Positions 1 to 56,486 of a stretch of DNA of 56,486 nt are shown here, piece after piece. Source of the DNA: an uncultured delta proteobacterium (GTDB taxonomy: Bacteria; Desulfobacterota; Binatia; UBA9968). The notes beneath the pieces are model-generated. The model did no database searches. It was not told where the DNA came from and saw nothing but the letters and a program-made list of their open reading frames with translations. The stretch is from positions 1 through 56,486 of the forward strand of contig CAWJBB010000082.1 in NCBI GenBank assembly GCA_963840855.1. The letters run 5' to 3'. Every line of letters begins with the position of its first letter. Positions within the stretch are counted from its first letter, which is position 1. Both the position numbers and the translations under genes were made by a program.

Positions 1-1
1 G

Positions 2-97
2 GGAAAGAAGAATTCGGACCAGGTTATCGACTCAATGCGGCGCATCGAGTCGGTGGGCAGTGTTCGCGATTTGACAAAGCTGCTGGTAGTGGATTGA
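2..97 (+). CDS. 3' end of a gene entering the window, probably MmgE/PrpD family
   Basis: Frame 2 reads GKKNSDQVIDSMRRIESVGSVRDLTKLLVVD*, which resembles the C-terminal helix of MmgE/PrpD proteins; only 31 aa visible. Confidence 0.45.
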   Translation, partial: GKKNSDQVIDSMRRIESVGSVRDLTKLLVVD

Positions 98-341
98 CGG
101 CGAACAGCCAATCCGGTCTGTCGTACCTACCTCCGATGTCGGTCGGCTCCGCCGTTGCGTTCACATTGTCGAATCGGGAGTATTGGGCAAAGAATGAAGA
201 AACTAGCGATCACATTGACAATATTCCTCTTGCCGGTTTCGGCGCAGGTTCCGTTCGGGGGCGGCGCCGATTCGGAGATTGGATAGTCGATGCGGTCGCT
301 GGAAAATCTCAGCGCGCAACGGGGTATAAAGGGCAATCGAA

Positions 342-1564
342 GTGCAGTCTCGTCGATTCTACTCGAAAAAGCTTGTGATCGGAGGATGGATCGTTGCCAG
401 CCTCGGGGGAGACCCTGGGGTGGCCATTTCAGCCGCTTCGGGCTTCGACTGCGAAAAAGCGATAAAATTTGTTGAAAAGCTCATATGCAGGGATGCCGAG
501 TTGTCACAAGCGGATCAAAAGATGGCGCAGCTTTATGCTGCGGCGATCAAAAAACTCCCGCCATCGCGCGCCGCCGAACTGCGCAGCCAACAACAAGGAT
601 GGCTCAAAACCCGAAACGATTGTGAGACTTTCACAGAACCCAGGCGGAATTGTGTTTCTTACTTATCAGCAACGGATTTCATATCTGGATGCACTGGCCA
701 CCGCACTTCGAAGGTTGAGGCCGAGCGATCGCCTCCGACATTGGAAGAACTGAAAAACACGACTTACAAGGGTTTGGCAGACATTAAAGACAGGGTCAGG
801 CTCGTCAACGGAAAGTGGGAGGGGCGCCTCATCGCCAAAGGCAGCCCAGTCAGGCCGAGAGTTCAACTGTTGGAGCTGTTACGCGTTACCGGGGATATGG
901 ACGGCGACGGAGTCGAGGAATCCGTAGTGCTTTTGAATCTAAGCACGGGCGGCACCGGCCAGTTGCTTCACATTGCCGTGGTTGGGAGAAGAAGCGGTCG
1001 AGTAGAGAATCTTGCCACCAGGCCGATTGGCGACCGTGTTCAAATCCGCGATGTTAGGATTCAAGACAAGAGGTTATTCGCCGACGTAGTACAGGCCGGG
1101 GCGCAAGACGCCATGTGTTGCCCCGGCGAGGTAGTTACCCGAGTATGGACACTGGCAAATGACGGTACGTTGACAGCCGTTGTTCCAAGCGAAAAGCCGA
1201 GCCGCCTGACTCTGGAAACCATCGGTGGAGTCGAATGGATGTTGAAATCTTGGGACATCGGCGATCGGGTCCCGCAAGGCGCGCGCGTGACCCTGGCTTA
1301 TAAAGACGGCCGTTTTTCGGGTGCCGGAGGGTGCAACCAATATTTCGCGCCGGTCAAAGATGGCGACGCGCCCGGAGAAGTTATCGTTGGGCCGATCGGA
1401 GCGACGCGCAAGTCCTGCGCCGAGGCCGAGAATGCAATCGAAACAAGATTTTTCGAAGAACTGGCGCACGTAAAAAAATCGGTTTTTGGCTGACGCAAAT
1501 GGCTTTGACTTACGAAACAAAGGGCGTGTGGCGAACGATGCTGTTTACTAAGGCGGGATCTTGA
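342..1564 (+). CDS. Secreted LprI/DUF1311-like + META domain protein, frameshifted near its 3' end
   Basis: N-terminal SGFDCEKA..VEKLIC..LSQAD..QQGWLKTRNDC (LprI-like); C-terminal FSGAGGCNQY..GPIGATRKSC (META). The natural tail IGFWLTQMALTYETKGVWRTMLF is in another frame after the A7 run at 1472-1478. Confidence 0.7.
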
Positions 1565-1739
1565 TTACCTATCGGCGGCAAATCGAATGATCTGGCAGCC
1601 CACCGACTTAAGGCTTATATGACCTGTCGCGCAGCGATTGCGACCAAAGCTGACTTCGATCTGACGCCTGCCAATCGGGTTCAGACCGGAACCGAATCTG
1701 AGCGGCGCGTGCGCGGCTTCTTTCTGACCGAGGCGACCG

Positions 1740-2780
1740 TTGGGATGGAGTAACCGCTATCTCTTAGTTGTCGCTGCCATGCTTCTACCCGCGTGCGTAT
1801 CAGCGCCAACTTACGAGATCGAATCGATGCCTCCCGTCGTGCTCTCCGCGCTCGGCGACGCCGGCGTCAAAGATCTGCGTTCTCTATATCGAGCGGCCGT
1901 TTGTGCGAGATAGTCGGCTGGTCATGCTTCATGTGACGAGGTTCTTAGACGATTTCCCGGCGAAGATAAAATAGACGGCAGAGCCGGGCAGCGAAATCCG
2001 GCAGAGCAATATCGAATCGGTTTTGTCCCGGGGATTTTTGCCGACTGCATGAACGGAGTCTTTCATCCTTTCACGGACGCGATCCAAGAGCTTCGGCAAA
2101 AGGGATTCGCGGTCAGTGATTTTCGCATACCCGGCCGCGGCGCCTCGGCGCAGAATGCGGATCATCTGGCCAAGCAACTCGACGAAATCGCTGCGCACCG
2201 TCTCCGTCTGATACTTGTTGTGTATTCCAAGGGCTTGCCGGACGTGCTGGAGTTGTTGCTTCGACACCCGCGCCAGGCCGACCGGATCGCGGCGATCGTT
2301 AGCGTTGCCGGAGTGTCCGGCGGCAGTCCGATTGCCGATCGCATGGAAAAGTTCTATCGGCGCTGGCTCGCTTCTCTGCCCTTGCCCGGGTGCGAGGGAG
2401 GAACGGGCGCGGAGGTCCATGATCTGCGGCGCGATGTGCGCGTGGAGTGGTGGAGCCGTAATCGTTCCGCCGTAAAAGTGCCGATTTTCTCACTCGTCGC
2501 CGTTCCCAACGCCGATCGCGTGTCCCCGATACTTGCGAAAACATACGGAGAGCTGTCGGAAATCGATCCTCGCAATGATGGACAGTTGCTGTGGTATGAC
2601 GCAGTCGTTCCCCACGGATATCTGCTTGGGTACGTCAACGCCGATCACCTGGCGATCGCCATTCCGCTCGCCGAGCAAGCGCCGCTCTTGAAGCCGCTAT
2701 TTCGGGACAATGTGCCCAGACCCGCGCTTATCGAAGCGGCTATTGAAGTCGTTGCTGGAACGGTTGAGGCTTTCCAGTGA
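1740..2780 (+). pseudogene. Lipoprotein alpha/beta-hydrolase interrupted by an in-frame TAG
   Basis: TTG 1740 gives MGWSNRYLLVVAAMLLPAC (lipobox); in-frame TAG at 1911-1913; frame continues into ORF 2049..2780 with FVPG oxyanion motif, VYSKG nucleophile elbow, NDG and ADH motifs. Confidence 0.7.
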
Positions 2781-2869
2781 AACGATCTGTGTTTATCTAT
2801 TCTTTAAGAATTGCTAGTGGATTACAGTGGGGATGTCACCGGTTGAGTTAGTCCACCCTGGAGGAGCGC

Positions 2870-3838
2870 ATGACAAAGCCAAAAATCACCATCGCACTGT
2901 CACACTACGACCGGCATGTGCCGTTTTTCGACGGCACCGTGCAAGCGCAAGGCATCGATCTCAATATCTTGATCGTCGGCCAGTCTGACCGGCAGAGAGA
3001 CGGTGAGGAGCGCCACGAGCGTATGCTGCAAAAGGGGGAGTTCGATGTCGCGGAGCTGTCGCTTTCATCTTACTTGATGGCGAAAAGCCGCGGCATGCCG
3101 TTTACCGCCATTCCGGTTTTCCCGCGACGCTTGTTTAGCCATTCGCAGATGTGGGTCAACGTGGACGCGGGAATTGGCGAGCCCAAGGATCTCATCGGCA
3201 AGAAGGTTGGCTTGCACAGTTTCCAGAATACCCTCGCGACGCTAGCCAAAGGAGATTTGCAGAGCGAGCATAATGTGCCCTGGCGAAAAGTTCATTGGCT
3301 GCTCAGCAAAAAGGACAATATCGAATTTACACCGGAACCCGGCGTGAAGATCGATCAGTTGCCGGAGAGCGCCAACGCCGGTGATATGCTCGAACGGGGA
3401 GAGGTCGCTGCGATGATGACGCCTAATCCACCGAAGCCGGTGCTGCGCGGCTCGAAGAAAATCAAACGCCTCTTCGCCGATCCCAAGGCGGAGGATCTCC
3501 GGTACTACAAAAAGAACGGCTTTTTTCCGATCATGCACGTGGTCGCCTTCAAAGACCACGTCCTGGAAAAATATCCCGAAGCTGCGGAGAGCCTGTTCAA
3601 AGCGTTCGGCGAAGCAAAGAAAATCTGCCGCGCATTCTACGCCGATCCCAACTGGTCCTGGCTTGCCTGGGGCCGGCAAGCATTCGAAGAAGAAGAAAAA
3701 CTCTTGGGTCCCGATCCCTGGCCCTATGGCTTAGAGAATAACCGGGCAAATCTAGAACGCTTTGTTAGCTATTCCTTGGATCAGGGACTGATGGCGAAAA
3801 GGATGGCCGTGGAGGAGTTGTTCCTGTCGATCAACTGA
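2870..3838 (+). CDS. 4,5-dihydroxyphthalate decarboxylase-like protein (periplasmic-binding-protein fold)
   Basis: YDRHVPFFDG, FDVAELSLSSY, AIPVFPRRLFSHS, FPIMHVV and DPWPYGLENNR motifs; RBS GGAGGAG; no signal peptide. Confidence 0.85.
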   Translation: MTKPKITIALSHYDRHVPFFDGTVQAQGIDLNILIVGQSDRQRDGEERHERMLQKGEFDVAELSLSSYLMAKSRGMPFTAIPVFPRRLFSHSQMWVNVDAGIGEPKDLIGKKVGLHSFQNTLATLAKGDLQSEHNVPWRKVHWLLSKKDNIEFTPEPGVKIDQLPESANAGDMLERGEVAAMMTPNPPKPVLRGSKKIKRLFADPKAEDLRYYKKNGFFPIMHVVAFKDHVLEKYPEAAESLFKAFGEAKKICRAFYADPNWSWLAWGRQAFEEEEKLLGPDPWPYGLENNRANLERFVSYSLDQGLMAKRMAVEELFLSIN

Positions 3839-3929
3839 TATGCCCGTATCGTTCGAATCTCAAAAGTTCTCGCTTGGCTTCTCTTAAAACAACCTACCCC
3901 TCGACGGACAAGGGTGGGGGTGAGTCGAC

Positions 3930-4661
3930 TTACCGCGAAAGTTCGTCAGCAAGGGCTCGCAAAAGCGCTGCGCCGTCACCGCGCCATGCGCTGCCGTGCA
4001 TGCATGCGAGGGTCGTCGGTCCGGTAGAAGCAAGCCGCTCAAGCATAGCCCGTGCGTTTTTCGTGTGTGAATAATAGTCCATCGCATGGCGAAACGCTTC
4101 GCTTGGACCGAGGATGTCCGACTCGGTGATTGCCGGATGATCGGCGCCGGGCTGGGTAAATAGATCGCCGCAGAGCAGCGTTTTCGTTCGTTCTTCCATG
4201 AGGAAACCACATTCCCAGGCGTGAGGCAGGTGCGGTGTGTCAAACCATCGCACCAATGACTTTCCAAGCGAGAGCGTCTCTCCGTCAGCGAGCGCTCGAG
4301 GCGGCCGGTCCGCAAGATCGGTGATGGATACCATGGCAGCCACCGTGCCGCATAGAGGCGCGGATTGCGGAGCTACCGCGAGCCATTCATTGAGCGATCC
4401 GCATTCGTCCGCTTCGACGTGCGAAAAAGCAACGTAACGAAGCTTTTCCACTGGCATCACGCTCGCAACCGCCTCGCGGACGAGAGGAAACATCTTCCGC
4501 GGTCCGGTGTGAAAGATCAGCGGTTCATCGTCAACGATAAGATATTGGTTGAATGAGAATCCTCCCGGTCCTCCTTCGATGACAACCGGCGTATTGATCC
4601 GATAAATCCCATCCGCAATCTCATGGACATTCGTCCCGGACTGCTTATTCGTAATCGCCAT
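3930..4661 (-). CDS. MBL-fold metallo-hydrolase (FprA/ODP-like)
   Basis: FNQYLI, HTG, SHVEADECG, TPHLPHAWE, CGDLF and CMHG motifs; ATG 4661 with AAGGAG RBS. Confidence 0.85.
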   Translation of the reverse strand: MAITNKQSGTNVHEIADGIYRINTPVVIEGGPGGFSFNQYLIVDDEPLIFHTGPRKMFPLVREAVASVMPVEKLRYVAFSHVEADECGSLNEWLAVAPQSAPLCGTVAAMVSITDLADRPPRALADGETLSLGKSLVRWFDTPHLPHAWECGFLMEERTKTLLCGDLFTQPGADHPAITESDILGPSEAFRHAMDYYSHTKNARAMLERLASTGPTTLACMHGSAWRGDGAALLRALADELSR

Positions 4662-4681
4662 TCCATTCTCCTTCGATAGCG

Positions 4682-4944
4682 TCAAACCGGCTTTACCAAC
4701 CGAGCACCGATTTCGTTTACGGCATCCTGCAGAACCAGGCCACTTCCAGTAAATGAGTCGGCAAGACATTCTGACGTATATTAATCAAAAGTTCCGAGGG
4801 CACCTGGGCCAAATAAGTCCGAAACTCGGGAGATGCCTGGCTCCCATCGGAGAGTCTCCCGTCGCCTGCAAATGCCACTAGTTGCTGCACATGCTTTGCC
4901 GCAATCTGGTCACGAGACGTTCGCCACAAATCGACTAGAGCCAT
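4682..4944 (-). pseudogene. Truncated, frameshifted 5' fragment of a conserved hypothetical gene (possibly restriction-endonuclease-like)
   Basis: MALVDLWRTSRDQIAAKHVQQLVAFAGDGRL..FRTYL continues after a 1-nt shift near 4781 as YTSECLADSFTGSGLVLQDAVNEIGARL and then stops; family recognised from memory only. Confidence 0.45.
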
Positions 4945-4972
4945 TGGATTTATTCGGGCGACGGTTTAGGGA

Positions 4973-5045
4973 GCCCAGCGTGCGAGTTCAGCGGCCGGCA
5001 AAAGGAAAAACGGAACGTTGTTGACTGACTGGAATAAGTGTACGT
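4973..5045 (-). repeat. Degenerate integron attC site
   Basis: Minus strand GCCGCTGAACTCGCACGCTGGGC resembles an attC right arm with a GTT>GCT change; left arm eroded. Confidence 0.45.
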
Positions 5046-5252
5046 CATTTAACCCGCGAGTAATTCCAGTTAGTTTCATTGTTACGCGCAAAAGAGCGGT
5101 GCCACAATGAGATCGGCGCTCCTGATTCCAGGATTGATTGTCCTTTCGGACTTGTCCTGACGCCCTGGGATAAAGATCTCTTACCCAGTTTTTGGACCCG
5201 TGGCCACCGCTCGATCCCATCTTGCTCCCCGCGAACGAGGTAGTCAACTAAT

Positions 5253-5324
5253 GGCGAACGACTGGATCACCGGCGGGGAATTGTTGGGGTGCGCCCCCGT
5301 CCGCGCGCATGCATTTGTTCTGAC
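5253..5324 (-). repeat. Integron attC site of the shikimate-kinase cassette
   Basis: Minus strand GTCAGAAC-AAATG-CATGCGCGCGG ... CCGGTGATC-CAGTC-GTTCGCC; the L boxes pair with two extrahelical G; R'' GTCAGAAC is complementary at 7/8 positions to the cassette start GTTCGGAC (5924-5917). Confidence 0.8.
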
Positions 5325-5887
5325 TCCCCGTGCTCCGTTCCGGCTTTGTCGATCACTTCCAATGCCTCTTTCACCTTGTCGGCCGCTTGCTCGATAGTAA
5401 GACCCGAGATGTCAACCTGCAAATCGGCGCGTTCGTAGGTCTTGCGGAAGTAGCTGATGTCCTTTTTGATCTCCCTCAAGTACAGGTGCTTCTCGTCAGC
5501 AGTCAGGTCTTTATCGATGAGCTTTGACTCTCTGTCGTAGAACGTGATCCGCTCCAGAATGTTCTCCGGCTTGTCGTTGAGTGCTACGGTGATTCCAGGG
5601 GCCTTCTTTAGGACCTCCAGATACCCTCCCATCAGTCCACTCGGCGGCAGGGCTATCACGCTGTCTCGGCTGTCCGGACGACTCAGGAGATGAACCAGGG
5701 CCCTCGCCGCTTCCTTGCGATAAGAGTGGATGGTCCGTAACTTTTTCTGGAGTCGCTCGATACTCGTCCCGAAGAAAGTCTCGATCTCGTGGTCCAGATC
5801 GAAAAACTTCACGCCCAGAAGCTCCGCCAGTGTCCTGCCGATCGTCGTCTTGCCGACGCAACTCACGCCTGTCAGAAAAACTCGCAC
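5267..5887 (-). CDS. Shikimate kinase-like P-loop kinase (integron gene cassette)
   Basis: GVSCVGKTT P-loop, FFDLDHEIE, YERADL; the C-terminus runs into the attC. Confidence 0.8.
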   Translation of the reverse strand: MRVFLTGVSCVGKTTIGRTLAELLGVKFFDLDHEIETFFGTSIERLQKKLRTIHSYRKEAARALVHLLSRPDSRDSVIALPPSGLMGGYLEVLKKAPGITVALNDKPENILERITFYDRESKLIDKDLTADEKHLYLREIKKDISYFRKTYERADLQVDISGLTIEQAADKVKEALEVIDKAGTEHGESEQMHARGRGRTPTIPRR

Positions 5888-5916
5888 CGGTGTTCCTCGC
5901 GCGTGAATTCTCTGTT

Positions 5917-6090
5917 GTCCGAACTAATAGGTGAGCTATTTAGGCCGCGTCATTCCTGGCGGCCTGTTCCATACAAATTCGCCATGCATTGAATGCAAAA
6001 TGGGTTGTAATGTCAATCCGTTACGAAAACTTTGTCAAGTAGTGCTTGCCCGAAAAATACCACCGTAGCGGCAGTTTATACCACTATTGG
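5917..6090 (-). promoter_or_regulatory. attI-like site and cassette promoter region
   Basis: Cassette starts at GTTCGGAC with no attC left arm upstream; the AT-richer noncoding region has two TTGACA hexamers on the minus strand (6016-6011 and 6038-6033). Confidence 0.5.
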
Positions 6091-6368
6091 CCCGCGATGT
6101 ATCTCGAAGCGATATGGCGTATGACTAGCACTCGGAATGTTTCGTCGTTTACAACGCGGAAAAGAACAGCATATGGAAAACGATGCACGAAGCAGCGGCG
6201 GATATCGTGCTCGACAATCGCGGACTGGAGCGGATTGGAACGAATGCTCTCAATCGTCGCGTAAACCTCGGAACGAAACTCCTCGCCGAGACCGGCACGT
6301 TGTTGGTTATAATATGAAATAGCGCTGTTGAGATCGGAGGCGGTGAGCGGATGATACTGAACAATCAT
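6084..6368 (-). CDS. Type II toxin, RelE/ParE family
   Basis: HPLTASDL..AISYY..GLGEEF..NP..RRCFVHRFPY.VLF motif; ATGA overlap with the antitoxin. Confidence 0.9.
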   Translation of the reverse strand: MIVQYHPLTASDLNSAISYYNQQRAGLGEEFRSEVYATIESIRSNPLQSAIVEHDIRRCFVHRFPYAVLFRVVNDETFRVLVIRHIASRYIAGQ

Positions 6369-6604
6369 TCAGAAGCGCCACCGGTACGCCGTAGGAACTC
6401 GGCGTGGTCGATGGGTTGAACTTTGCCAGATTCGATTTCCGTATCGCGTTGTACGGCGAGGTGGATGCCCTCGGGATCGATTTTGCGATTGCTCGCCGCC
6501 TTTGGATCACTAACCAAGCTTTCCCACGCTGCCATCGCGAGCCGTTCGCGCTCAACAGGAGGTAAGGCGAGTATTTCTTTTTCAAGTTCAGTGATCTTAC
6601 TCAT
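6365..6604 (-). CDS. Addiction module antitoxin
   Basis: MSKITELEKEILALPPVERERLAMAAWESL..QRDTEIESGKVQPI is typical of addiction-module components paired with ParE. Confidence 0.85.
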   Translation of the reverse strand: MSKITELEKEILALPPVERERLAMAAWESLVSDPKAASNRKIDPEGIHLAVQRDTEIESGKVQPIDHAEFLRRTGGASE

Positions 6605-6642
6605 TGAACAAAGTATACCTTGTAAGCTAGTTTCACCGCAAT
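6605..6642 (-). promoter_or_regulatory. Probable leaderless sigma70 promoter of the TA operon
   Basis: TTGCGG-18 nt-TATACT-7 nt-ATG, with no Shine-Dalgarno sequence. Confidence 0.55.
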
Positions 6643-6738
6643 GTGGGTCCTGAACGGATGCCAAGGGTAGGGGCGACAGGCCTCTCTCTCCTACAGCTGC
6701 GTTATACGACATCGTTGGCCGCTATAGGCGACCGAGGC

Positions 6739-6812
6739 GCTGAACGCATGGGTCACGGCGGGCGATTATTCGAGCATTCGGTTTGTCTGCTGCGGCTCAT
6801 ACGAATGGTTAA
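6739..6812 (-). repeat. Degenerate attC downstream of the cupin gene
   Basis: TCTTAAC overlaps the cupin stop; right arm CCCGCCGTGACCCATGCGTTCAGC resembles the 5253 attC right arm. Confidence 0.4.
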
Positions 6813-7183
6813 GACGAAGGTGGGTTCGCTTCGACGAGCTTGCCCAGTCGGGCGTCGGGGTCGGCCAAGGTAATGACGAGTCGAAGCGGATCGGCTCCGG
6901 TGTTTCGGTAGCCGTGCGGCGTGCCCGGTGGCACGACGAGACTCATATCGGCGCAAACCGGAATGGTCTCCGCACCCAGAGTGGCGATTCCCTCGCCCGA
7001 AATGAAAGTCAATACTTCTTCCACTGTGTGAGTATGCAGCGGTACGACCTCGCCGGGTTCGTGGCACGTGACCCAGACCGAAAGCGAAGCCGCACCCACC
7101 TCTCGGTTCACTACCATCGACAGTGATAGCTCTCCAGAGGCGGAGCGGATGACCGGACGATCACGATGATAGACAACGGGCAT
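6809..7183 (-). CDS. Cupin domain protein
   Basis: PLHTHTVEE and VPPGTPHGYRN cupin motifs; GGAGG RBS. Confidence 0.9.
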   Translation of the reverse strand: MPVVYHRDRPVIRSASGELSLSMVVNREVGAASLSVWVTCHEPGEVVPLHTHTVEEVLTFISGEGIATLGAETIPVCADMSLVVPPGTPHGYRNTGADPLRLVITLADPDARLGKLVEANPPSS

Positions 7184-7297
7184 ATAGACCTCCGACGTTT
7201 TCCGGTTCGATGAATCTATAGCCTTTTATCCTTAAAGCCTGGAAGGAATCAAGTTCTGTAATGGTCACATATAGGTGCCTGCGGGAGCGGCGAGCCC

Positions 7298-9640
7298 CTA
7301 CGGTTTCGTGACACGGCATGGTTGGCCGCGATGCGCGACCGAGGCGCTGATCGGATCGGAATCAGTGTTAGGAATGAGCAAATTAGTGTTGGCGCCGTTT
7401 TGACTGAAGGGGTCCTGTCCATTGAGCTTCAATTCTTGGCAGGCTTGCCACCAGCCGTATACCGTCGCAACGACTTTGGTATGTACTGAACCGTTGAACT
7501 TGGCTTTCAGTTTTACTTTGCCCGTTGCCGTTTCCAGAAAAATCCACTCGCCGTCTTCGATGCCTTGAACTTTAGCTGTGTCCGGATGGATTTCCAGCAA
7601 CGGTTCGGGGACTACGCGGCGCAGGCGCGGGATGTTGCGGTGTTGTTCGTCGCAGAAATGGATGTCTCTGAAGAAAGTCAGGGTGAGTGGATACGCCTCG
7701 TCGTTCGCCTTTTTGAATTTGAATTCAGGCAGCGGGGCGTAACCGGCTTTGGCGAAAGTAGTCGAATAAATCTCGATCTTGCGAGTGGGCGTGTCGAAGC
7801 CTTGCGGGCGGCCACTGAGAGGAACGACGTCGGCGTATTTTCGATAGCGCGCTTGAGTATTCACCCGCAGTCCGCCCGGTTTTTCGCGCAGCTGTCGGAC
7901 GGTCAAACCGGCAGGCGCGAGCTGAAAATTCAAAGCCGCGTCGATGTCGCCATTGAAAAAGTGTTCTCTCAAGCCGAGTCTCGCCGCCAGATCAAAAATG
8001 ATCTCCGTGTCGGACCGAGATTCATGCGCGGGTGGAATTACCGCAGGTCGGAGCTGAACCCAGTTGACCGTGTCTTCAGCGATTTCGAACGACGGCATCA
8101 GCGCTTCGCGCTCCCAGCAACTAGCGGCGGGAAGTAGCAAGTCGGCGAACCGAGCGCTGGGGTTGATAAACATGTCCACGTGCACGTAGAAGTCCAGCGC
8201 TTCAAGCGCGGCTTTGCCTTTCAGCGGGTCGCCATGGCCCAGCAACGGATCACTGCCAAACAGGACCAGCGCTTTAACCGGATATGGACGGCCAGAAAGG
8301 ATTGCGTCATAAACCTCCGCGGCTTGGACGAGACCGGGATCAGCGGGTGGGCCGAGAGGGTGTGTAGTTGCGCCGAGCCGTAAATTTGCATTCTCGTTTG
8401 GCAGCAATTCGCGCCCTGTGGTCGAGTTCGTCGGCGGCGCGTCGAAAAGCACATTGCTGCCGCGCTGATCGAATTGCCCCGTGAGCGCGTAGAAGATGCA
8501 AACCGCCCGATTGGTTTGCATCGCGTCGTTGTCCTGCTCGAGTCCGACCCATGTGCAGTAGCAAGATGGTTTTTCACCGGCGAACAGTCGCACCGCCCTG
8601 CGTATCTCTTGGGCTGGAACCGTGGTGACAGCTTCGGCGCGCTCGGGCGCAAACGGTGCCACGGCCGCCTTCAATAACTCAAATGCCGGTCGGCACTCGA
8701 CAATTTCCCCACCCTTGAGTTTGATATTGAAATTACCTGAGAGCGCTGCCTCTACCTCGGAATGATCGGCGTTCAGCGGCCAGCCGGTCTGTTCGTCCCA
8801 GATAGTAAATGTATTTGGATTCCCCCTTTCGATGAGGTGTTGTTCAATCAGCAGTTGAGCGTTGTCGCCGCGCACGAGGAATGGCGCATTCGTCCAGCGG
8901 CGCACGAAATCGGCGTTGAACAGATTTTCTTCGATGAGGACATGGATCATTGCCATCGCCAGTTCGCCGTCGGTGCCGGGCTTTACTCTGAGCCAACAGT
9001 CGGCTTTTTGCGCCAGTCCCGTCTCACGCGGATCGATGACGATGAGCTTGGCGCCGCGGTTTCGCGCGCGGCTTATGCGGCTTGCTTGCGCCGGCGACGT
9101 CGCTTGCGGGTTGATGCCCCAGAGAAGCATACAGCGGGCATGGTCGAAATCCGGTATCGGTAGGCCCGCGCCATAGGTGTACTTGGAGCCGACCCGCCGA
9201 TTCCATGTGCAGATATGATTCGACGTGAGCAGATTTGGACTGCCGAAAGCGTTTGCCAGGCGCTGTATCCATCCATCGAAGTCGATGGCCGCGCTTCCCG
9301 CCGTCGTGGCGCGGGAGAAAACCACAGCTTCGGGACCAAAGTTTGCTTTGATGTCGTTAAGACGCCGCGCCGCCAGGGTGAGAGCCTGGTCCCAAGTTAT
9401 TTCTACCCATCCGGGATTCCCGTCTCCCTTTCGCCGTGTGCGCACCATAGGTTGGCGGAGGCGATCCGGCGAGTAGACGATCTCCGGTGCGGCAGTGCCC
9501 TTCACGCAGATGCAGCCGTTCGGATGGTCAGGATCGGCGTTTACTGTTGTGAATTTGCCGTCCTCGACCGTGGCGATGACGCCGCAGCGCGACGTGCACA
9601 TCGCGCAATAGGTGTGAATCCGTTGAATGGTGCTGGACAA
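7298..9640 (-). CDS. Molybdopterin-dependent oxidoreductase (DMSO reductase superfamily, acetylene-hydratase-like), with 4Fe-4S site
   Basis: HTYCAMCTSRCG..CICVKG, PDRL, LLWGINP, IVIDPR, ADLLLPAA, TPTRKIEIYS and EIHPDTA motifs. Confidence 0.9.
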   Translation of the reverse strand: MSSTIQRIHTYCAMCTSRCGVIATVEDGKFTTVNADPDHPNGCICVKGTAAPEIVYSPDRLRQPMVRTRRKGDGNPGWVEITWDQALTLAARRLNDIKANFGPEAVVFSRATTAGSAAIDFDGWIQRLANAFGSPNLLTSNHICTWNRRVGSKYTYGAGLPIPDFDHARCMLLWGINPQATSPAQASRISRARNRGAKLIVIDPRETGLAQKADCWLRVKPGTDGELAMAMIHVLIEENLFNADFVRRWTNAPFLVRGDNAQLLIEQHLIERGNPNTFTIWDEQTGWPLNADHSEVEAALSGNFNIKLKGGEIVECRPAFELLKAAVAPFAPERAEAVTTVPAQEIRRAVRLFAGEKPSCYCTWVGLEQDNDAMQTNRAVCIFYALTGQFDQRGSNVLFDAPPTNSTTGRELLPNENANLRLGATTHPLGPPADPGLVQAAEVYDAILSGRPYPVKALVLFGSDPLLGHGDPLKGKAALEALDFYVHVDMFINPSARFADLLLPAASCWEREALMPSFEIAEDTVNWVQLRPAVIPPAHESRSDTEIIFDLAARLGLREHFFNGDIDAALNFQLAPAGLTVRQLREKPGGLRVNTQARYRKYADVVPLSGRPQGFDTPTRKIEIYSTTFAKAGYAPLPEFKFKKANDEAYPLTLTFFRDIHFCDEQHRNIPRLRRVVPEPLLEIHPDTAKVQGIEDGEWIFLETATGKVKLKAKFNGSVHTKVVATVYGWWQACQELKLNGQDPFSQNGANTNLLIPNTDSDPISASVAHRGQPCRVTKP

Positions 9641-9659
9641 AATTTGTCCCGATGCGCGT

Positions 9660-11189
9660 CTATTTGGCGACGAGCGCTACGGCGCGTGTCCACGCGGCGC
9701 TGCATCTTTCGAGCTTGATCGGGAAGGCAGCGACTTTGAAGCCATGGGCAATCGACAACGATCCGAGGTCCATCTTGTGTATCAGACAAAACGAATGTTC
9801 CCGGCCGGCATAGTGAATCGGGTAGAAACGATCCTTCCGGCCGGCGCGGAGCGCGTCGATCATGGGAGCGATGGGACCATCTATGGACTCGGTGTCGCAA
9901 CCAATGACGCGCACGCCTTGATCCAAGAGCCAGCGAAAGGCGTCGAGTTCCAGACCGATCGATCGATCCGCGAAATTCGGATCGTCGCTAAAGTGCGCAG
10001 CGGCGCCGGTGCGGATAAGTACGATGTCTTGGGCTTTTAGCCGATAACCGATGCGCTCCAGCTCGCTTGTGACCTCCGCGCGCGAGATTGTATCGCCGGC
10101 CCGCTTGGTCGCGCTGAAATCGAGCAGCGCCGCGTCGCCGTAGAACCATTCCAGCGGCAGCTCGTCTATCGTTTGCGTTTTTTGTCCGTTGCGGGCCGGT
10201 CCAAAATGGTGCGGCGCGTCGATATGCGTGCCGGCATGAGTATAGGTGTCGACGATGTCCATCGCTCCCAAGTGAACGATCTCAGGGACGGGCATGCGCA
10301 GGCGCTTGGCCTTGGCTCGTTGATTCTGGTCGTGGTCGACGGTGCTGATCCGGCTCTGTTCTGGCTCAAAACTATGGTTCATGATCGGTAAGCTTAGATC
10401 GACGAGCCGCACATCATGACTGTTCAGCCAGTCATCTTGAATGGCCACGGCGCGAATCCAGGCACCGGTGCCGCGGGAGAGTTTCACCGGAAAAAACATG
10501 AACTTGTAACCGTAGGGGCCGGGCAGGCTGCGCAGGTTGGCCAGCTTTTCTGCATGGGTCCATTCGGTGAGACGTCCGGCGCGGTGGATCGGGAAGAAGG
10601 CGGCCTGGTCGCCTTTAACGAAGCGTTCGGTCATGATCGAAATGGGCATGTCGATGGTCGCGGAATCGGTCGCCATGATCTTGACGCCGAGCCGGAAAAC
10701 ATAGTTCAGCGCTCCACCGATCATGCCCGCCGCCGACTCTGCGAAGCGCGGGTCGTCGTCGTAGCGGTCCGTTCCACCCGTCCAAAGAGCGATAATATCG
10801 CCTTGTTTGGGCGTGTAGTCGATCTTTTCCAAGGCGCTGGCAATATCATATTCGGTGATTGGTTCCGCCGGCTTCTTATGCCGGAAGTCGAGCACCACGC
10901 CGTCGCCGAAGCCCCACTCGAGGGGCACTTCGTCGATGAACTTCGCCGGGCGGCCTTCGGAAGTCGGATAGAAGTGATAGGGCGCGTCGAAGTGCGTGCC
11001 TAAGTGGCTGCGCAGCTCGATCCGCTCAGTGGAAAAAAACGAGCCGCCGGGCAGATCGGAAACTTTAATCTGAAAACGCTTGGCGAAAATTCGCGCCGCC
11101 TCCGCGTGCGTGACGCGGTTTAGTTGGAGCTCGCTGTTCTCCAAATGGTCAGGCCGCAGGGTAACGCTCAGGTCGTAAATCTTTGCCAT
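9660..11189 (-). CDS. Tandem two-domain cyclase (kynurenine formamidase-like) family protein
   Basis: Two HxGTHxDAPxH motifs (HLGTHFDAPYH, HAGTHIDAPHH), each followed by PLEW..GD and FPxK..AWxRAVA; GGAGG RBS. Confidence 0.9.
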   Translation of the reverse strand: MAKIYDLSVTLRPDHLENSELQLNRVTHAEAARIFAKRFQIKVSDLPGGSFFSTERIELRSHLGTHFDAPYHFYPTSEGRPAKFIDEVPLEWGFGDGVVLDFRHKKPAEPITEYDIASALEKIDYTPKQGDIIALWTGGTDRYDDDPRFAESAAGMIGGALNYVFRLGVKIMATDSATIDMPISIMTERFVKGDQAAFFPIHRAGRLTEWTHAEKLANLRSLPGPYGYKFMFFPVKLSRGTGAWIRAVAIQDDWLNSHDVRLVDLSLPIMNHSFEPEQSRISTVDHDQNQRAKAKRLRMPVPEIVHLGAMDIVDTYTHAGTHIDAPHHFGPARNGQKTQTIDELPLEWFYGDAALLDFSATKRAGDTISRAEVTSELERIGYRLKAQDIVLIRTGAAAHFSDDPNFADRSIGLELDAFRWLLDQGVRVIGCDTESIDGPIAPMIDALRAGRKDRFYPIHYAGREHSFCLIHKMDLGSLSIAHGFKVAAFPIKLERCSAAWTRAVALVAK

Positions 11190-11275
11190 GCTTCCTCCGA
11201 ATTCCAGCGGCCCGGTGCAAAAGACTCGCAATTTTCAAGCGACTCATCCGGCGCCGATGGACTTTCGCCGGTAAT

Positions 11276-12523
11276 CTATGAGAATTCAGGATGGGACAGT
11301 CCCCACACTCGACCGCTGAGATCCCTGCCTTTGTCGTTTGCCTGAGCCGGTCGCGGCCCGGTGTATTCCAGGATATATAGCCCGCCACCGATACGATCAG
11401 TGATGTAAATTAACCCGTCGCTGTCGACGTAAACGTCGTTGATCTGAATGGCCTCCTGGCCTGGGGGTGGCGGTGGAATGAAGAACCCCGCCTCTTCAGG
11501 CCGGAACGGGTTGCTAATATCGATGATTCGAATGCCGGCGTTGAAGTAGCATAGGTAAATGAGCAGGTCGTCGTCTTTGGAGCCAGGACGATTCTCGTGG
11601 ATGTTATGGGGACCGAAGCGGCCGCCGCGCGCGCAAAAATCGCCCTCCGGTATCGGGAAACTGGCAATCGGCACTGGCTTGGTCTCGTCGCGAACGTCGA
11701 CGACCCAAACCATTTTGTAGCCATCGGCGCCATGATTGCGCACGGACTCTTCGGCGACGATGAGTAGCTTACGCCGTGGCAACGGCAGGACGGTGTGCGT
11801 ATGGCCGCGAAAAGGGGGCATCAAGTCGAGCCGGCTGACAAGGCGCGGTGATGAAATATTGCTAATATCTAAAATAGCGAAGCCCTCGTCTTCATACGCC
11901 ACATAGGCGCGATCGCCATTGGCGATGATGCCGTGGCACCAAACGCTCTTGTTGGAGTCCCAGCCAGGAGTTTCGCCGCCAGCCGCCCAGAGTCCCGGCA
12001 GCCACCATCGTCCTACTTCCTCGACGCGGGTTGGGTTTTGCACGTCGACGATGCGGTAGATGCGATTGGAGTAACCTTCGGCGGAAGTTGGCAAGTGGGC
12101 GTAACGACCGTCGGCGAACCAAAAGCGATGCACACCTTTCTCGCAGGTCGGAAAAAAACTGATCTCCTTCGGTGAGTCGGGACGCGTTATGTCGTACAAC
12201 TGGATCCCTGGCCGATAAGATCCGCTTTCCCAGGGAGCCCGCTCGTGATTCGTCATCATGAGATCGCCGGCTATCTGGACCTTGTGCGAATGTACGCCGG
12301 GCGCCTTGGCGATCTGATTTACGACTCGAGGGTGAGCGGGATCCTCGACATTCAGGATCGTCACGGCCATGCTTTTCATGTGCGCGACATAGAGAAAGTT
12401 GCCTTTCTTGTCGATCCGGCTGCCGTCTCCATGTCCCGCCAGGTCGCTGTGTCCCAACAGACGCATGTTCCAGCTCTCAGCTCGGGCTGCAATATCGATG
12501 ACATCCGAAGTTGCTTGTGCCAT
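11276..12523 (-). CDS. LVIVD-repeat beta-propeller protein
   Basis: Repeated strands LYVAH, IQLYDI, RIVDV, AILDIS, WVVDV, IRIIDIS; GRFGPHN motif. Confidence 0.85.
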   Translation of the reverse strand: MAQATSDVIDIAARAESWNMRLLGHSDLAGHGDGSRIDKKGNFLYVAHMKSMAVTILNVEDPAHPRVVNQIAKAPGVHSHKVQIAGDLMMTNHERAPWESGSYRPGIQLYDITRPDSPKEISFFPTCEKGVHRFWFADGRYAHLPTSAEGYSNRIYRIVDVQNPTRVEEVGRWWLPGLWAAGGETPGWDSNKSVWCHGIIANGDRAYVAYEDEGFAILDISNISSPRLVSRLDLMPPFRGHTHTVLPLPRRKLLIVAEESVRNHGADGYKMVWVVDVRDETKPVPIASFPIPEGDFCARGGRFGPHNIHENRPGSKDDDLLIYLCYFNAGIRIIDISNPFRPEEAGFFIPPPPPGQEAIQINDVYVDSDGLIYITDRIGGGLYILEYTGPRPAQANDKGRDLSGRVWGLSHPEFS

Positions 12524-12593
12524 TTAAGCCTCCCGCGTTTTATTTGATTCTGTGCGTCGCCGAGTGTAGTGAATCGCCCGTAGACGTGCAACA

Positions 12594-12684
12594 CGTTCAA
12601 GTAGTTCAAGCCGTTCAAAACGTTCAAGTCGTCAAAATGAACCGTTCCAAACGTTCCAGATGTTCCAGTCGTTCCACGCGTTGA
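12594..12684. repeat. 9-bp-period tandem repeat (GTTCAAnnn x4, GTTCCAnnn x4)
   Basis: Units start at 12595, 12604, 12613, 12622 and at 12644, 12653, 12662, 12671. Confidence 0.85.
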
Positions 12685-12795
12685 ATTGAAACTGTGCGGC
12701 GGATTCTGTGATCAGAGCCAAAGACCGCGTTGACCGGCAACGAAACGTTGTGTTACGAGGTAGGCACAATTAGTCGTTCCGACCCCGGAGGAAAA

Positions 12796-13779
12796 ATGCG
12801 TACGCCAAAAGCGCAACTCGTCATTCTTTTCAGCTGCATGTTCTGGGTCGCCCCGCTCAATGCGCAAAACATGGAAAAGGCGCTCAAGGAAGGCGAGGTG
12901 GTTTGGTACACGCCGACCGCGATCGAGGATAGCCAGAAGATGATTCAGGCATTCGAAAAGAAACATCCCGGCATCAAAGTCAGGCTCTTTCGCAATCGAG
13001 AAACCGCGTTATTGCCGCGTATATTCAGCGAGAAACAATCGGGCCGCCCCATCGTCGATGTCACTTCACTGCGAGGCATCGGATACTATCAGCTCTGGAA
13101 GCGCAATCTGATTCAACCTTTCGTCTCGCCGGAAAGCGCCGCCTACCCAAAGGGTTTCAAAGATCCCAAAGGATATTGGACTGACCTTTACGACACCTAT
13201 TATGTTTGGAGTCATAACACTGTGCTGATGAAAAACCCGCCGCGCAGTCACGAAGAGCTGGTTCAACCGCGTTACCGGGGCAGGATCGGCATGGATACCG
13301 ATGAAGTCGAATGGTACGCAGGACTGATGGAGTATTGGGGAAAGGAGCGAACGGTCAGGTTCCTGAAAAACCTCGCGGCGCAACAGATTCGCTATCGGGA
13401 CGGGCATACTTTGATCGCGCAGCTCATGGCTGCCGGCGAATTTGAGATCACGCTAGCGTTCAGCGAGCGCATCGACAAGATGAAAAAAGAAGGCGCTCCG
13501 GTGGATTGGATATCCACTTACGATCCGATTATCGTCTCGATCCACCCCATTGCCATCGCCGCTGACGCGCCGCATCCGGAGGCGGCGAAGGTTTTCGTCA
13601 ACTTCGCTCTGTCTAAAGAAGGCCAAGCAACGGTGCGCGACTCTGGAAGAATCTCGGCGCGCTCGGATTGGCCCGCGGCTTCCCCGTCGACGGCTAAACT
13701 CAAGCTGCACCCTGTTCAGCCGGAAGCGGCCTCGGACTACGAAGCGTTGCTCAAAGAATGGCGCGCGATCTTCAAATAG
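12796..13779 (+). CDS. ABC transporter solute-binding protein (Fe3+/AfuA-like fold)
   Basis: Signal peptide; KEGEVVWYT, DPKGYWT, GAPVDW and APHPEAAKVFVNFALSKEGQ motifs. Confidence 0.9.
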   Translation: MRTPKAQLVILFSCMFWVAPLNAQNMEKALKEGEVVWYTPTAIEDSQKMIQAFEKKHPGIKVRLFRNRETALLPRIFSEKQSGRPIVDVTSLRGIGYYQLWKRNLIQPFVSPESAAYPKGFKDPKGYWTDLYDTYYVWSHNTVLMKNPPRSHEELVQPRYRGRIGMDTDEVEWYAGLMEYWGKERTVRFLKNLAAQQIRYRDGHTLIAQLMAAGEFEITLAFSERIDKMKKEGAPVDWISTYDPIIVSIHPIAIAADAPHPEAAKVFVNFALSKEGQATVRDSGRISARSDWPAASPSTAKLKLHPVQPEAASDYEALLKEWRAIFK

Positions 13780-13816
13780 AATAGGGCCCCCACGAGAGAG
13801 CCCGGGAGGCGTGCGG

Positions 13817-14821
13817 TTACAGCGCCAGGCCGAGCAGGCGCGCGGCGTTGCCGCCGAGAATTTGTCTCTTTTCTTCTTCCTGTAAGAAATCCAGATTGCT
13901 GATTTCTGGCACTTCCCGCCAAGACGACATGTCGCCGGAGTGGTCCGTGCCCAAAAGCACGTGGTCCGCGCCGATTGTATCGACCAAAAAGCGCAACACT
14001 TTTGCGTCATACACCACGGTGTCGAAGTAGAGCCGGCTGAACATCTCGTCTACAGAACCGGTGAACCTGGCGCGCGGCTCCGGGCGATGGGCGTGACCGT
14101 GGCGCCACCTGCCGATGAGCGAGGGAGCCACACCGCCGCCGTGAGCGAGGATAACTTTAAGTTTTGGAAAACGTTCCAGGACGCCGCCAAAAATAAGGCT
14201 GGCAACGGCTACCGCGGTTTCAACCGGATTGCCGATGAGGTTCTGCATGTAGTAGTCGTCCATGCGTTCTCTCCTGACGCGCACATCGGGATGAATGAAT
14301 AGGGTCACCTGAAGCTCTTCAGCGCGTTCGAAGAAAGGCAGGAATTCCGGATCGTCGAGATTGCGCCCCTCGATGCTGGAAAGGATTTGCACGGCGCGCA
14401 ACCCCAGCTCACGATTGGCGCGAGTCAGCTCGGCGGCCGCGGCGCGGCCGTAAGGCAGCGGAACCATGCCGACGCCGTAGATGCGCCCGGAATATTCCTG
14501 TTGGATCTCGGCAAAGCCATCGTTGATCCGCTGGCAGGCCCAGACGACGGTTTTTTCCTCACAGGCGCCAAAGTTGATGTAGGGCAGGGTCGACAGCGCG
14601 ATCACGTCGATGCCCACCGTGGCCAGCTCGCTCAATTGCGCGGGGTAGTCGGTTCTCTTGGACTGCAATCTGAAAGAGACGCCGTCCGGGCGCAGCAGTA
14701 CATCGCCCTTGGAGTCATTCACCAGCCGGATGCCGTAGCGCTCGCCTTCGCCGCGCCGGCAGCCGTCTATAAATTTCTTTGCGTAGCCGTGATTGTGAAT
14801 GTCGATGGTTTGCGTAGTCAT
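13817..14821 (-). CDS. Amidohydrolase family (ACMSD-like decarboxylase)
   Basis: IDIHNH, LFIHP, GNPVET, LAHGGG, YFDTVV and LLGTD motifs. Confidence 0.9.
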   Translation of the reverse strand: MTTQTIDIHNHGYAKKFIDGCRRGEGERYGIRLVNDSKGDVLLRPDGVSFRLQSKRTDYPAQLSELATVGIDVIALSTLPYINFGACEEKTVVWACQRINDGFAEIQQEYSGRIYGVGMVPLPYGRAAAAELTRANRELGLRAVQILSSIEGRNLDDPEFLPFFERAEELQVTLFIHPDVRVRRERMDDYYMQNLIGNPVETAVAVASLIFGGVLERFPKLKVILAHGGGVAPSLIGRWRHGHAHRPEPRARFTGSVDEMFSRLYFDTVVYDAKVLRFLVDTIGADHVLLGTDHSGDMSSWREVPEISNLDFLQEEEKRQILGGNAARLLGLAL

Positions 14822-15019
14822 TGCACCGCTCTCCTGCCGCGAATCATTTGCCGCGAGCGTACCTCTTCCCTTTTCGCGCTGTCAAACCCCCATGCGTCTA
14901 CCGGGTCTGTCGAACCCACCCTGCTTGCCGGCAGCTTCCAAATGGTGATAATTATTCACCGTCGGACGCGCTCCAACGTAATCGCGGCGGAACTAAACCT
15001 ACCGGAGGAGGGAACACGA

Positions 15020-16054
15020 ATGCACCGGAAACGTTGCCGGCATCGCATAGCGTTAAGTCTCGCAACTCTGTTGTCGTTTTTCATTGTTGAAACGCGTTCC
15101 TTCGGGGCACTTGGAGCCGTCGATGACATCACGGGAAAAATCGAAGGCGCGAAGAAAGAGAGGCAGGTCATTCTTTACACCAACGCCAGCGGCATTGCGC
15201 CGCTGCTCAAACGCTTCGAAGAAAAATATCCGTTTCTCAAAGTCGAGCCGTTGCGCACCGGCGCGCCCAAATTGCTCAATCGAATCTTGGCCGAACACAA
15301 GGCCGGCTCGCTCAAGGCCGACCTGATCGAAACCGAGGGGCTCACGTCGTATCTGATGATGAAGAGAGGATTGTACGCAAATTATGTGTCACCGGAGAGC
15401 AGAGTGCTGCCGGCCGGCGCTAAAGATCCCGACGGCATGTGGACCAATGCCCATTCCAATTACAAGATCGTCGCATACAACACGCGTTTAGTTTCGGCGG
15501 CAGAGCTGCCGAGATCTTACGACGATCTCACGCAACCGAAGTGGAAAGGGAAAATTCTCATGGGGTCCAACAACTATGAATGGTTCGGCAACATGGTGAG
15601 GTTCATGGGCGAGGAAAAGGGCATGAATTTGATGCGCCGGCTCAACGCGCAGAATCTAATGTTGCGCGAGGGCAATTCGCTGATCCTACAATTGCTGCTG
15701 GCCGGGGAGGGCTTTGTGTCGATCGCCGCCAACGTCGATTCGGTAGAAGAGCTCAAGGCGAAAGGCGCGCCGATCGATTGGATTGGCCTCGAGCCGACGA
15801 TCTCGCGTTTGCATCCGATCGCCCTGGCGCGTAACGCGCAGCATCCCAACGCGGCGAAGCTATACATCGATTTCATTTTGTCCAAAGAGGCGCAGGAAAT
15901 CATCACCAGGGATTTCATCGGCATCTCCGATCGGCCCGACGTCAAACGCGTTTTTACCCGGGAGGGCTTGAAACTGCATTATGCCGACTTGAGCTTGGCC
16001 GAGCGCTATGACGAGATCACCAAGAAATTCGACGCGGTTTTCAAAATACGCTGA
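15020..16054 (+). CDS. ABC transporter solute-binding protein (Fe3+/AfuA-like fold)
   Basis: GGAGGAGG RBS, signal peptide, AKKERQVILYT, AYNTRL, GAPIDW, HPNAAKLYIDF. Confidence 0.9.
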   Translation: MHRKRCRHRIALSLATLLSFFIVETRSFGALGAVDDITGKIEGAKKERQVILYTNASGIAPLLKRFEEKYPFLKVEPLRTGAPKLLNRILAEHKAGSLKADLIETEGLTSYLMMKRGLYANYVSPESRVLPAGAKDPDGMWTNAHSNYKIVAYNTRLVSAAELPRSYDDLTQPKWKGKILMGSNNYEWFGNMVRFMGEEKGMNLMRRLNAQNLMLREGNSLILQLLLAGEGFVSIAANVDSVEELKAKGAPIDWIGLEPTISRLHPIALARNAQHPNAAKLYIDFILSKEAQEIITRDFIGISDRPDVKRVFTREGLKLHYADLSLAERYDEITKKFDAVFKIR

Positions 16055-16088
16055 GGGTGAATTGTTTCCGACGAGGAGACCTGTCGAA

Positions 16089-17048
16089 GTGTCATCGTTG
16101 ATTCATGTGCGCATCGCTTATGCCGCGCTGGGTAGCGGCAGCGCGCCGGTCTGGACCGCCAAGGAGGCCGGGATCTTTGCGGACGAGGGGCTTGACGCAG
16201 AAGTGACGCTGGTTCGCGGCAGCGGGCATGTTACCCAGGCGTTGATGTCAAGCCGAGTTCAATTTGCCAACATCGCCGCGCCGTTGGTCGTTGCCGCCAA
16301 TCTAAAAGGCGGCGACCTTGTTTACCTCGCCGGCGGCGTCAACCGGTTGATCCAAAGTATCATCGCGCGGCGGGAAATCCGGTCGGCCGCGCAGTTGCGC
16401 GGCCGCAATTTTGGATCCAGCCATTCCGGCGGCGTCGATAACTTTCTACTCGATGTCTTGCTCAAGCCGCATGGAATCAGTCCGGCAACAGACCTGAAGC
16501 GCGTGATCATTGACGATCAGCCTGACGCCGTCGCCAAACTCGACAGCGGCGATATCGATGCTGCGCTGTTCAGTCCGCCGTATTGTTTCGCGGCAGTCAA
16601 ACATGGCCACGACGCGTTGATCGACGCCGGGGACTTTCGGATTGACTACCAGCTGGGCGGAATCGTGGCGCGGCGATCCTATGTCGAGCAAAACCCGGAG
16701 ATTGTGCGCAGGGTCATGCGCGCCTACGTGCGCGGCATTCATCGCTACAAAACCGATCTTGATTTGGCGCTCGGAGTGTTTAAAAAATACAGTCTGGTTG
16801 AAGATGCTCAGGTGGCGCGGCAGTGCTACGCCACAGCGAACCGTTACTTCCAGCGCAAACCATACCCGACGGTGCCGGGGTTGTACCGAGTTCTGGCCGA
16901 AGCCGCCAAAAACGATCAGTCGGCCGGGCGGCTGCGCGTCGAAGAGATGATGGATTGCCGATGGCTGGCCGAGCTCGATATCGGCGGTTTCATCCATGAC
17001 CTTTATGCTGAAGCCGGGACTGGATTAGGCGAGGGAGACGTCCAGTAA
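16089..17048 (+). CDS. NMT1/SsuA-like solute-binding protein
   Basis: PVWTAKEAGIF..GLDAE and IDAALFSPP motifs; no signal peptide; GTG start inferred from AGGAG. Confidence 0.8.
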   Translation: MSSLIHVRIAYAALGSGSAPVWTAKEAGIFADEGLDAEVTLVRGSGHVTQALMSSRVQFANIAAPLVVAANLKGGDLVYLAGGVNRLIQSIIARREIRSAAQLRGRNFGSSHSGGVDNFLLDVLLKPHGISPATDLKRVIIDDQPDAVAKLDSGDIDAALFSPPYCFAAVKHGHDALIDAGDFRIDYQLGGIVARRSYVEQNPEIVRRVMRAYVRGIHRYKTDLDLALGVFKKYSLVEDAQVARQCYATANRYFQRKPYPTVPGLYRVLAEAAKNDQSAGRLRVEEMMDCRWLAELDIGGFIHDLYAEAGTGLGEGDVQ

Positions 17049-17073
17049 CGCGCACTTTCACAAAGGAGGCGGT

Positions 17074-18276
17074 ATGCTCGATTTTAAATTGATCTCGGTC
17101 GATGATCACGTTAACGAGCACCCCGATGCTTGGGCAAGGGCGCAGCGGGAGTATGGCGACCGGGCGCCCCATGTTGTCGTGAATCCGCCCGGCCTCGGCA
17201 AGGGGCTGTGGATCATCGCCGAGGGACTGCCGCCGGTGCGCTCGGCCTATTTCGCGCTCGGCCATGTGGTGGAGAAACCCGAAGGTATTACTCAAATCAC
17301 GATGATGGATGACCGCGAAAAATTTCGCCGACGGATCGTCGACTTCAACGAAAACTTTAGTTATGAGGACTGGCCGGCAGGATGGGAACCTTCGGCCCGT
17401 TTAAAAGATATGGACCGCGACGGCGTCGAAGCGGCGGTGTTTTTTTCCAGCCCGACCCGTTTCAATTACAGTAGTAGTGATGCCAAGCTGCAGCGCGCCA
17501 TCTTCCGTTCTTACAATAGCTGGCTTTTGGATTTCTGCAATTACGACCGTAAGCGTTTGATTCCGATGCCGCTGCTGTCCATCCTCGATATCGAGCTCGC
17601 TGTGTCGGACATGGAGGAATATGCCAAAGCCGGCTGCCGCGCGGCGCAGGTGCCGTCGACGATCGCCGGTAGCGGTTATTACGAGGGGTGCTACGAGCCG
17701 CTCTGGCAAACTGCCGACGATTTGGGTCTGTTGCTAGCGATTCACTCGGGCACCGGCCAGGGACAAAAGCGCAAGAAAGTCGGCGAGGCAAGGGAAGGGG
17801 ATATCCGCGCACGGCTGATCGACATGAATCGGCCGATGCCGGCGGTATCCTTCATCAGCAATTTGATCTTCTCCGGCGTGCTCGATCGCTACCCCGACTT
17901 GAAAGTCATGTGCACCGAGTTCGACGCCTGCTGGGTCGCCGGGATGATCCAGCGGCTCGACTACGCTTTTGACCGCGAGAGCACCTACGACGCTGAGCTG
18001 AATGTTAACAAGCTCAAGCCCAGCGAATATATTAGACGAAACATATTCTTTAGCGTCGGTGACGACCGGGCCGCGGTGCTCGGCACGCCGCTATTCGGCG
18101 AAGATAACTTTCTCTGGGGCGGGGATTATCCGCATCACGTTACGAGCTGGCCCTATTCTCGGGAAACCCTGGCAGCGTGCTGCAGGGGGTTTCCCGATGC
18201 GTTGGCACGCAAGATGGGGCGCGATAATGCGCTTCGGGTCTACAAGTTGGATTCGTCAATGGAGTCAGGCGCTTGA
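17074..18276 (+). CDS. Amidohydrolase family protein (amidohydro_2)
   Basis: ISVDDHVNE, RLKDMDRDGV, YNSWL, AIHSG, SGVLDRYP and WGGDYPH motifs. Confidence 0.9.
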   Translation: MLDFKLISVDDHVNEHPDAWARAQREYGDRAPHVVVNPPGLGKGLWIIAEGLPPVRSAYFALGHVVEKPEGITQITMMDDREKFRRRIVDFNENFSYEDWPAGWEPSARLKDMDRDGVEAAVFFSSPTRFNYSSSDAKLQRAIFRSYNSWLLDFCNYDRKRLIPMPLLSILDIELAVSDMEEYAKAGCRAAQVPSTIAGSGYYEGCYEPLWQTADDLGLLLAIHSGTGQGQKRKKVGEAREGDIRARLIDMNRPMPAVSFISNLIFSGVLDRYPDLKVMCTEFDACWVAGMIQRLDYAFDRESTYDAELNVNKLKPSEYIRRNIFFSVGDDRAAVLGTPLFGEDNFLWGGDYPHHVTSWPYSRETLAACCRGFPDALARKMGRDNALRVYKLDSSMESGA

Positions 18277-19205
18277 GTAACAAGGAATCTTCCGGCGTCT
18301 GCTTTTACACGACGCCATCGCCTGAATATGCGGATGAGATCGTCGCCGCATTTGAAAGCGAGCATCCGGGAATCAAAGCCACGTTTGATCACGACCACGC
18401 GGCGCGTTTTTTTGCCCGCGTCCTCAAGGAATTAATTGAAGCGCGCTGTCCGGCCGATATCATGCTGCTCAACCGTCAGCAAGCGGAGGTTTTGAAGCTG
18501 CGCGGACTGCTCCAACCCTTCCGCTCGCCCGAAGCGAAATCGTTCCCCGAGAGCGCCCAGGACGCGGACGGATTTTCGACCCAGGTTTTCATGGTGCCGT
18601 TCAGTCTGGCCTACCACACAGGGAAGCTCTCACGCGCAGAGGTGCCGACGACCTATGAAGAATTGCTCGAGCCCCGCTGGAAAAATCAACTGCTCTTTCC
18701 TGATCCGCGCTTGAGCGGCAGCGGCTCCGGCTGGTATGCGATCATGAAGGACCAGATGGGCGAGCGCTTCTTGCGCGAACTGGCGACGCAAAATCCTATC
18801 TGCAAGCAGCGCGCGGAAGAGCATCTCGCCGCGGGTGAGGGTGTGATCCTGATCGCGGCAATGATTGACCGCATCGAGAAACTGAAACTCACAGGCGCGC
18901 CGGTGCAGTGGATGCCCATGCCGGTCATGATGGTCGCCGGACCCCATGCGGTGTTGTTTCGCGATGCGCCTCATCTTGAAGCGGGAAAACGGTTGATCGA
19001 TTTTTTTCTGTCAGAGGCCGGCCAGACGATCATGAGCCGCTATCATATTCCCAACCGGCCCGGGATAAAGATGCGCGATCCCATGTTTTCCGGCGAGCTG
19101 AAGCGCCTGGAGGGATGCCGTTTGATCGCGTTGAGCGCGCGCCATGGCAGGGATTACGAGATCAATCAGGCGCGCTGTGTCGAGCTGTTTACGCGGGGCA
19201 ATTGA
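18273..19205 (+). CDS. Solute-binding protein (AfuA-like) without signal peptide
   Basis: FESEHPGIK, PTTYEELLEPRWK, GAPVQW and APHLEAGKRLIDFFLS motifs; TTG start overlapping the previous stop. Confidence 0.8.
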   Translation: MSNKESSGVCFYTTPSPEYADEIVAAFESEHPGIKATFDHDHAARFFARVLKELIEARCPADIMLLNRQQAEVLKLRGLLQPFRSPEAKSFPESAQDADGFSTQVFMVPFSLAYHTGKLSRAEVPTTYEELLEPRWKNQLLFPDPRLSGSGSGWYAIMKDQMGERFLRELATQNPICKQRAEEHLAAGEGVILIAAMIDRIEKLKLTGAPVQWMPMPVMMVAGPHAVLFRDAPHLEAGKRLIDFFLSEAGQTIMSRYHIPNRPGIKMRDPMFSGELKRLEGCRLIALSARHGRDYEINQARCVELFTRGN

Positions 19206-19216
19206 GGGGAGAAAGC

Positions 19217-20266
19217 ATGGACGGGAAATACGGCGCGATCATCATCCAGACCCGAGTCAAGGAATGTTTCAATCGGCAAGACGTCATCGATAACCTGACG
19301 CGAGCTTGCAAAGTAACCCACACCGCGGTGCGCCATCCTTACTTCGGCCATCATATTCAGAACAAGCTCGTCGCCTTCGACACCCATGCGCATAATCATG
19401 GCTATTCGGTCAAGGAGATGATCGACAAGATCGCGATCAGAATACCAGGCGATGAAACCCGGCTGATCAGTGACGCCGCGAAAAACGATGGAATCTACAT
19501 CGTGACTTCCGCGCTGGAATACGACATCAATTTCAAAGAGACCTTTTTCACCTGCTTTTTCATCGTCGATCCCAAAGGCGAAGTGATCTACAAGTACCGA
19601 AAGATCCATACTCATCTCGGCACGGAAAAAACCCTGAGCCCGTACGATGTGATGGACAAATACTATGCGATCTACGGCAAGGACAAGACGCCGCTCGAAA
19701 CGTTTTTTCCAGTCGCCGAAACGGCGCTCGGCAACATCGGCGCGCTGATCGCGCATGATCGAATGTATCCCGAAGCGGCGCGGGCAATGGCGCTCAACGG
19801 CGCGGAAATTTTGATTCTTGGCCCGCAACCGGAGCCGACCGTCGCCAGCGGCCGTTGGGAGACCATGAATCGGGCGCGATCGTTCGAAAACATGGTTTAC
19901 GTGCTTGCGACCAACTATGGGGAATTCATTTCGGATGAAAGGGTCGCGCAGCGTTGGGCGGGCCATTCAATGATCGTAGATTACAACGGCCAGATCATCG
20001 GTTCTGCGCCGTATCCCGGCGAGGCGGTGTGCGCCGCGTTGATCGACATAGAAGCCCTGCGGGAGCGCAGAGCGGATGCGCATGATTCTCCACTGGCGGA
20101 GTTACGCACGGATCTTTACAGAGAGATTTATGCGCAGGATATCTACAGGAAAAACCGCTACGCTCACTCGGTGCCGGGCGAGACGCGCGAAGAGAGGCTC
20201 AACTATTTTCCCGAGGTCTATCAAGAGCTGGTTGCCCGCAAAAGTTACGTTAAGCCTAAGACGTAG
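19217..20266 (+). CDS. Nitrilase/carbon-nitrogen hydrolase fold protein with degenerate active site
   Basis: YKYRKIH, PEAARAMALNGAEIL, RARSFEN and GHSMIVD motifs; the catalytic Cys position reads IAHD and the FPE motif is absent. Confidence 0.85.
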   Translation: MDGKYGAIIIQTRVKECFNRQDVIDNLTRACKVTHTAVRHPYFGHHIQNKLVAFDTHAHNHGYSVKEMIDKIAIRIPGDETRLISDAAKNDGIYIVTSALEYDINFKETFFTCFFIVDPKGEVIYKYRKIHTHLGTEKTLSPYDVMDKYYAIYGKDKTPLETFFPVAETALGNIGALIAHDRMYPEAARAMALNGAEILILGPQPEPTVASGRWETMNRARSFENMVYVLATNYGEFISDERVAQRWAGHSMIVDYNGQIIGSAPYPGEAVCAALIDIEALRERRADAHDSPLAELRTDLYREIYAQDIYRKNRYAHSVPGETREERLNYFPEVYQELVARKSYVKPKT

Positions 20267-20321
20267 GGAATGGTCTGGTCCCCTACCTTGGAGATCGGAG
20301 TTCCGATAGAGCGGAGAGTCG

Positions 20322-21461
20322 ATGAGGCACGGGATTAAAGCCGACTATCGTCATAAAATCTTGTTGTTCGTCGTCTTGTTGTTGACGATGAGTGTCAATG
20401 GCTTCGGCGCTGCGCCACCTTCTAGCATCGACAAGGCCAAACAGGAGGCCGAGGCGCGCGGCTATTTGTTCATCGATAGCCACGAGAAGATCGTCGCCGG
20501 CGCGAAAAAAGAAGGCAAGATGCGCGCGCTCAGCGGTCTCGATGCGGAGACTATCAAGGCAATGCTGAGCGCGTTTAGAAAAAAATATCCTTTTCTCGAT
20601 GTGCGCGTGGAAGAAATCGAAGGCACGGACGCGTACCAGCGATTTGTCTTGCAGATGCAAGCAGGCTCCGCCAAAGGTTGGGATGCCACGTTTATCCCGA
20701 TTGATTTTTATATGAACTATCAGCCCTTCCAGAAGAAAGTCGACCTTTTGGGAATGGTTCGAAGCGGGGTGCTGCAGATCCATCCAGAGATGATTCATCC
20801 GGTAGACCGCAATGTGATCGGCAGTTCGAGCATCTTGCAGGTGGTGGCGTACAATCGAAAGCTGCTCGCCGACGCCAGGACGCCGGATAGCTGGGAAGAT
20901 TTCCTCAAGCCGGAGTTTAAGGGAAAGAAGTTTCTGGCCGACATTAGGCCGTTTCCGCTTGCGTGCCTGGTGCCTCTTTGGGGATTGGATAAAACTTTGG
21001 ATTTCTCCCGGAAACTAGCAGCGCAGGAGCCCATATGGGTGAGAGGCGCGACCCGCTTGCTGACCTCCATCGTCGCCGGAGAGTATGCGCTATTCATGGG
21101 ACCCAATTACAATTCGGTTAAGCGCGCCGAGAGTAGAGACAAGACTGCTACTCTCGGCCTGAAGGTGGTCGAACCGGTTCCAACCCGGATCGCTCGGGCC
21201 GACGGCGTTCTCAACAACGCGGACAGTCCGAATGCGGCGCTCTTGTGGTTGGAGTTTCATGCCTCTGCCGAAGCTCAGGAGATCATGGACAAGATATCTC
21301 CTTATCAGGCGTCGATCTTTTACGCCGGTTCAGCGACCGCGCGTGCCACGCAGGGAAAGAAACTATCGGTCGTGGACTGGAGTCATTTTCAAAGAATGAG
21401 AGAGTACGAAGAAAAAATCGTCGGCGCTCTTGGCTTTCCGCAGGCGCAGGTTAAGGGCTAA
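20322..21461 (+). CDS. ABC transporter solute-binding protein
   Basis: Signal peptide; GAKKEGK, AYNRKL, WEDFLKPEFKG and PNAALLWLEF motifs. Confidence 0.85.
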   Translation: MRHGIKADYRHKILLFVVLLLTMSVNGFGAAPPSSIDKAKQEAEARGYLFIDSHEKIVAGAKKEGKMRALSGLDAETIKAMLSAFRKKYPFLDVRVEEIEGTDAYQRFVLQMQAGSAKGWDATFIPIDFYMNYQPFQKKVDLLGMVRSGVLQIHPEMIHPVDRNVIGSSSILQVVAYNRKLLADARTPDSWEDFLKPEFKGKKFLADIRPFPLACLVPLWGLDKTLDFSRKLAAQEPIWVRGATRLLTSIVAGEYALFMGPNYNSVKRAESRDKTATLGLKVVEPVPTRIARADGVLNNADSPNAALLWLEFHASAEAQEIMDKISPYQASIFYAGSATARATQGKKLSVVDWSHFQRMREYEEKIVGALGFPQAQVKG

Positions 21462-21517
21462 ATGTTTTTTGAAAAGGTCATTGTCAAGTTATCTGAGTAA
21501 CGCGCGAGGCGTATCAC

Positions 21518-22387
21518 ATGGAGAAGCTAATCATTTTTGCCGCGCTGGGCTACCCCGGGTCGGCCAACCCATCCCTCCCAGCGATACCTGCGACCTGGGA
21601 GGAGTTGGTCGAATCCGCGGTTGCAGCACACGCGGCGGGCGCCAGTATCGTTCACTTCCACGGGCCTCATGACGAACAAGGAAAAATCATTCCCGATGGT
21701 TGGGGCCGCGTGACCGAAGCGATCCGCAAGCGCTGTGACGTGTTGATCGATTTTGGCCAGGCGGGCGCGCCGTGGGAACAGCGCAAGCCATTGCTCGAAC
21801 TGGGCACGGCAAAGCCGGATTTCTTCGCGGTCTCACTTACCAATCATGACTACCGGCGCCGCCATGCCGATGGCAGCGATTACGACGTTTACTATTCGCA
21901 CACCAGAGAGGAACTGGAAACCTATGCGCGCGTGTGCGCCGGGTTTGGCGTTAAACCGCACTGGGAAGTGTGGCATCCCGGCGGGTTGTGGAATTTCGAT
22001 TTTCTGGCGAAGAAAGGTCTAATCGCCAAACCGTATTGGTTGGAACTCTTGTTCGGCACGCCGGGCGGCACCTGGTCGCCGCCGACCTTGGAAGAAATCA
22101 ATCTGCGCATCGATAGTTTGCCCGCCGAATCAGTCTATTCCGTGACGGCGCGTGGAACCGCCGGGCCGCTGGGTCAAACCCGCATGCTCACGTTCGTGAT
22201 CATCAAAGGCGGACATGTTCGGCTCGGCACCCAAGATATCCCTTACTATGCCGAAGGGGTGCCTGCTGAGAGCAACGCCCAGCTGGTCAAGCGCATCGTT
22301 CGTATCGCCACCGAACTGGGCAGGGGAATTGCCACGCCGGATGATGCAAGAAAGATACTAGGTCTGCCGGAGAAGCAGAGAAAGTGA
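21518..22387 (+). CDS. Beta-keto acid cleavage enzyme (BKACE/DUF849, Kce-like)
   Basis: AAGASIVHFH, GVKPHWE, GGHVRLGTQD, SNAQLV and ATPDDARKILGL motifs. Confidence 0.9.
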   Translation: MEKLIIFAALGYPGSANPSLPAIPATWEELVESAVAAHAAGASIVHFHGPHDEQGKIIPDGWGRVTEAIRKRCDVLIDFGQAGAPWEQRKPLLELGTAKPDFFAVSLTNHDYRRRHADGSDYDVYYSHTREELETYARVCAGFGVKPHWEVWHPGGLWNFDFLAKKGLIAKPYWLELLFGTPGGTWSPPTLEEINLRIDSLPAESVYSVTARGTAGPLGQTRMLTFVIIKGGHVRLGTQDIPYYAEGVPAESNAQLVKRIVRIATELGRGIATPDDARKILGLPEKQRK

Positions 22388-22393
22388 TTCTCG

Positions 22394-23416
22394 ATGAACA
22401 GAATCAAGCTCGCAGCGCTCTTTGCGGCATTGGTCCTGCCTGTTTTCGTCCCGTTGCAGGCGGCCCGGGGGCAAAGCGGACCCGATGCGAAACTGATCGA
22501 AGGAGCGAAACGGGAACGCGAGGTTGTCTGGTACACGACCACGAACCTGGAGACCAGCAGAGTCATCGCCGAGGTTTTTCAGAAAAAATACCCTTACCTC
22601 AAATTTGTCTTCTATCGCGCCGGAGTTGGGCCGCTGATCAATAGAGTCCTGCTCGAGGCACGCTCGGGAAAGTTTGACTGGGACGTCGTGTCCGGCGGCG
22701 GCGAGCTGTTTGCGCCGATCATGGAACGAGGACTGATCGCGCCGTACCGGTCGCCGGAGACGCGCATGATCGACGAGGACTTGGTGGATAAGCAGGGCTA
22801 CTGGACCGCCTATACCGTGGGGACTTTTGTCTTGGGGTTCAATAAAAAGTTGGTCAGGCCGCAAGACGTTCCCAAAACCTATGAGGCTCTCCTCGAGCCA
22901 AAATGGAAGGGGCAAAAAATCGCCGTCGACAACTCCGCGGGACTCCTCCATGCGCTCATACCCGTGTGGGGAAAAGAAAAAGCGCTCGCCTACTTTCGCC
23001 AGCTCGCCGCCCAGAATCCCGTTGTCAAAGAAAGCACGTCGATCATCGCGCAGTTGCTCAACGCCGGTGAGATGCCGCTGGCCATCAGCTTGGCCCATCT
23101 TTACGAGCTCAATCTTAGAAAAGGCGCGCCAATTGACTGGCTCGCCCTCGAACCGGCCGTCGTAAGGGTGGTGCCGACGATGTTGGGCGCAAAGTCTCGG
23201 CACCCCAACGGCGCCAAGCTCTTTTACGATTTTCTTGTCGGCAAGGAGGGACAGGAAATAATTCGGTCATTCAACCGGCCTTCGGTGCGTAGAGATGTTC
23301 TGCCCGACCCGCCGCGACTCATCCAGGGTTACAGGCGCGTGACGATGTACCCGGAACTGTATAAGAACCTCGCCGACACGCAGAAGATTTACGATGAAAT
23401 ATTCAATCTGCGGTAG
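22394..23416 (+). CDS. ABC transporter solute-binding protein (AfuA-like)
   Basis: Signal peptide; GAKREREVVWYT, GAPIDW and HPNGAKLFYDF motifs. Confidence 0.9.
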   Translation: MNRIKLAALFAALVLPVFVPLQAARGQSGPDAKLIEGAKREREVVWYTTTNLETSRVIAEVFQKKYPYLKFVFYRAGVGPLINRVLLEARSGKFDWDVVSGGGELFAPIMERGLIAPYRSPETRMIDEDLVDKQGYWTAYTVGTFVLGFNKKLVRPQDVPKTYEALLEPKWKGQKIAVDNSAGLLHALIPVWGKEKALAYFRQLAAQNPVVKESTSIIAQLLNAGEMPLAISLAHLYELNLRKGAPIDWLALEPAVVRVVPTMLGAKSRHPNGAKLFYDFLVGKEGQEIIRSFNRPSVRRDVLPDPPRLIQGYRRVTMYPELYKNLADTQKIYDEIFNLR

Positions 23417-23491
23417 CGGCGACGGGCGATCTCGTGCCCGTGCTATCGCTGAGCTTTGGAACGAGTCAGACCCACGCCAAAGAATTCTATT

Positions 23492-23588
23492 CTCGCGCCA
23501 AGACGCCGAGAGGCAAAGTTTGGGGAAAGACATCTTATCTTTGAAGAATCCGTACTTTACCTTGACGTCTTTGCGCCTTTTGCGCGAG
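23492..23588. repeat. Intergenic inverted-repeat element (CTCGCGC..AAG / CTT..GCGCGAG)
   Basis: Arms ctcgcgccaagacgccgagaggcaaag and cttgacgtctttgcgcctttttgcgcgag-like; a related copy lies at 31811-31890. Confidence 0.7.
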
Positions 23589-23729
23589 TCTCAATCGGTG
23601 TTCGTGGTCTTTGTGACGGCTAATTTGGACAAGAGTGATGCGTGGTTGCGGCGCCGTCGAGAGTTTGCGTATAAAAGCAAAGGACTATGTCCGTTCCGTT
23701 GGTAGTCTTTGCCGAGGAGGCACATAAGC

Positions 23730-24296
23730 ATGGCGACACTTAGATTTCTCGACCCGCGGGCAGCGGTGAATCCCAAGGAGCGCGCGCCGGTGCCTGGCTT
23801 GGATACGCTGGACGGGAAAGTTATCGGCATTATCGACAATGGCCAAGCCAATTCAACCGACATGTTCAAGGAGTTGGCTCGTTTGCTTCAAGAGCGTTTT
23901 CATACACGGAAAATTCTCTTCGAAACCAAGCCCTCCCATATGCAGGGAGCGCCGACGCGAATCATGGAGGACTTTTTGAGCCGGTGTGACGCCGTCATCA
24001 CCGGTTTGGGCGCTTGAGGGTCGTGTACATCGTGGAGTGTCCACGACGCCATCGAACTGCAAAAGAAAGGCAAGCCAACGGTGACCTTGTGCCAGTCGAT
24101 CTTTATGGAGCTGGGTAGGACCGAAGCGAAGTTTTTTGGCATCATGAATCTGCCGCTGATCGAGATTCCGCACCATCCGAGCGGCGGCGCCCGCGCCGGC
24201 GAGCACCGCGCGGACGCCGAGGGCGCCATCGAGCCGGTGGCGAAGACGCTGACGCTGACAACGGCGAGCGCTGAAAGAGCAAGGCAAGTGGGGTGA
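23730..24296 (+). CDS. UGSC-family selenoprotein (UGA at 24015-24017 read as Sec)
   Basis: ORFs 23709..24017 and 24081..24296 are in the same frame and join as ITGLGA-U-GSCTSWSVHDAIELQKKGKPTV; hairpin immediately 3' of the UGA. Confidence 0.9.
24018..24050 (+). promoter_or_regulatory. Bacterial SECIS-like stem-loop
   Basis: TCGTGGA-GTG-TCCACGA perfect 7-bp stem at 24030-24046, with a G-containing loop about 20 nt after the UGA. Confidence 0.75.
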
Positions 24297-24373
24297 GGCT
24301 TTTGATTAGGTGCCTTCCCACCGAAGCGCAGAGCCTAGCTTCACGCCGCGACGTCTTACTTGTTGATCCGATT

Positions 24374-24780
24374 CCTTTCCCCCTTGCGGGGAAAGGTTAG
24401 GATAGGGGGTATGAACCGCGTAAGGTTGCGTGCTCGCGCTCTTCGCCATAATCCCACCGAAGCTGAAAGGCTCCTTTGGGGCCAGCTTCGATTCTGGCAG
24501 ATCGACGGCTACAAATTTAGAAGGCAGCAACCTCTGGGTAAATACATTATTGATTTCGTATGCTTTGAAAAAAGATTAATCATCGAGCTTGATGGCGGTC
24601 AACATGCTGAGCAGTTGAAATACGATGCGGAAAGAGACGCGTGGTTACGTGCGCAAGGTTTTTCAGTTGTGCGTTTTTGGAACAATGAGGTGCTGCAGAA
24701 TATTGGTAGTGTGAAAGAAACAATATTCAACAAATTGGAAAGTACCCCCTTCCTCAGTCCTTCCCCGCAAGGGGGAAGGA
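24374..24780. mobile_element. DUF559 endonuclease insertion bounded by ~37-bp inverted repeats
   Basis: Left cctttcccccttgcggggaaaggttaggatagggggt (24374-24410); right acccccttcctcagtccttccccgcaagggggaagga (24744-24780). Confidence 0.7.
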
Positions 24781-24824
24781 GGCGGACTAAAGGGAAGAGT
24801 CAACTCGGTTACAGTCGTTCTTAA
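24411..24824 (+). CDS. DUF559 / Vsr-like endonuclease
   Basis: ARALRHNPTEAERLLW, FRRQQPLGKYIIDF, IELDGGQH and VRFWNNEV motifs. Confidence 0.9.
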   Translation: MNRVRLRARALRHNPTEAERLLWGQLRFWQIDGYKFRRQQPLGKYIIDFVCFEKRLIIELDGGQHAEQLKYDAERDAWLRAQGFSVVRFWNNEVLQNIGSVKETIFNKLESTPFLSPSPQGGRRRTKGKSQLGYSRS

Positions 24825-24847
24825 ATCTTTGGAGTTTGTTTTCATTC

Positions 24848-25912
24848 ATGAATCTCACCTCCAACCTCATCGAAGTCGAAGACAGCTGGGAGGCCGCCAA
24901 CGACTGGTTCCTGAAAGAAAAGCTAAGCGATGGCTTGCCCATTGTGCCGCCGACGCCGGAGCGGGTGGAACGGATGTTGTGCGGTACAAAACGCGATCCG
25001 CAGGAGGTGATCGGGCCGATCCCGCCCAAGTGGGCGCCCTGTTCCATCGAAAAGATCGCCATCAACGCCGTCATGGCCGGCTGCGCGCCTGATTATCTTC
25101 CCGTGGTCATCGCCGCGGTCGAAGCGATCTGCGAGCCGCGGTTCAATCTTTACGGCGTTCAAGCCACCACCGGTTATGTCGGGCCGGCTCTGCTTTTAAA
25201 TGGACCTATTCGCAAGCAGCTTGATGTCAATTGCGACGCCGGCGTGTTCGGTCCAGGTTTCCGCTCCAATGCGACCATCGGCCGCGCGATCCGTTTGATT
25301 CTCATCACCGTCGGCGGCGGCTATCCGGGCGATACGGACCGTTCGACGTTCGGTTGGCCGGGCAAGTACACCATGTGCTTCGGCGAAAACCAGGAAAAAA
25401 GCCCGTGGGAGCCCTATCACGTCGAGTTCGGGTTTGAGCCGGAACAGAGCACGGTGACCGTGTTCGGCATTAACGGCTTTTTGCCGATTCACACCGCGGG
25501 TAATACCGGCGAGCAGGCGCTTTCATCTCTCGCCGAGGTGCTCAAGATGCACCACGGCGTGAGCCATCTCGACGTCGGCAGCTTCGGCGGCGGCACGCCG
25601 TTGATCGCCCTCGGCGTCGAAGACGCGGAGATCATGGCGCGGGACGGGATTACCAAAAAGCAAATCAAAGACTATCTCTGGGAACATGCGTCTTTGAAAT
25701 TCTCGGAAGTTCCGGCGCGCCGCAAGGGGCATAAAAACGATGACGAATTGTTGAAGGAATCCCCCAACGTGACCCCGGATCAGGTCGTTCATCTCTCGAC
25801 CAAGCCCGAAGACATCATGATCATCGTCTGTGGCGGCAAACATCGCCACTCCGTCTTTCTGCCGATGTGGACGGGACGAAATACTTTGTGTGTGATCAAG
25901 CCGATTCGGTGA
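24848..25912 (+). CDS. UGSC-associated conserved protein (DGLPxVPPT family)
   Basis: SDGLPIVPPTPERVERML, EKIAINAVMAGC, NATIGRAIRL and FGENQEKSPW motifs. Confidence 0.85.
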   Translation: MNLTSNLIEVEDSWEAANDWFLKEKLSDGLPIVPPTPERVERMLCGTKRDPQEVIGPIPPKWAPCSIEKIAINAVMAGCAPDYLPVVIAAVEAICEPRFNLYGVQATTGYVGPALLLNGPIRKQLDVNCDAGVFGPGFRSNATIGRAIRLILITVGGGYPGDTDRSTFGWPGKYTMCFGENQEKSPWEPYHVEFGFEPEQSTVTVFGINGFLPIHTAGNTGEQALSSLAEVLKMHHGVSHLDVGSFGGGTPLIALGVEDAEIMARDGITKKQIKDYLWEHASLKFSEVPARRKGHKNDDELLKESPNVTPDQVVHLSTKPEDIMIIVCGGKHRHSVFLPMWTGRNTLCVIKPIR

Positions 25913-26215
25913 AACGAAGCAGAATTAGGGAGAGCTGGAGTGACTTGTGAACACTGCCGCTAATGCATATCGATTCCAGTTATCTCAAACAGTCCTTGAG
26001 AGAAGCGATTAATCGACTTCTCTGTTATTCCCGCGGCGTAGACTATTCTCCACATCGCTTGGCTTCACTACTCAAAACCAGCTCCGACGCGCTGGCAGCG
26101 CATCAGGTACAAAGCGATTTTGAGAGGGTCAAAATGGCTCTGAGCCGCCAAGGGTTGATTAGAAAATTGAAGCGATATAACGTCAAAATCCCTTCTTGAT
26201 GCCTGGGGAAATGGT

Positions 26216-28522
26216 ATGCATCTACGACATTTGCGCTCTCTTGTGCTCAGTCTCTTTTTGACTTGGATCGTAAACGTTGCCGAGTCCGTGTCTGGCGCTG
26301 AAGTCCCGCCCACAGATAGCCACGCGGCGCAAGGCTTGAGGGCGTTCCAACGAGGAGACTTTGAACAGGCTGTTTTGAGCTGGACTGAGGCTTCCCGATC
26401 GTACGAGAGTGAGAGAAAGTTAAGCCTACAAAGCAACGCGCTCATTCAGCTGTCTCAAGCCTTGCAGGCTCTGGGCCAATACAAAGAAGCCCTCACGAAC
26501 GTCGAGCTCTCTGTTGCGCTGGCCGAAAAAGCGGGTGATCGGACGCAGATGGCTTTCGCCCTCGGCACGCTGGGCAATCTCTACATCGCCACCGGACCGG
26601 GAGATGTAGCCCAAAAATATTTAACCGAGGGACTTCGGCTGGCCAGAGAGTCGGAAAATCTCGCTCTTTCGGCGGTTATCTTGAACAACTTGGGGAATCT
26701 AAGGACGTCGCAGGAAAATTATAAAGACGCGGTGGCGGCTTACATGGAAAGTGACTCTCTCGCGATGGCCGGCGACAACCCTGCTTTAGCTGCAAGCGCG
26801 CTAACTAATGCGGCGACGGCGTCCCTGCGGAATGGGCAACATTCGCAAGCCAAGACGCTGCTCGACAGAGCGTCCCAGCAGACACGTTTTGTGGGGCCAT
26901 CGCACGATAAGGCCTTAGGATTGATCAATATAGGCTTGGCCTATCACCGGCTTCGTTCACAGCTCCCCGATTCCAAGGATGCTCTGCTACTGCAAGCCTT
27001 TGAGGCATTCAGCGAAGGGGGTGCTCTCGCTGAAAATATTGGCGATCGCCGAACAGCATCCTACGCCTGGGGTTATCTGGGCAGACTATACGAAGATGAA
27101 CAGCGGTACGAGGAGGCGTTGCAGCTGACGCGAAGGGCGACGTTCGCAGCCCAGGGAGTAAACGCGCCCGAATCTCTTTACCGCTGGCAGTGGCAAACCG
27201 GTCGTCTGCTGAAGCAACAGGGAGCTACGGATGACGCCATTGCGGCATACCGTCGCGCGGTGCATACGCTCCAGTCGATTCGCTCAGAGCTGGCGGTCAG
27301 CTATGGAGGTTCACAAACGTCGTTTCGTGAGGCCGTGGGGCCGGTGTATTTCGAACTGGTGGATCTACTCCTTCAAAGGGCCGCTTCGCTCCAGGATCGG
27401 GATCAGGTTGGACCGTACCTGATCGAAGCGCGGGAAGCCGTCGAATTGTTCAAGGTGGCTGAGTTGCGCGATTACTTTCGTGATGATTGCGTGGATACGG
27501 CCCTGGCCAAAGTTACTAAACTCGATGTGGTAGCTAAAACCACCGTGATCGTGTACCCGATCATCCTTTCTGATCGAACCGAGCTGTTGGTAAGCCTGCC
27601 AACCGGGCTGAAGCGACTTACAGTCTCCGTGGGCGCGAACGTTCTTACGCAAGAGATACGGCAATTTCGTCGCAGGCTGGAGAAACGGACGACTCGAGAA
27701 TACCTCCCCCACGCGCAGAGACTCTATGATTGGCTAATTCGGCCCCTCGACGCAGACCTAACTTCCTTTCAGATCGATACCCTGGTCTTTGTGCCGGACG
27801 GAGCGCTGCGCACCATCCCCATGGGCGCGCTGCACGATGGCAAGCAGTTTCTGGTGAGCAAATACGCACTGGGAATCACGCCAGGTCTTAACCTGACGGA
27901 TCCGCGGCCGATCAAACGGGAAGGCATGAAGATGCTGGCGGTGGGCGTGACGGAGGCGGTGCAAGGGTTTCCGGCGTTGCCAAACGTGTCGGCAGAGCTT
28001 GAGGCGCTGCGGACTCTTTTCGATAGCACGACGCTGGTTGACAAGGCATTCCTCGTTGCCAACCTGGAGAAGCAGCTTAAGGATGAATCGTTTACCATCG
28101 TGCACGTCGCTTCTCACGGAGAGGTGGGCAGCGATTCGGAGAAGACTTTCCTTCTCGCCTTCGACGCTAAGGTGACGCTGGATCGCTTAGACCAGATGGT
28201 GGGAGTCTTCAGGTTCCGGGATGATCCCTTGGAACTCCTCACCTTGAGCGCCTGCGATACGGCCGCTGGAGACGACCGGGCCGCGTTGGGCCTCGCCGGC
28301 ATGGCGATCAAGGCAGGGGCCAGGAGCGCCCTCGCCACCTTGTGGAATATCAACGATGAAGCATCCGCCGATCTTGTCATAGACTTTTATCGAGAGCTTA
28401 AGGATACCTCGGCCTCCAGAGCGGTGGCGCTGCAACGGGCCCAGTTAAAAGCATTGGCTAATCCGCGCTACGACCATCCCGGCTTCTGGTCGCCGTTTCT
28501 GATGATCAATAATTGGTTATAA
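26216..28522 (+). CDS. Secreted TPR + CHAT (caspase-like) domain protein
   Basis: Signal peptide, TPR helices (LNNLGNL, LINIGLAY), FVPDGALR, catalytic HVASHG and LSACDT, ATLWNIND, HPGFWSPF. Confidence 0.95.
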   Translation: MHLRHLRSLVLSLFLTWIVNVAESVSGAEVPPTDSHAAQGLRAFQRGDFEQAVLSWTEASRSYESERKLSLQSNALIQLSQALQALGQYKEALTNVELSVALAEKAGDRTQMAFALGTLGNLYIATGPGDVAQKYLTEGLRLARESENLALSAVILNNLGNLRTSQENYKDAVAAYMESDSLAMAGDNPALAASALTNAATASLRNGQHSQAKTLLDRASQQTRFVGPSHDKALGLINIGLAYHRLRSQLPDSKDALLLQAFEAFSEGGALAENIGDRRTASYAWGYLGRLYEDEQRYEEALQLTRRATFAAQGVNAPESLYRWQWQTGRLLKQQGATDDAIAAYRRAVHTLQSIRSELAVSYGGSQTSFREAVGPVYFELVDLLLQRAASLQDRDQVGPYLIEAREAVELFKVAELRDYFRDDCVDTALAKVTKLDVVAKTTVIVYPIILSDRTELLVSLPTGLKRLTVSVGANVLTQEIRQFRRRLEKRTTREYLPHAQRLYDWLIRPLDADLTSFQIDTLVFVPDGALRTIPMGALHDGKQFLVSKYALGITPGLNLTDPRPIKREGMKMLAVGVTEAVQGFPALPNVSAELEALRTLFDSTTLVDKAFLVANLEKQLKDESFTIVHVASHGEVGSDSEKTFLLAFDAKVTLDRLDQMVGVFRFRDDPLELLTLSACDTAAGDDRAALGLAGMAIKAGARSALATLWNINDEASADLVIDFYRELKDTSASRAVALQRAQLKALANPRYDHPGFWSPFLMINNWL

Positions 28523-28537
28523 CTTGGTCTTTGTGCC

Positions 28538-30541
28538 GTGAGATCAGCGCTTAAATTCTCCCGCTCACCGCTTCTCGTCAGCATCCTGGTGGTTCTCTCG
28601 ATCACTCTCGGCGTAATCGGTCTGCGCGGTCTTGGTGTTCTCGAACCCCTGGAGCTTGTGGCGTACGACTGGTGCATCAGACTGCGGCCGGACGCGTCCG
28701 GACCGGATCCGCGCATCGTCCTCATCACCATCTCCGAGGATGACATTCGCAAACAGGGACGCTGGCCATTGACGGATGAGACACTGGCCGAGGCGTTGGA
28801 AATCCTCATTCGCTATTTACCCCGGTCGATCGCCATCGACCTATACCGGGATATTCCGGTTCCTCCCGGACACGACAGACTCAATCGTATCTTGACGAAG
28901 AGTCCCCGCATCATAGCGACGACGAAACTTTCGGAAGATCCGGCAAAAGTCATACCGCCGCCTCCGGCGCTAAAGGATACGGATCAGATCGGTTTCAATG
29001 ACATTCCCGTCGACCCGGATGGGATTGTGCGCCGCGGTCTGCTTATGATGGATGACGGAGAACGAACCGTCTACTCGTTCGCCTTGCGGCAGGCCCTCCT
29101 CTATCTACAGGCGGAAGGAATCACGCCACAACCTGACGCAATTAACCCAGATTATCTCAGACTCGGACAGACGACGTTACACCCGTTTGAAAGCACCGAT
29201 GGCTCGTATGTCGGCGCCGATGCGCGGGGCTATCAGATCTTGCTCGATTTCAAAGGTCTGCGATCGCCTTTCCAATCTTTTTCGCTCACCGCTCTCCTGT
29301 CCGGACAGATCGATCCCACGGCGATCAAAGACAAAGCCGTGCAGATAGGGGTCGACACCGAGAGCGTGAAAGATTCCTTTTACACGCCGCATAGCCGAGG
29401 ACTGCAAGCGCAACCCATTTCGGGGGTGGCATTGCATGCTCATGTCGTTAGCCAACTGCTGAGGTCAGCCCTCGAAGGAAGTAGGCAGATTGCGGTCCTG
29501 GGCGATAAACAGGAAGGCTTATGGACCTTGCTGTGGGGCATGATGGGAGGCTCGCTTGGTTTTTGGGTTCGTTCACCCTGGCGTTTTTCTCTCTTGGGTG
29601 GCGGCGGTCTGTTCGTCCTGAGCTGTGCCGCCTATTTTTCGTTTTTGAGCGGCTGGTGGATTCCTTTGGTGCCCCCCGCTGTGGCGTGGCTGGTCTCCGC
29701 GGCTCTGGTCACGGCTTATATTTCAAACCAAGAAAAGAAAGAGCGCGCCGTCTTGATGCAATTGTTTTCGCGACATGTCTCGGCGGAGGTTGCCGACGCC
29801 GTCTGGCGGGAACGGGAACAATTTATGGACGGAGGCCGGCCCCGGTCCCAGAAGTTCACGGCGACGGTGCTCTTTACAGACTTGAAAGCCTTTACTTCGG
29901 TATCTGAAAAGATGGATCCGCAGGCGCTGCTGGACTGGTTGAACACCTACATGGAAGCCATGGCTCAACTGGTCATGGATCACGGCGGCGTCATTGATAA
30001 CTACGTCGGCGACTCGATCAAAGCGGACTTCGGTGTGCCGTTGCCTCGAACCACCGAAGCTGCTATAGCGAAAGATGCTGTGGCTGCCGTCAATTGCGCG
30101 CTGGCGATGGAAAGGGAGTTAAAACGACTCAACGCCGACTGGCAGCAGCAAAATCTGCCCACCGTAGAGATGCGCATTGGCATTTTCACCGGACCCGTGG
30201 TGGGCGGTAGTTTGGGAAGCGCGCAACGACTCAAGTACACGACGATAGGAGACACCGTTAATGTTGCGTCGCGGCTCGAGAGCTACGACCAGGATCGTTT
30301 CGACCCCGATTTCGCAAATAGCTCTTGTCGCATTTTAATCGGCGAGCAGACGTTGCGCTATTTGAATCACCAATTCGAAACCAAGAGAGTGGGCGAGGCA
30401 GTTTTGAAAGGCAGGGACGAAGCGGTGACAATATTTCGGGTGGTGAGCCATGCGCGCGCAAATAGTAAGATCGTGGTTGAACAGGGGATAGAAAAGCTCG
30501 CAGGGGAGCAAAGCGAGTCCCTTACCCGTGAACGTAGTTGA
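28538..30541 (+). CDS. CHASE2-domain membrane class III nucleotide cyclase
   Basis: CHASE2 (DPRIVLITISEDDI, WPL, DPDGIVRR, GVALHA), TM helices, cyclase motifs VLFTDL, VGD, MRIGI and GDTVNVASRLES. Confidence 0.95.
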   Translation: MRSALKFSRSPLLVSILVVLSITLGVIGLRGLGVLEPLELVAYDWCIRLRPDASGPDPRIVLITISEDDIRKQGRWPLTDETLAEALEILIRYLPRSIAIDLYRDIPVPPGHDRLNRILTKSPRIIATTKLSEDPAKVIPPPPALKDTDQIGFNDIPVDPDGIVRRGLLMMDDGERTVYSFALRQALLYLQAEGITPQPDAINPDYLRLGQTTLHPFESTDGSYVGADARGYQILLDFKGLRSPFQSFSLTALLSGQIDPTAIKDKAVQIGVDTESVKDSFYTPHSRGLQAQPISGVALHAHVVSQLLRSALEGSRQIAVLGDKQEGLWTLLWGMMGGSLGFWVRSPWRFSLLGGGGLFVLSCAAYFSFLSGWWIPLVPPAVAWLVSAALVTAYISNQEKKERAVLMQLFSRHVSAEVADAVWREREQFMDGGRPRSQKFTATVLFTDLKAFTSVSEKMDPQALLDWLNTYMEAMAQLVMDHGGVIDNYVGDSIKADFGVPLPRTTEAAIAKDAVAAVNCALAMERELKRLNADWQQQNLPTVEMRIGIFTGPVVGGSLGSAQRLKYTTIGDTVNVASRLESYDQDRFDPDFANSSCRILIGEQTLRYLNHQFETKRVGEAVLKGRDEAVTIFRVVSHARANSKIVVEQGIEKLAGEQSESLTRERS

Positions 30542-30788
30542 CAGTCTGCAATGAAGTTGACAGTTTGATTAAGCAGTTGCATTTGCAAAACGTTTTCTCC
30601 GAACGGTTCCCGGGTGTGAGTTTCGCAGGCGAAAAACGCATTATCGTAGTCCACGATGGTAAGAGATACACTCCGTAATTCTCCGATTGCTTCGGTAAGT
30701 TGGTCGAGTCGGCTTCCGTTCTTAAACGATGGCATTGAGATTGCTTTACAATCGGTAGAACGTGAATGATCATGGAGGAAAATACAAC

Positions 30789-31478
30789 ATGAAGTACATC
30801 GGGACAAAAGTGTGGATCGCTGTTGCAGCGCTCATTCTGGGCACGCCCTTGTTCGTTTTAGCAGCGGATGCTCAACCCGCCACTGGCGCGCCGGTTTACA
30901 AACCTCCTATACGTGGAAATCCAGGCGGCCGTGTCGGCGGCGGCACGCGCGGAATCCAGCGCGAGGTGTTTGTGCTCTCAGTTCTGGCGCCGGATCATAG
31001 TGGGTTCACCACTAGCGAACAGCCCTCCCTCTACTGGTACATCTCGAACTCCACCTCTCTGCCTGTGGAACTCACCGTGATGGACCCTCAGGGAGTTCAA
31101 CCCATCCTGGAAACTCGTCTTCCGGCTCCCATCCAGGCCGGCGTGCACCGCGTGCGCCTAGCCGACCACAAAATTCGCCTCTCGCCTGGCGCGCCGTATC
31201 GGTGGTTTGTGGCGGTGGTCCCGGATGCCGATCGTCGGTCCAAAGACATACTCGCCGGCGGCGCAATCGAGCGCGTCGAAGTGCCGGCGGAGCTGACGGC
31301 AAAACTGACCAAAGCCCAAAAGTCGGAGGTTCCTTTCCTCTACGCGGAAGCCGGCCTGTGGTACGACGCCGTAAAAGCCATCTCGGATTTGATCGAGGCC
31401 GCGCCGCAGGACCAGGCACTTCGCCAGCAGCGCACCTCGTTGCTGGCACAGGTGGGCTTGGCGGGAATCAGTGAATAG
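30789..31478 (+). CDS. DUF928 domain protein (secreted)
   Basis: Signal peptide; YKPP..GRVGGGTRG, LAP..G.T..EQPSLYWY, YAEAGLWYDA and LLAQVGL motifs. Confidence 0.9.
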   Translation: MKYIGTKVWIAVAALILGTPLFVLAADAQPATGAPVYKPPIRGNPGGRVGGGTRGIQREVFVLSVLAPDHSGFTTSEQPSLYWYISNSTSLPVELTVMDPQGVQPILETRLPAPIQAGVHRVRLADHKIRLSPGAPYRWFVAVVPDADRRSKDILAGGAIERVEVPAELTAKLTKAQKSEVPFLYAEAGLWYDAVKAISDLIEAAPQDQALRQQRTSLLAQVGLAGISE

Positions 31479-31508
31479 TGTCTAGTGCTGGTCTTTTTTC
31501 GTCAACCA

Positions 31509-31543
31509 GCAGGGGCGGGGTTGAAACCCGCCCCTGCCTTTTT
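31509..31543 (+). terminator. Hairpin plus T-tract after DUF928 (REP-like sequence)
   Basis: gcaggggcggg-gttgaaa-cccgcccctgc followed by cttttt. Confidence 0.7.
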
Positions 31544-31544
31544 A

Positions 31545-31684
31545 TTCTCCTTTGCCGAATACCTCGCAGCTTGCTGCGAGGATGAAGGTGAGGAGAACCC
31601 TCCGTAGCCTTGGCGAAGGAGGGTGGAACGGCTTCGGAGAATTTCGCAAAGATACCTCGGAGCTTTGCTCCGAGGAGCTTCATT
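31545..31684. mobile_element. Non-autonomous palindrome-ended element (IS200/IS605 PATE-like)
   Basis: Two similar hairpins in the same orientation, cctcgcagc-tt-gctgcgagg (31562-31581) and cctcggagc-ttt-gctccgagg (31655-31675), each preceded by ATA; internal hairpin ccctcc..ggaggg. Confidence 0.55.
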
Positions 31685-31810
31685 CCCCGACGCTCTCGAA
31701 ACGTTCAACGAACTTCACTGACAGCCCCACTAGCGTAGCTAGTATCTTGTAACTAACTAGCCAAAACTATTTGAAATTCTGAATCCAAGAAGACATCGGA
31801 AGAGCCTTAT

Positions 31811-31890
31811 CTCGCGCAAAGACGCAAAGGGCGCCAAGGTTCGGCGAAATACGAAAAATCTTTCTTTGCGAGCTTGGCGTCTTTGCGCGA
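31811..31890. repeat. Intergenic inverted-repeat element (TCGCGCAAAGACGC / GCGTCTTTGCGCGA)
   Basis: 14-bp perfect inverted arms with 9-bp internal periodicity. Confidence 0.8.
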
Positions 31891-31962
31891 TAACATTTTT
31901 TCTCACTTCAGTTCTGAGTATAAAATGTTAAGGATAAATTCTCAGACGGTAAGACGATGCCG

Positions 31963-33669
31963 CTAGAAAATCCCGATGCCGAATTGCAGATGAATCCCAT
32001 GGTCTTGGAGAGAGTCGTGAGGATTGAAAACTTTCTTTAATCGATATCCCCAATAGACTTCGAATTGAGGGCGGATGGGAACGGGCCGCAAGAACGTGCG
32101 CGCCCATCGAAGCCCAGTCCCGACACTGTAAATATACTGCGGCTGTGGGGTTGGACGTCCCTTGTTCCATCCCCTGCCGAAATCTACGAACGGGGCGAAC
32201 TCCAGATAATCGGCCCAGCGAGTATTGCGAAATACCGGCACGCGCATCTCCAGGGAAGACAGCACTGCCTGGTCCGTCAACAGGGTGTTCTCCCGGTATC
32301 CGCGCACACTGTATCGCCCACCGACAGAGATCTGCTCCAGGGACAAAAGGGGATTATCGGATACCTGGAAACTCGACCGATAGATCAGATAAGTGTCCAG
32401 GAATCCGAGACGCTGGACCCATTGAAATTGGCCTAGCCAAGCGAAAAAAATCCCGTCCGGCAAACCATTCTTGTTAATCGTCGCTCCTAACGCATTCAGC
32501 CCCCAAGAAAAGCGCGATCGGGCAGCGATAACTTGGTACTGTGTGCGATAGACAAATTCCTGAGCCGTCCGCAGAGCCGCGACCACGGATCTGCCGTGCT
32601 GAGCCCCCGGCTCCAGGGAGAACGGCTCTCCCAACACAGACGTCTGTAGCCAGAGACGCTCGCCAATAAGCTCCAGGGAAAAGTCACTGTTGAGCGTGCG
32701 ATAGACCGGCTGTCTCAAGGTCAAGGTATAAATATCCGATTTGCTATTGACGTCTATTTCTTGGAATGGTTGCTCGACCACGGCCAACGTGTTTCTCCGA
32801 TACTCGTAGCTGCCAGTCGTGTCATAGGCATTGAACGGGAATGAATACTTGAAATCGAGCAGTGGATCGAGACCTTTCGATCGCCCGTACTGCCCAAAGA
32901 GTACATCTCCGTTGCCAGTGAGGTTTTCATGCCATAGGGTGACGAGGCCCCGGTTCTCTCCCACAGAGGGTGATTGGTAGTTGTTGTACTCCGACAAGAG
33001 TCTGTACGGAGTCCTCTCTTCGACGCGCACATCCAAAATGCCCTCGCCGCGCTTTAGCCCCGGCTTCAACTCCGCATTCAGACGCTGAATGCGCTGATCC
33101 TCCAGCAAGAGTTGCAAGCGCCGCTGCAACAGATTGACGTTGAGAGGAGGGCCGGCATCAAGAAAAAATCGCTTCTGGAAATAGCTGGAGCGAAACCACC
33201 GGTTTCCTTCCACGTCAACAGCAGTCAACCGACCCTCGATGATCTGATAAGTCACCACGCCTTCGGTCACCTTCTGATCCGGAAGGATCGCCCCGGAATT
33301 GACATAGCCGTTGTTGACATAGAGGAGCGTCAACGCCACGCGAAGCGCCTCCAGATCCTCCGATGTCAGTTCCCGGTTCAGATACGGAGCGGTGACTTTC
33401 GCCAGCTCTTCAGCCGAAAAGACCGTGCTGCCGGTTACCCTGATCTCGCGCACAAAGACGCGCAAGGTTGGAAACGGCGCTGTTTCCGGCGGAATTGGGG
33501 TAGGAGGTAGCAGTGTTCCTGGTGGAGGAATGGGAGGTTCCAACTTCTCTGGCAGCGTCGGCGGTTCTCCAGAGCGGCCGGTTGGATCCACGGGAAAGGG
33601 AACGCCGACAGTTGCAGCTTGGGCGCTAGCTGATGCGAAGATCAAAAAAAATAGGAACAGCGCGAGCAC
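31963..33669 (-). CDS. TpsB outer-membrane transporter (ShlB/FhaC/HecB family)
   Basis: POTRA domains (VTGSTVFS, YVNNGYVNSGA, IIEG), GGRYSVRGYREN motif, C-terminal Phe. Confidence 0.95.
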   Translation of the reverse strand: MLALFLFFLIFASASAQAATVGVPFPVDPTGRSGEPPTLPEKLEPPIPPPGTLLPPTPIPPETAPFPTLRVFVREIRVTGSTVFSAEELAKVTAPYLNRELTSEDLEALRVALTLLYVNNGYVNSGAILPDQKVTEGVVTYQIIEGRLTAVDVEGNRWFRSSYFQKRFFLDAGPPLNVNLLQRRLQLLLEDQRIQRLNAELKPGLKRGEGILDVRVEERTPYRLLSEYNNYQSPSVGENRGLVTLWHENLTGNGDVLFGQYGRSKGLDPLLDFKYSFPFNAYDTTGSYEYRRNTLAVVEQPFQEIDVNSKSDIYTLTLRQPVYRTLNSDFSLELIGERLWLQTSVLGEPFSLEPGAQHGRSVVAALRTAQEFVYRTQYQVIAARSRFSWGLNALGATINKNGLPDGIFFAWLGQFQWVQRLGFLDTYLIYRSSFQVSDNPLLSLEQISVGGRYSVRGYRENTLLTDQAVLSSLEMRVPVFRNTRWADYLEFAPFVDFGRGWNKGRPTPQPQYIYSVGTGLRWARTFLRPVPIRPQFEVYWGYRLKKVFNPHDSLQDHGIHLQFGIGIF

Positions 33670-33825
33670 CGCTCTCCATCACCTCCTCGCTCTCATTTAG
33701 TTTGTTTTGACTTTAACCTGAGACCGGAAATTTGGACAGGGAGAGGGGATGTACGGACGTCAAGACCATGAGCTTTTTCTGATAGTGGGTAATCCCAATC
33801 AAAGGTTAGAGTCCTTCTCAGGATT

Positions 33826-33923
33826 CCGCTGAAAAACACCCCCGCTCATGCTTCGACGGACTTATCAGCATGAACGGAAAATCGTCAACACTAACTAGGA
33901 TGATTCCCGTTCGCCCTGAGCTT
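33826..33923. repeat. Truncated copy of the CTTCGAC..CAGCATG / CCGTTCGCCCTGAGC element
   Basis: Matches the left three-quarters of the element at 51317-51439 and ends at the TpsA stop codon. Confidence 0.7.
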
Positions 33924-36900
33924 ATAAGGAACATTTAGCATTTGGCAAGAGACTGTACTGATTCGAAAGTCGATCCTTAGACCCAAGGAGGGTGAACCGC
34001 AAGGGCATTTCCTGAGTAATTGATTTGGGGGCTATAGAGGGGTCTGACACATAGAGCGGGCTTGGTAACAGACTGCCCGGCTGGAGCGGCACACCGTCGC
34101 GCCCGCCGACCACCAGACTGCTTGCTTTCCCCCCGGCGAACCGAGCGGCGCACGATGCCCGCAGAAGTTCCGTGGCCTCGAGCGGCGTTGACGGTAACTG
34201 GGCAAAGCTCCCAGTAACATCGGTAAAGGTGGCTTCAATAGCGATCGTCCCCGGCGTACTCAGGGCCGATGAGGCGCTGACGATACTGTTGGAGGGGAGA
34301 AAAGTTTCCGCGACGATATTGATGTTGCCTCCGGGCCCGCCGAAGGCGTCAGCGCGGATCTCAGTGTTATTCAAAAGGACAAAATCCGAACCGATGGTGA
34401 TGTTGCCTCCACTTCCTGCCCCGCTCCCAACACTCGTCGTAATCTGGCTGTCGTTCAGACGCACCATTGATCCGGTGGTGGTGATAGAAATATTGCCGCC
34501 GTCGGCCTGAGTGGACGCTGTCGTGATGCTGCCGTTTTGCATCTGGACCAACTCCCCGGCCACGATGTTCACGTTCCCCGCCGTGGCGGTAGCGCTCCCA
34601 GTACTGTTCGCAGAAATGGCTCCAGCGTCAGTGATTTGGAGTTGAGCCGCTTGGATATTGATGGTGCCGCCAGGCCCCGTGCCGGAGGCGTTGCTCAATA
34701 CTCCAGTACCCGGACCGGAGATCGAGGCCGAGTCCGTGGCGTTGGCCAACACGGTTCCACCTTGACCCGCCCCGCTTGTGCTGCTGACAATCTGCGCTCC
34801 GCCGGTAAGACTAAAATTATTCACGTTCAGCAACACGTTGCCAGCATTTCCGGCGCCAGAAGTGGCCACCGAGATCGTCCCGCCATTAGCCATAGCCAGG
34901 GTCGGCGTGGAGACAGTAACCTCTCCTGCGTTCCCCGTGCTCGACGCCGTGCTGAACAACCCACTCGGTAGACTCCCACTCCCAGAAATAGAGACCGATT
35001 CTCCCGCTGTGGCCGTCACACTTCCACCCTGACCGGAGCCGGTCGTGTTGCTCACGACCTGAGCGCCACCCGTGAGGCTAAAAGTATTTGCATTCAGCAA
35101 GATGCTCCCCGCGCTTCCTGCTCCCAAGGTCTCAACCGAAATCTTCCCGCCATCCGCCATCGCCAACGTCGGCACGGGTGTAGAGCCCGGCGCGGCGACC
35201 GTGATCTGCCCGGCATTTCCAGTGCTTTCCGCCGTGCTGAACAGCCCGCTCCCTGTGCCTGAGATGGACACGAGTTCGCTGGCCGTCAACCCCAGCGTCC
35301 CACCAGCGCCAGCACCGCTCGTGCTGCTCTCGACCCGAGATCCACCACCTGTCTGGGTAAACTCGCTGACATTGAGCGAGATGCTGCCAGCATTGCCGAT
35401 ATTGGAAGTGCTGCTTAGAACCTGCGCGCCACCTGTGAGGCTAAGAGTGTTCGCATTCAGCAAAATGCTCCCAGCGCTTCCCGCTCCCGATGTCGCTACC
35501 GATATCGTCCCGCCATCAGCCATCGTCAACGTCGGCACGGGCGCTAAAGCTGGCGCCGATACGGTAATCTGCCCCGCATTCCCGGTGCTAGAGGCCGTGC
35601 TGAATAACCCGCTCGGTAGGCTCCCACTCCCAGAAATGGACATGGACTCCGTCGCCGTGGCCGTCACACTTCCACCTTGACCAGAGCCGCTCGTGCTGCT
35701 TACGACCTGAGCACCACCTGTGAGGCTAAAAGTATTCGCATTCAGCAAAGATACTCCCGGCGCTTCCTGCTCCCGACTCCGAGCGATGTCACAACCGATA
35801 TCTTCCCATCATCGCCGATCGTCAATGTCGGCACGGGTGTAGATCCCGGCGCGGCTACCGTGATCTGCCCGGCATTTCCCGTGCTCGACGCCGTGCTGAA
35901 TAACCCGCTCCCGCACCTGAGATGGACACGAGTTCGCTGGCCGTCAACTCCAGCGTCCCGCCAGCGCCAGCACCGCTCGTGCTGCTCTCGACCCGAGATC
36001 CACCACCTGTCTGGGTAAACTCGCTGACATTGAGCGAGATGCTGCCAGCATTGCCGATATTGGTAGTGCTACTTACAACCTGCGCGCCACCTGTGAGGCT
36101 AAGAGTGTTCGCATTCAGCAAAATGCTCCCAGCGCTTCCCGCTCCCGATGTCGCTACCGAAATCGTTCCGCCATCAGCCATCGTCAACGTCGGCACGGGC
36201 GCTAAAGCTGGCGCCGATACGGTAATCTGCCCCGCATTCCCGGTGCTAGAGGCCGTGCTGAATAACCCGCTCGGTAGGCTCCCACTCCCAGAAATGGACA
36301 TGGACTGCGTCGCCGTGGCCGTCACACTTCCACCTTGTCCAAAGCCGCTCGTGCTGCTTTCGACCTGAGCACCACCTGTGAGGCTAAAATTATTCGCATT
36401 CACAAAGATACTCCCGGCGCTTCCTGCTCCCGACTCCTTGAGCGATGTCACAACCGATATTTTCCCATTATCGCCGATCGTCAATGTCGGCACGGGTGTA
36501 GATCCCGGCGCGGCGACCGTGATCTGCCCGGCATTTCCTGTGCCCGACGCTGTGCTGAATAACCCGCTGCCCGCACCTGAGATGGACACGAGTTCGCTGG
36601 CCGTCAACTCCAGCGTCCCGCCAGCGCCAGCACCGCTCGTGCTGCTCTCGACCCGAGATCCACCACCTGTCTGGGTAAACTCGCTGACATTGAGCGAGAT
36701 GCTGCCAGCATTGCCGATATTGGTAGTGCTACTTACAACCTGCGCGCCACCTGTGAGGCTAAGAGTGTTCGCATTCAGCAAAATGCTTCCAGCACTGCCC
36801 GCTCCCGATGTCGCAACCGAAATCTTCCCACCGTTAGCCATTGTGAAGGTCGGCACGGGCATCAAAGACGGCGCAGAAACAGTAATCTGACCGGCATTCC

Positions 36901-39550
36901 CGGTGCTAGAGGCCGTGCTGAGTAACCCACTCCCACTCCCCGAAATAAAGATCGATTCTCCCGCCGTGGCTGCCACACTTCCACCTTGACCAGAGCCAGT
37001 CGTGCTACTCACGACCTGCGACCCACCTGTGAGGCTAAGAGTGTTGCCATTCAGCAAAATGCTCCCGGCACTTCCCGCTCCCGATGTCGCAACCGATATT
37101 GTCCCACCGTCAGCCATGGCCAATGTCGGTGCGGACACAGCGATCTGCCCGGCATTCCCAGTCCCGACGATCAACTGACCGTTAACCATTTGCCCACTTG
37201 CGGAGGTAAGGCTACCACCATTCTGGACATTGACTTGATTGGCACTCAGAGAAATGTTGCCTGCGTTGCCATTGCCCAACGTCGTTGTCGAAACACTCCC
37301 GTCCGAGAGGGAGACTGCGTCAGCGGCGCTGATGGTGACCTCACCGGCATTACCGGTGCCAACGAAAAGCAAAGTGCTACCAGGGTTTTCCGGATCAGGT
37401 ACTGCAAACCCGCTGCGGCTGCGGATTTCAGCACCACCGCTTACGATTAGAGACCCTACTTGCCCCTGAACTGCGCCGGCATTGCCGTCCCAGCCGGTCG
37501 ATGAGTCTACCAGCGCCCCCGCACTCATGGTCAACTGGGGTGTAGATATAGAAACTTTCCCCGCGTTCCCGACCGTCAGGTCATCCACTGCAATAACCCC
37601 GAACACATCGCGCAACATGCGCAGCACGTCGAAAAGACTCGGGTCGGGTATACCCAGGGTATCTGTAGCCATTTGGCGCAGCATTGCGTAATTGGCTTGT
37701 TCCTCGCCGACGTTGAATAGCGCCGCGAAACTGTCGAGCGCCGATTCAGGTGGGGTAGTTGTCACACTGAATATGCCAGTAGCATCCCCCGATATGTTGA
37801 TTCCCTTCGCGGCAGTCACAGTGCCAGCACCGCCGTCGCCGCTACCGCCCGTGGTGGCGCTGACTCTGAAGCCGCTCGTCATTGTGATCTGGCCGGTGGC
37901 GTTTATCGTGATATTCCCCGAGTTTCCGGCCAGAATACTCTGCGATGCGATCGCCCCTTTACTGGCCCCGTCCCTGGACAAAGACATATCGCCGGCATTG
38001 ATGAATATGTCGCCGGCGCGGCCAAACGCGAAGCTGTCGGTGGTAATTTCCGCACCACCGCGCACGGTAAGCGACTTGGCAGCATTGACCGTGAGTGTAC
38101 CCCCATCTGCGAAAGTGAGCGCGGGATCCAGTGGAACACTCGGGCCCGCGGGATCCAGTGGAATACCCGAGTAGAAGAGGCTGAAGAAGCTTTGCGCCGC
38201 CAATCCGGTGAACCCTGGGTTGTTGTCCCCGGACAGCAACACTTCTTGCGCGTTGATAGTCAGACTCCCGCCGGGTCCCGCAAAGAGGTTGTTCACACTC
38301 ATCGAGGCACCGTCTCGCACTTCGACGGTGTTCGCAGTAATAACTACGTCGGCCGCGGTCCCTGGGCCGAATCTGTCACTCTGAATTCGCACGGGTCCAG
38401 ACAAAGACACCGAGTCCGCCTGCACTCGGATGTCAGGCACGTCCCCGGGCTCGCCAGGGCCAGCGGGGGCCGGCCCGGTGCGGATGCCTCCCGGCATGGC
38501 CATAATGACCTGGTCGATTCCCGTTGCACGAAGATTGATGTCGCTCGCGACTTTGATGTCGATCGCACCGCCATTCGGCGAGCCGAGGAAGAAGCCCGGA
38601 AACAGGGCGGCGTCATTCATCACGAGACGCCCGCCACGGACGAATATTTCCTTGGCATCGACGATGCTGTCAGACAACAACTCAAAGCCGTCCACAACGA
38701 CATTACCACCCTTGATGCTAATGTCGCCGAGCCGGGCAAAGTTATCGACATTGATTGCTCCGCTGCTATCAATAGCCGCCTCTCCGGATGAGGCTACACT
38801 GACGAGATTGATCCGCCCGCCGGGTGCGACCAGATAGGCCGGTCTGGCATCTTGAATAATCTGACCGTTCGCGTCCCTTCGCTCCGCAGCACCGAGATTG
38901 ATCGGTCCACCCACCAACGAAAGTGTTTTCCCGTCGGGTACGTTGAGAACATTGACCTGGCCGAGGCTAAAGTCGAGCCCGCCTCTAAGCACATCGATCG
39001 GCGCAGGGGCAGGGTTGGATGGCAAAAAGCCGAAGGCGGACGGGGGCGCGGTGGTGAGCAGATTGTCGGCTGATGACGGAACCGCGTTGAAGCTCGCCCC
39101 ATCCGCAAGGCGGATATAGTCTGCCGTCGTTGCGTGAAATGACCCGCTCACGTCGAGCTGCGCATTGGGCCCGAACAGAATACCGCTGGGATTCAGCAAG
39201 AACAGGTTGGCACCGGATATCGTGGATCGTAGCGTGCCGTCGATCTCAGAGCGAGTTCCCCCGGTCACGCGAGCCAGAATGTTTTGGATCACAGGGAGAC
39301 CATTGAAACTCGCGATATCGCCCGTGCCAACACTGAACTGGCTGAAACTGTGGAATTGATTGGTTCCCTTGATCCTCCCGCCGCTAATGTTGAAAATGTT
39401 ACCCGACGGAGTGATTGTCGTGCCGAGGGTCAGGTCCGGTTTGATGTTAGTTATTACTTGAGCGTGACTGACGATGGGGACGCCGCCCGCAAGCAAGCAG
39501 GCAAGGAAAATAAGGTATGACAACAAAGACCGGCGGCGACGATTAACCAT
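33922..39550 (-). CDS. TpsA filamentous-haemagglutinin-family exoprotein (~1876 aa if repaired), split by indels at ~35745-35912
   Basis: Signal peptide, TPS domain (NQFHSFSQF, ANLFLLNPSGILFGPNAQL), G/S/T-rich beta-helix repeats, C-terminal C..SSLVVGGRDGVP; ORFs 35855..39550 and 33922..35748. Confidence 0.9.
35040..37020. repeat. Three near-identical ~660-bp tandem repeats inside tpsA
   Basis: Marker ctgacattgagcgagatgctgccagcattgccgatatt recurs near 35367, 36024 and 36684. Confidence 0.85.
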
Positions 39551-39768
39551 GTTGTAGCTGAATCCTATAAAAATAAAGGCCGACGTGTCACGTAGACATG
39601 GATTGCCCCGCCCAGTAATGAAAACTGGCTTTAACGTTGGATATCGATCGTCTGGTCTTTAAACATGCATTCATCTCTCGGGATCGGTAGCATATCGGCG
39701 AAAACTTGATGGGCAACGGCAGATCCGTTGCCCATCATGACCCTCAGTACTCCTATTTTGGGTTGCGG

Positions 39769-41183
39769 CTACTCACCCACGACGATTACATCATCAGTTC
39801 CCACAAAGCGAGTCATGTCCTTGAATGCGCCTGTCGCATAAATGAGCCTAGTAACTCCGGCCACCAGAGGAGCTTCCAGGCTCGCCACACAGGCGGGCTC
39901 GGAGATCTGAAACGATAAGGCGGGTCTGCCTTGAACCGTCCCGAGTTTAATTTGCCGCGGTGTCACACCGTCACAGACGCTTAGCGTTTTTGTGTCGATC
40001 TCTTTCACGGGGCATTCCGGGCTATCGAAAATCGCCGCGTTGACCTGGTTTTTGCCGGTGAGATTGAGAGTATCGCCGGACGGGGTACCTGTTTTCGACC
40101 AATCGAACTCGCATTCAATTGCACCCGCTGTGGTTGTCTTTATGGGCTCCCCTGTATTCCCTTGCCCACACGTGACAGCCCCACCATCGAGATCGCTTTG
40201 GCAAGAGCATGAACTAACCTTCCCGGGGCGGAATTGGAATTCTCCGCTGATTAACAACTTTTCTTCTGTGAATGCGAATGTCTGACCGGCTACGGTGCGA
40301 CCGGAGGAGGGGTCACTGGGACACACTCGAGTATTGAAGAACGACTCCTTTACGTCGACGATACCTACGTTTAGAAGACAGCTGGCCACTCCTCCCGGCG
40401 CTGGTACTTTTTCTGGGTCCCCCCCTGTGCAATACGTAAGCATCCTAGTTATGTCGCCGACGGGGGGGGAAGGGGCTCGGGGGGATCCGCGGAGGGATCC
40501 GCTTTTCCCGTTAAAAAGCCGCTGACCGGATCCGTCCCATCTGGACACTTTAAGGTGTCTGGATCGAGGTCAGTAAAGAGTTGCTCGTATGTAATGGTAG
40601 TCCCTTGAACCGCACGAAAGACACAACGGTGCGTTGCTTCCACCCTAAAATACGCGAAATTTCGAAGTACTTTATCAGGATCGGGTATTCCGCAGACCGC
40701 CACACCGCCAAGGTTAACAACATGGGGTCCCAGGCCAGCGTCATCGTCTTCGTCTTGAAAAGCCAGACTATCGACTGTTACCTGCACGTCCTTTAAGTCC
40801 GGCCTAAAGAACTGGCAGACCGTGAGAGGACCGCTGAGAGTAAAACTCGTGCTGTCCTGAGGTGGGTTAACAGTGGAGTAACAGGCTTTATTCTTGAGCA
40901 CCCCAAGAACCGAGACTTTCTCGAATCGGTAGGCTGTACTATTGCAAACCGCCGGGTTCGAGCTACCCTCGCAGTAATGGTTGGTGCTCGACAGCGCTAC
41001 GCTGGTGGCGCCCGTACCAGTTGGGCAGCCGCTCGTGCCAATTTTACAGCACAAATTGCCCGCGAGGGCCTGCTGGACGAAGAATAACTCCAGCGCCACA
41101 AAGGCCACGACCGCAACAGCCAATAGCGAAAATAATTTTACGAACGACCGACTGCTCGGCAATCGGTACAATAACTTTTTCAT
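39769..41183 (-). CDS. Cys-rich secreted protein (~471 aa if repaired), frameshifted at a G8 tract
   Basis: Signal peptide ending QQALA; ORFs 40449..41183 and 39769..40548 join if the run at 40462-40469 is 9 long; 20 Cys. Confidence 0.75.
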
Positions 41184-41952
41184 TTCATTCCCCTTTTTTC
41201 AGCTCGTGTAAGCGACACAGAGCCGGTTGTTTAACACATTAAGCAATCCCCAATTGGATAAAAATCTTCACGCTGATAACTAAACAATATCGAGATTAAC
41301 TCACGTCGCGATGTCACGTGCGTCTTGCATCCGTACAACTCCCCTCCGTTTCTGGCGCGCTTCATCTCCCCCACACTCCAGGAACGCCTGCAATATATCC
41401 AAAGATATATTTTCGATATATATCTCTACGTACCGACATATCTTTCAGCTGACAAAATATTTTTGCTCACAACCACCGCCTCGGCTGGCCTGACTGCCCT
41501 CCGCTTGAAGAACAGGGCTCGCCCTGCGTCTTTCTCCGAGGTTTTTAAATTGCTCCGCCCGGCACGGTAGGGCCCAGCTGAGTTTTTGTATTGAGATTGA
41601 ACGTCCTCACCCGGTCTCTCAAGATCGGTGGGAATGGGCAGGATGCAGCGGCGCTGCCACCAGGGAACGGTAGAAAAAAATTAAAAAACTCATGACCGAT
41701 CCCGTTACGCCTACGACCAAGCCCATTAATAAGTCGATCGCTTTTGAAAAATGACCAAATGGTCCAGGGCTTCCCGTAGTACTCTTCGGGGAAACCCCTG
41801 TCCAGACCTGTGGAGTGAGACCTGATAAGCATCCGATGGCTCTTCGACGTTAGTTATCTCAGGAGCCTGCCAAACGATAAACTAAAGATTATCGCGAAGA
41901 CTATAACTCCAAGGGATGAAAAAGGAGTTAACTCTTTTGGGTGACAAAACGG

Positions 41953-42630
41953 TTAGATCATTCGAGAGCCGTTGTTTGAGTTGACTTTCAAAAGGCTGGC
42001 CCGATGATCTGCATGGACCAGCAACTGTAACCGATTCCGCAACGCGAGTTTCTCTAGCACGTTATGTACGTGGCTTTTGACTGTGTAGGTAGCAATGTGA
42101 AGGCGCTGAGAAATCTCCTTGTTGCTCATGCCTTCACGAATCAGGCTAATAATCTCACGTTCCCGCGTGGTCGTCCGCCCGTCCATCGGCGGTAAACTGT
42201 CTTGGATGACTCGGTCTTCGATAATTTGGGAAAAAAGCGATCCGGCCAACGCACGAGGAAGAACCTTGGCCCCTCGGGTCACCAATCTTACAGTTTTTAG
42301 CAGGTGACTAAAAGTTGCTTCCTTGAGAACAAAGCCGGACACTCCTCGTTTGACGAGTTCGAGGATATCGGCTTGCAAAGCGATGATGCCCGTAACGATT
42401 ACCCTTGCTTCCGGAATCAGCTTGAGCGATTCCAGCATGGGAATCATGTTAGGGTGACCAGATTCTATAACCACTATCACGGATTTAAATTTTTGCGCTT
42501 TCGACAAAACTTGTTCCCAGTTTCCCGACGCTAGTAGTACCTCGACATTTTTCTGTTTTTTCATCATCAACACGATGCGTTCGCGTAAAATTCGGTTATT
42601 TTCGACGATTGTCAAGCGGATTTTTCTCAT
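41953..42630 (-). CDS. NarL/LuxR-family response regulator with atypical receiver domain
   Basis: TTREREII..GMSNKEI..TVKSHVHNVLEKL HTH; receiver with GVSGFVLK. Confidence 0.9.
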   Translation of the reverse strand: MRKIRLTIVENNRILRERIVLMMKKQKNVEVLLASGNWEQVLSKAQKFKSVIVVIESGHPNMIPMLESLKLIPEARVIVTGIIALQADILELVKRGVSGFVLKEATFSHLLKTVRLVTRGAKVLPRALAGSLFSQIIEDRVIQDSLPPMDGRTTTREREIISLIREGMSNKEISQRLHIATYTVKSHVHNVLEKLALRNRLQLLVHADHRASLLKVNSNNGSRMI

Positions 42631-43149
42631 CAAGCTTGCCCCTTTTCTGATCCGAGATGTTTTAGCATTGTTGCGCCCGTTCAAGGGGTGCCTAGGTGAT
42701 TCTTTTTGCATAACTCAGGGCTGCCGGTGACATGTGTTGGTTACCGCCGTTGCTGCCAGCTTCCACCCCTGCAAAAATATCGCCGTTGGGAGAGACCCAG
42801 TCCGGGCAATGTTGCGGGTCAACGTGTGACCGAATCTAGCGGCCCACCAAGTTAGCTGGGCTGTAAAATAGGCTAAGATGATGATCAAGGTCAAGGCCCA
42901 ATCGTAATTATAAGCCCGGGTCCTGATAATAGGCTCCCTTTGTGTTTTTGCATTGCTCTGAAGCAACCTTGGTGCCAAGCCGGGCGCTGCCCGACTAATG
43001 CGATGCAAGAATCCGAATTAGCAGATATCTGCGCAGTGCCGTAGTCCGCCTCTAAACAGGAGCTAGATGAAGTGAAACTATTGTTTACGGAAGGCGTAAA
43101 CTTAATTGTCGACCTAAACTCAACTAAAAGAGGGGTCTACCATCGAATT

Positions 43150-43355
43150 TAGCAGGTAGCAGGACCGAAGAGAATCCAGTATAACAGGTCCTGACGAGGG
43201 TGTGGCTCTTGGGGTCAGTGGCCTGTTCATTCAGGCTCGCATGGCCTGAAATGCTGCCCTCGTCACCTGCATCATCCGAGGGGTCGACCGGGATGGTGCC
43301 ATATTCTCACCAGAATACGTGGCTCTGTAAGTAGACGAGACCGAAGGATGATGAA
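43150..43355 (+). ncRNA. IS110 bridge RNA (5' hairpin, target-binding loop, donor-binding loop)
   Basis: Stems AGGACC/GGTCCT, TGACGAGGG/CCCTCGTCA, GCCTG/CAGGC and CATCATCC/GGATGATG; loop segments match the target and donor sequences; exact ends are inferred. Confidence 0.85.
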
Positions 43356-43384
43356 TCGATCTTGTTTACGGAAGGAGGAGCTAC

Positions 43385-43510
43385 GTGTCAGAGATAAAAT
43401 CTTTAGAGCTTCGAGTCAGTGTGGATGTGGGATCACGACGCCACAGCGTGGCAGTAGGGCTGCCCGATGGGCGGGTGTTGGAGGAGTTTGAGATAACTCA
43501 CGGGCCTGAA
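43385..43510 (+). pseudogene. IS110 recombinase, 5' fragment (42 codons)
   Basis: GGAGGAG RBS, GTG start, SVDVGSRRH containing the first Asp of DEDD; cut by IS21 after ..THGPE. Confidence 0.9.
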
Positions 43511-43663
43511 TGGCCGATTTCACGGAACGTACCCACCCAATTTCAACGAAGGGACCCACCTGATTTCACGGAAGGGACCCACCCCATTTCAGGTGGTACC
43601 CTTCGTTTTCTGAGCTAAGCGACGAACGATGCTACCTTGGCCAACTGGAGGAGGATCCAGTTG

Positions 43664-45181
43664 ATGGCCAAAGAGAGGACCAGCGTTCGTATGCAAGCGC
43701 AAATCAAAATTCTGTCCGAACAAGGGCATTCCATTCGCAGCATCGCCCGGATACTGAGGCTTTCGCGCCGAACCGTGCGCAAGTTCTTGGAACCAGCCCC
43801 ACAACCGACCTCTGAGATCGGCGGCTGGATGGAGACGCTTGACTGGGAGTATGTCCGCCAGGAAGTCTATGGCAAAGGGACCACGGTCAAGCAGATCCAG
43901 AGGGAAGTGGCCCCCGATATCGCGTACGTAAAGTTTTGGCGGGCGTTTCGGGAGAAGGTCAGTGCGCAGGCCTCACCCGATCAAGTGACGATCCGGCTCG
44001 ATCATAAGCCCGCGGAAAAAACCCAGATCGATTTCTGTGACGGTCTGTTTCTCACCGACCCGGTCACCGGCCATAAAACTCTCACACAGTTTTTCTTAGG
44101 CGTGTTGCCGTTCAGCTCGTATTTCTTCGGCGAGTTCGTTCTAGATCAAAAGCTTGCCACGTTTATCGGGGTCCAGAGCCGCATGTTCGCCTACTTTGGT
44201 GGGATCACCCCCTACGTGGTCGTGGACAATCTCAAAAGCGGTGTCCACAAGGCCGATCTGTACGACCCCGATGTCAATGCCACCTACTGTGACTTTGCCA
44301 ATCACATGGGCTTTGCTGTTCTGCCGGCCAGGCCCCGAAAGCCCCGCGACAAGGGCTCGGGAGAAAGCCACATCGGAGTGGTCCAAAGGAGTTTTTTCCA
44401 GGAGGTCCGTAACCGCGTCTTTTATTCGCTCCCCGAGCTCAATCAAACGCTGCGGGACTATCTACAGCGGCTCAACTACGAAGTGATGAAAGACTATGGG
44501 GTGAGCCGCTCCCAGCGCTTCGCTGAAGAGAAAAAGCAGTTAAAAGCCCTGCCGGCTTCGCCCTTCGAGCTCAGCGAGTGGCGGCAAGCTAAAGTCCATC
44601 CCGACTGCCATGTCCAGGTGGAAAAAAACTTCTACTCGGTCCCCTTTGTTTACGTCGGCCAAATAGTCCGGGTCAGACTCACGGAGAAAATCGTCGAACT
44701 CTTCAGCGAGGACAGCCAATGCCTTACCGCGCACCCAAGACTTAGGGGCATCGGACAGTTCTCCACCTATGATTTCCATTATCCAGAAAAAAAGCTTAGC
44801 GTAGCGCGCTTCGAAATCCGTCACGCCCAACAGCAAGCCAAACAGGTCGGCCCCCATGTCGAGAAGTTGGTCGACCAGCTGCTCTCGGGCCACCATCCGC
44901 TGCGCCATCTACGGCGGGTCCAAGGGATCTTGCGGCTTTCAAAACGCTATCCCGTCACCCCTCAAGCTCTGGACCACGCCTGCCAGCGCGCCCTGAGCTT
45001 CAACAAAACACGGCTCGCCTACATCAAAGACTGCGCCCTTTACTTTGTCGCCCACGGTCAAAGACCGACGCTGCTTACCCCAAAGAGAAAGCCCGATACC
45101 GTTCATCTGCACCAATACGGCGCCGATTCGGACTCGGATCCAGAACCGTCCTTGCCTTCGGTGGAGGAGGAAATCCTATGA
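43664..45181 (+). CDS. istA: IS21 transposase
   Basis: N-terminal HTH; QIDF, VVDNLKSGV, PRDKGSGE and YSVP motifs. Confidence 0.95.
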   Translation: MAKERTSVRMQAQIKILSEQGHSIRSIARILRLSRRTVRKFLEPAPQPTSEIGGWMETLDWEYVRQEVYGKGTTVKQIQREVAPDIAYVKFWRAFREKVSAQASPDQVTIRLDHKPAEKTQIDFCDGLFLTDPVTGHKTLTQFFLGVLPFSSYFFGEFVLDQKLATFIGVQSRMFAYFGGITPYVVVDNLKSGVHKADLYDPDVNATYCDFANHMGFAVLPARPRKPRDKGSGESHIGVVQRSFFQEVRNRVFYSLPELNQTLRDYLQRLNYEVMKDYGVSRSQRFAEEKKQLKALPASPFELSEWRQAKVHPDCHVQVEKNFYSVPFVYVGQIVRVRLTEKIVELFSEDSQCLTAHPRLRGIGQFSTYDFHYPEKKLSVARFEIRHAQQQAKQVGPHVEKLVDQLLSGHHPLRHLRRVQGILRLSKRYPVTPQALDHACQRALSFNKTRLAYIKDCALYFVAHGQRPTLLTPKRKPDTVHLHQYGADSDSDPEPSLPSVEEEIL

Positions 45182-45351
45182 GCACGAGCTTAAAATCCAG
45201 CCGCAAAGCCATTTTTAATCATCCAGACAAGCAAGCGGGAAAAAACGGCCTCCGTATAAGCCCTATAAACGACGATCTCGGCTCGGTTGATACCTGGGGT
45301 TCCCCCAAAAACAGCCCTTTCACCAAGAGGTCGCACCACCATGATGCTTGA
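45178..45351 (+). CDS. 57-aa ORF between istA and istB
   Basis: GGAGGAGG RBS, ATGA overlap with the istA stop, and its own stop overlaps the istB start. Confidence 0.35.
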   Translation: MSTSLKSSRKAIFNHPDKQAGKNGLRISPINDDLGSVDTWGSPKNSPFTKRSHHHDA

Positions 45352-46111
45352 TCAAGTCAGAGCCCTCTCGCACCAGATGCGCCTGTTCGGCATCCATGAA
45401 GCCTGCGAACGACAAGCCCAGATCGCTTTGTCCCAGCAGTTCCATCCCCTGGAGTTCCTCCGACTCCTGCTCGAAGATGAACTGTTGTCGCGCAAAGACC
45501 GTACCGCTAAGGCGCTCATGACCAAGGCCCGCTTTCGGTTCCGCGCCGATCTGGAAGACTTAGATTTAGCGTTCCACAAGGATCTGACCAAGGCTAAGAT
45601 CAAAGAGCTCTGTGAATTAAACTTCCTTCATAACCAGGAGAATCTTTTGATCCTTGGAAAAACCGGCCTGGGTAAAACTCATCTCGCCATTGCCTTGGGT
45701 AAACGGCTGTGCCAGGAAGGCCATCCCACTCAGTTCTTGCCAGTCAACTTCCTGTTCGAGGAAATCCAGGCCGCCAGGGCCGCCGGCCGTTACCTCAACT
45801 ACATCCGTAGTCTCATCAAGGCCAAGGTTTTAATCCTCGATGACTTAGGGCTAAGAAACTACACCCACGAGGAGGCCACTTCCCTGATGGACATCCTCGA
45901 AGAGCGTTACCGCAAGGCTCCCCTCATTGTCACCTCCCAGGTCGAGCCCCAGGGGTGGATAAAACTGTTTGAAGATCCGGTGATCGCCGAAGCCATTGTG
46001 GATCGGCTGATTCATCCATCTCAGAAAATCACTCTGAAAGGAGAGAAATCCTATAGAGAAAAACTTGCAGAGAAAAAATCGGGATTGAAAAACCAGGGAG
46101 GCTCAGTGTAA
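45341..46111 (+). CDS. istB: IS21 helper ATPase
   Basis: GKTGLGKT Walker A, LILDDLG Walker B, AIVDRLIH. Confidence 0.95.
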   Translation: MMLDQVRALSHQMRLFGIHEACERQAQIALSQQFHPLEFLRLLLEDELLSRKDRTAKALMTKARFRFRADLEDLDLAFHKDLTKAKIKELCELNFLHNQENLLILGKTGLGKTHLAIALGKRLCQEGHPTQFLPVNFLFEEIQAARAAGRYLNYIRSLIKAKVLILDDLGLRNYTHEEATSLMDILEERYRKAPLIVTSQVEPQGWIKLFEDPVIAEAIVDRLIHPSQKITLKGEKSYREKLAEKKSGLKNQGGSV

Positions 46112-46205
46112 AAGTCAAAATCGCTTCGTCGCTTCGCTCCGCTGATTTCAGTGGTCCCCTTCGTTGAAATCGGGTGGGTCCCTAAAGTGAAATCGAGCAC
46201 CTGAA

Positions 46206-47363
46206 GGGTTTGGAGAGTTTTTCTCCCGCATCGAGAAACATCAAAAGGAGAACGGCTGTGGGGTGGCGGTAGCGATGGAAGGCTACAACGGCTGGGCACG
46301 GCCACTCGATAGCCTGGTGCGCCAGCGCGGTTATCGGCTTTACAACATCAACAATCTGAAGCTAGCGCGATTCAAGGAGATCTTTCCTGGGGCGGCCAAG
46401 AAGGATCGGATAGATGCGCGCAAGGGATTGGAGCTGTTTCAGCTCCGCGATCACCTACTTTTGGTCAAGGAAGTCCTGCAGGAGGTTACGGGAACGCCCA
46501 AGGAAAATGAAATTCTTAAGCGGCTCACCCGGCGCCGGCGCAGACTGGTTAACGAGCGGGTGCGGGTGGTCAATAATCTTCAAGCCGATCTGCAGGCGGT
46601 CTGTCCTGGACTGCTGGAGATTACTACTGAGGCAAGCAATCGGTGGTTTTTAAATTTTCTTCTCAGCGTTGATACCCTGCCCCAGCTGGCTCGGCTTCGA
46701 AAACCGAGTTTACTGAAGATTGCTGCCGTAGGCAGAAAATACGCAAGCGTCATCCAGGCCTGGCAGAAGCGGGCGCATTTTAGCGAGGAGGTGGAGTGGG
46801 TAGGCGCAATGATCCACGAAGACGCAGAGCGCTGTCTTGAGCTCGAAGGGAAGATCAAAGCGCTGGAGAGCAAGATTAAAGAAGTGGCCAAGGACTCCAG
46901 GATCGCCAAGATTTTATTATCGATTCCCGGCTTTGGACCGGTGTGCACTTCGGAGTTAGCGGGAGAGATCGGCACAGTGGAGCGCTTCAGCAAGGAAGGA
47001 AGTTTAGCTCTATACCTAGGGATGGCCACGTTGGACAACAGTTCGGGTAACTATCAGGGGTCCAAACAACCCAAGCACGTCAACACGCGAGCTAAGGCCG
47101 CGATGATGACAGCCTTGGATCGGCATCGAAAGTATGTGGCGGAGTCTCAAAGATATTATGCAAAGAAACGCAGCGAGGGAAAGAAGCACAACCAGGCAAT
47201 CCGTGCCCTGGGGCGCCACCTCTGCCGTGTCATCTACAAAATGCTCAAGGACCAACGCGAGTACCAGCTTCGCTCTGAAAAAGGGAATACCAAGGCCAAG
47301 GTCAGGTCGAGATCGTCGCTTAAAACGGCTCTACGGAGGTCGAAAATCTCAGCGAGCAGCTAA
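46206..47363 (+). pseudogene. IS110 recombinase, 3' fragment
   Basis: In frame with the 5' fragment once IS21 is removed: GFGEFF..AMEGY, KKDRIDA, SIPGFG, YLG..NSSG; 427 aa restored. Confidence 0.95.
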
Positions 47364-47430
47364 AAACAGAAAAATATCTATCAGAGCCCGTGAAGACCGG
47401 CTGTCCTGCTTGAAATTTCCAGCGGGATGA

Positions 47431-48408
47431 TCAGGCATGCCTAATTGATCTTTTCGCTGTCTTTCCTCTTCTCAGATTCTCGCAAAGCTTCTCGACGACC
47501 TCGCCTAGCTCATGGTTCTTGGACAATTCATCTGCCAGCTTGCCGATTCCTCGGCTTAACGCCCCCGCGTCTTGTCGTAACTCTTTTGCCATCTCTTGAT
47601 TGGTGAAGCCCCCCACCTCCCTCGCTATCCAAGCCATCACCCGCTTCGCCTTGGCGTTTTTTCTCCCACGCCCGCGGTGCAACGCGACCGACGGCGGGAG
47701 ATCGAAATATTTGCAAACGGTGTCTTTAACCTCCGCCCATGTTAGTTCTACAACGCTCGGAGGGTCTCGGTCGGCGACTCGCTCTTCAACGTTTTCGACA
47801 AACTGCTCATCCCCCAGGTACCTTTGCTCCACGACATCATACAGATCGTCTCGGTGCCCCACTTGGAGCCCGTCACGGACAAAGCGTCGATAAGCCGTAA
47901 TGGCTTGCGCCGGACTTTTTGCGAACAGCGGGAGAACCTCGTCTACCACAATCCATTCCTTCCCGACTCCTTCCAAGTAAGCTTTATGGCTGCTCCATTG
48001 GTACTGATCGGGGTCTTTGACGACCTTGCTCCGTACCGGATTTAAATGCAGATAGCGGATCAGCTCTAATAGATAGCTATCCTTATCGCACAGAATCGCT
48101 TTGTAGCGCCCCTGAAATAAATGACCGATCTTTCTATTCCTCGCATTCCAGTAGCGGGTATAACGAAAGAGAATATTCTGCATGACCTTCGCGAGCGGCG
48201 TCCGACCGATCTGAATGAGATGATGAACGTGGTTGCCCATTAACACGTAAGCATACAGACTGTACTTGAATCTTCGTTGGCTTTCCCGAAGCAGATCTAG
48301 GTAGCGCAGACGATCATCATCGTCCTTGAAGATCGCCTGTCCATGATTGCCGCGGGCCATGACATGATAGAGAGCGCCGGGGAAATGGACTCGTGGTTTT
48401 CTCGCCAT
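47431..48408 (-). CDS. Y1 HUH transposase (REP-associated tyrosine transposase type) with C-terminal HTH
   Basis: YHVMARGN, LMGNHVH, GHLFQGRYKA, RYLHLNP and WSSH motifs. Confidence 0.95.
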   Translation of the reverse strand: MARKPRVHFPGALYHVMARGNHGQAIFKDDDDRLRYLDLLRESQRRFKYSLYAYVLMGNHVHHLIQIGRTPLAKVMQNILFRYTRYWNARNRKIGHLFQGRYKAILCDKDSYLLELIRYLHLNPVRSKVVKDPDQYQWSSHKAYLEGVGKEWIVVDEVLPLFAKSPAQAITAYRRFVRDGLQVGHRDDLYDVVEQRYLGDEQFVENVEERVADRDPPSVVELTWAEVKDTVCKYFDLPPSVALHRGRGRKNAKAKRVMAWIAREVGGFTNQEMAKELRQDAGALSRGIGKLADELSKNHELGEVVEKLCENLRRGKTAKRSIRHA

Positions 48409-48417
48409 GGTGGCGGG

Positions 48418-48446
48418 AGGCTATCTGAATAATAGTATAAGGTCAA
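48418..48446 (-). promoter_or_regulatory. Probable promoter of the Y1 transposase overlapping the right TIR
   Basis: TTGACC-17 nt-TAGCCT-9 nt-ATG. Confidence 0.55.
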
Positions 48447-48487
48447 TTAGGCATGCCTGACCCCCATTCCGTTACTGAAAAGACCTT

Positions 48488-48673
48488 CTATAGAACGGCA
48501 ACCGTCATGGCGAGATTAAACCCAATCATCCATTTCACAACGGCTAAATCGCGCTCAATCCGCGCGAAGCGATTTTCATAGGTTGCGACGGCTTCAGCGG
48601 CTTTGCGGGCTTTCTCTTCGCTAGCGCCCGCTTCCTTCAGCGCGTCGTATACCTCGGAAATCATCGTACTCAT
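48488..48673 (-). CDS. Small coiled-coil/TM protein (DUF1640-like)
   Basis: MISEVYDALKEAGASEEKARKAAEAVA..DLAVVKWMIG; the terminal TAG may be a TGG nonsense change. Confidence 0.7.
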   Translation of the reverse strand: MSTMISEVYDALKEAGASEEKARKAAEAVATYENRFARIERDLAVVKWMIGFNLAMTVAVL

Positions 48674-48774
48674 GGAGTCACTGTAGCATTTTTCCCGGTT
48701 CGTCTGCCACCTAATGCGCGCGCGCAGAGCGCGTTAAGCCACTCATCGTCAATTCCCAGATATCGCGTTATCCC

Positions 48775-48804
48775 GTAGGTCGGGTTACCGAAGCGTAACC
48801 CGAC
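48775..48804 (+). repeat. GTAG-type REP palindrome
   Basis: GTAG-GTCGGGTTAC-cgaagc-GTAACCCGAC, perfect 10-bp stem. Confidence 0.8.
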
Positions 48805-48825
48805 GTTCCGTTGCAAAGACCGCGT

Positions 48826-49830
48826 CTAGCGGGTGCGCGCCAACTCGTCGTCGATAATCCGCGCGAAAGCCTCCAACGGCTGGGCGCCGGAAATTATTCG
48901 GCCGTTGATGAAGAAGGCCGGCGTGCCGCTTACGCCGATCCGGTTCCCTTCCGCAATATCTTCTTTGATCGCGGCCTGATATTTTCCGCTATTCACGCAT
49001 GTTTCGAAGCCGTTAGCATTGAGCCCGATTTCCTTTGCCAACTCCTTAAAGACCTCTGGACTACTTTGAGGCGGAGCGTCGAAAAGTTTGTCATGGTAAG
49101 CCCAGAATTTACCCTGTTCGTTGGCGCAACGCGCCGCCTCGTGGGCTTTGCTTGCTCCCGGGTGAAGGCTCTCGATCGGAAAATCACGAAAGACCAGCTT
49201 TATTTTTTCGCCGTATTTGGACTCGAGCTGGGCCAGAGTAGGAAGCACCAGTCGGCAGAAGGGACAATGAAAGTCCGAGAACTCGACGATCGTCACCGGC
49301 GCCTTCGCCGGTCCTTTGAAGGGAGCGCCGTCCACCGCCACCGCGACCCGAAGGACCGGCGGCACCTTTAGATTAACTACCACCTTCGCTTGCGAGCGGA
49401 GTGACGTAAGAAACTCTTCTCGCTTTGTCGCTAGCTTTTGGTTTTGTAAACGCGCCCTGATTTGTTCCCGCAGGTTGCTTTCTTCGCCTTTAAACTGAGC
49501 TTTATTTTGCTGGTACGATCTTTCGATCTCCTGCTCTGTGACCAGACCGACTTTTGAGGTGACCTCGGCGTCCAGTAATGCTGGAACCGAAATCCCTCTT
49601 TTCGCTGCCTCGTTGGCAAGAAGTTTCTGAGTGATTAGCGCCTCAACTCGTTGGCGCTTGAGGTTATAGATCTGCTCCTCCAGCTTGCTTAGCTGCGAAG
49701 CCAGGGTCTTCTCAACCTCCGCAGAAGTGATCGCCACCCCGTCGACTACGGCGAGCGGTTCGTCGGCCGCATGAGCGGTGAAGGGAACTCCGAGCCCTGC
49801 CAATAACAGTAAAATCCAAAGAACCATCAT
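48826..49830 (-). CDS. DsbA-family thioredoxin-domain protein with N-terminal SurA-like helical region
   Basis: Signal peptide; VEFSDFHCPFC, FRDFP, GVSGTPAFFINGR and GAQP motifs. Confidence 0.9.
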   Translation of the reverse strand: MMVLWILLLLAGLGVPFTAHAADEPLAVVDGVAITSAEVEKTLASQLSKLEEQIYNLKRQRVEALITQKLLANEAAKRGISVPALLDAEVTSKVGLVTEQEIERSYQQNKAQFKGEESNLREQIRARLQNQKLATKREEFLTSLRSQAKVVVNLKVPPVLRVAVAVDGAPFKGPAKAPVTIVEFSDFHCPFCRLVLPTLAQLESKYGEKIKLVFRDFPIESLHPGASKAHEAARCANEQGKFWAYHDKLFDAPPQSSPEVFKELAKEIGLNANGFETCVNSGKYQAAIKEDIAEGNRIGVSGTPAFFINGRIISGAQPLEAFARIIDDELARTR

Positions 49831-49968
49831 GGGAGTTAATCCTCTCTTACCCGCGTCTTTAGCCGCTGACTCTTTCACGGCGGGTTTGAATTCGCAACAC
49901 AAAAACGGCAGAGCGGGTTGCCCCGCTCCGCCGTTGACACGCGCAATCCAAAGTCGAGATCAATTAAT

Positions 49969-50130
49969 TTATTCACTTTCGAAGCACGCCGGCGGGTCCT
50001 CTGAATCAGCTGGCACGCAGTTATAGCCGTTGCCGGATAAAGTGCATAGCAGTTCCATATCACAAAAGGTGGAGTCAGGCAGGTCGTTGACGAACACGTT
50101 CGCCCTAAATGTATCAGAAATAAAATATTT
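49969..50130 (-). pseudogene. Orphan 3' fragment of a Cys-rich protein
   Basis: DTFRANVFVNDLPDSTFCDMELLCTLSGNGYNCVPADSEDPPACFESE*, with an in-frame stop just upstream. Confidence 0.35.
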
Positions 50131-50408
50131 TTATTTACTTTTAGGGCCCTAGCCAAGGAAACACGAACTTATCTATTACTCGGGAGTTCAGTAAGGCCGA
50201 AGTTTGGTTCGAGGGAATTTAGAAAGGCATCGATTTAACAGCGAATTCCTGAGGTGTTTGAGCTAGTCGGAATCGGGTGATCCCGTAGAGGAGAAATTAA
50301 AAAACGGGTTAATGAGGGGAGAATCTGCGTCGTCGCCGCTTGACAGACTAATCGTCGCTCACATAAGTTCGAATCGAATCTGAGATTTAACCAAGGAGGT
50401 ATCGAACC

Positions 50409-51248
50409 GTGGCTGCAACTGTTTGGAAGGAATATAAGACCGTAAAGGTTGAAAAAGAAGACGGGATTACGTGGTGTATCCTCAACCGGCCGGAAAAGAG
50501 AAACGCCATGAACCCGCAGCTCCACTACGACATGCTCGAAGCGCTGACCGAGCTGGAAGTCGACAAGGATACGCAGGTCCTGGTCATTACCGGCGCGGGG
50601 CCGAGCTGGTGCGCGGGCCAGGATTTGCGGGAGTATTTCCGCGGCACGGATAATAATCCGTTGGAGCGGCGCAAGGCGAGCTGGGCCTCACAAGAATGGC
50701 GCTGGCGTCGGCTATTCTATTATCCCAAACCGACCATCGCGATGGTCAACGGTTTTTGCTTCGGCGGCGCGTTCACGCCGCTGATCGCCTGCGATTTTGC
50801 CATCGCAGCCGACGATGCGATCTTTGGCTTGAGCGAAATCAACTGGGGCATTTTCCCCGGCGGACTGGTGAGCCGCGTGCTGGCGGATGCGATGTGCTAC
50901 CGCGACGCCATGTGGTACATCATGACCGGCGACCCGTTCGACGGCAAGAAAGCCACCGAAATGAAACTCGTCAACATGTCTGTGCCAAAGGAAAAGTTGC
51001 GCGAGGAAACCGTCAGTCTGGCCCAAAAGCTGATGAAAAAAAATCCAGCGGTGCTGCGCGCGGCGAAGGAAGTTTACAAGTATTGCCGCAACATGGACTA
51101 CGCCCAGGCGGAAGATTACATGAGCGCCAAGGGCACGGCGCTGCGCCTCACCGATCCGGAAAAAGGCCGCGAAACCGGCATGGAGCAGTTCCTCGACAAA
51201 AAAACCTACCGCCCGGGTCTGGGCGAATACAACCGGGAAGCGAAATAG
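50409..51248 (+). CDS. p-hydroxycinnamoyl-CoA hydratase/lyase (crotonase family)
   Basis: NRPEKRNAM, WCAGQDLREYF, CFGGAFTPL, GLSEINWGI and FLDKKTYRPGL motifs; AAGGAGG RBS. Confidence 0.9.
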   Translation: MAATVWKEYKTVKVEKEDGITWCILNRPEKRNAMNPQLHYDMLEALTELEVDKDTQVLVITGAGPSWCAGQDLREYFRGTDNNPLERRKASWASQEWRWRRLFYYPKPTIAMVNGFCFGGAFTPLIACDFAIAADDAIFGLSEINWGIFPGGLVSRVLADAMCYRDAMWYIMTGDPFDGKKATEMKLVNMSVPKEKLREETVSLAQKLMKKNPAVLRAAKEVYKYCRNMDYAQAEDYMSAKGTALRLTDPEKGRETGMEQFLDKKTYRPGLGEYNREAK

Positions 51249-51316
51249 CAGAATAGAAGTCAGCGGTCGGCGGTCGGAAGTCGGAAAGTTTCCGTGCGGC
51301 GCTAAGGGTTCTGATT

Positions 51317-51439
51317 CTGCTGAAAAACCCCTTGGAATGCTTCGACAAGCTCAGCATGAGCGGAAAATTCTTAACGTTATCAATCCGCTCCCCGTTCGCC
51401 CTGAGCCCTGTCGAAGGGTGAACGAGAGTTTTTCAGCAG
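51317..51439. mobile_element. MITE-like repeat with 12-bp TIR, nested in a 7-bp-period inverted repeat (about 51258-51480)
   Basis: CTGCTGAAAAAC / GTTTTTCAGCAG ends; internal cttcgacaagctcag / ctgagccctgtcgaag; flanks agtcagc-ggtcggc-ggtcgga and tctctga-cgtctga-tcgctga. Confidence 0.75.
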
Positions 51440-51488
51440 TATCGGGTTCCGATCTCTGACGTCTGATCGCTGACATCTGGTTTAAAGC

Positions 51489-52649
51489 ATGGATTTCAAT
51501 TTGCCCGAAGAGCTGCAAGTTCTAAAAGACACTGTCCGTAAGTTCGTCGACCGTGAGTTGATTCCGCTGGAGCGGGAGTGCCGCCCCGAGGGCGAAGACA
51601 TGCCGGAGCAGTTCATCAAACCGCTCCAGGAAAAGGCCAAGGCCATCGGTCTCTGGCTGCTCGACGTGCCCCAGGAGTACGGTGGCGCCGGACTCGATCT
51701 CATGAGCCGTTGCGTGATCATGGAAGAGGTGGCGCGCACGGTGGCGATACCTTTTCGTTACGCATCGATTTTCGGCCCGGAAGTGCGGCCGGTGCTGTTT
51801 CATTGCAATGACGAGCAGATACAGAGATTTCTTTTGCCGGTCATTCGCGGCGAGATAAGAATTTGTTTCGCCCAGACTGAACCGGATGCCGGCAGCGATC
51901 CGGCGGGAATGAAAACGCGCGCCGTTCGGCAAGGCGATCATTATGTTATCAATGGCACCAAGCGCTTTATCACCGGCGCGAAGAACGCTGATTATGCGCA
52001 GGTCATCGCAGTCACAGATCCGGAGAAAGGCGCGCGCGGCGGTGTAAGTTGTTTGATGGTCAGCATGAAAGCTCCGGGCGTGACGCTGGAGCGGCTGTGG
52101 CCGACGATGATGGGCGATACGCCGGGCCAGATCCACTTTGACAACGTCAAAGTTTCGGTAGCCGACAGAATCGGCGCGGAAGGCCAGGGCTTTTCCATCG
52201 CGCAAAAATGGATCGAAGAAGGGCGCATTCGCGGCCACGGCGCGCGCCCCTGCGGCATCGCTTCCCGCGCGCTGGATATGATGATCGAATATTCCAAAGT
52301 GCGAACGACTTTCGGCCAGCCCCTGGCAAACCGCCAGGCAATTCAGTTCATGATCGCGGACTCCGCGATGGAACTTCACTCGTGCCGGCTGATGGTTTAT
52401 GAATGCGCCTGGCGCCATGACCGCGGCGAAGATATTCGCCAGCTTTCCTACATGACCAAGATCATGTGCGCCGAGATGGCGGGCCGCGTCGTCGACCGCT
52501 CGATTCAGGTGCACGGCGGTCTTGGGCTCATGCGCGAGCTACCGTTGGAATGGTGGTACCGCCAGGTGCGCAGCATCCGTATCACCGAAGGCACGCCGGA
52601 AGTTCTCCGGTGGCGACTGGCGGAACACATCATCCGGAATCATAAGTGA
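51489..52649 (+). CDS. Acyl-CoA dehydrogenase
   Basis: FAQTEPDAGSD, INGTKRFIT, RTTFGQPL, IQVHGGLG and RITEGTPEV motifs. Confidence 0.95.
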   Translation: MDFNLPEELQVLKDTVRKFVDRELIPLERECRPEGEDMPEQFIKPLQEKAKAIGLWLLDVPQEYGGAGLDLMSRCVIMEEVARTVAIPFRYASIFGPEVRPVLFHCNDEQIQRFLLPVIRGEIRICFAQTEPDAGSDPAGMKTRAVRQGDHYVINGTKRFITGAKNADYAQVIAVTDPEKGARGGVSCLMVSMKAPGVTLERLWPTMMGDTPGQIHFDNVKVSVADRIGAEGQGFSIAQKWIEEGRIRGHGARPCGIASRALDMMIEYSKVRTTFGQPLANRQAIQFMIADSAMELHSCRLMVYECAWRHDRGEDIRQLSYMTKIMCAEMAGRVVDRSIQVHGGLGLMRELPLEWWYRQVRSIRITEGTPEVLRWRLAEHIIRNHK

Positions 52650-52664
52650 GGATGTAAATGATCC

Positions 52665-52712
52665 TGGAGTACTGGGCTTAAACCCCATTACTCCAATACT
52701 CCATTACTCCAA
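52665..52712. repeat. 8-bp-period TACTCCAW repeat with inverted partner
   Basis: tggagtactggg ... cccattactcca-atactcca-ttactcca. Confidence 0.7.
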
Positions 52713-52741
52713 CAACCCGATTAAATTACCACAGCCTGCTG

Positions 52742-53950
52742 ATGACTGACACGACTAACGCTACGCCGCTCCTTTCGGGATATCGCGTTCTCGATTTAAG
52801 TTCCTCGATGGGAGCGTTCTGCGGCAAGCTGCTGCGCGACCTCGGCATGGACGTCATCAAGGTCGAGCCGCCCGGCGGTGACATAGGCCGCTCTGAGCCG
52901 CCTTTTGCAAAGGGACATGCGCACAGGGAAGGCAGTTTGCGTTTCGCCTATCTCAACGCTGGAAAGCGCAGCATAACCCTGGATATCACCAAGGAAAGCG
53001 GCCGGAAGATTTTTCTTGATCTGGTGGCGCGATCGGATATCGTGCTCGAGACCTTTGAGCCGGGTTATCTGCCGGTGCATCATCTCGGCTACGAATCCTT
53101 GATTGAAAACCAGCCGAAGCTGATTTTGGTTTCCCTAAGCGGGTTCGGCCAAGACGGCCCCTACGCGAATTACAAGACTCCTGACCTCGTCGGCAACGCC
53201 ATGGGGGGCTTGCTTTACATTAGCGGCGATCCCCAGATGACGCCATGTAATCCACCGGAGACGCAGTCCTACTATTACGCCAGTCTGTTCGCTTCTTATG
53301 GAGTGACGCTGGCCCTCTGGCAGCGCGAGTCGCGCGGCATCGGCGCGTGGATCGACGCGTCGGTGCAGGCGAGCATGGCGCTGCACGAGCACGTCGCGTT
53401 CAATTATTCAGCCGAGGGGCGCGTGATGAAGCGGGCCGGAAGCCAGCACCAGCACAACGCACCGGCTAATTTGTTCAAGTGCAAGAACGGCTGGATCGCG
53501 CTATTCGTCACGCAAAACCATTGGCCAATTCTCCTCAAGGTCTGGAAAGACCATGAACCGGAGCTCGATGATCCGAAATGGATCAACAGCAACCTGCGGC
53601 GCCAGCATGCCGACTATATCAACGCGCAAGTCACGTCCTTCACGTCGCAATTTTTCAAGGAAGAATTGGCCGAGTTGATGCAGAAAAGCGGCATCCCGGG
53701 GCTGCCGGTTAATTCTCCCTCGGACTTCATGAAGGACCCGCATATCCAGGCGCGGAAATTTTTCAGCCCCGTCACGCACCCGGTGCTGGGAACCTTTCAG
53801 CAGCCCGGTAATTCTTTCATGGTCGATGGCCGGCGTACCGGTCCCGCGCCGGCGTCGCTTGTGGGGCAACACAATCAGGAGGTTTTTTGCGGTGACCTCG
53901 GCATTAGCGCCCTCGATCTCGCGGCGCTGGCGGCGGAGGGAGTAATATGA
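52742..53950 (+). CDS. Class III CoA-transferase (CaiB/BaiF), subunit lacking the catalytic Asp
   Basis: RVLDLS, DVIKVEPPGGD, NAGKRSITLD and SGFGQDGPY motifs; QSYY at the usual Asp position. Confidence 0.9.
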   Translation: MTDTTNATPLLSGYRVLDLSSSMGAFCGKLLRDLGMDVIKVEPPGGDIGRSEPPFAKGHAHREGSLRFAYLNAGKRSITLDITKESGRKIFLDLVARSDIVLETFEPGYLPVHHLGYESLIENQPKLILVSLSGFGQDGPYANYKTPDLVGNAMGGLLYISGDPQMTPCNPPETQSYYYASLFASYGVTLALWQRESRGIGAWIDASVQASMALHEHVAFNYSAEGRVMKRAGSQHQHNAPANLFKCKNGWIALFVTQNHWPILLKVWKDHEPELDDPKWINSNLRRQHADYINAQVTSFTSQFFKEELAELMQKSGIPGLPVNSPSDFMKDPHIQARKFFSPVTHPVLGTFQQPGNSFMVDGRRTGPAPASLVGQHNQEVFCGDLGISALDLAALAAEGVI

Positions 53951-54042
53951 TCAATGTCAGATCGCAAATTTCAGAACTCAATAAGGTAAAATCCGTATGG
54001 ATCAGGCAACCTGAGGTTGGTAATTTGCGATTCGATTGAGAC

Positions 54043-55257
54043 ATGGACAGCACCAACGAAATTCTCAAAGGGGTACGCATCCTGGCCTTCACCACCGGCT
54101 ACGCCGGCCCCTATGCCGGACGTTTATTGGCTAACTATGGCGCCGAAGTTATTAAGATCGAATCGAGAAAAGGTGGTCTGGATACCTTTCGTCATTACGG
54201 CCAGCACCAAGACATCGACGCGGCGCCGCGCTTCATCGAGTGCAACCTCGGCGTGCGCTCGATGGCGCTCAATCTTAAACACCCCACCGGCGCGCGGCTG
54301 ATACGGGAACTCGCGGGCAAGGCCGACGGCGTGCTGCAGAATTTCCGCCCACGGGTGTTAGACAAATTAGGCTTGGGCGATGACGAGTTAAGAAAAGTTA
54401 ATCCCAAGCTGGTGATTGTGAAGCTTCCCGGTTTCGGCACTGAGGGGCCGAAGAGCAGTTACGGCACCTGGGGGTTCAACCTCACCGCCTTTTCGGGCAT
54501 GACCTATCTGTGGAATCACCCTGAACAAGACCGTCCCATCGGCAGCCAGGGAGTTTACCCGGATCATCTCGGATTCGTCATGGGGCCGACCTTGATGGTT
54601 GCGGCGCTGCTCAATAGCCGGCGCACGGGTAAGGGCGTAACCATCGATCTTGCGCAGATCGAAGGGACCGCGGCCACCCTTGGCGTGACCTATCTTGAGA
54701 CATCCGTCAACGGCGACGATCCCCGTCCGAAAGGCAACCATTACGCTGTGGCTGCGCCGCATGGCTGTTACCGCTGCCAGGGGGAAGACCGCTGGTGCGT
54801 GATCTCCGCGCGCACTGAAGCAGAATGGCGAAGTTTCTGTGGAGTGATTGGCGGGCAGGGAGTCGACAGCGACGCGCGGTTTTTGGATTTAGAATCACGC
54901 ATCAAAAATCGCGTGGAACTCGACGCCATCGTGCAGGAGTGGACGCAAGCCCGGACAGCGGAAGAAGTGATGACCAAACTGCAAGCCGCTGACGTTCCCT
55001 CGGGGGTCGTCCAAACCGGCGCCGATCTTCTCAAAGACGTGCAGCTTCGCCACCGAAATTACTTTGCGTCTTTTGACGATTCTCTCATCGGCCCGTTTGA
55101 AATTCCTCGCAGCGGTATCGTGTTCCGCGGCATGAACGAAGAGCCATTGCGCTTGCCCAACCGTTTCGGCTCGGACAACGACCAGATTCTCGGCGACCTG
55201 CTCGGTTACGACAAGGCGACCATCGAGCAATGGCGCGCCGAGGAAGTGTTAACGTAA
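54043..55257 (+). CDS. Class III CoA-transferase (CaiB/BaiF)
   Basis: AGPY, GAEVIKIES, NFRP, GFGTEGP and YPDH (catalytic Asp) motifs. Confidence 0.9.
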   Translation: MDSTNEILKGVRILAFTTGYAGPYAGRLLANYGAEVIKIESRKGGLDTFRHYGQHQDIDAAPRFIECNLGVRSMALNLKHPTGARLIRELAGKADGVLQNFRPRVLDKLGLGDDELRKVNPKLVIVKLPGFGTEGPKSSYGTWGFNLTAFSGMTYLWNHPEQDRPIGSQGVYPDHLGFVMGPTLMVAALLNSRRTGKGVTIDLAQIEGTAATLGVTYLETSVNGDDPRPKGNHYAVAAPHGCYRCQGEDRWCVISARTEAEWRSFCGVIGGQGVDSDARFLDLESRIKNRVELDAIVQEWTQARTAEEVMTKLQAADVPSGVVQTGADLLKDVQLRHRNYFASFDDSLIGPFEIPRSGIVFRGMNEEPLRLPNRFGSDNDQILGDLLGYDKATIEQWRAEEVLT

Positions 55258-55456
55258 GACTGACCTGATCTTCCTTCCCCGAATCCAGCCGGAGGTGGAC
55301 GAGATGCGCTGGCTGTGCACTGCGATGGTGCGCCTATGCTTTCTTACACCGCGTTTTGAGCGTCGCTTGATTCGCGCGCTGGAGCGTGTCATTTTCGCAC
55401 ACCGAATCTTTTTTGAAGCGCATTTTCCTTTTCACGCGCATGCTGAGGAGAAGCGA

Positions 55457-56486
55457 ATGTCCACAGAAATCAGAGTCATGATAGCCGCGCTATTTGGGCT
55501 GGCGACGCTTAATCCCGTGGCGGCTACGGAGGCGCAGGATTTTTACCAGGGCAAAACGGTTCGTCTGGTGGTGGGCTACGCCCCCGGCGGCGGCTATGAT
55601 TCTTACGCGCGCCTGGTGGCCCGCTATATGGGCAAACATATCCCAGGCAATCCGGCGTTTATCGTCGAGAATATGCCGGGCGCGGGAAGCCTGGCGTCCG
55701 CCAACCATCTCTATAAGCTCGCCAAAGCGGATGGTCTCACCGTCGGTCATTTCAACGGGTCGTTGTTTCCCCTCCAAGCGATGGGGCAGAAGGAGATAAT
55801 CTTTGACGCGGTTAAATTTCATTACGTCGGCTCGGTGGCCAAGGTCGAGATCGTTTGCGGCTTTCCGAAGGTTGGCGGTATCGACAGCCCGGAGAAATGG
55901 CTGAGCGCAAAGACCCCGCCGCGCCTCGGCGGCACGGCCCCCGGCACCGGCGGCCATGACACGACGCGGCTGCTGCACGCGACCATTGGCGTGCCAGTTC
56001 AATTGGTGCTGGGTTACAATAGCACCGGCGATATGCGATTGGCTATAGAGCGCGGCGAGCTGACCGGACTTTGCACCGGTTGGGAAAGTTTCAAATCGCT
56101 CTGGCGCAGTCAGCTCGAAAGCGGCGAGTTCGTGATCGTGCTCCAAGCGCTGCCGAAGCCCCATCCCGATTTGCCTAAGGTTCCGTTGGCGATTTCCTAC
56201 GCCAAGACTGACGAGGCGCGCCGACTCTTGCAAGCGGGCGCTCACGATATATCGGCGATCAGCCGGCCCTTCGTGTTGCCGCCTAACACGCCGAAGGAGC
56301 GAGTGCAAATTCTGCAAAAGGCTTTTATCGCCGCAATGAACGATCCTGGACTTCTCGGCGACGCCGAGAAGGCAAGGCTCGATATCAGCCCGCTCACCGG
56401 TGAAGAGCTGGAAAAAACCATCCACGGACTGCTCAAAACACCGCCGGCACTGCTCGCCAAACTGAAACAGATCATTTCGCCGCAAT
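55457..56486 (+). CDS. Tripartite tricarboxylate transporter substrate-binding protein (Bug/TctC); runs to the window edge
   Basis: GAGGAG RBS; MSTEIRVMIAALFGL..QDFYQGKTVRLVVGYAPGGGYDSYAR..ENMPGAGS; absent from the ORF track because the stop lies outside the window. Confidence 0.9.
   Translation, partial: MSTEIRVMIAALFGLATLNPVAATEAQDFYQGKTVRLVVGYAPGGGYDSYARLVARYMGKHIPGNPAFIVENMPGAGSLASANHLYKLAKADGLTVGHFNGSLFPLQAMGQKEIIFDAVKFHYVGSVAKVEIVCGFPKVGGIDSPEKWLSAKTPPRLGGTAPGTGGHDTTRLLHATIGVPVQLVLGYNSTGDMRLAIERGELTGLCTGWESFKSLWRSQLESGEFVIVLQALPKPHPDLPKVPLAISYAKTDEARRLLQAGAHDISAISRPFVLPPNTPKERVQILQKAFIAAMNDPGLLGDAEKARLDISPLTGEELEKTIHGLLKTPPALLAKLKQIISPQ

Follow-up and report, generated by a model that had tools for sequence, protein, structure and literature searches.

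A probable bridge RNA in the left end of an interrupted IS110-group element lying in the terminal repeat of a Y1 transposase element

We analysed a stretch of 56,486 nucleotides (the window), in which an IS110-group insertion sequence of about 1.6 kb, when the IS21 insert that it carries is discounted, has inserted into one of the two 22-nt inverted repeats of a 1-kb Y1/RAYT-like element and left the second one empty (Table 1). Both junctions can be read directly. On the left, the flank ...GAGGGG-TC (43132-37) is followed by TACCATCG, the beginning of a non-coding left end (LE) of 247 nt. On the right, a shorter right end (RE) of 67 nt finishes with ...CAGCGGGATGA at 47430 and is followed by TC and then by AGGCATGCCTAATTGA. 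A preliminary description of this DNA had proposed a TC core, and TC indeed occupies both junctions (43136-37 and 47431-32). GGGG joined to the right junction from the core onwards (TCAGGCATGCCTAATTGA, 47431-47448) equals the unoccupied repeat on the minus strand in 22 of 22 letters. This second repeat is a scarless, paralogous empty site, as is characteristic of the IS110 group, and it holds the unoccupied target GGGGTCAGGC at 48455-64 of the minus strand, where it had been predicted. The TCA at 47431 consists of the core TC and one A and doubles as the stop codon of the Y1 gene on the minus strand.

The recombinase gene is split after codon 42 by the IS21-family element, whose ends, read directly, are bordered by a 6-bp target duplication, CCTGAA, at 43505-10 and 46200-05. 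An open frame of 390 aa spans the C-terminal recombinase piece, and the previously proposed length of 427 aa is recovered as 42 codons plus 385 after the IS21 duplication. This piece matches the Pfam families PF01548 (E = 1.7e-10) and PF02371 (E = 3.1e-14) and is 97% identical to an intact 427-aa relative (P0001), which scores 177.4 bits against the NCBIfam model 'IS110 family RNA-guided transposase' (cut-off 140). Residues D14, E67, D109, D112 and S322 of P0001 align with D11, E60, D102, D105 and S241 of IS621 (PDB 8wt6; residue numbers were counted by hand, with a 2-residue chain offset applied). Ser-322 is invariant across 15 relatives, the motifs VSVDVG and AMEGY are retained in the window's recombinase, and the first DEDD aspartate of its codons 1-42 aligns with IS621 D11 by way of P0001. 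Judged by these matches and alignments, the protein is an IS110-family DEDD/Ser recombinase. The window's genome contains no other full copy of the element, only two decayed LE remnants (contigs C79 and C1). The window's copy is thus inactive and unable to move itself, since IS21 splits its recombinase gene and no other full copy exists in the genome.

Table 1. Features of the IS110-group element, its predicted RNA and the targeted Y1 element (positions in the window)
Feature	Positions	Strand	Remarks
Left target half GGGG + core TC	43132-43137	+	Read directly; forms the outer tip of the inverted repeat of the Y1 element
LE	43138-43384	+	Probably encodes bridge RNA (about 43150-43353); recombinase RBS at its 3' end
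Candidate -10 TACCAT	43138-43143	+	Would form a promoter only once RE and LE join in a circle; read directly
Closing helix GCAGGT / ACCTGC	43152-57 / 43265-70	+	Alignment columns 62-66 with 185-189
5' hairpin AGGACC / GGTCCT	43161-43192	+	Present in MFE
Predicted target-binding stem-loop	43193-43264	+	Basal 43193-43201 / 43256-43264, internal loop, apical 43218-25 / 43232-40
Putative left target guide GGGGUC	43211-43216	+	Same sense as top strand; equals left flank 43132-37
Putative right target guide GGCCUGA	43243-43249	+	Reverse complement of core + right target
Candidate loop-1 handshake nucleotides AA	43250-43251	+	First A forced by RTG anchor of parsing
Predicted donor-binding stem-loop	43271-43352	+	Basal ATCATCC / GGATGAT, middle GGTC 43282-85 / GACC 43339-42, internal loop, apical about 43298-43323
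Putative left donor guide CGGGAUGGU (CGGGATGGT)	43289-43297	+	Matches RE end CGGGATG 47423-29
Putative right donor guide GUAGA + handshake C	43331-43336	+	GTAGA 43331-35 is the reverse complement of TC + TAC (43136-40)
Recombinase codons 1-42, GTG start	43385-43510	+	ORF list; first DEDD aspartate in VSVDVG
IS21-family element	43511-46199	+	2,689 bp; IstA 43637-45181, IstB 45287-46111; Pfam and NCBIfam matches
Recombinase codons 43-427	46206-47363	+	In frame, no further stop; PF01548 and PF02371
RE	47364-47430	+	TTGAAA 47410-15 (candidate -35) and left donor CGGGATGA; kept in relatives
Core TC + right target half AGGCATGCCTAATTGA	47431-47448	+	Inner part of the Y1 element's repeat; read directly
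Y1 (IS200-like) transposase, 325 aa	47431-48408	-	PF01797 45.8 bits (cut-off 23)
Unoccupied second inverted repeat GGGGTCAGGCATGCCTAATTGA	48443-48464	-	Intact target copy; only exact genome match of the 15-mer

With a single full copy in the window's genome, insertion sites had to be compared in relatives from other genomes and metagenomes. The clade is large, with thousands of relatives at no less than 83% identity (3,250 proteins); the relatives compared here range from 45 to 97% in protein identity, and those from metagenomes are 80 of about 428 matches; flanks of 1.5 kb were used. We obtained 113 LE rows from 158 loci and the window, 81 of them with a right flank of at least 12 nt; loci in which no LE anchor or no RE motif could be recognised were not counted. 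One locus (L159) was excluded from the guide-flank, flank-gene and end counts, its RE match (core CC, length 1452) being a false regex match. The LE begins with TACCA in all 98 aligned left ends, and the RE ends in CGGGATG followed by T (40), A (38), G (2) or C (1) in the 81 relatives. The constancy of the core in these relatives is partly by construction, because the anchors admitted nothing but TC or CC at either junction. Copies elsewhere had been expected to be flanked by GGGGTC: the genome itself has no second full copy, and among relatives the left flank ends in GGTC in 91 of 111 cases.

The term REPtron denotes a Y1 gene flanked by inverted REPs. The element targeted here resembles REPtrons and RAYTs (for the RAYT family, PMC2817692 and PMC5581495) in that a Y1 gene lies between two inverted 22-nt repeats, each with a short palindrome. 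Unlike them, its protein stays below the cut-off of the NCBIfam model for REP-associated tyrosine transposases (NF047646; 69.4 bits, cut-off 80) and has a DnaA-C-like HTH tail (PF08299, 22.2 bits, below the threshold of 31.5), its repeats are not amplified in this genome, and the genome holds eight diverged paralogs rather than one copy. The Y1 HUH domain and the flanking inverted repeats of a RAYT are thus present, and the match to the curated model and the amplified repeat are absent. The 10-mer target has 10 matches in the genome versus 16 for a reversed control, and we therefore rejected the idea of a high-copy REP for this genome. When up to two mismatches are allowed, the 15-mer has 17 matches versus three for the control. 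The motif GGG(G)TCA(G/A)G... is found about 50-60 nt before the start codon of four Y1 genes in the genome, namely the window's own and the third- to fifth-ranked paralogs of eight matches, and inverted repeats around a Y1 gene also occur at positions 95891 and 96911 of contig C1 and in the flanks of six relatives.

The association with Y1 elements extends to the relatives and is one-sided. Among the 59 relatives whose right flank extends for at least 300 nt, 10 have a Y1 homologue just right of the RE; none of 88 left flanks contains one. An inverted partner of the target is present in 12 of 72 right flanks, six times at a distance of about 900-1000 nt around a Y1 gene and six times at 22-214 nt. 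About 47 of the 59 right flanks of at least 300 nt contain neither a Y1 gene nor an inverted partner, an approximate count combined by hand from two sets (the Y1-less partners of L114 and L118 plausibly fall below 300 nt, hence 47 and not 43). Together with the 22 matching letters of the empty repeat, the Y1 genes to the right of the RE support the original proposal that the target is the terminal repeat of a Y1 element.

The LE has the strings expected of a structured RNA. We found AGGACC at 43161-66 and GGTCCT at 43187-92, the loop-1 stem strings TGACGAGGG (43192-200) and CCCTCGTCA (43257-65), the apical strings GCCTG (43221-25) and CAGGC (43232-36), and the loop-2 stem strings CATCATCC (43270-77) and GGATGATG (43346-53), so that every motif and stem of the preliminary description was recovered on direct reading. 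The minimum free energy (MFE) structure of the window's LE has -100.1 kcal/mol (z = -4.95, 200 shuffles). Here, the basal stem of loop 1 is retained along with the 5' hairpin, the two target guides are paired with each other, and loop 2 is folded otherwise. The proposed loop-2 stems, despite differing from the MFE, are those backed by the alignment of the family. In 98 distinct left ends, 97.4% of 3,787 cells are paired versus 91.2% after shuffling, and 25 of 39 pairs have changed on both sides, compared with 11.7 in shuffled alignments and at most 15 when partners were slid; none of 500 shuffles reached any of five measures. The covariation expected among homologous left ends is thus present, and the alignment indicates a conserved LE fold with two internal loops and compensatory changes.

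All of the individual helices contribute to this signal. Helix 2 (nine pairs, five changed on both sides) is 99.4% paired, with column 110/177 occurring as AU in 50 and as GC in 45 left ends. Five of the seven pairs of helix 3 have changed on both sides, and helices 4, 5 and 6 are 96.9%, 94.6% and 98.0% paired, with three, three and four such pairs. A sixth helix, which the preliminary description did not contain, closes the 5' hairpin and loop 1 together; both-side changes are seen in five of its five pairs, and 97.9% of its cells are paired in the 98 left ends. The 5' hairpin is the most variable part of the fold, a spanning hairpin of at least five pairs being found in 57 of the 98 relatives when folded singly. 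RNAalifold also pairs GGG of the left target guide with CCU of the right target guide, and loop 1 could thus be partly closed. An Rfam scan of 42800-47700 with E values up to 10 gave no relevant match, and Rfam 15 may hold no bridge-RNA model. The weak matches to CyVA-1 and to the RAGATH-1 hammerhead lie inside IS21, far below their gathering scores, and were set aside as unrelated.

The two internal loops display words that correspond to the target and to the ends of the element. The preliminary description had seen GGGGTC and GCCTGA in loop 1, as the two strands of an empty site GGGG-TC-AGGC, and this holds, with GCCTGA located at 43244-49. The right target guide, taken as seven nucleotides, predicts TCAGGCC; the flank reads TCAGGCA and thus matches at six of seven positions (mismatch at position 7), so that the target is matched over 6 + 6 nt. 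On the donor side, the match comprises 7 nt, one wobble or mismatch and one core base on the left, and 5 nt on the right. After CGGGATG, the left donor guide has a G opposite A/T at donor position 7 and then a U, which corresponds to the first core base; at the second, a G stands in place of the expected C and leaves this base unmatched. The match of loop 2 to the circle junction had been described with one G for A. This G does not represent a mutation but a non-Watson-Crick position found throughout the family, opposite the base that immediately precedes the core. IS621 tolerates a mismatch at position 7 of its left donor (PMC11208160). The left donor motif is present in 109 of 112 relative rows (one row has no match, and L090 and L107 read GGGATGA). 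The GGGATG block of the guide and the word GTAGAC are each invariant in 98 of 98 left ends, and since both donor guides and both ends are invariant, the donor side offers no covariation.

Words of 5-7 nt that are rich in G+C could resemble each other by chance in a structured, G+C-rich region, all the more since GGGGTC recurs in the LE at 43280-85 within a stem. To assess this, we shuffled the 247-nt LE 50,000 times with its dinucleotides preserved. The target pair alone (a 6-mer and a 6-mer, ordered and at most 60 nt apart) arose in 99 shuffles and the donor pair alone (7-mer and 5-mer) in 138, but both pairs together in the right order arose in none. As the same layout is found, with covariation, in 98 distinct relatives, we consider a chance resemblance practically negligible as an explanation. 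The second GGGGTC, where GAGGGGTC is identical to the left flank, was set aside as a working guide: it forms one strand of the covarying helix 5 and varies in distant relatives.

Two further details may agree with a bridge RNA. In the available part of the IS621 structural work (PMC11208158), handshake guides pair with non-cognate and not with cognate DNA. The C that follows GUAGA likewise suits target position 7, where 108 of 111 flanks have a G with which it can pair, whereas the A or T of donor position 7 offers it no partner. In loop 1, the candidate handshake A could pair with a T at donor position 7, found in 40 of 81 relatives; the RE side alone counts as evidence here, because the first A was forced by the RTG anchor, and in the window this A is unpaired, donor position 7 being an A in the subclade to which the window's element belongs. 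Read directly, the two ends would give TTGAAA, a 17-nt spacing and TACCAT once joined through the core, and TTGAAA occupies the -35 place in 67 of 81 relatives. By analogy with IS621 (PMC11208160), we infer a candidate promoter at the RE-LE junction. A promoter scan of the integrated context (42950-43520) found no sigma-70-like site, other sigma factors lying outside the scan.

The guides of loop 1 are complementary to both target strands, the core included, and in the family alignment they appear to covary with the insertion sites, as the preliminary description had anticipated. In 75 distinct pairs, the right guide matches the right flank at 4.28 of 7 positions versus 3.42 after permutation, and none of 10,000 permutations was as high; the effect is moderate, and the permutation count overstates independence because related elements share guide and target preference by descent. 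The covariation is confined to target positions 4-7. Positions 8-12 carry no guide-flank signal in these 75 pairs, and the initial idea thus narrows to a 7-nt right guide. The pairing of the window's CAUGGCCUGA with TCAGGC-ATG through a one-base bulge finds no support in the family and was discarded. Several guides have switched together with their flanks: ACUGGA is found beside TCCAGT (L146, L152, L154), GACUUGA beside TCAAGTC (L054, L055, L056, L073), and AGUCUGA beside TCAGACT (L081, L130, L185, L187). The largest guide class, GGCUUGA (15 pairs), mostly lies beside TCAGGTC and needs two G-U/G-T wobbles. The left guide and left flank are almost invariant, and pairing there is shown by identity and not by covariation. 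A T at -3 of the left guide is accompanied by a T in the flank in four of six cases, versus 8 of 99 for the other guides (Fisher p = 0.0014); over the left guide as a whole the effect is small (4.44 of 7 matches, a value that 26 of 10,000 permutations reached, versus 4.30 after permutation).

The site could also be recognized at two levels, with the bridge RNA providing a short, near-fixed match of about 11-12 bp and the recombinase or ribonucleoprotein supplying the actual preference for Y1-element ends by reading the DNA structure or sequence of the repeat, such as the AGGCATGCCT palindrome beside the core. A precedent is ISPpu10, for which a target-side stem-loop is proposed, in the available part of 10.64898/2026.03.19.712850, as a second layer of specificity beyond pairing. 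This proposal would fit the shortness of the matched stretch, the near invariance of left guide and left target across the whole identity range of the relatives, and the palindrome or long inverted repeat with which many right flanks begin; moreover, the 10-mer is no commoner than its reversed control, yet the single full copy sits in a Y1 repeat. Such a mechanism would supplement the bridge RNA rather than replace it, however, and the right guide tracks the flank at positions 4-7, complete switches to TCCAGT included. We regard dual recognition as improbable and favour base pairing by the bridge RNA.

A different function of the LE structure is conceivable, as a cis-acting leader or a DNA-level end-binding site that serves translation control or recombinase binding, the 'guides' being leftovers. 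The LE runs directly into the RBS, and donor guides that never vary are inseparable by covariation from protein-binding sites. Contigs of four soil metatranscriptome libraries (three studies) cover 43179-43483 at 90-100% likeness, which is weak support for a bridge RNA, and three of these RNA-library contigs run from the LE into the coding sequence, although the presence of such contigs is no proof of transcription. The RE-LE joint, the IS21-insert joint and transcript starts or ends were not found in these contigs, and the parts that they leave uncovered are uninformative. Compensatory changes in six helices, on the other hand, argue for selection on an RNA fold and not on a DNA sequence. The guides are located on the 5' and 3' sides of both loops with the strand polarity of IS621 (PMC11208160), the right guide changes along with the flank, and the handshake C fits the non-cognate DNA. 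A leader or end-binding site is therefore very unlikely to account for the LE, and a bridge RNA remains our preferred explanation.

We compared the element to known systems. It resembles IS621 (PMC11208160 and the available part of PMC11208158) in its DEDD and Ser recombinase, its long LE and short RE, and a 2-nt core at both junctions. The predicted LE RNA likewise has a 5' hairpin and two stem-loops bearing internal loops, with each loop's 5' side reading as the top strand and the 3' side as the reverse complement, core included. In both systems, the left donor has a mismatch-tolerant position adjoining the core, the right donor guide is followed by a handshake nucleotide, the RE contains a -35 and the LE a -10 (the last three being candidates here), and the target belongs to a repeat tied to a Y1 transposase. 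In contrast to IS621, the protein is distant (phmmer E = 1.1e-8 to 8wt6) and has 427 rather than 326 aa, the core is TC rather than CT, and the matches are shorter (6 + 6-7 nt; IS621 has 8-9 + 4-7 nt). Loop 1 and the 5' hairpin are enclosed together by an additional helix, and the 5' donor guide misses the second core base. The target is not a high-copy REP but the terminal repeat, present in few copies, of a 1-kb Y1 element.

Similar nesting occurs elsewhere in the IS110 superfamily. An IS1111-group element in a Tn3-family transposon also uses the terminal inverted repeat of another transposon as its site, in one orientation; there, however, the guide RNA lies in the RE, the inverted repeats are sub-terminal, and the host is a DDE Tn3-family transposon and not a Y1 element. 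ISPpu9 and ISPpu10 of Pseudomonas putida are IS110s located in REP or conserved intergenic palindromes, according to the available parts of PMC12288879 and 10.64898/2026.03.19.712850, but differ in host, target and clade. Bridge RNAs are predicted in 85.7% of IS110s, and IS110s target REP elements (Durrant et al. 2024, PMC11208160). REP and transposon-end targets are already known.

These findings together indicate that the LE very probably encodes the bridge RNA of an IS110-group insertion sequence. The earlier interpretation holds because of the conserved fold, the guide-flank covariation, the invariant donor guides and ends, the fit of the handshake C and the association with Y1 elements. 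The RNA is presumably made and bound by the recombinase, and we infer that base pairing rather than the protein sets the insertion site. In intact relatives, by analogy with IS621, the element would be excised as a circle, in which the joining of RE and LE would place the -35 TTGAAA 17 nt from the -10 TACCAT and allow transcription of the LE. The RNA would adopt a fold made up of the closing helix, the 5' hairpin and both internally looped stem-loops; loop 1 would pair with the target and loop 2 with the circle junction, and the DEDD/Ser recombinase would exchange strands at the TC core. The preferred target would be the terminal-inverted-repeat tip GGGG-TC-A(G/A)G(C/T)(C/T)..., as carried by a family of 1-kb Y1 (RAYT-like) elements and by derivatives that lack the gene. 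The label 'distinct programmable recombinase', which the preliminary description had used, is overstated: this architecture is expected of the IS110 group, programmability is presumed, and the copy is dead. The bridge RNA is a well-supported yet ordinary member of a described class.

The understanding of bridge recombination is unchanged by this locus, whose copy cannot act. Its value lies in the fact that four guides, a handshake nucleotide, a candidate junction promoter and an empty target are legible in one window and are backed by nearly 100 distinct relatives. The TC-core clade is very common in soil metagenomes and distant from IS621, and it could add an orthogonal bridge recombinase for engineering. 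The nesting of IS110-family elements in REPs and transposon ends is extended to poorly described 1-kb Y1 elements with GGGGTCAGG tips. Tentatively, and with somewhat less than even confidence, we propose that this clade of 427-aa IS110 recombinases, which is widespread in soil, has specialised in parasitising another mobile element. It would use a near-fixed left guide GGGGUC for the tip of the Y1/RAYT-like repeat and a right guide, short and rich in wobbles (GGCUUGA and GGCCUGA being common), that tolerates repeat variation across phyla, with the RE always facing the interior of the Y1 element. If this is true, the degeneracy of the guide would be an adaptation and not decay, and safe-harbour sites across Binatia, Nitrospira, Verrucomicrobia, Proteobacteria and others would be provided by Y1 elements and by their derivatives without the gene.

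Three mobile elements, identified by sequence reading together with an ORF list and Pfam/NCBIfam searches, are nested within positions 42900-49000. The innermost host is a Y1 (IS200-like) element whose protein scores 69.4 bits against the NCBIfam REP-associated tyrosine transposase model, under the cut-off of 80. One of its terminal repeats is interrupted by an IS110-family element, and TC can be read directly at both IS110 junctions. The Y1 stop codon (TGA on the minus strand, 47431-47433) overlaps this TC core of the target; since insertion duplicates this core, neither the Y1 reading frame nor its stop is damaged. An IS21-family element in turn divides the IS110 recombinase after codon 42, with a 6-bp duplication (CCTGAA, 43505-10 and 46200-05). 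Apart from this insert the recombinase frame is open (390 aa), and its C-terminal piece shares 97% identity with an intact 427-aa relative. An exact 14-nt direct repeat, TTGTTTACGGAAGG, lies in the left flank (43081-43094, within a terminator-like hairpin at 43083-43101) and again in the IS110 left end (43362-43375), immediately ahead of the recombinase ribosome binding site; in 17 other loci the word is single and confined to the left end.

Features of the nested elements, bridge RNA guides and left-end remnants (LE, left end; RE, right end; G000, the window's genome, with contigs C1 and C79)
Feature	Coordinates	Strand	Details
Y1 element, innermost host			1,038 bp; two copies of GGGGTCAGGCATGCCTAATTGA, in inverted orientation, form its borders
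Y1 (IS200-like) transposase	47431-48408	minus	325 aa; DnaA-C-like tail; PF01797, 45.8 bits
Y1-element repeat, whole copy	48443-48464	minus	GGGGTCAGGCATGCCTAATTGA
Y1-element repeat, second copy	43132-37 + 47431-48		GGGG-TC + TC-AGGCATGCCTAATTGA; interrupted by IS110-family element
IS110 LE	43138-43384
IS110 recombinase	43385-43510 + 46206-47363		two pieces
IS110 RE	47364-47430
IS21-family element	43511-46199		2,689 bp; IstA 514 aa, IstB 274 aa; ends TGGCCGATTTCAC... and ...GTGAAATCGAGCA
Left target guide	43211-16		GGGGUC; equals left flank + core
Right target guide	43243-49		GGCCUGA; reverse complement of TCAGGCC; flank is TCAGGCA
Left donor guide	43289-97		CGGGAUGGU; RE end is CGGGATGAT
Right donor guide	43331-35		GUAGA; reverse complement of TC-TAC
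LE remnant L002	G000:C79:40912-41058	minus	83% identity over 147 nt; GGGTC ahead; ends inside donor-binding stem
LE remnant L003	G000:C1:87568-87617		86% identity over 49 nt; GGGTC ahead

All motif strings that the preliminary description had assigned to a bridge RNA in the left end are present where it placed them. Among 50,000 dinucleotide shuffles of the left end, the target word pair occurred 99 times and the donor word pair 138 times, and none contained both pairs in the correct order. The left end also folds far more stably than its shuffles (z = -4.95). In the single-sequence minimum free energy structure, the two target guides are paired to each other and the second domain is folded unlike the two-loop drawing proposed earlier, which thus required support from the family. 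Within the donor-binding domain, the lower stem contains the same 8 nt (GAGGGGTC, 43278-43285) as the end of the left flank (43130-37), which is probably a coincidence, because this segment forms one strand of a covarying GGTC/GACC helix.

We turned to relatives of the element. Within the 7.1-Mb genome of the window (93 contigs), this IS110 element has a single copy, accompanied by two decayed left-end remnants, which are vestiges of earlier insertions. Outside this genome, 3,250 recombinase relatives were found at E <= 1e-20 among 8,000 candidates scored, and the best 120 all share at least 83% identity and are mostly 427 aa long. Species genomes supplied 78 loci (45-91% identity; metagenome-assembled genomes labelled Binatia, Nitrospira, Verrucomicrobia, Proteobacteria, Acidobacteria and others) and metagenomes a further 80; together these yielded 113 parsed left-end rows and an alignment of 98 distinct left ends. 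Five loci (L060, L061, L067-L069) carry an additional structured insert of 40-50 nt between the left-end start and the closing helix, and in L060 and L061 the stretch from the gene to the right-end terminus is unusually long (> 400 nt). In L093, from a metagenome-assembled Bipolaricaulis genome, two left ends (1241-1471 and 1882-2112) lie on the same strand ~640 nt apart, suggesting tandem or nested copies.

RNAalifold analysis of the 98 left ends recovered six helices that leave two large internal loops open: a closing helix (GCAGG/CCUGC), a basal and an apical helix in stem-loop 1, and basal, middle and apical helices in stem-loop 2. Standard pairs occupy 97.4% of 3,787 cells (39 pairs), compared with 91.2% in shuffled alignments. 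The two-internal-loop fold is thus kept among homologues, with changes on both sides in 25 of the 39 pairs (11.7 when shuffled, 7-15 with partners slid by 1-3 columns) and a covariation score of 0.246 (0.137 shuffled, <= 0.063 slid). None of 500 shuffles reached any of these pairing measures; relatedness alone can beat shuffles without structure, and the slid controls, which retain relatedness, are also far below the observed values. The 5' hairpin is the least alignable part, with a spanning hairpin in 57 of 98 relatives folded singly. IS621 has a 5' stem-loop and, after it, two stem-loops that contain internal loops, the first of these loops being variable and the second conserved (PMC11208160); our element shares this architecture and has one additional closing helix.

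We next compared guides with flanks and ends, following the rule of Durrant et al. that all four guides include the core (PMC11208160). For the right target guide, 75 distinct guide-flank pairs gave 4.28 matches at 7 non-core positions, compared with 3.42 after permutation (sd 0.108; 0 of 10,000 as high), or 5.08 compared with 4.60 with wobble permitted. The excess is found at target positions 4-7 and is gone from position 8 on, which sets the length of the right guide at 7 nt. Its clearest cases are switches of the whole guide: ACUGGA beside TCCAGT (L146, L152, L154), GACUUGA beside TCAAGTC, AGUCUGA beside TCAGACT and CUCUGA beside TCAGAG (L069). Left target guide and left flank are both almost fixed at (T)GGGG-TC; the one position at which the guide varies changes together with the flank (T beside T in 4/6 versus 8/99, p = 0.0014), and over the whole guide the permutations show a small effect (4.44 versus 4.30; 26 of 10,000 as high). 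On the donor side, the guides GGGATG and GTAGAC and the left-end start TACCA are invariant in all 98 aligned left ends, and the right end of relatives terminates in CGGGATG plus one further base: T (40), A (38), G (2) or C (1). The G-for-A exception noted earlier in loop 2 does exist, but it is not specific to the window: it is a fixed non-Watson-Crick position facing the base before the core, and the same position in IS621 (left donor position 7) is mismatch-tolerant (PMC11208160).

Hiraizumi et al. (PMC11208158) showed that nucleotides immediately 3' of the right guides must stay unpaired with their own DNA and should, once strands are exchanged, base-pair with the other DNA at positions 6-7. 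The C that follows GUAGA is able to pair with G7 of the target (G in 108/111 flanks) and unable to do so with the A or T at donor position 7. For the A that follows the right target guide, pairing with a T at donor position 7 is possible in 40/81 relatives, and G7 of the target offers it no pair; in the subclade of the window's element, donor position 7 is A, and this loop-1 handshake is thus absent there. If joined, right end, core and left end would place TTGAAA 17 nt ahead of TACCAT, as read from the two separate ends; TTGAAA is found at the corresponding place in 67/81 relatives, and the integrated context contains no sigma-70-like site. This arrangement would fit a junction promoter of the kind reported in IS110s (PMC11208160). 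Six soil metatranscriptome runs contain 30-46% of sampled words of 43050-43520, and contigs from four such runs, belonging to three studies, span 43179-43483 with 90-100% likeness. These contigs show no ends and include neither the RE-LE joint nor an IS21-free form; they weakly hint that left ends of relatives are co-transcribed with the gene start, and they may derive from DNA.

What, then, is the target? Among 59 relatives whose right flank spans 300 nt or more, 10 have a homologue of the Y1 protein directly right of the right end; the 88 left flanks of that minimum length contain none. The gene start faces the insertion in seven of these neighbors and the gene end in three, as in the window; insertion thus occurs at either repeat of the Y1 element. 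An inverted partner of the target is present in 12/72 right flanks (<= 2 mismatches in 14 positions): six partners, 903-995 nt off, bracket a Y1 gene, and six, 22-214 nt off, look like gene-less mini elements. The window's genome has eight Y1 matches, the window's gene and seven paralogs with 29-37% identity to it. GGG(G)TCA(G/A)G... precedes the start codon by 50-60 nt in four of the eight (the window's own and the third- to fifth-ranked, not the second). These three paralogs (L193, G000:C1:95891-96911; L194; L195) are only 32-34% identical to the window's gene, indicating that these Y1 elements share the tip as a family trait; L193 has both inverted repeats, ~1 kb apart. The 10-mer target is no commoner in this genome than its reversed control (10 versus 16 matches) and is thus not a high-copy REP there. 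As the majority of relatives' flanks have neither a Y1 gene nor an inverted partner within 1.5 kb, 'Y1 end' fits a substantial share of the sites rather than every one.

The recombinase is distantly related to IS621 (structure 8wt6, E = 1.1e-8), with all five catalytic residues aligned, and the element has the sequence-testable defining features of the IS110 family, save for the broken gene in the window's copy. It differs from IS621 in its TC core, shorter guides, a second core base unmatched in the left donor guide and a low-copy target. The initial interpretation as an IS110 bridge RNA aimed at a Y1-transposon repeat was thus right, and its kind is already known: bridge RNAs are predicted in 85.7% of IS110s and REP targets have been reported (PMC11208160), transposon-end targets of IS4321/IS5075 appear in the reference list of PMC11187229, and a preprint (10.64898/2026.03.19.712850) describes a target stem-loop as an additional determinant. 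The most interesting remainder is twofold: the right guide, apparently degenerate and rich in wobble, and the clade-wide association, fixed in orientation, with tips of a Y1 element family that is little described.
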